Below, piece after piece: positions 1 through 24,106 of a DNA stretch of 24,106 nucleotides. Position 1 is the first letter of the stretch, and the number at the start of each line of letters is the position of its first letter. This DNA comes from a virus. Taxonomy: Duplodnaviria; Caudoviricetes. The notes beneath the pieces were generated by a model. That model did no database searches. It was given only the letters and a program-made list of their open reading frames with translations, and was not told the origin of the DNA. A program made the position numbers and the translations under genes. The stretch is from IMG/VR virus record IMGVR_UViG_3300006851_000025, positions 1-24,106 of that record; one strand, written 5' to 3'.

Positions 1-7
1 CGTTATC

Positions 8-196
8 GTGATAGGAATTGCGGCAGTAGTCAGTTATAAAGCATACGAGAACACGTTAGAAAAATATGAAAAAGCACTGGACGATCTGGAACAGCAGGAG
101 TTCAAGAATCACTTGCTCCAGGAAGATAATGCTTCCATGCAGGATCAGATATGGCATTTGAGTCAGAATTTGATGCACAGGGAGGCGGAAGAATGA
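8..196 (+). CDS. Hypothetical phage protein, N-terminal hydrophobic segment plus coiled coil (true start may lie upstream of the window)
   Basis: ORF track; its stop overlaps the next ATG (ATGA at 193-196). Confidence 0.6.
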   Translation: MIGIAAVVSYKAYENTLEKYEKALDDLEQQEFKNHLLQEDNASMQDQIWHLSQNLMHREAEE

Positions 197-384
197 ATTT
201 TGGGAGGAATCAAGCAATGCAGCAAAACAAAGCAACGATTGATTTGAGTGAGGATGCAGTTTACAAAGTTTCTGAGGGGAAACTGGAAAGGGTGGACAAG
301 CCAGGTGAAGGATTCGGGAAACAGGTTATTACCTGGCAAAACGGGAAGCCAACGCATTATGAAGTTAGTTATACGGTGAAATAG
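193..384 (+). CDS. XtrA/YqaO (DUF3954)-like small protein
   Basis: GGAGG at 181-185 and ATG at 193; motif YKVSEGKL..V.KP..GFGKQVITWQNGK; lies upstream of an xpf-like gene as in PBSX/skin. Confidence 0.75.
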   Translation: MNFGRNQAMQQNKATIDLSEDAVYKVSEGKLERVDKPGEGFGKQVITWQNGKPTHYEVSYTVK

Positions 385-395
385 GAGGGGAGAAA

Positions 396-605
396 ATGAA
401 TAATATACAAGTTAATGGTTGTGGTGTAATTGTTATCGGTAACGAGAGAATCGTTTATATTAATGGCAAGGAAATCCCATTCCACCCTAATATGAAAGGA
501 AATAACATAACGACAATAGATGGCAAGGCGTATATTGATGGATTTGAATATAAGAACGGAAAGTGGAAACGTACTTTAAAAGCATTGTTTCACAAATGGT
601 TTTAA
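396..605 (+). CDS. Hypothetical protein (beta-rich, repeated V/I-x-I-N/D-G)
   Basis: Strong RBS GGAGGGG, 69 aa ORF. Confidence 0.7.
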   Translation: MNNIQVNGCGVIVIGNERIVYINGKEIPFHPNMKGNNITTIDGKAYIDGFEYKNGKWKRTLKALFHKWF

Positions 606-634
606 TGGCGGACGTATAAATAACTAGCAATCTA

Positions 635-692
635 TCGGAACAACCGAGGATGGCATTAGAGATTGAGGGATCTCTTTTGTCGTCCTTTTTTT
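635..692 (+). terminator. Intrinsic terminator/attenuator upstream of the xpf-like gene
   Basis: GAGGATGGCA(646-655)/TGTCGTCCTT(678-687) with inner AGAGAT/ATCTCT stem, then a T tract; small TCGG-AACAA-CCGA hairpin (635-647) overlaps its base. Confidence 0.7.
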
Positions 693-719
693 ATATTCAT
701 TTTGAGGGGATGGATTAAT

Positions 720-1217
720 ATGGATAATCAATACTTGGAATCATGGGCAGATCAACTGCTGGAAGAATACGAGGATGGGCGTAAGGATTTAAACGGCATT
801 AGAAATGATTTGAACCCGGAATCAAATGCAGACAACCTAGACAAATCGCACATAAATAGCATGATCGACAGCATGACTTTTTCTATCGATTGGATGGAGA
901 CTGGACGGCAACCAGGATTATATCGGGGTGCGGACAGAAAAAATGCATATCGAGTTAAACAATATGATGAAATGGACATCTTGCCCGACATAAGCGAGCA
1001 GATGGAACGAGAGCCATTGTACGTGAGCGATGAGCAGCGAAGATCGCTACTGCTGCTGTTTAGAAAGTTTTCCGAGCGTGAGCGGGAATGTTACGTATTG
1101 TACGAGGCGGAGCAACTGAGCATGCAAAAGATCGCTGATAAATTAGGGATAAAGAAAAGGACTGTACAGCAGTACGTTGAACGAGCGAGAGCAAAAGTTA
1201 GTGAAATAGCAGTTTAA
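720..1217 (+). CDS. xpf: Xpf-like positive control factor (phage sigma-70 region-4 late activator)
   Basis: Motif WMETGRQPGLYRGADRK resembles PBSX Xpf as recalled; C-terminal HTH SERERE..LSMQKIADKLGIKKRTVQQYVERA; RBS GAGGGG favours ATG 720 over 663. Confidence 0.85.
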   Translation: MDNQYLESWADQLLEEYEDGRKDLNGIRNDLNPESNADNLDKSHINSMIDSMTFSIDWMETGRQPGLYRGADRKNAYRVKQYDEMDILPDISEQMEREPLYVSDEQRRSLLLLFRKFSERERECYVLYEAEQLSMQKIADKLGIKKRTVQQYVERARAKVSEIAV

Positions 1218-1222
1218 GATAT

Positions 1223-1257
1223 AAAAAAATGAGCTTGCTTTCATTGGGCAGGCTCAT
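1223..1257 (-). terminator. Terminator between the convergent xpf and DUF2335 genes
   Basis: ATGAGCTTGC/GCAGGCTCAT dyad with an A7 tract at 1223-1229 (U tract on the minus strand). Confidence 0.6.
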
Positions 1258-1795
1258 CATCAGATTCGTTATTTTCTTTTTTAACTTCACTTGAATTGGA
1301 TTTTTTGCGAGCAAACAGAGTGACTAACCCTATTATTACAGCTGTGACTCCATAGACTTCTTTGTCGTAAGCGATTAAGGCAAAACCACCCAATAAAAAA
1401 AACAAGGCTAAAATAAATCCCAGAATAATGCCCAGTTTTTCCATGTTAAGAATCTTATTCATCTCTGTTTTTTCCATATAATGCCTATGATTTTGTTGTT
1501 TCTCTGCCATATCAAAAATTATTTCTGGAGATTTATCATAGATTTCAGCGTATTTTTCCAGATGAGATGGATGTGGTAAAGGTCCGGAAAACGCTTCGGC
1601 TTTTATTACAGAATTTACTTTCTTTACTTCATCAGGTTCTAGTTTATCTACGATTACCTCAACTTCGGGATCGGTTTCAGCGACTTGCTCCAAAGATGCA
1701 GTTGTTTCTTCCTTTGCGTCTTCAATTTGTTTTTCTTGATTATGAATTTGTTGTGATTCGGTATTGTCCTTTGTCTTTTCTTCTTCCGTATTCAT
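1241..1795 (-). CDS. DUF2335-family membrane protein (moron)
   Basis: FSGPLPHP..L..Y..I....PE.IF.MAEKQQ.HR motif followed by two hydrophobic TM segments. Confidence 0.8.
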   Translation of the reverse strand: MNTEEEKTKDNTESQQIHNQEKQIEDAKEETTASLEQVAETDPEVEVIVDKLEPDEVKKVNSVIKAEAFSGPLPHPSHLEKYAEIYDKSPEIIFDMAEKQQNHRHYMEKTEMNKILNMEKLGIILGFILALFFLLGGFALIAYDKEVYGVTAVIIGLVTLFARKKSNSSEVKKENNESDDEPAQ

Positions 1796-1976
1796 CTAAG
1801 GCTATCTGTAACTCCTTTCCTACATCACTCCAGTTAGAAGCAATTTCTTCTTCGTCATTTCCAGGCATTTTGTATTTGTGATCTGTATATCTCCTTAAGT
1901 TAAAGGAATTGGCTAATGAACGCAAAGACCCTGTCGCAGAAGGTAGGCTTCTTATTACAACGGATTTGATTTGCAT
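1740..1976 (-). CDS. Small partner protein upstream of the DUF2335 gene
   Basis: RBS AAAGGGG 9 nt before ATG 1976; D...I..NW..VG..L..A...Y motif; overlaps the DUF2335 gene by 56 nt. Confidence 0.65.
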   Translation of the reverse strand: MQIKSVVIRSLPSATGSLRSLANSFNLRRYTDHKYKMPGNDEEEIASNWSDVGKELQIALDEYGRRKDKGQYRITTNS

Positions 1977-2002
1977 AATCTTCAACCCCTTTCTTAATTT
2001 AA

Positions 2003-2031
2003 ATATTACACTGTAATTAACAATATGTAAA
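2003..2031 (-). promoter_or_regulatory. SigA-type promoter for the antisense two-gene moron
   Basis: TTTACA-17 nt-TAATAT on the minus strand just upstream of the RBS. Confidence 0.6.
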
Positions 2032-2079
2032 TTGTTTTAATCCGTTACTGCTGTCAAAACTTTATAAGTAGGCGGCATT

Positions 2080-2101
2080 TTGACGTACGAATTGACGTAC
2101 G
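2080..2101 (+). promoter_or_regulatory. TTGACGTACG direct repeat; candidate Xpf-dependent late promoter element
   Basis: Perfect 10-bp repeat at 2080-2089 and 2092-2101 at the head of the late operon; function inferred from position. Confidence 0.5.
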
Positions 2102-2218
2102 GAGTCCGGGAATATGAAAGGGTCTTTATAAGAGCTCTCATCTAGTATAGAACATGTTCTTTTAAAGACCTTACGGTCTTTTATATATAAGCACTAATTA
2201 AATAAGTGCACTAATAAC

Positions 2219-2245
2219 AGGAAAAAAGCTCTCCTTTGTCGTAAT
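2219..2245 (+). promoter_or_regulatory. Possible SigH-like moron promoter
   Basis: AGGA-18 nt-(TTGTC)GTAA; -10 deviates from GAAT. Confidence 0.35.
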
Positions 2246-2266
2246 ATGTAGATAGGAGGAGATGAA

Positions 2267-2818
2267 ATGAGTGACCAGCAGAATGCTGTAAATAAGATTA
2301 TGGACTTTTTAAGCGATGACACCAAGAGAACATTATTGCTAGAAGGCTACGATGATGACGCTAAAATAAGAGTGACTCTGTCCTGTTTGAATAAATCTTT
2401 TAGCAAGGGAATCATTAAAACTGGACGTATGTCTGACATACCACGTCATATAAACAGAGCATTTAAAAGGAAAAAGTTGCCTCCAAATGTTACGTCGTCA
2501 TCTGTTTACCCAATAGGAAAGATGAATATTAAAATAAACAGTTATGTAACACATACAAAAAGCAACCCTAAGGGAAATGACAATACGTTTACTGTGTTTT
2601 TCCCTGTACAATCGGTATTAATGAACGATGAAAAATACAAATCTTTTTTGGATGAAGTAAAAGATACTGAATCAAAGAAAGTTATTATCATTACTACAAA
2701 TGATCAAGGCATAAAAGAATGGGACATTGAGAACCACGTGGATGAAGTTTTCTTTTATAGTGTCGAGAACGACAATCCGCAAATAATGACAAACTTAAGG
2801 AACAATGGAGCAATATAG
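2267..2818 (+). CDS. Hypothetical moron protein, possibly degenerate P-loop NTPase fold
   Basis: RBS AGGAGG, own terminator; LLLEGYDDDAK and KKVIIITTN segments. Confidence 0.7.
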   Translation: MSDQQNAVNKIMDFLSDDTKRTLLLEGYDDDAKIRVTLSCLNKSFSKGIIKTGRMSDIPRHINRAFKRKKLPPNVTSSSVYPIGKMNIKINSYVTHTKSNPKGNDNTFTVFFPVQSVLMNDEKYKSFLDEVKDTESKKVIIITTNDQGIKEWDIENHVDEVFFYSVENDNPQIMTNLRNNGAI

Positions 2819-2831
2819 TATCTCTAAAAAC

Positions 2832-2866
2832 AAGCACTTATCCAATTGGGTAGGTGCTTTATTTTA
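2832..2866 (+). terminator. Intrinsic terminator
   Basis: AAGCACTTATCC-AATT-GGGTAGGTGCTT plus T-rich tail. Confidence 0.8.
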
Positions 2867-2899
2867 TACATAAATGCTTATCGGAGGTGGTGATATACC

Positions 2900-3343
2900 A
2901 TGAGTAAGAAGAAGTTAACGCTAAAACAACAAAAATTCGCTGATGAGTATATCATCACCGGAAATATATATCAGTCGGCTGTAAATGCGGGATATAGCAA
3001 AGCATATGCTAGGGGTAATGCAAGTAAATTAATGGAAAATGTGAGTATAAAAGCATATATAGATGGTCGCCTTGAGGAAATCAAATCAGAAAAGGTTGCA
3101 GATCAGCAAGAAGTAATGGAGTTCCTTACTTCAGTTATGCGTGGCGAAACTCAAGAACCAATGCCTTTATTAGATGGAGATGGTTATCAAAAGGTGGTTA
3201 ATGTAATACCAAATGCTCAAGCGAGAAGATCTGCTGCTGAACTCATAGGCAAACGATATGCCATGTGGACCGATAAACAGGAAATGGATGTTACGGGTGC
3301 TGTCACATTTATAGATGACATAGGTGATGAGGATGCAACTTAA
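2900..3343 (+). CDS. terS: Terminase small subunit
   Basis: LTLKQQKFADEY..TGN..QSA..AGYS N-terminal HTH; EVMEFLTSVMRGE; AAELIGKRY. Confidence 0.95.
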   Translation: MSKKKLTLKQQKFADEYIITGNIYQSAVNAGYSKAYARGNASKLMENVSIKAYIDGRLEEIKSEKVADQQEVMEFLTSVMRGETQEPMPLLDGDGYQKVVNVIPNAQARRSAAELIGKRYAMWTDKQEMDVTGAVTFIDDIGDEDAT

Positions 3344-4598
3344 ATTATCTGATCTAATGCCAAAGGCATTTCATTCCGTTTGGAGAGCATCCATTAATCC
3401 CGACATGCTAAACATTGTTTGCAAGGGCGGTCGTGGTTCCGGTAAGTCATCAGATATTGCCCACATCATTGTTCAAATGCTTATGAGATATGCTGTTAAT
3501 GGAGTTGGTATTCGAAAGGTAGATAACACCATTGAATTATCTATTTTCGAGCAGATCAAATGGGCAATAAGTGAACAAGGTGTAAATCATCTATTCAAGA
3601 TAAATAAGTCTCCTATGCGCATTACTTACATTCCTAGAGGCAACTATATAGTGTTTAGGGGAGCGCAGGAACCAGAAAGAATCAAATCATTGAAATCAGC
3701 TCATTTCCCTTTTGCTATTGCATGGGTGGAAGAACTTGCAGAATTTAAAACAGAAGATGAAGTAACGACCATTACCAACTCCTTGTTACGTGGAGAGCTA
3801 GGCAATGGTCTTTTTTATAAGTTTTTCTATTCATACAATCCACCTAAAAGAAGGCAATCGTGGGTTAACAAGAAATACGAAACACAATTTCAACCGGACA
3901 ATACATTTGTCCATCATAGCACTTATAAGGACAACCCATTCATATCTGATCAATTTATAGAAGAAGCCAACGCTGCTAAAGAACGAAATGAGCAACGATA
4001 TGATTGGGAGTATCTTGGCAAGGCAATCGGCAGTGGCGTTGTTCCGTTTGACAACTTAACATTTAGAACGATAACGGATGAAGAATACAAATCATTCGAT
4101 AACATAAGACAGGGTCAGGATTACGGATATGCTACGGATCCTTATTCTTTTGTCCGCTGGCATTATGATAAAAAGCGGAGAAAAATTTACGCAATGGATG
4201 AGCTCTATGGCGTTAAATTAAGCAATAGATATACAGCCAATTGGATTAAAGATAAAGGTTATGGCAGAACAAATACTAACTCGGATAGTGCTGAACCGAA
4301 GAGTATTGCAGAACAGAAAGAATATGGAATACGTGTTCAGGGTGCTAAAAAGGGGCCTGATTCAGTTGAGTATGGGGAGCAATGGTTAGATGATTTAACA
4401 GAAATAGTAATAGATGCAAGACGCACACCAAATATAGCGAGAGAATTTGAAAACATAGATTACCAGGTTGATCGTGATGGAAATCCGTTGCCAAAATTAG
4501 ACGATAAAGACAATCATACAATAGATTCCACCAGGTACGCGTTTGAAGATGATATGTCAAGAAGAAAAGCCAAAATAAGCAACATCAACGTATGGTAG
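3333..4598 (+). CDS. terL: Terminase large subunit, PBSX/SPP1 family
   Basis: Walker A GGRGSGKS, Walker B WVEE, YNP coupling motif, nuclease DYG..D and DNHTIDSTRYA. Confidence 0.97.
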   Translation: MQLKLSDLMPKAFHSVWRASINPDMLNIVCKGGRGSGKSSDIAHIIVQMLMRYAVNGVGIRKVDNTIELSIFEQIKWAISEQGVNHLFKINKSPMRITYIPRGNYIVFRGAQEPERIKSLKSAHFPFAIAWVEELAEFKTEDEVTTITNSLLRGELGNGLFYKFFYSYNPPKRRQSWVNKKYETQFQPDNTFVHHSTYKDNPFISDQFIEEANAAKERNEQRYDWEYLGKAIGSGVVPFDNLTFRTITDEEYKSFDNIRQGQDYGYATDPYSFVRWHYDKKRRKIYAMDELYGVKLSNRYTANWIKDKGYGRTNTNSDSAEPKSIAEQKEYGIRVQGAKKGPDSVEYGEQWLDDLTEIVIDARRTPNIAREFENIDYQVDRDGNPLPKLDDKDNHTIDSTRYAFEDDMSRRKAKISNINVW

Positions 4599-4613
4599 AA
4601 AGAAGGTGAACAC

Positions 4614-6212
4614 ATGCCAAACTGGGAAAAGTTTGATGCATCCGTCATTGAAGCAACGCACGGTAACATATTCTTTTATCGTGATCTATATGAGGGCAAA
4701 CATTCCAATATATTCTCCAGAGCAAAGAACCTCATTGAAAAAGGTGAGATAACCGACAACATTATATTTGGAACGCACCAGGCACAGAACGTGCAAACGC
4801 CGTACATCGTGGCTAACATTAGTAAATTGGTTCCGGAGATACCAGCTATGCTTGTTAGTCGTTCTGTTGGGAAGCTACAGTCCTCGTTATCGGTGGATGA
4901 CTTTCAAGCCGAGGAAATCAATGCTGAAACAGATGAGATTGTCGAGGAACCGCGGGATGAAGTAAGCAAAATCATTCATGTGCAACAGGAATTAATTGAG
5001 CAGATTGAAAAGAATTCAAACTTAGCATTTGAGCACTGGGGAAATATTCTACAACATCAGGTGGACGGTGGACTCGTTGGCGTTCCTTGGATGGATAGCG
5101 GGCAATTACGGTTAGAGTTTAAAGCGCGTGACGTATATTACCCTCATGAAAACGGAATGGGCGCAGACCTTGCTTATGATATCAAAATAAAAGACCAGGA
5201 ATACTTGCGCGTCTATCGTGAGGAAGTTTATAAAGATGATCTATATACAAGTCACATCCTTTATAAATTAAACGAACAAAAGAAAACAGAAGAAGTATCC
5301 GACGAAAAAACAAAAGAACTCCTTGGCTTAGATGAACTAGAAACAGTGTATAAAGGTAGGAGCAGGCCGTTCATTATCTATTGGGCAAACGATAAGACGT
5401 TTATGAATCCATTGGGTGTGTCCTGTCTAAAGAACCAAGAAGGCAAGCAGGACGAGATCAATTGGACACTTACGAGGAATGCGATCACATTCGAACGCAA
5501 CGGTAAGCCACGTCTTGCTGTATCAAGTGAAGTCATGCGAGCACTAATGGAGAAGGCTCAAGAAAGATATGGTGACGAATCAAAAATAGATCACCGTGAT
5601 TTAGAGGTAACTGAATTTGATGAGAATGGAAAGGCTATGGAGATCATTCAAATTGATATTACTAAGATTGGCGATATCCAATGGGTAAAAGACTTAACCA
5701 AGCTTATGCTTATGGAAACACAGACATCCGAAAAAGTTGTTGATTTCTATATGGACAACGGTGGTGGTTCTGCACAAAGTGGTGTGGCTAAGTTTTATGA
5801 CTTGTTCACATCGTTACTCAAAGCAGAACAAATACAATCGCAATACATCTATTTCCTACAGCAGTTAGTCGAAAGCGCATTGTGGCTTGCCAACAATAAT
5901 GATTCCGCCGTATTAATAGAAGAACCGGAAATCGCACTCAAGTCCATGATTCCGATCAGTCGCAAAGAACTTATTGAGGAAAATAACTTGGCGTTTACAT
6001 CTGATACACAGTCGCTTGAAACAACGATCAGACGTAATAATCCAAATGCTAGCGAGGATTGGATACAGGAAGAGTTAGCCCGCGTCGAAGCTGAGAAGTC
6101 TAATGATGATTCGTTTAGTTTAATGCGAGGAAGGCAGACATTGCAAGGCTTCATGGGCAATAGGAACGAAGATGGGAATCCAATAGAAGGTGAAGGGGAT
6201 GAAGATGAATGA
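4614..6212 (+). CDS. Portal protein (SPP1/A118-like)
   Basis: Position after terL, 532 aa, SLETTIRRNNP..SEDWIQEELARV C-terminus. Confidence 0.9.
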   Translation: MPNWEKFDASVIEATHGNIFFYRDLYEGKHSNIFSRAKNLIEKGEITDNIIFGTHQAQNVQTPYIVANISKLVPEIPAMLVSRSVGKLQSSLSVDDFQAEEINAETDEIVEEPRDEVSKIIHVQQELIEQIEKNSNLAFEHWGNILQHQVDGGLVGVPWMDSGQLRLEFKARDVYYPHENGMGADLAYDIKIKDQEYLRVYREEVYKDDLYTSHILYKLNEQKKTEEVSDEKTKELLGLDELETVYKGRSRPFIIYWANDKTFMNPLGVSCLKNQEGKQDEINWTLTRNAITFERNGKPRLAVSSEVMRALMEKAQERYGDESKIDHRDLEVTEFDENGKAMEIIQIDITKIGDIQWVKDLTKLMLMETQTSEKVVDFYMDNGGGSAQSGVAKFYDLFTSLLKAEQIQSQYIYFLQQLVESALWLANNNDSAVLIEEPEIALKSMIPISRKELIEENNLAFTSDTQSLETTIRRNNPNASEDWIQEELARVEAEKSNDDSFSLMRGRQTLQGFMGNRNEDGNPIEGEGDEDE

Positions 6213-6334
6213 TTCAAAAACAATACAATGAAAAAGATAAGTTAATCATGGAATTAGCAAGTGCCTTAAATTTGGATGAGTTCTTGTGTTGGTTCAGTAA
6301 CAAACTTCGAAAGATAAGATTTTTTAACGTGTAA
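6209..6334 (+). CDS. 41-aa small protein absent from the ORF track (MIQKQYNEKDKLIMELASALNLDEFLCWFSNKLRKIRFFNV)
   Basis: ATGA overlap with the portal stop; fills the intergenic gap. Confidence 0.55.
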   Translation: MIQKQYNEKDKLIMELASALNLDEFLCWFSNKLRKIRFFNV

Positions 6335-6360
6335 ATCCATTCAAAAAGTAGGGTTATTCC

Positions 6361-7452
6361 ATGAATCAAAAACAATTATTAGAGTTAATTGGCGCAATGA
6401 AGCACCAAATATTAGACTTACTGATCAATCAGAACATGGCAGATGATCAAGCGGCGCAACAAACACTAAGTGTGATTAATGAGATGTTCAATAGGATGAA
6501 CCTGGATGTAGAAGGTGTAATCCCACAGGAAACACTTACGGCTTATTTTGGCGGTGTAGATGAAGCAACCAAAGCACTCGATAAGGCAGGTATTGATCCG
6601 AAGGGTGGACTTGCTGCAAGCATATCCAGTAGTGGGAAGGTGGCATCAGCATTTAATAATCATGTGCATATGGAAGCTATTGCCGAAATAACGGATAACA
6701 CTATGCTGGACATGAAAGCTGCAATCAGAACAGCGAAAAACAATACTAATGCAAGTATTGAAACAGCGCTGTCTGCGGTTAAAAGTGATTTGCAGAGTGG
6801 TGTTATTCAAGGTAAGGCTAGGAAGGTTACTACTCAAAGGGTGGCTGAAAGCTTTGCTAAGGAAGGTGTGACAAGCTTCACAACTGTAGATGGCAAGAGG
6901 TTGCCCTTGGACTTTTACAGCCAGGTAGTTACAAGGACTAATCTTAAAACGGCTCATACCAAAGGGGCGGGTGAAAGATACCGCGAAAATGGAATGGACT
7001 TATTCAAAGTAACTGGCAATACACCCACATGCCATCAATGCGCTCCATTAAGAGGCATTGTGTTCACGTTAAACCCGGATAGAACAGATTACACATACAT
7101 GGATCCGGTGGACATCGTGCGCCACCCGAATTGCAATTGTTCTATGTCTGTTTGGGTGGAGGAATATAAAACAGATGCTGAGATCAATAAGGCTCAGAAA
7201 GAATCTAAAGCATTTAATCCCGATAAAGACACCCGTTCCAAGAGTCAAAAAGAATCCTATAAAAAACAGCAGGACTTGCATCGCAAGAACAATGAAACTA
7301 AAAAGCAGTTTGCCAGATACCGCTCTGTATTAGATGAAAAAGACATGCCGAAAACTTTAGGCGGGTTCAAGCGCTCCAAGAAGTCCGGCAGTGATAATTT
7401 CAAGGAAATACAGCGGAAGTATCGAAGAGAAATGAATAAGATAAGGGGATGA
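6361..7452 (+). CDS. Minor head protein (MuF/SPP1 gp7-like)
   Basis: After portal; DGKRLPLDFY..VVTRT, CHQC, HPNCNC motifs. Confidence 0.85.
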   Translation: MNQKQLLELIGAMKHQILDLLINQNMADDQAAQQTLSVINEMFNRMNLDVEGVIPQETLTAYFGGVDEATKALDKAGIDPKGGLAASISSSGKVASAFNNHVHMEAIAEITDNTMLDMKAAIRTAKNNTNASIETALSAVKSDLQSGVIQGKARKVTTQRVAESFAKEGVTSFTTVDGKRLPLDFYSQVVTRTNLKTAHTKGAGERYRENGMDLFKVTGNTPTCHQCAPLRGIVFTLNPDRTDYTYMDPVDIVRHPNCNCSMSVWVEEYKTDAEINKAQKESKAFNPDKDTRSKSQKESYKKQQDLHRKNNETKKQFARYRSVLDEKDMPKTLGGFKRSKKSGSDNFKEIQRKYRREMNKIRG

Positions 7453-7456
7453 AAAG

Positions 7457-7684
7457 ATGTTTATGGTTGATATTGATGAAAACAAGGCATTGCTCATCGC
7501 GGATGCTGTAAAGGCTGACTATATTTCAGATACCGGTTGCGCAGTGTTTTATAATGATCGCAACGCAATTGTAGGTATGTATAAACTAAATGAAATCAAA
7601 GGGTTTTACAAGGGTGATTATACTAATAAAGAAGGTAAAATATTCTTCCGTGATTCCCCCTTTAATTCAATTGTTAAATGCTAA
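7457..7684 (+). CDS. Hypothetical protein
   Basis: RBS AAGGGG, 75 aa ORF. Confidence 0.65.
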   Translation: MFMVDIDENKALLIADAVKADYISDTGCAVFYNDRNAIVGMYKLNEIKGFYKGDYTNKEGKIFFRDSPFNSIVKC

Positions 7685-7706
7685 GTATCCCGTGGGGATG
7701 CTTTTT
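7683..7706 (+). terminator. Intrinsic terminator
   Basis: AAGTATCCC-GTG-GGGATGCTT plus T tract. Confidence 0.7.
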
Positions 7707-7733
7707 ATTATGCCTGAAAAGGGGTGATGTGGA

Positions 7734-7961
7734 ATGGCAAAAAAGCGTGACTACAAAAAGGAATACCGCGATTATCACGGTAAGCCTGCTCAAGTTAAAA
7801 ACCGTGCTAAAAGGAATAAAGCCAGAAGCACGATGGGATTGAAGAAAGGCGATAAGCGTGAGGTTGATCACCGTAAACCACTTTCAAAGGGTGGCAGTAA
7901 TAAGAAAAGCAATCTACGGGTGGTTTCCAGATCGACGAATCGGAAGAAGGCTGCTAAATAA
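7734..7961 (+). CDS. Small basic HNH endonuclease
   Basis: EVDHRKPLSKGGSN..SNLRVV....NRKK beta-beta-alpha-metal motif. Confidence 0.85.
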   Translation: MAKKRDYKKEYRDYHGKPAQVKNRAKRNKARSTMGLKKGDKREVDHRKPLSKGGSNKKSNLRVVSRSTNRKKAAK

Positions 7962-7977
7962 AGGGAGGCATACTGAT

Positions 7978-8133
7978 ATGGAAAATGAAAAGATGTTAAG
8001 CACCGCCATTGAATTGTTGAAAGATATTGATCTTGAAAAGGTTGAAATCGTTCAAGTTGATAACACAAAATACGATGATGGTTCTGTGGGTTTTGCGGTG
8101 GACATAACATTTCCGGCAGAGGAAGGGGATTAA
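7978..8133 (+). CDS. Hypothetical acidic protein (51 aa)
   Basis: RBS GGGAGG before ATG 7978, preferred to the track start at 7858. Confidence 0.65.
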   Translation: MENEKMLSTAIELLKDIDLEKVEIVQVDNTKYDDGSVGFAVDITFPAEEGD

Positions 8134-8137
8134 TCAT

Positions 8138-8386
8138 ATGAACAATGAAAATGTTGTAGGGTTGACTGATTTCAAAATCCTTATTGACGGTGAAGTTTAT
8201 GAGAATGTAGAACCAGTTGAATTGGAACTAAAGGAAGAGCAAGAAATCAGCGCAGACGAATTAATTGGTTACATCATGAGGAGAGCAGATGAATCAGATT
8301 TAAATTGTCGGTTAGATTATGAAGAAGTTTTATTCATCCTTAAAGCCGGAAAGGAATTCATGGAAGAAAAAGGAATAGCAGAGTAA
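8138..8386 (+). CDS. Hypothetical acidic protein
   Basis: RBS AAGGGG, 82 aa ORF. Confidence 0.65.
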   Translation: MNNENVVGLTDFKILIDGEVYENVEPVELELKEEQEISADELIGYIMRRADESDLNCRLDYEEVLFILKAGKEFMEEKGIAE

Positions 8387-8390
8387 TAAC

Positions 8391-8417
8391 AAGCATCCGA
8401 TAAGGGTGTTATTTTTA
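8391..8417 (+). terminator. Intrinsic terminator
   Basis: AGCATCC-GATAA-GGGTGTT plus T-rich tail. Confidence 0.6.
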
Positions 8418-8460
8418 TGACTTTTTCCATGTTGAAAACCCTGATGTGACAAAGGTTTTA

Positions 8461-8469
8461 TGATATAAT
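8461..8469 (+). promoter_or_regulatory. Extended -10 SigA promoter for the nuclease gene
   Basis: TGaTATAAT, enclosed by a 13-bp inverted repeat (8411-8423/8481-8493). Confidence 0.6.
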
Positions 8470-8552
8470 AGAGTTATAGGAAGTCATAAAAATGCCCATG
8501 CGATGCGCTAACATCCATGAGCGTGACCAACACTAAATAGGAGTGCTGATAG

Positions 8553-9896
8553 TTGAATAATAACACAAAAGTAAAACGCCGAAAAGGAAGAACTCACGAG
8601 GAGTTTGTTTCTATTGTAAAGAAACGTTACGGTGACGAGTATAGGATATTAAGCAGGTATACAACGAAAAGAAATAAAGTGCGTGTTCTCCATAGGGAGT
8701 GCGACAATGAATATGAGACTGTAGCCGGCAACCTAACAAGAGAAGGGCGTGGCAAGTGTCCGCATTGCAAATCGGCATGGAATAAATGGAGTCACGAAAG
8801 ATTCGAAACAGAATTGATAAAGAGGCGAGAAACGGAATATTCCTTGTTAAGCAAGTATAAAACAGCCAACCAAGACGTGAAAATCAAGCACAACAAATGC
8901 GGTTATATTTGGTGGGTTAAGGCTAAAAACATTTTAAGTGTGTCTGGTTGCCCCGAATGCGGTCACGCGCAAGCAATGGAGAAACAGGCGCTTACCCCTG
9001 AAAGTTATAAGTCAAGAATTAATGATAGATATAAGGGTGAATACACCTTATTGTCTAAGTATCGGAGAATGTCGCATCACGTTCAAATAAAGCATAATGA
9101 GTGCGGACATATATTCTCTAAAAGCGCGGCAGATGTGTTAGCTGGCTGTATGTGTCCTGTGTGCAAGGAAAAAGAGACGATGACGGCAGATAGATACAGA
9201 AAAACAGTACACGAATTGACCAATGGTGACTATTCCGTATTAGGTGAATATGTAAACACTAAAACCAAGATCGGAATTAAACATAACAAATGTGGTTATT
9301 ATTGGGAAATGGCTCCAGGAGGTTTCTTGTCGGGTAATAGATGCCCTAGATGTGCAGGAAACTTCAAATTGAACACAAAGGAATTTGCAGAACGCGTTGA
9401 TAGTTTAACTAACAATGAGTATGAATTGATCGGCGAATATGTTAAATCTATTGAAAAAGTCCAAATGAAACACAAAAAATGCGGTACTCTTTTTGAGATA
9501 ACCCCAAACCAGTTTACAAACGGAGGTCGCTGTCCAAGTTGCAGCAGAAGTTTAGGCGAATTAAAAGTGGAGTCGTTTCTCAAAATTAACAAAATAGACT
9601 TCCAACCGCAATACAGGTTCAATGATTGCCGTAATAAAAAGCCGTTACCGTTTGACTTTGCTCTTTTTGAAGAAGAAGAATTGCTGTGTCTTGTTGAATA
9701 TCATGGTAAACAACACTATGAACCCATTGATTATTTTGGGGGAGAAAAAGAATACCGTAAGAGAGTTAAGCTTGACGGTATAAAAGAAAAGTATTGTGAA
9801 CAGAATAAGATCCCCTTAATTGTTATTCCGTACTATGAGGAAGGCACAGAGAACTACTTAAAAAAAGAATTAAACAAACTGAAAACACTCGTTTAG
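8553..9896 (+). CDS. Zinc-ribbon repeat protein with C-terminal Vsr/PD-(D/E)XK-like nuclease (homing-endonuclease-like)
   Basis: Five HxxC...CPxC repeats, then SLGE..V..FL, PFDF, VEYHGKQHY, D..K...C....IPLIVIPY; TTG start with RBS AGGAG. Confidence 0.8.
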   Translation: MNNNTKVKRRKGRTHEEFVSIVKKRYGDEYRILSRYTTKRNKVRVLHRECDNEYETVAGNLTREGRGKCPHCKSAWNKWSHERFETELIKRRETEYSLLSKYKTANQDVKIKHNKCGYIWWVKAKNILSVSGCPECGHAQAMEKQALTPESYKSRINDRYKGEYTLLSKYRRMSHHVQIKHNECGHIFSKSAADVLAGCMCPVCKEKETMTADRYRKTVHELTNGDYSVLGEYVNTKTKIGIKHNKCGYYWEMAPGGFLSGNRCPRCAGNFKLNTKEFAERVDSLTNNEYELIGEYVKSIEKVQMKHKKCGTLFEITPNQFTNGGRCPSCSRSLGELKVESFLKINKIDFQPQYRFNDCRNKKPLPFDFALFEEEELLCLVEYHGKQHYEPIDYFGGEKEYRKRVKLDGIKEKYCEQNKIPLIVIPYYEEGTENYLKKELNKLKTLV

Positions 9897-9909
9897 GCGG
9901 GTGTTTTTT
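9883..9909 (+). terminator. Intrinsic terminator overlapping the stop codon
   Basis: AAACACTCGT..GCGGGTGTTT plus T tract. Confidence 0.75.
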
Positions 9910-9913
9910 ATTA

Positions 9914-9962
9914 TGCCCTGAATACGGCGTTAAACTGTTCAAAAGATTATGCCCGGGAGGCA
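9914..9962 (+). promoter_or_regulatory. Structured leader of the scaffold gene (putative H-type pseudoknot plus hairpin)
   Basis: UGCC(9914-17)/GGCG(9926-29), GAAUA(9920-24)/UGUUC(9936-40), UGCC-CGGGA-GGCA(9950-62). Confidence 0.45.
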
Positions 9963-9980
9963 AACAAGGAGTGAGGCTAG

Positions 9981-10679
9981 ATGCCTGTACAAAACAAAGA
10001 AATGAAGCCATTGAAATTAAACCTGCAATACTTTGCTGATGAAGGTAACCAAGGTGATACAAATCAAGATTCAACCGGTGCAGACAACCAAGGAGATACG
10101 CAACACCCATCTGATAACGATAACCAAAGTGGTAATACAGATGATTCAAAAACATACAGCGAGGATTACGTTAAAGATTTGAGGAGTGAAGCAGCAAAGT
10201 ATCGCACCAAAGCGAAAGAGTTAGAAACTCAATCGCAATCTCAACAGCAAGAAACGATCAAAAAGATGTTCGAGGCGTTGGGAATTGACCCTGATCCGAA
10301 CAAAGAGCTTGATAAACAGTTATCAGACGCTCAAACAAAAGCCCAGGAGGCAGAAAGAAAAGCTAATGATAAACTGATTCGATCAGAAATAAAATCCATC
10401 GGTGTGGATCTGAATCTGGTTGATCCAGAAGCAGCTTACGTTTTAGCCGATAAAGAAGGATTTAAGGTAAATGATGATGGTTCAGTCGAGGGTGTAAGAG
10501 AGTCATTGGAAAAGTTGCTTGAAGAGAAGCCTTATTTAAAACAAGTCGAAACAGAAACGAAGTCGGCATATCAGCCAGGAGCTACACAAAAAAGCAACGC
10601 CAATACAAAGGATCAAGACCCAAGAGCAATGGGCGCTGCACTAGCTGCGGCAAGACATAAAAAGGAGGATGACGAATAA
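9981..10679 (+). CDS. Capsid scaffolding protein
   Basis: LKLNLQYFA N-terminus, YVKDLRSEAAKYR coiled coil, LLEEKPYL; upstream of the capsid genes. Confidence 0.9.
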   Translation: MPVQNKEMKPLKLNLQYFADEGNQGDTNQDSTGADNQGDTQHPSDNDNQSGNTDDSKTYSEDYVKDLRSEAAKYRTKAKELETQSQSQQQETIKKMFEALGIDPDPNKELDKQLSDAQTKAQEAERKANDKLIRSEIKSIGVDLNLVDPEAAYVLADKEGFKVNDDGSVEGVRESLEKLLEEKPYLKQVETETKSAYQPGATQKSNANTKDQDPRAMGAALAAARHKKEDDE

Positions 10680-11023
10680 TGAATTTAAAACCACGCACGG
10701 ATTCAATTACTGTTCAAAATGAGATTCTTAAAACAACTCAAGGATTAATCTGGAAGGTTGCAGGCATCACACTAGATGGATCAGAGTTCCCAGCAGGTGT
10801 TGTTAAAGCAGGTACACCAGTACTTGTAGAAGACGGGGAATTAGCCGTTCCTTTTGAAGTAGAGGGAGAAGGGATCCCTTATGTCACTACACACGATGTT
10901 CATGCAGCGGATGGAGACAATGCTGTTGTTGGTGCTTTTGAAGAAGCTTATTTTGATAAAAAGAAAGTTAATCTATCAGATGAGTTTATCGAGGCAGCAG
11001 AAGGGCGATACAAGTTAAGATAA
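10679..11023 (+). CDS. Head decoration protein
   Basis: ITLD....VVKAGTP motif; between scaffold and capsid. Confidence 0.75.
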   Translation: MNLKPRTDSITVQNEILKTTQGLIWKVAGITLDGSEFPAGVVKAGTPVLVEDGELAVPFEVEGEGIPYVTTHDVHAADGDNAVVGAFEEAYFDKKKVNLSDEFIEAAEGRYKLR

Positions 11024-11052
11024 TAAAATTATTAAATTAGGAGGCTATAAAT

Positions 11053-12039
11053 ATGCCATTACACATGGATCAATTTAAAAAACCACAATTTCTTGGATAC
11101 GTAGAAAACGTTCCAGCGGAGAAAGATTATTTACTAGCAAACATTTTACCGAATAAACCAATTAACGATATGGACTTCACTTACAATGTTTTTAATGGAA
11201 AATATACGAAAGCAGCGAAGGTAACCGGTCTAAATGCTGGAGCACCTTTGCGAGATAAACAAGGCATCGATAAAGCGATGGGTTCAATCGCTAAGATTCA
11301 AACTTCTTTTCGTTTAGATGAGAAAGAAATGTTCCGTTTTAACAACCCACGTAATGATGCAGAGATACAAGATATTGCAGATTACATCCTGGATGAGACA
11401 GACGATCTTGTAAACAGCGTGTACGATACAGAGGAATGGATGAGAGCACAAGCCATCTATCATGGCGGCTTTAATTATAACCAGGATGGCGTAGTGATTG
11501 ATTTTGATTATGCCATTCCTGATGACAACAAAGTGAGTGCTACTGTTAAGTGGGACGATCCTAAATCTACACCACTGGATGACTTGCGCGCTGCGGTTAA
11601 ACAATACCGAAAAGCTAATAAAAACAAAAAGCCACAAGTTATGCATATTTCCGAGGAGACAGAAGCTAAGCTACTTTCTAACGAACAGATTAAATTGCAA
11701 ATTCGCGGAGTAGAGGATAAACGCCTGATCACTAAAGAAGATTTGCAAAACGTGCTTTCTTCCTTGTCTATCCCGCCGTATCAAGTGCAGGACGATATGA
11801 TTGATGTTGACGATGGTAATGGAGAACAAGCTTTATTGCCAGAGGATCGAATCGTATTTCTTGGTGCTGATCTTGGCTTTGTGGGAATCGGGCCAACAGC
11901 CGAACGGAATTGGGAGACTGGAATTTATGTGGTGCCTGAAATTCAAGAAACAAACCCGCCACAGCAAACAGTGTTCGTTGGTGAAACAGCATTCCCTGCA
12001 TTCCAACGTCCGTATGCTGTTGTTTGGTTAGATGTATAA
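11053..12039 (+). CDS. Major capsid protein (lambda gpE-like family)
   Basis: EEWMRAQAI..G, IDFDY.IP...K.....KW....S.PL.DL, E.NPP motifs; 328 aa. Confidence 0.9.
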   Translation: MPLHMDQFKKPQFLGYVENVPAEKDYLLANILPNKPINDMDFTYNVFNGKYTKAAKVTGLNAGAPLRDKQGIDKAMGSIAKIQTSFRLDEKEMFRFNNPRNDAEIQDIADYILDETDDLVNSVYDTEEWMRAQAIYHGGFNYNQDGVVIDFDYAIPDDNKVSATVKWDDPKSTPLDDLRAAVKQYRKANKNKKPQVMHISEETEAKLLSNEQIKLQIRGVEDKRLITKEDLQNVLSSLSIPPYQVQDDMIDVDDGNGEQALLPEDRIVFLGADLGFVGIGPTAERNWETGIYVVPEIQETNPPQQTVFVGETAFPAFQRPYAVVWLDV

Positions 12040-12068
12040 GCAAGGTCTTAATTGACTTTGCTTTTTTC
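12038..12068 (+). terminator. Intrinsic terminator after the capsid gene
   Basis: AAGCAAGGTC-TTAATT-GACTTTGCTT plus T tract. Confidence 0.85.
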
Positions 12069-12093
12069 ATATGAAAAATAAGGAGGAAAAGAA

Positions 12094-12348
12094 ATGCCAA
12101 AGTATATTGCTAATGGATATTTAGTCCATCATGGAAAAATAGTTCAAACAGGTAACGAAGTTGATTTGACGGATGAACAAGCGAACCATTTGGGAGATAA
12201 GGTTACTCCAGTTGAAGCCGCACCCGACAAGCCAGTTGAAGATAAAACAGTAGCTGAATTAAAAGAGCAAGCTAAACAGTTCGAGATTGAAGGTTACAAC
12301 AGCATGAACAAAGGTGAACTGATTGAAGCACTGCAAGAAGTGGAGTGA
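12094..12348 (+). CDS. Small protein with Rho-N/HeH-type C-terminal domain
   Basis: TVAELKEQAKQFEIEGYNSMNKGELIEAL. Confidence 0.8.
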   Translation: MPKYIANGYLVHHGKIVQTGNEVDLTDEQANHLGDKVTPVEAAPDKPVEDKTVAELKEQAKQFEIEGYNSMNKGELIEALQEVE

Positions 12349-12353
12349 TTGCG

Positions 12354-12695
12354 ATGATCACCAATGAAACTATTAAAGATTATCTTGATTGTATGTATGG
12401 CAATGAGCAGTTTAAAGAGATTGATAATACTGAGCAAGGAAAGATCATATTTAACGCTCATGAAGTACTAAAAGATAACTTCAAGGAAGACTCTATCACA
12501 GATCGTGCGGTCGCTCTACAAGTTTTGTACATGCTTGAGGGAGAGGAAGAAGAATACGCCAAGTTAAAGCGACATGGCGTGAAATCCTACAGCGTGAAGG
12601 GTGTTTCCGTAACGTTTGAAGGCACAGACATTGCACCTGCTGTTATTAAGTTGCTACAGCCGAAGCCTACGGCGAAAGTGGGGCGGTTAATATGA
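12354..12695 (+). CDS. Head-tail adaptor
   Basis: Position; GVKSYSVKGVSVTF; RBS GGAG favours ATG 12354. Confidence 0.75.
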   Translation: MITNETIKDYLDCMYGNEQFKEIDNTEQGKIIFNAHEVLKDNFKEDSITDRAVALQVLYMLEGEEEEYAKLKRHGVKSYSVKGVSVTFEGTDIAPAVIKLLQPKPTAKVGRLI

Positions 12696-13033
12696 TTCCA
12701 CCTATGCGACAGAAAGTGACCGCAAATGTACCTATTTTGGATGAAGGTGGGCAACCAATTACGGATAAGTACGGCAAACCTGAAACTAAACCGATTAACT
12801 CTAAAGCGCGCGTGCAATTTAAGTCGCAATTAGTCCGTGATGCGAACGGACAGGAGCGCCGGGTTAACCTTGAAATAGATATCCCGAGAAATTTCAATCC
12901 CGGACAAGGGGATGAAATAGATTACGTTACAGCAGGTGGAGATGAAGGCAGTGGATCCATTGTTGCCAAAGAAGAAGCTATTAATCTATCGGGTAGCAGG
13001 GTTCATTTTAGGACGGTGTATGTCGATGGTTAA
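12692..13033 (+). CDS. Head closure protein
   Basis: Position, DKYGKP motif, size. Confidence 0.7.
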   Translation: MIPPMRQKVTANVPILDEGGQPITDKYGKPETKPINSKARVQFKSQLVRDANGQERRVNLEIDIPRNFNPGQGDEIDYVTAGGDEGSGSIVAKEEAINLSGSRVHFRTVYVDG

Positions 13034-13514
13034 AAATGATGTATTTGAAATCCACTGGGAAGGCTTGGACGAATTTGCGGAAATTCTCGATAAGATGGAT
13101 AAAGAGTCCGAAAACATCATCATGGAAGAAATGACTAAGTTTGGCATGTTAGCAGAGGAAGGAACAAAGGCGCTTGTACATCATGATGAGGGTACGCTTG
13201 AAGATTCCATTAACTTCGATAAAGCTAAACGCGAAGGTGGTCAAATCGTTGTCCGTGGCGGTACGAATGTTGTTTATGCATTGCGCCGTCATGAAGAACC
13301 TTACCGAATGGGTATCCATGATAAATATTCGGAGGGTAAGAGATGGCCTAACTACTACGTTGCTGGGCGGGGTCGTGGCACTTGGAATAAACCAACATGG
13401 CGCGGATATCGTCCTGGTAGAAAGTACATGGAGAATGCCATTAAAGCCATTGAAGGCGATTATGACAAGATGAACACACGTGCATTAGAGCGCATATTGG
13501 AGATGGACTCATGA
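13026..13514 (+). CDS. HK97 gp10-like neck/tail completion protein
   Basis: WEGLDE, DEGTLEDSI, YALRRHE, GRKYMENA; start at MVKND. Confidence 0.8.
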   Translation: MVKNDVFEIHWEGLDEFAEILDKMDKESENIIMEEMTKFGMLAEEGTKALVHHDEGTLEDSINFDKAKREGGQIVVRGGTNVVYALRRHEEPYRMGIHDKYSEGKRWPNYYVAGRGRGTWNKPTWRGYRPGRKYMENAIKAIEGDYDKMNTRALERILEMDS

Positions 13515-13936
13515 TTCAAGAAGCGCTTATGAACGAACTCAAAACTATCATTCCGGGTTTAGCTTGGTCGGTAGACTATTACTATGCCGAGGATAATACA
13601 GGTACTGTCTACTCAACAGCAAGTGGTCAACCCGATCGTTACGATACAGAATATCGCTATCCCGGTTATCAGGTATGGATCCGTTCCTCTGACTGGGACT
13701 TTGCGAAACTTGCTGCAGAACTAACATATAAACAACTGCATAAGAAAAGTAATTTTCGCGTTTCCGTGGATTACGAAAAAGATGGACAAGTAGTGTTAAC
13801 CAAACATTACCTTGTCCTTTTTGTTATGGCTGCAAGTGATCCTCTGCGCATCGGAGACAACGAAGGAAACATGGAATACAGCGTCAACTTTGACGTGACT
13901 TTGAAAGAATTAAAGGAGGAAATTATAAATGGCTAA
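13511..13936 (+). CDS. Tail terminator protein
   Basis: YPGYQVWIRS, IGD.....EYSVNF; precedes the tail tube gene. Confidence 0.75.
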   Translation: MIQEALMNELKTIIPGLAWSVDYYYAEDNTGTVYSTASGQPDRYDTEYRYPGYQVWIRSSDWDFAKLAAELTYKQLHKKSNFRVSVDYEKDGQVVLTKHYLVLFVMAASDPLRIGDNEGNMEYSVNFDVTLKELKEEIING

Positions 13937-14507
13937 AAAAGAGTATATTTTTGGAGTAGCCGATATTGAAATTGGCGAAGGAAAAGATGCAATTAAGTTT
14001 GACGGTAAAGATTATCTGCAAGCGGAAGGTGGATCCTTAAACCTAGAACCACAATATGAAGAGTTCATATTCGAGGACTTTGGAGAAACGGTTGTAGAAC
14101 GACGTCTTTCTGGTTGGGAAGGAACGTTCACGGTTGTAGCGGGTCAAGAAGATGTTGAAATTTTAGAACTTGCACTTGCTTCAACGGAAGAAATCACAGA
14201 CACCGATGGTGGAGAGTCTGGAGCAATGGACGCTGCAATCGGAGCAAAAGTTAAAGGACGTAAAGTTCGCATTCATCCACGAATCTTGCCGGATAGCGTT
14301 AAAGACATGGACTGGAATATTTACAATATGGCTAGTATAGGTGGATTTGAGCGTGAATATAACCAAGAGCAAGGAAGCATTTCTATTGAGTTGACAATGA
14401 TGCCACGCGAAGGATTTGACGCATCTAAGCCGGGCAATTTCTTTTATCGTGGTGGCGTGGATCCGAATGCAGATGAAGAAGATGAGGATGATTCCCCAAA
14501 CGAATAA
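13929..14507 (+). CDS. Major tail tube protein
   Basis: Position, 192 aa, FG.ADI N-terminus, acidic C-terminal tail. Confidence 0.85.
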   Translation: MAKKEYIFGVADIEIGEGKDAIKFDGKDYLQAEGGSLNLEPQYEEFIFEDFGETVVERRLSGWEGTFTVVAGQEDVEILELALASTEEITDTDGGESGAMDAAIGAKVKGRKVRIHPRILPDSVKDMDWNIYNMASIGGFEREYNQEQGSISIELTMMPREGFDASKPGNFFYRGGVDPNADEEDEDDSPNE

Positions 14508-14519
14508 ACGCTATTCAAC

Positions 14520-14539
14520 AGCCATCACTGGCTTTTTTT
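14520..14539 (+). terminator. Intrinsic terminator nested within a 10-bp outer stem
   Basis: AGCCA-TCAC-TGGCT plus T tract; outer CGCTATTCAA(14509-18)/TTGAATAGCG(14545-54). Confidence 0.65.
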
Positions 14540-14575
14540 ATTGATTGAATAGCGGATAATCCAGGAGGTTAAACA

Positions 14576-14887
14576 ATGGCTAAATCAGATAAAGACGTTT
14601 TATACACCGAAGTTTACGGCGCAAAAGTTGGATTACCACAATACTACGATGAAAATGATGATCCGGTAGCAATATCAACTAATACACCGATGCCGGTGGC
14701 ATTAAGCGGAGTGGATAGCATTAAAGGAGAGCCTGGACCCGCCGGGGAAGACGGCAAGGATGGCGAGCCGGGTCCTCAGGGAGAACCTGGTCCAGCAGGC
14801 AAGGACGGATCTGACGGCAAAGACGCCGAACCACAATTTACAGAAGATGAAGTAGCGGCACTAAAAGAATTAATCAATGAAGAGTAG
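14576..14887 (+). CDS. Collagen-like protein
   Basis: 11 consecutive Gly-X-Y triplets (14726-14824); RBS AGGAGG. Confidence 0.85.
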   Translation: MAKSDKDVLYTEVYGAKVGLPQYYDENDDPVAISTNTPMPVALSGVDSIKGEPGPAGEDGKDGEPGPQGEPGPAGKDGSDGKDAEPQFTEDEVAALKELINEE

Positions 14888-14908
14888 GGATTCCCTGCTC
14901 TTTTTTTA
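14882..14908 (+). terminator. Intrinsic terminator
   Basis: AGAGTAGGG-ATT-CCCTGCTCT plus T tract. Confidence 0.8.
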
Positions 14909-14933
14909 TACACAAAATTAGGAGGAATAAACA

Positions 14934-15422
14934 ATGAAAGTAAATTTAAAAATTAAAGAAAATAACAAAGTAGAGACGATCCAACATGAGGTTGAGGAAC
15001 TGAATCTGTTCCAAGTGACGCGCGCTATTAAAGTGATTAAAGACGTTTTTAAGATTGCGCAAGAAGACGATAATTTACAAGCTCTTTTATCAGAGATGTT
15101 CGAAGAAGCGCAATCAGAAGAAGGAACTGATCAATCAGGACAAAACTTTGCACAACACCTCGTTGGCGCAATGGATATTCTGTTGGAAGAATTGCCCGAA
15201 AAGGCATTTGAATTGTTATCCATTTTATCAAATGTTGATTACGACACATTTGTTCAACAAAAACCGGAAGATGCACTTGATATCTATGATGCTGTTATCC
15301 AAGTGAATGATCTGGAGAAGTTAATCAATCGCGCAAAAAAGTCTTTGGCATTAACGAAAGCACAAACGAAAGTTATGAATCTTTTTCCGAAGAAAGAACA
15401 ACAGGAACAGAAGCAAGCATAG
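14934..15422 (+). CDS. Tail assembly chaperone (gpG-like)
   Basis: Between tail tube and tape measure; contains in-frame A AAA AAG. Confidence 0.85.
   Translation: MKVNLKIKENNKVETIQHEVEELNLFQVTRAIKVIKDVFKIAQEDDNLQALLSEMFEEAQSEEGTDQSGQNFAQHLVGAMDILLEELPEKAFELLSILSNVDYDTFVQQKPEDALDIYDAVIQVNDLEKLINRAKKSLALTKAQTKVMNLFPKKEQQEQKQA
15335..15341 (+). other. Programmed -1 frameshift site A AAA AAG
   Basis: GCA AAA AAG in frame 0; the -1 frame is open from here to the stop at 15748. Confidence 0.8.
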
Positions 15423-15748
15423 AAGAAGCTTTTATTTTTAAACTTTCAAATAAGCTTGGTGGCAGAAAGGAGATCGTGACAAGCCCGGCTGTGGAGTTAT
15501 TCAAATATATGGATATGGAATTGGAACAGGAACGAGAAAAAGCCGAGAGAGAAAAAGCAAGAATGTACATCCAATATCTATCAAATATATTTTCTCAACC
15601 ACAAGAGGGTAAGCCTGATCCTAAGTTCGCCCGCGCTAAAAAAGAATTTGAAAGTCTGTTAATGCCGAAAGGTAATCAAAAGGAAAAAGATGCGAAAACA
15701 TACGAGTGGGATTTTGACCCCAATGAATTAATAGAAAATAATGCGTAA
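15341..15748 (+). CDS. gpT-like frameshift extension of the tail chaperone (includes track ORF 15476..15748)
   Basis: Reads VFGINESTNESY...GGRKEIVTSPAVELF... with no stop; fusion about 271 aa. Confidence 0.75.
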   Translation, partial: VFGINESTNESYESFSEERTTGTEASIEEAFIFKLSNKLGGRKEIVTSPAVELFKYMDMELEQEREKAEREKARMYIQYLSNIFSQPQEGKPDPKFARAKKEFESLLMPKGNQKEKDAKTYEWDFDPNELIENNA

Positions 15749-15782
15749 GACAGAAAACAATACACAGGAAAGGAGGTAAATC

Positions 15783-18700
15783 ATGGCAACCATAAGAGAG
15801 TTGGCAGCTTCCTTTATTGCAAATCCTAGTGGTATGAGATCTGCTCTCCAAGCCATCAAGAAAGATGTTAATGAACTTCAATCAGCTAGTAGTAAAACAA
15901 GCGGGAAAATGTCCGGGGACTTTGCGAAAAGTGCATCTAATATTGGAAAGTCTACTAGCGGTATCGCAAAACATTTCCACAACATGAGCGTCGGTGTGCA
16001 GAAGAGTTTTGAAAGTATCGGTAAAACTATGACCGATACAGGGAAAACGCTTGAGGGTTGGGGAACCAACATTCAAAAGACAGGAAAAACAGCGACCAAG
16101 GCACTGTCTCCATTGACTGCATTCTATACGACCGCAGCTGTCACAGGTGGTAAAAGAATGGCGGCTAATGAACAACTAGACATTCTTATGAAGAATACAT
16201 TTAGAACCGCAGATGCTTATGATGAAGCATGGGATGCTGTTAATGGGTTAACTAAGGGAACCGCCTTTATGAATAGTGATGTAGGTGGTTGGTTATCCCA
16301 GTTAGTTGCTTCAAACGTTGAATTAGACAAGTCTGAGGACATAATGAAATCCATTCTCGACTTTTCCGTTGGTTCCGGTCAGATAGGTATTGAGGGAGAA
16401 ATCCACGATATTATTATGAAAGCTGTGCGTTCCGGCGGTTGGGATCAAATGACGTTAGATATGCTTGCGCAACGAGGTTTGAACCTAGCAGGACACGTCG
16501 CTAACATGATGGGCATTACAACCGAAAGTGCGCAGGAAATGTTAAAAGATGGAACAATCAGTATGGAAGAGTCATTAGATTATTTTGTTGACGCAGTACA
16601 AGTTGGCTCAGAAGGCGCCGGTGGATATTTTGCGAAGATGGAAGGATCTGCACAAAAAGGCGGAGAAACATTTACTGGTGCATTTACTAATATGGCGGCA
16701 TCTGTTGCTCAACTTGGTGAAGACATGTGGAAAAGCGGAGCTTGGGATCAGTTAAAAACAGCGATGAATAACATTACTGATTTTATTTATCAATTGGCAC
16801 CCGCCATGGAGCCAGTATCAAAAGTGATCGCCAGCATCCTAGCAACAATGGTTGAGTGGGTTCAAAAGCTGATGAATGCCTTTATTAACCTTAGCCCAAA
16901 AATGCAAGCAATAATCGCAGGGTTGTCGGTAGTTGGATCTGTATTAGGTCCGGCCATCGTCATGTTCGGGACGTTTGTAGGTGCGGTCGGAAAAGCATTA
17001 AATCCTTTAGGTTCATTGTTTTTAAGAATATCCAAAGTGTTTGGTATCGTAGGAAAAAAAGGATTAGGCGGAGCACTTAAAACACTTTCAAGCCGTTTTA
17101 GTTTTCTGGCTGGACCGATTGGCATAGCAGTAGGGTTATTCACGACGTTATACACCACATCAAAAACGTTTCGCGAAACATTTAACCGTGTAATTGGTTC
17201 GATTGTTGACTTTGGTAAAAAGCTATATGACGGAATGAAGCCCGCCATTGAAACAGTTATTGATAGCTTTAAATCAATGATTAGCGGGTTTAAAGGTATA
17301 GGAGAAAGCGCAGATGGAATAGGCGCATCGCTATCACCACTGTTGGATATTATAGGTGCTCTCGCAAAGTTAATTATGGGCGCTCTAGCAGCGGCTTTTG
17401 GGGTAATAATATCTGTAATTAGCGGAGCTATGCAAGCTGTTGCTCCTTTGGCTAAAGCCTTAACGAGCCTGATCAGTGTAGTTGTTAACTTCGGTATGGC
17501 GATACTATCCGTTTTTATGGGCGACTTTTCCAAAGCAATGGATTACTGGAAAAAAGGCGCTCAATCATCTATAGATTTCGTTGTTGGTTTGTGGGATGCA
17601 GTTGTGGGCTTCTTTAAGGGATTCATCCAAACCATTATCGACTTTTTCTATGGTTTATACATGACCTTGGTCGGTAACTCAATCATACCAGACATGGTAA
17701 ACGCAATTGTCGATTGGTTCAAAAACCTAGGTCATTGGGTTGCGGATCTAGTCAAATCGTTGGTTAATTCAGTGGTTGATTTCTTTAAAGGCTTATACAA
17801 TAAAACAATCGAAATTTTCACTTGGATAATAGATTTTATCGGCAATTTCTTCACTAGGATAAAGGAAATATTCGGTTCAGGTTTAGACTGGATAGACGAA
17901 AAAACAAGTGGGAAGTTCAAGTCGATAACAGACACTATTCGTCATTATATTACGTTGGCTTCTGACATCATAGAAGCCGTATGGACGTTTATAAAAAATA
18001 CGTTCAAAAACGTTCTAGCATTCTTGAAGGCGCTCGTTACTGGCGATTTTCAAGGCATGAAAGACGCTATTTCTGCCCAAATGCAAAATATACGAGATTT
18101 TCTAAGCACCATTTGGACAGCGATCAAAAATTTCATAAGAAATACGCTTGGAAATATTGTTCAAAACGTCTCTAATAAATTCACGGAAGCAAGAGAAACA
18201 ACGAGTAGAATTTTCACAGCCATCTGGAATTTCCTTAAAAATATTTGGAATACCATTTTAAATTTTATTATCGATATTGTATTAAAAATTTACAACCGAT
18301 TTAAGACTGGATTCCAGAACACTTACAACGATACGAAGCGGATTTTTAATGCTGTCCATGATTTCCTACGAAATTTATGGAATAAAACGCTAAAATTCAT
18401 TATCGATATCGTAAAAAAGATATTTAATCGCTTTAAAACAGGGTTCCAGAATACCTATAATAGTACGAAGGATATCTTTACAAATATATGGAATTTCTTA
18501 AAAAATATATGGAATAAAGTCAAGAATTTTATATCCAAATCCGTATCAAATATTTTTACCAATGTACGTGATACATGGAATAATTTGAAATCGAAAACGG
18601 TAGAGATTTTCCAAGGTATATGGAAGGCGATCACAGACAAATTTGATGATATTGTTCAGGCAGCTAAGGATTTGCCAGGTCGAATTGGCGATGGCATCAA

Positions 18701-19976
18701 GTCAATGGCTGATGGCGTTGCAAAAGGTGTAAAAGCTGTTGTAAACGGATTGGCAAGTGGGTTAGAAAGTGGAATCAATGGTGTCATAAAAGGTATAAAC
18801 TGGGTTACTGGTAAGTTGGGCATAGATAAGAAAATAGCTAATGTTGAAATAGCTAGATATAAAAAAGGTACTAAGAATAGCGGACATCCTGAGGATGGCT
18901 TGGCGCTTGTCGGAGATGGCGGAGAACACGAATTAATTCAGACTCCTGACGGGCAACAGTTTCTGAGTCCAGATTCTGACACACTAGTTAATTTACCTAA
19001 AGGCTCACATGTGTTGTCAGGTAAAAATACTAAGAAGCACTTCGAGGGTATTCCGCAGTATAAAGATGGAACCACAGACGGAGTGGTTCGTGGCGGTGCA
19101 GGTCAAGCAGCAGGACAAGCTGGCGGGGGAGCCATCAGGAAGAAAGCACCTAACGTTTGGGATTACCTCACTAAGCCTAAGTTATTGTTGAACAAGGCTC
19201 TGAGATATTTAAATATAGATTTACCTACTGCCACAGAATGGCCGGGTAAAATGCTCAAAGGTGGATTTAATACTGTTAAAGATGCAGCATTTGACTTCAT
19301 CAAAGAAAAAGGTGAAGAAGCTGTACCAGATGCTCCTAGTGGTGGTGGCGCTTCTGCATGGCGTTCTCACATCAGAAAAGCCGCCGCACGGATGAATGAA
19401 TCTATCACTAATACTCATGTGAATGGTATTATTTCGCAAATCAACCGTGAATCGGGTGGTAATCAGAAGATCACGCAGTCGTCTGCAGTATGGGACGTAA
19501 ATACAGCAGCAGGAAATCCTGCACGTGGATTGCTCCAGTATATCCCGCAAACATTCAGCGCTTATAAAATGCGCGGTCATGGTAGCATTTATTCGGGATA
19601 CGATCAGTTATTAGCGTTTTTTAACAACACCAATTGGCGAAGAGATCTACCCTATGGAAAGAGAGGTTGGGGTCCTACTGGTGCTCGAAAGTATGCAGAT
19701 GGTGGCATAGTAGACACGAAACAACTAGCGTGGATTGCCGAGGGTGGATGGGCTGAATCTATCATTAGTCATGATCCGGCTAAGCGTGTGAGACAGCAGA
19801 AGATATGGCAAGATACTGGCGATCGTTTAGGGTTTACAAATGAAAAAGATAACGGTAGACCTACTGAAATCACGCAAAACTTAACAATAAATAGTCCGAA
19901 GGCTTTATCGCCATCTGAGCTATCACGTAAAAACTTGCAATCACTAAGAAGAATGGCTATGGAATGGGGTCTTTAA
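15783..19976 (+). CDS. Tape measure protein with C-terminal lytic transglycosylase
   Basis: 1397 aa, 11-residue W/F periodicity, RESGGN and ARGLLQYIPQTF SLT motifs. Confidence 0.95.
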   Translation: MATIRELAASFIANPSGMRSALQAIKKDVNELQSASSKTSGKMSGDFAKSASNIGKSTSGIAKHFHNMSVGVQKSFESIGKTMTDTGKTLEGWGTNIQKTGKTATKALSPLTAFYTTAAVTGGKRMAANEQLDILMKNTFRTADAYDEAWDAVNGLTKGTAFMNSDVGGWLSQLVASNVELDKSEDIMKSILDFSVGSGQIGIEGEIHDIIMKAVRSGGWDQMTLDMLAQRGLNLAGHVANMMGITTESAQEMLKDGTISMEESLDYFVDAVQVGSEGAGGYFAKMEGSAQKGGETFTGAFTNMAASVAQLGEDMWKSGAWDQLKTAMNNITDFIYQLAPAMEPVSKVIASILATMVEWVQKLMNAFINLSPKMQAIIAGLSVVGSVLGPAIVMFGTFVGAVGKALNPLGSLFLRISKVFGIVGKKGLGGALKTLSSRFSFLAGPIGIAVGLFTTLYTTSKTFRETFNRVIGSIVDFGKKLYDGMKPAIETVIDSFKSMISGFKGIGESADGIGASLSPLLDIIGALAKLIMGALAAAFGVIISVISGAMQAVAPLAKALTSLISVVVNFGMAILSVFMGDFSKAMDYWKKGAQSSIDFVVGLWDAVVGFFKGFIQTIIDFFYGLYMTLVGNSIIPDMVNAIVDWFKNLGHWVADLVKSLVNSVVDFFKGLYNKTIEIFTWIIDFIGNFFTRIKEIFGSGLDWIDEKTSGKFKSITDTIRHYITLASDIIEAVWTFIKNTFKNVLAFLKALVTGDFQGMKDAISAQMQNIRDFLSTIWTAIKNFIRNTLGNIVQNVSNKFTEARETTSRIFTAIWNFLKNIWNTILNFIIDIVLKIYNRFKTGFQNTYNDTKRIFNAVHDFLRNLWNKTLKFIIDIVKKIFNRFKTGFQNTYNSTKDIFTNIWNFLKNIWNKVKNFISKSVSNIFTNVRDTWNNLKSKTVEIFQGIWKAITDKFDDIVQAAKDLPGRIGDGIKSMADGVAKGVKAVVNGLASGLESGINGVIKGINWVTGKLGIDKKIANVEIARYKKGTKNSGHPEDGLALVGDGGEHELIQTPDGQQFLSPDSDTLVNLPKGSHVLSGKNTKKHFEGIPQYKDGTTDGVVRGGAGQAAGQAGGGAIRKKAPNVWDYLTKPKLLLNKALRYLNIDLPTATEWPGKMLKGGFNTVKDAAFDFIKEKGEEAVPDAPSGGGASAWRSHIRKAAARMNESITNTHVNGIISQINRESGGNQKITQSSAVWDVNTAAGNPARGLLQYIPQTFSAYKMRGHGSIYSGYDQLLAFFNNTNWRRDLPYGKRGWGPTGARKYADGGIVDTKQLAWIAEGGWAESIISHDPAKRVRQQKIWQDTGDRLGFTNEKDNGRPTEITQNLTINSPKALSPSELSRKNLQSLRRMAMEWGL
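18210..18520 (+). repeat. 132-bp (44-aa) tandem repeat in the tape measure gene, about 2.3 copies
   Basis: IF..IWNFLKNIWN...FIIDIV.KI.NRFKTGFQNTYN.TK units starting 18210, 18342, 18474. Confidence 0.85.
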
Positions 19977-19979
19977 TTT

Positions 19980-20843
19980 ATGAAAGTAACATTTACAAAT
20001 GCAAGAGGACAAGAAGCTGTTTTGACTTCAAAAGCCCCCTTCCTTCTGTCGTCTTTTGATGGATATGGGGATGTGGAGGCTGATACACAAATGCAATCAT
20101 CACCGTATTCAGATGGGTCAATGTACATCGACTCCATCTTGGAGGAACGTCCATTAAGTATGACGTTCGCAATACTTGCTGATAATTCGCGAGATTTATC
20201 AAATAAAAAACGATATATCAGCAGTGTATTTAATCCGAAGAATGGACTTGGTTTATTGAAACATGAAAGAGCTGGGGTTGTTCATGAAATTGAAGCAGTT
20301 GCGGAAGGTGTTCCGCAATTTCCATCCGGTACGGAGAACAGGGGGCAGACTTATCAGCGGGTGACAGTTGATTTGATCGCCCCTGACCCTTACTGGCGAG
20401 ATCCCAACCAAGTATCCCGCCCCCTACAATCATACGTGGGCAATTTCACATTACCAACGACATTCCCGTTTGAATTGGGAGTAGCGGGATCAAGAACCAC
20501 TTTATTCAACGAAGGCGATGTTCCTGCGCCAGTAAGCATCGACATACATGGACCAACTACAAATCCACAGATTATCAATCGCACAACAGGTGATTATATA
20601 CGGATTAATCGTTCGATAGCCGATGATGAGATACTGCATATAAATACCGCATCTGGGCAGCAACGTGTGGAGATATACAGGGATAATGAGATCGAGCCAG
20701 GGTTCGGGTATTTAGACCACAACGGAGTGCTTACAGAATTTGCGTTAGAGATCGGAGAAAACGAAATCGAGCATATCGCTGATGCAGGTGATCGTAATGC
20801 TATTGTGGCTGTGAGTTGGCAAGCACGGTATACAGGGATTTAA
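19980..20843 (+). CDS. Distal tail protein (Dit)
   Basis: Follows tape measure; FTNARG, VFNPKNGLG.L, APDPYW, N.GDVPAPV, L.IGENEI. Confidence 0.9.
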   Translation: MKVTFTNARGQEAVLTSKAPFLLSSFDGYGDVEADTQMQSSPYSDGSMYIDSILEERPLSMTFAILADNSRDLSNKKRYISSVFNPKNGLGLLKHERAGVVHEIEAVAEGVPQFPSGTENRGQTYQRVTVDLIAPDPYWRDPNQVSRPLQSYVGNFTLPTTFPFELGVAGSRTTLFNEGDVPAPVSIDIHGPTTNPQIINRTTGDYIRINRSIADDEILHINTASGQQRVEIYRDNEIEPGFGYLDHNGVLTEFALEIGENEIEHIADAGDRNAIVAVSWQARYTGI

Positions 20844-20847
20844 TAAA

Positions 20848-20873
20848 AGGATATTTGATCGTTCCTGTCGAAT
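20848..20873 (+). promoter_or_regulatory. SigH-type promoter for moron
   Basis: AGGATAT...TGTCGAAT (AGGA-18 nt-GAAT). Confidence 0.55.
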
Positions 20874-20914
20874 TAATAGATTTGCATTTCTATATAATTC
20901 GGGAGGTATATTAA

Positions 20915-21424
20915 ATGTCAGATATGTGGTTCCATTATAAAATGAGATTAAGATTTAATAAGTACGCTTCAAGAACGGCTTATGAAAGGCTTAAAAATGC
21001 TATCAGAGAAAATGCAGACCTTGAAATTTATGCCTCAACAGGAGAGTTGCTTTTGTGGGTATTAACCACAGACGAGTGGCATAAGATACACGGTGCTTCT
21101 GATTATGAACAAAAAAGGGATCGTAATACCAACGGGATTATAATGAGTGGATTAAGACACGCTTATAATATGATGAAGCACAATATGGGTTTTATACAAA
21201 TTCATCAAAAAGAAGGCGGCTTAAGAACTCCTTTCACCTTACCCATGACTTTGACAGAAGTAAAGGTTATTTGGATGCCGGCTGGAGAAGTATTAAATGG
21301 TAAGCATCCTAATCAAAAAAATAATTATATTAACCATATTGAGGGTGAAGAAGTCCTGGAAACCTTTACTAGGGTATTAACTTTTCTAAATCAAGAAAGC
21401 CGAAAGTATCTAATTGAAGACTAA
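20915..21424 (+). CDS. Hypothetical moron protein, possible HEPN-like helical domain
   Basis: RBS GGAGG; GLRHAYNMMKH motif. Confidence 0.7.
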   Translation: MSDMWFHYKMRLRFNKYASRTAYERLKNAIRENADLEIYASTGELLLWVLTTDEWHKIHGASDYEQKRDRNTNGIIMSGLRHAYNMMKHNMGFIQIHQKEGGLRTPFTLPMTLTEVKVIWMPAGEVLNGKHPNQKNNYINHIEGEEVLETFTRVLTFLNQESRKYLIED

Positions 21425-21433
21425 GGAGAGGCT

Positions 21434-21643
21434 GTGTTGATGAGAAAGGATGAAATAAAGGAATTCGCCAATAAACTTCGGTCTTTAGAAAGTCAATTCC
21501 AGGTTGAGGTTATATCTGACAACTATTTCACGCGTGCAGTTATAGTAGATGTGCAAGAAAGAAGAGGTTTTTCTTATCACTATAAACACGGGAATGTTGA
21601 ATTGGATACGAACACCTACCTGGTCGGCGAAGACGAAAAATAA
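21434..21643 (+). CDS. Hypothetical protein
   Basis: RBS AAGGAG; start could be 21434, 21437 or 21440. Confidence 0.6.
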   Translation: MLMRKDEIKEFANKLRSLESQFQVEVISDNYFTRAVIVDVQERRGFSYHYKHGNVELDTNTYLVGEDEK

Positions 21644-21651
21644 AGTTGTTT

Positions 21652-21679
21652 AAGCATCTCATTATGAGGTGCTTTTCTT
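21652..21679 (+). terminator. Intrinsic terminator
   Basis: AAGCATCTCA-TTA-TGAGGTGCTT plus T-rich tail. Confidence 0.8.
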
Positions 21680-21699
21680 ATTATGGGAGGTAATTAATA

Positions 21700-21852
21700 A
21701 TGACTGACAATGAGATAAAGCAATATATTGACGGAAAAATTCACGAGTTGAAATTGGATATATGTGCGGAAATGAAATTGGAGAAAAGCCCAAAAGATAT
21801 ATCAGAAGAAATCAAGCGAAAAACTCGTGTTCTTGCAGAGGAATGGAGGTAA
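21700..21852 (+). CDS. 50-aa small protein absent from the ORF track (MTDNEIKQYIDGKIHELKLDICAEMKLEKSPKDISEEIKRKTRVLAEEWR)
   Basis: RBS GGGAGG; ends 3 nt before the next ATG. Confidence 0.7.
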   Translation: MTDNEIKQYIDGKIHELKLDICAEMKLEKSPKDISEEIKRKTRVLAEEWR

Positions 21853-21855
21853 ACC

Positions 21856-22479
21856 ATGTCAGACGAATGGAAATATAGAGATTTACCGAGGGCGAATGGG
21901 CAAGTTGCCCCTGCAAAGTGGGACGCAGATATAAAGGAATGGGTGCCTTATACTACGAAAGATAAAATAGAGGTGACCAACTTACCTGACAATCAGGACG
22001 TTTCTGATAGTGCTGTTAAAGCAGAGTTAGAATCAATTAAGAGTACGCAGGCAGAAATATTAAAGCGGTTGGATAAGCCTATAAGTACTCAAGTAACTGG
22101 GAGTGTAGTTGAAAAGATAACGGATGTCGATGGTCATATAGGGACGCGTTGGCAATATATAGGAGAAGGAAATTCAACTAATATAAATCAAGTACCATTG
22201 AATGTAAGCGAGTATAGGAATCAATCAATATTAATATCTAATAACACGGATAACAACTTAGGAAACGTTGCTATTTATTCCGGGATATCTTCTAACGGTG
22301 GCACGTTCTTCAATCCATCAGTTACAATGGACGACATCCCATCCGGGACAGAAGTGTATCTAGATGATTTGAAAAATAAATTAGAAAAAGAAATATACAC
22401 ACATGTTGTGTTGAGGATAAAGTTTTCAGAAAAGCCAGAGGACGGAAAAGTAGATGTAACTTTTTTGGGGAGGAAATAA
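21856..22479 (+). CDS. Putative virion appendage protein: N-terminal anchor, coiled coil, TQVTGS junction, beta-rich C-terminal domain
   Basis: RBS GGAGG; modular composition; located in the tail region. Confidence 0.65.
   Translation: MSDEWKYRDLPRANGQVAPAKWDADIKEWVPYTTKDKIEVTNLPDNQDVSDSAVKAELESIKSTQAEILKRLDKPISTQVTGSVVEKITDVDGHIGTRWQYIGEGNSTNINQVPLNVSEYRNQSILISNNTDNNLGNVAIYSGISSNGGTFFNPSVTMDDIPSGTEVYLDDLKNKLEKEIYTHVVLRIKFSEKPEDGKVDVTFLGRK
22086..22099 (+). repeat. Left copy of imperfect direct repeat, TACTCAAGTAACTG
   Basis: 12/14 identical to 22689-22702. Confidence 0.6.
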
Positions 22480-22480
22480 A

Positions 22481-22699
22481 GTGACGGAAAAAGACCTATA
22501 CAGAGTTCTTTCGGAAGTTATAAGAGATAATTATATTGTATTAACTGACACTATGGTTGTTAAGGTAAACGCGTTTCATGAGAGATTCAAAAACGCCGAT
22601 TCAGTGAATTACGATGATTTAATGAGAATAGAAAAAGATAAAAAGTACGGCTATGAAAAATATTTAAAACAATGGAAAGAACAAGGCATACTCAGCTAA
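22481..22699 (+). CDS. Hypothetical protein (partner of the upstream gene)
   Basis: RBS GGAGG, GTG start; stop lies inside the right repeat. Confidence 0.65.
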   Translation: MTEKDLYRVLSEVIRDNYIVLTDTMVVKVNAFHERFKNADSVNYDDLMRIEKDKKYGYEKYLKQWKEQGILS

Positions 22700-22702
22700 C
22701 TG
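22689..22702 (+). repeat. Right copy of imperfect direct repeat, TACTCAGCTAACTG
   Basis: 12/14 identical to 22086-22099; both followed by TAGTwGAA. Confidence 0.6.
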
Positions 22703-22769
22703 TTATCTTTAGTAGAATATAAAATAATTTAAATTAATCGTCACATTCGAGGTGTTACCCTACCCCTTC

Positions 22770-22778
22770 TGCTATATT
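22770..22778 (+). promoter_or_regulatory. Extended -10 promoter for moron
   Basis: TGcTATATT. Confidence 0.45.
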
Positions 22779-22805
22779 AGTAGTAGAGAGGAAGGGAGGG
22801 ATAAC

Positions 22806-23042
22806 ATGGATTACGATGAAATGAAGACTGATATGTTGCGTAATATACAGAACAGTAGATTCCTTAAAAAATCAAGTATAGATATAGCAAATGATTACAG
22901 CGATACATTTTTAGCGCTTGATGTGATTGGGGACATTGAAAGGTGTGGTTATGCAAGGTCCGAGGATAGCAATATGGGAATTGGAGAAAAGCAATTCACT
23001 GGTTTAACAGAAAAAGGTATCAACTATTTAAAGGAAAAATAG
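22806..23042 (+). CDS. Small winged-helix-like moron protein (YjcQ-like)
   Basis: RBS GGAGG before ATG 22806; C-terminal LTEKGINYL. Confidence 0.65.
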   Translation: MDYDEMKTDMLRNIQNSRFLKKSSIDIANDYSDTFLALDVIGDIERCGYARSEDSNMGIGEKQFTGLTEKGINYLKEK

Positions 23043-23045
23043 CTT

Positions 23046-23073
23046 AAAGCACTCCCGCTCGGGGTGCTTTTTT
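23046..23073 (+). terminator. Intrinsic terminator
   Basis: AAAGCACTCC-CGCTC-GGGGTGCTTT plus T tract. Confidence 0.85.
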
Positions 23074-23094
23074 ATTACGGAAGGAAGTGACACA

Positions 23095-24066
23095 ATGGCA
23101 GAGAAATCCTATTTTTATGATAGTACAGCAAGTGATGAACGAATATACCAGGCGGCAGACTTTGCGCGATTTCACGCTCAAATCATCGGTAACGGTGTAT
23201 CTAACACAACTACCATGCCTGACTTAGAGGTGTCGGCTAAAAACAATATGGAAGTATCGTTAGGTGCTGGGTACATGTTCGCTAATGGTTATATGTACGA
23301 AAATTCATCCACGATGACACTAAAACACGATATCGCAGATAGCAGTAATGACCGTATTGACCGTATTGTTATACGTTTTGACAGCGACCCTGCACAACGA
23401 AAAAACTATGCTGTAATCAAGAAGGGAACACCGGCAAAGAATCCTGCACCACCTTCTATTACACGGAGTAATTATGTGCATGAAATGAGTGTAGCACAAG
23501 TAAGAATCATCGCGGGTAAATCACATATTGAACAGTCGGAAATTACGGATGAGCGTGCTAATGATGATGTGTGTGGGTATATACCGTTGCATAATATTTA
23601 TCGTGGGTTGAGCATTAATGAATTAGGTATGATAACGATGCCGAATCAGTCTTTTATTAAAACCCAAAATGATGATATGCAAAAGTTTGGAATGGATGAA
23701 TCTTTAAGTTCTGCAACCCCAATTAAGTTTGGTAAAGTAATTGAGGATAAGCAAAAGGAAGTTAGTAGTAATACTCAATTTATAGCAAAAGCAGATGGAG
23801 TTTATAACTATTGGGTGGAGATTGCATTTGACAACGGCGTTATGCCAGCAAATTCCGAACTGCATATATACGCCTTTGTTGACGGCAAAGAAAGCTTTCC
23901 ATTAGGCACAAAGCTATTCAGTGATCCAAGGGATAACTTCATGGTAGTAAATGGCTTTGACAGCCTTAGTAAAGGAGATAAGATAGATTTTAGAGTTACA
24001 TCTTATCAGTTAAATGAGGAAGTCGGGACAAGGTTCACACGGGTTCGTGTAGCTAAATTGGCATAA
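23095..24066 (+). CDS. Baseplate/receptor-binding protein with C1q/TNF-like C-terminal domain
   Basis: Y.DS...DER.Y.A.DFA, RIDRIVIR, ITDER....CG N-module; FIAKADGVY and LSKGDKI in the C-domain. Confidence 0.8.
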   Translation: MAEKSYFYDSTASDERIYQAADFARFHAQIIGNGVSNTTTMPDLEVSAKNNMEVSLGAGYMFANGYMYENSSTMTLKHDIADSSNDRIDRIVIRFDSDPAQRKNYAVIKKGTPAKNPAPPSITRSNYVHEMSVAQVRIIAGKSHIEQSEITDERANDDVCGYIPLHNIYRGLSINELGMITMPNQSFIKTQNDDMQKFGMDESLSSATPIKFGKVIEDKQKEVSSNTQFIAKADGVYNYWVEIAFDNGVMPANSELHIYAFVDGKESFPLGTKLFSDPRDNFMVVNGFDSLSKGDKIDFRVTSYQLNEEVGTRFTRVRVAKLA

Positions 24067-24078
24067 GAAGGTGATTAA

Positions 24079-24106
24079 ATGAAAATGCCTGTACGTGTTT
24101 ATAATA
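24079..24106 (+). CDS. Start of the next tail gene (MKMPVRVYN..., possibly Tal/hub), truncated by the window
   Basis: RBS AAGGTG, ATG, only 9 codons visible. Confidence 0.5.

Follow-up and report, generated by a model that had tools for sequence, protein, structure and literature searches.

A domain and its partner gene appear to be exchanged as one unit between two palindromic sites in phages of Bacillus-type bacteria

In shufflons and tail-fibre invertons (R64 Rci/sfx, Mu Gin/gix, P1 Cin, p15B Min), the recombination site is itself read as a linker, by which a constant N-terminus is joined to variable C-termini, and where the inverton belongs to a phage, the gene for a cognate chaperone is carried along with the variable end. 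Polymorphic toxins (CdiA VENN, Rhs, phage MuF) combine a constant N-terminus, a junction motif, a variable C-domain and a cognate small gene. The boundary sequences of lambdoid phages, which are short conserved junctions, provide another case for comparison, and in the laboratory there is recombinase-mediated cassette exchange, engineered with heterospecific lox or FRT sites. By what means phages swap domains with precision and in frame has long been asked, and the usual answer is illegitimate recombination plus selection. As for integrons, the relevant part of PMC8138268 describes an IntI-specific insertion in the catalytic domain of the integrase, and the relevant part of PMC9024848 calls integrons extremely rare in Firmicutes. 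The relevant part of PMC3184786 contains nothing on sites of the type described below, and the literature searched gave no description of such sites, arrays or cassettes.

The locus considered here lies in a window of 24,106 bp, the whole of one virus record and a fragment of a virus, that carries a siphophage morphogenesis module. An initial annotation held that the C-terminal part of one gene and the whole of the next form a single unit, inserted or exchanged at two short repeats. I propose that 22086-22719 is a cassette of this kind (Table 1), in which a start-less jelly-roll domain and a small partner gene are set between two palindromic sites. It falls between the gene for the distal tail protein and a virion structural gene. 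The named relatives that have the element are genomes of Virgibacillus and Halalkalibacterium, and so the host of the window phage is probably one of the Bacillaceae.

Table 1. Features of the cassette and its surroundings, in coordinates of the window.
Feature	Position	Strand	Description
Dit, distal tail protein	19980..20843	+	Pfam Sipho_tail and SPP1_Dit, PHROG 33; upstream of accessory block
Carrier gene, 207 aa	21856..22479	+	ORF; constant N-terminal part fused in frame, via the left site, to exchangeable C-terminal domain
Constant N-terminal part, aa 1-77	21856..22085	+	Outside the cassette; gives start codon and predicted helix
Left site	22086..22116	+	Arm TACTCAAGTAAC, spacer TGGGAG(T), degenerate second arm; in-frame reading TQVTGSVVE
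Exchangeable C-terminal domain	22100..22479	+	Predicted jelly-roll beta-sandwich; without its own start codon
Partner gene, 72 aa	22481..22699	+	Travels with the domain; predicted to bind it
Right site	22689..22719	+	Arm TACTCAGCTAAC, spacer TGTTATC, second arm TTTAGTAGAATA; overlaps the partner's stop codon
Virion structural gene, downstream context	23095..24066	+	PHROG 1220 and 5339 (head/virion structural) and 20556 (baseplate), on aa 1-164

The repeats are as the annotation had them: two 14-mers (22086-99 and 22689-702), identical at 12 of 14 positions and 603 bp apart. The left one encodes TQVTGS within the carrier gene, and the right one holds the TAA of the partner gene and reads TQLTVIFSRI* in the frame of the carrier. 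Taken from the window by itself, this is weak evidence. Direct pairs with 12 of 14 matches, 50-1000 bp apart, number 140 in the window and 76-98 in ten shuffles, and so the match could be chance. That 603 is a multiple of three had been remarked upon, and it proves incidental, the 33 known left-right distances falling 12/12/9 into the three frames. The TAGTwGAA that follows the two repeats after 6 and 7 nt is there, not as a separate motif but as the second arm of a palindrome. The enclosed DNA is indeed rich in AT (34% GC, against 41% in the N-terminal part and 40% in the window), but the small genes nearby are similar, three of four being at 34-35% GC and the fourth at 38%. At 25 of 30 loci the cassette is AT-richer than the 120 bp that precede it. 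The helix predicted at residues 52-71 of the carrier appears only in a low-confidence model (single-sequence fold, pLDDT 32).

At the left junction, homologs answer the check that the annotation had set: similarity stops at TQ(L/V)TGS, the C-domains beyond are unrelated, and there is no conservation through the junction. Residues 1-83 are common to the carrier homologs. All four non-self homologs of aa 1-84 have the N-terminal part in common and turn to unrelated sequence right after TQVTGS, and a contig from a public run is 96% like the window over 21895-22104 and diverges from 22104. The suggestion that the site is conserved at synonymous positions also holds. Seven loci were found by means other than the left-site DNA pattern (the window, four by protein and two by right-site pattern), and in all seven Gly-Ser is written GGG AGT. 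The usage of these codons in the window is 0.115 and 0.214, which argues that the conservation lies in the DNA. Cultured phages gave no tblastn match to aa 1-83 and only chance matches at the level of DNA.

A few observations concern the same linker. In P0002, P0006 and L129 (1241-1651), TQ(L/V)TGS leads into a short tail of 35-45 aa that ends in a GxxW motif; these short-tailed carriers are possibly the ancestral state. The left site of L129 is an almost perfect palindrome, and no right site lies within 1.5 kb of it. A CRISPR spacer (L057, 338-369) matches the left site and its flanks, in the frame MPTQVTGSNV, so that a host targets the sole stretch common to all alleles.

It is the right junction that disposes of chance. 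Protein searches and the left-site pattern together gave a pool of 74 distinct loci, apart from duplicates, a false match (L003) and loci that came from right-site or palindrome patterns. An automatic rule blind to the right site called 34 of the 74 as carriers, and the 30 with the necessary 715 bp or more downstream were searched for the 12-bp arm, with up to 2 mismatches, 450-700 bp further on. The second site was present in 26 of 30 in-frame carriers and in 1 of 34 non-carriers (Fisher p = 1e-12, over a pool in which many metagenome loci have common contig-name prefixes and are not independent samples). Upstream controls for the arm gave 0 of 21 and 1 of 39. A downstream site thus recurs in relatives, as had been predicted, and this rules out the chance repeat that the window alone allowed. 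The lone non-carrier with a second site is L055, described below. Among the four misses are L007, where the site lies at +1637, and three chance matches in long unrelated ORFs.

The reverse test, starting from the right-site pattern, returned four loci: L009 and L012, both new, with an in-frame left site 624 and 628 bp upstream of the right site, L002 once more, and one chance match. The right site covers the partner's stop codon, follows it directly or lies as much as 16 nt further on; it is kept in any frame and outside coding sequence. In five whole virus records the arm is restricted to the ends of cassettes. L003 and L011 were rejected as false matches; matches in Bacteroidota are chance and served as negative controls.

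What lies between the sites moves between loci. L049 and L079 are 98.8% identical from L-1 to R+15 (counted from the left and right sites), and their carrier genes and downstream DNA are unrelated; the pair bears out the claim that C-terminal domain and partner gene travel as one unit. Four other loci (L043, L054, L076 and L083) have different cassettes, with N-terminal DNA in common (90-97%) to about L+27 and downstream DNA in common (88-97%) from R+0. Other contigs, from two public runs, merge with the window sequence or part from it at the two sites. The 35 loci examined fall into 20 domain clusters, where the window's domain has one clear relative (L083), and partner clusters largely follow domain clusters, as in one pair of clusters made up of the same six members. 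L055 is a whole cassette, its domain broken, between a left and a right site, and it sits in a bacterial intergenic stretch with no carrier gene. The unit, its ends and the replacement of alleles are all shown across relatives, and, judged by sequence, phages of Bacillus-type bacteria have exchanged a domain-partner unit exactly at the two sites.

The annotation spoke of insertion or exchange. Replacement between two sites stands; insertion into an empty site finds no support. Neither an empty site nor a tandem domain cassette was seen, and no locus among those searched held two exact left-site matches. Empty-site alleles were sought through shorter homologs, and both proteins so found carry other tails instead. 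Joints expected of a circle, an empty site or an inversion were absent from two runs (X1 and X2) as assembled into contigs, which drop rare forms. One joint in X2 (22109-22689) has unknown letters in between and fits another allele. The cassette of L007 (3559-5196), 1.6 kb long and in a baseplate region, consists of a domain, a gene for a 275-aa protein of metallo-beta-lactamase fold (with a weak ComEC-like match) and a small gene.

Other parts of the window have their own variable or repeated genes. Two small genes after the distal tail gene (20915-21643), not bounded by sites, have close homologs in the same position in the L025 prophage. Over about 185 aa the structural gene downstream of the cassette is nearly the same as a gene of L001 (4755-5789), and beyond that point the C-terminal parts differ; no site lies at this junction, which points to a second variable domain and another route. 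A 447-aa ORF (8553-9896) with four 189-204-bp repeats of CxxC motifs sits between the minor head and scaffold genes and resembles a zinc-ribbon endonuclease. A collagen-repeat gene (14576-14887) follows the major tail gene, and its N-terminus (PQYYDE...PV) is, by eye, like the N-termini of several carriers.

The site is a palindrome of about 31 bp: a 12-bp arm (TACTCAACTAAC), a spacer of 6-8 nt and a 12-bp reverse arm. The reverse arm is nearly perfect in L025, L030 and L129 and degenerate in the right sites of phages, which keep 5-11 of the 12 positions. Left and right sites are alike over 14 bp, as far as TG. On the left the spacer reads TGGGAG(T), and on the right TGTTGTC in 15 of 33 cases, most of the others being related variants. 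Right spacer and second arm go with the flanking DNA downstream (7 of 13) rather than with the cassette (1 of 15; p = 0.011). Identity is continuous over about 27 bp at the left site and 19 bp at the right. An attC-type hairpin was rejected because the window's sites barely fold as single strands (-0.7 to -2.4 kcal/mol), and a search of RNA families gave no Rfam match near threshold. The spacing from TAA to TTA is by consensus 8-10 here; dif-like sites, which host XerC and XerD bind, have an 11-6-11 layout.

Sites also occur in other arrangements. In the second and third sites of L006 (5811 and 6107) the spacer is CTCCCCA, which is the left spacer in reverse complement; beyond them come a small, divergent ORF that looks like a regulator and a recombinase gene (6427-7278). 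Inversion there would truncate the carrier, and an on/off switch is possible. Chromosomal pairs of a left-type and a right-type site, about 100 bp apart, in either order and with no gene between, are found in L058 (1039-1170), L133 (1400-1530) and L030 (5000-5130). Lone left-type sites are found in L023 (5000) and L131 (1501), and such sites follow chromosomal stop codons (L131). L023 and L030 lie near genes that are presumably DarTG-like.

If the sites recombine, one may ask for the enzyme. A co-occurring recombinase, which the annotation had said to look for, is absent from the 24-kb window, itself a fragment, and present in one virus record and near host arrays. In L006 the third site is followed by a 280-aa Xer-like recombinase; here too is a second small cassette in tandem, the sole phage case with two units. 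In phage G400 the family member lies 320 bp from a third site. The family was found in one of five virus records searched and in 15 of 81 Virgibacillus-family genomes (E 1e-60). RecT was not found in the five virus records, and ERF-family annealing proteins are in two of the five, both of them free of the recombinase.

Bacillaceae chromosomes have arrays of like sites near the Xer-like recombinase. Of 21 regions around genes of the family, 13 contain sites recognised by a matrix for which only phage right sites served as training, at up to 14 per 20 kb (14 in L102, 7 more in adjoining L142 and 10 in L115), against 0 in three xerD regions and about 0.3 per shuffle; the remaining 8 regions have no such site. 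In G001, co-oriented small genes are set apart from one another by sites along a stretch that exceeds 30 kb. When the chromosomal matches are themselves made into a second matrix, both sites of the window rank among the three best positions in its 24 kb, a partly circular result since this matrix was seeded by the phage matrix. Spacers in the chromosomal arrays are mixed, and those of the phages are not among the 40 commonest of 115. The chromosomal regions L092-L126 gave no tblastn match to phage domains or partners.

The best sign that the enzyme acts on such sites, albeit an indirect one, appears to be the recombinase gene itself: one subclade (support 100/100) is a site-to-site unit of about 1.05 kb that has unrelated flanks in several genomes. 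As for the ordinary genes of the arrays, what matched in other genomes spanned one inter-site unit at a time, and 3 of 8 homolog contexts had no site whatever, so that site-to-site movement is clear only for the recombinase unit and L055. The family branches apart from XerC/XerD, and the L006 enzyme, on weak support (82/78), comes out at the base of the family. The distance from GKG to HxxRH is 68 aa in the enzymes of L006 and L092 and 73 aa in two XerD, and TIGR02249 gives 125 bits, below its cut-off of 265. Two elements are inserted in array sites of L102 (G001 C42; 7212-9176 and 11893-13515). By their protein sequences one looks like a group II intron and the other like an IS110 element; copies of the intron in other genomes begin at the same point.

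Carriers and partners have no Pfam or PHROG match, save one partner that matches a PHROG of unknown function, and the variable C-domain has no match in Pfam, PHROG or NCBIfam and none to a toxin family. The domain in the window is modelled as a beta-sandwich (AF2, pLDDT 64), for which the best structural matches tie at VIA Z 7-8 (GOLD, XepA, YomS, the BPP-1 cementing protein and CBM32), and Foldseek found nothing in the PDB at E 0.001. The predicted jelly-roll is a common fold and says nothing on function. The partner is predicted to bind the domain. Their complex scores 0.75, against 0.01 for the best of three controls, a mark that 116 of 157 solved pairs attain, as do 2 of 215 mismatched ones; these figures are rough with the present alignments. 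The runs agree in at least 89% of contacts, with partner pLDDT of at least 89. A cognate pair would explain why domain and partner travel together, and the likely role of the partner is that of a chaperone in assembly or of an antidote to the domain it travels with. The carrier gene comes after the distal tail gene in the window, L001, L006 and L012, and elsewhere lies among tail or lysis genes (L007, L009, L016 and L025). From gene position, the carrier protein is probably virion-associated.

I propose that the exchange of cassettes is the work of a host tyrosine recombinase, Xer-like and acting in trans. The enzyme would pair left site with left and right with right, between two DNA molecules, where the donor might be a prophage, a co-infecting phage or a chromosomal orphan copy. 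The unlike spacers of left and right sites would block left-right excision, and cassettes would be replaced, neither lost nor stacked. Since the left site doubles as the coding linker TQ(L/V)TGS, each incoming domain would come to lie in frame, and a probably virion-associated protein would gain a new head and its predicted binding partner together. Exchange of this sort, left with left and right with right at unlike spacers, fits the observation of replacement with no empty sites or stacked domains. For exchange at the sites with such an enzyme as its likely agent, I see the case as evenly poised, and this as the most likely of the routes considered. Against the recombinase step are the family's presence in one of five virus records and only 15 of 81 genomes, and the 8 of 21 regions around it that are siteless. 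Right spacers vary (TGTTGTC in no more than 15 of 33), which strict spacer homology would not allow. The absence of the phage spacers from the 40 commonest chromosomal ones, and the degenerate second arm of phage right sites, count against it too. Moreover, of the 7 mismatches between L049 and L079, 4 lie in a stretch of 25 bp that would belong to the cassette if the crossover were in the spacer (p = 8e-5, from one pair).

Those mismatches cluster at both ends of the cassette, and they are better fitted by crossovers at the inner edges of short homologies. The sites might then be boundary sequences derived from host arrays, with swaps made by homologous or single-strand-annealing recombination at two stretches of 19-30 bp and no site-specific enzyme at all. 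The runs of continuous identity, about 27 bp left and 19 bp right with the second arm decayed, accord with this, as do the ERF proteins in the two recombinase-free records and the lack of any empty site or tandem domain cassette among the loci seen. It is much to ask of short homology alone, however, that it account for a 14-bp core common to left and right, for palindromes, for the orphan L055 and for lone left-type sites such as L131. Nor does it sit well with G400, where the recombinase is present and neither RecT nor ERF was found. I consider short homology by itself, the main rival, a possible though rather doubtful explanation; recombinase exchange and short-homology recombination could also work together.

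Another route resembles that of integrons: a circle is excised by left-right recombination, with a single strand exchanged at AAC-TG, and reintegrates at an empty site. This would make sense of the 14 bp that left and right share up to TG and of a spacer that goes with the downstream DNA. It draws also on the second small cassette in tandem in L006, on L055, which resembles a simple insertion, and on chromosomal arrays with mixed spacers. Yet there is no empty site among the two short homologs or in contigs, no locus among those examined has two exact left-site matches, the window's sites hardly fold (-2.4 and -1.4 kcal/mol), and the recombinase does not have the IntI insertion. An excised circle is for these reasons improbable. 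It is very improbable that the sites are operators, RNA signals or chance, and the change of domain at TQVTGS ordinary mosaicism: pairs matching at 12 of 14 are common in the window, and the short-tailed P0002, P0006 and L129 (this last with no right site in 1.5 kb) suggest that TQ(L/V)TGS can be a plain linker, but homology between loci starts or stops at the sites, and their enrichment has p = 1e-12.

How, then, does exchange at the two sites compare with what is known? With regard to diversity-generating retroelements (DGRs), no long repeat pair lies near the gene in this fragmentary record, and the alleles are whole unrelated domains. The jelly-roll recalls PBSX XepA and SPbeta YomS, which the relevant part of PMC6834076 describes as small jelly-roll domains from the late regions of Bacillus prophages. 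The likeness has an Atlas feature lead of 0.89 and VIA Z of 7.8 for XepA (rmsd 6.6, 113 aligned) and 7.1 for YomS (rmsd 2.4, 84 aligned), scores that tie with those of unrelated beta-sandwiches and go with no match to a sequence family. The same part of PMC6834076 places XepA in maturation and not in mature particles, so that the likeness says nothing for a location in the virion.

Like toxin/immunity modules, the locus has a short junction motif, a variable C-domain and a small downstream gene whose product is predicted to bind it. Unlike them, it has a jelly-roll with no toxin family match, a second, palindromic copy of the junction on the 3' side and no orphan array beside the carrier gene. 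As in shufflons and invertons, what would be the crossover site is translated as a linker between constant and variable parts. Here, though, the sites are direct, alternative C-termini are not stored beside the gene, alleles come from other genomes, and four of five virus records are without the recombinase family.

With integrons the phage locus has in common that promoterless units are delimited by repeated sites of a recombination type. The resemblance is closer in the hosts, whose chromosomes do hold co-oriented arrays of small-gene cassettes with repeated sites and a tyrosine recombinase, and with a group II intron and an IS110-like element lodged at sites. The differences are that these sites are simple palindromes of about 31 bp and not folding attC hairpins with R and L boxes, that the recombinase is without the IntI-specific insertion (68 aa, against 73 in XerD), and that the phage cassette is half a gene, fused in frame.

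Altogether the locus works as a mixture of integron cassette, shufflon linker and toxin-immunity module, and belongs neither to the integrons nor to the shufflons. There is a likeness, too, to the engineered system of cassette exchange, in which, as here, the unit to be exchanged stands between sites whose arms agree and whose spacers do not; the literature searched yielded no natural case. What is described would be a new way for a phage to change, in one step, a probable virion protein and its predicted binding partner. Its exchange points are defined DNA sites, common to about 30 loci and tied to host arrays in a group poor in integrons, and they mark a pool of some 20 uncharacterised domain-partner pairs. 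The old question of precise domain swapping becomes, in this instance, one that can be put to one small enzyme and two 31-bp sites. If recombinase exchange is true, then the system is categorically new, a natural counterpart of engineered cassette exchange and possibly a tool for Gram-positive genetics. My fullest version of the model is tentative, and I lean somewhat against it as a whole: Bacillaceae phages would have borrowed the sites of host gene arrays, with unlike spacers at the two ends and one site in frame, and a host Xer-like recombinase would swap a receptor-binding or decoration domain of the virion, along with its cognate chaperone, in a single step from a pool of at least 20 domain families, a natural recombinase-mediated cassette exchange.
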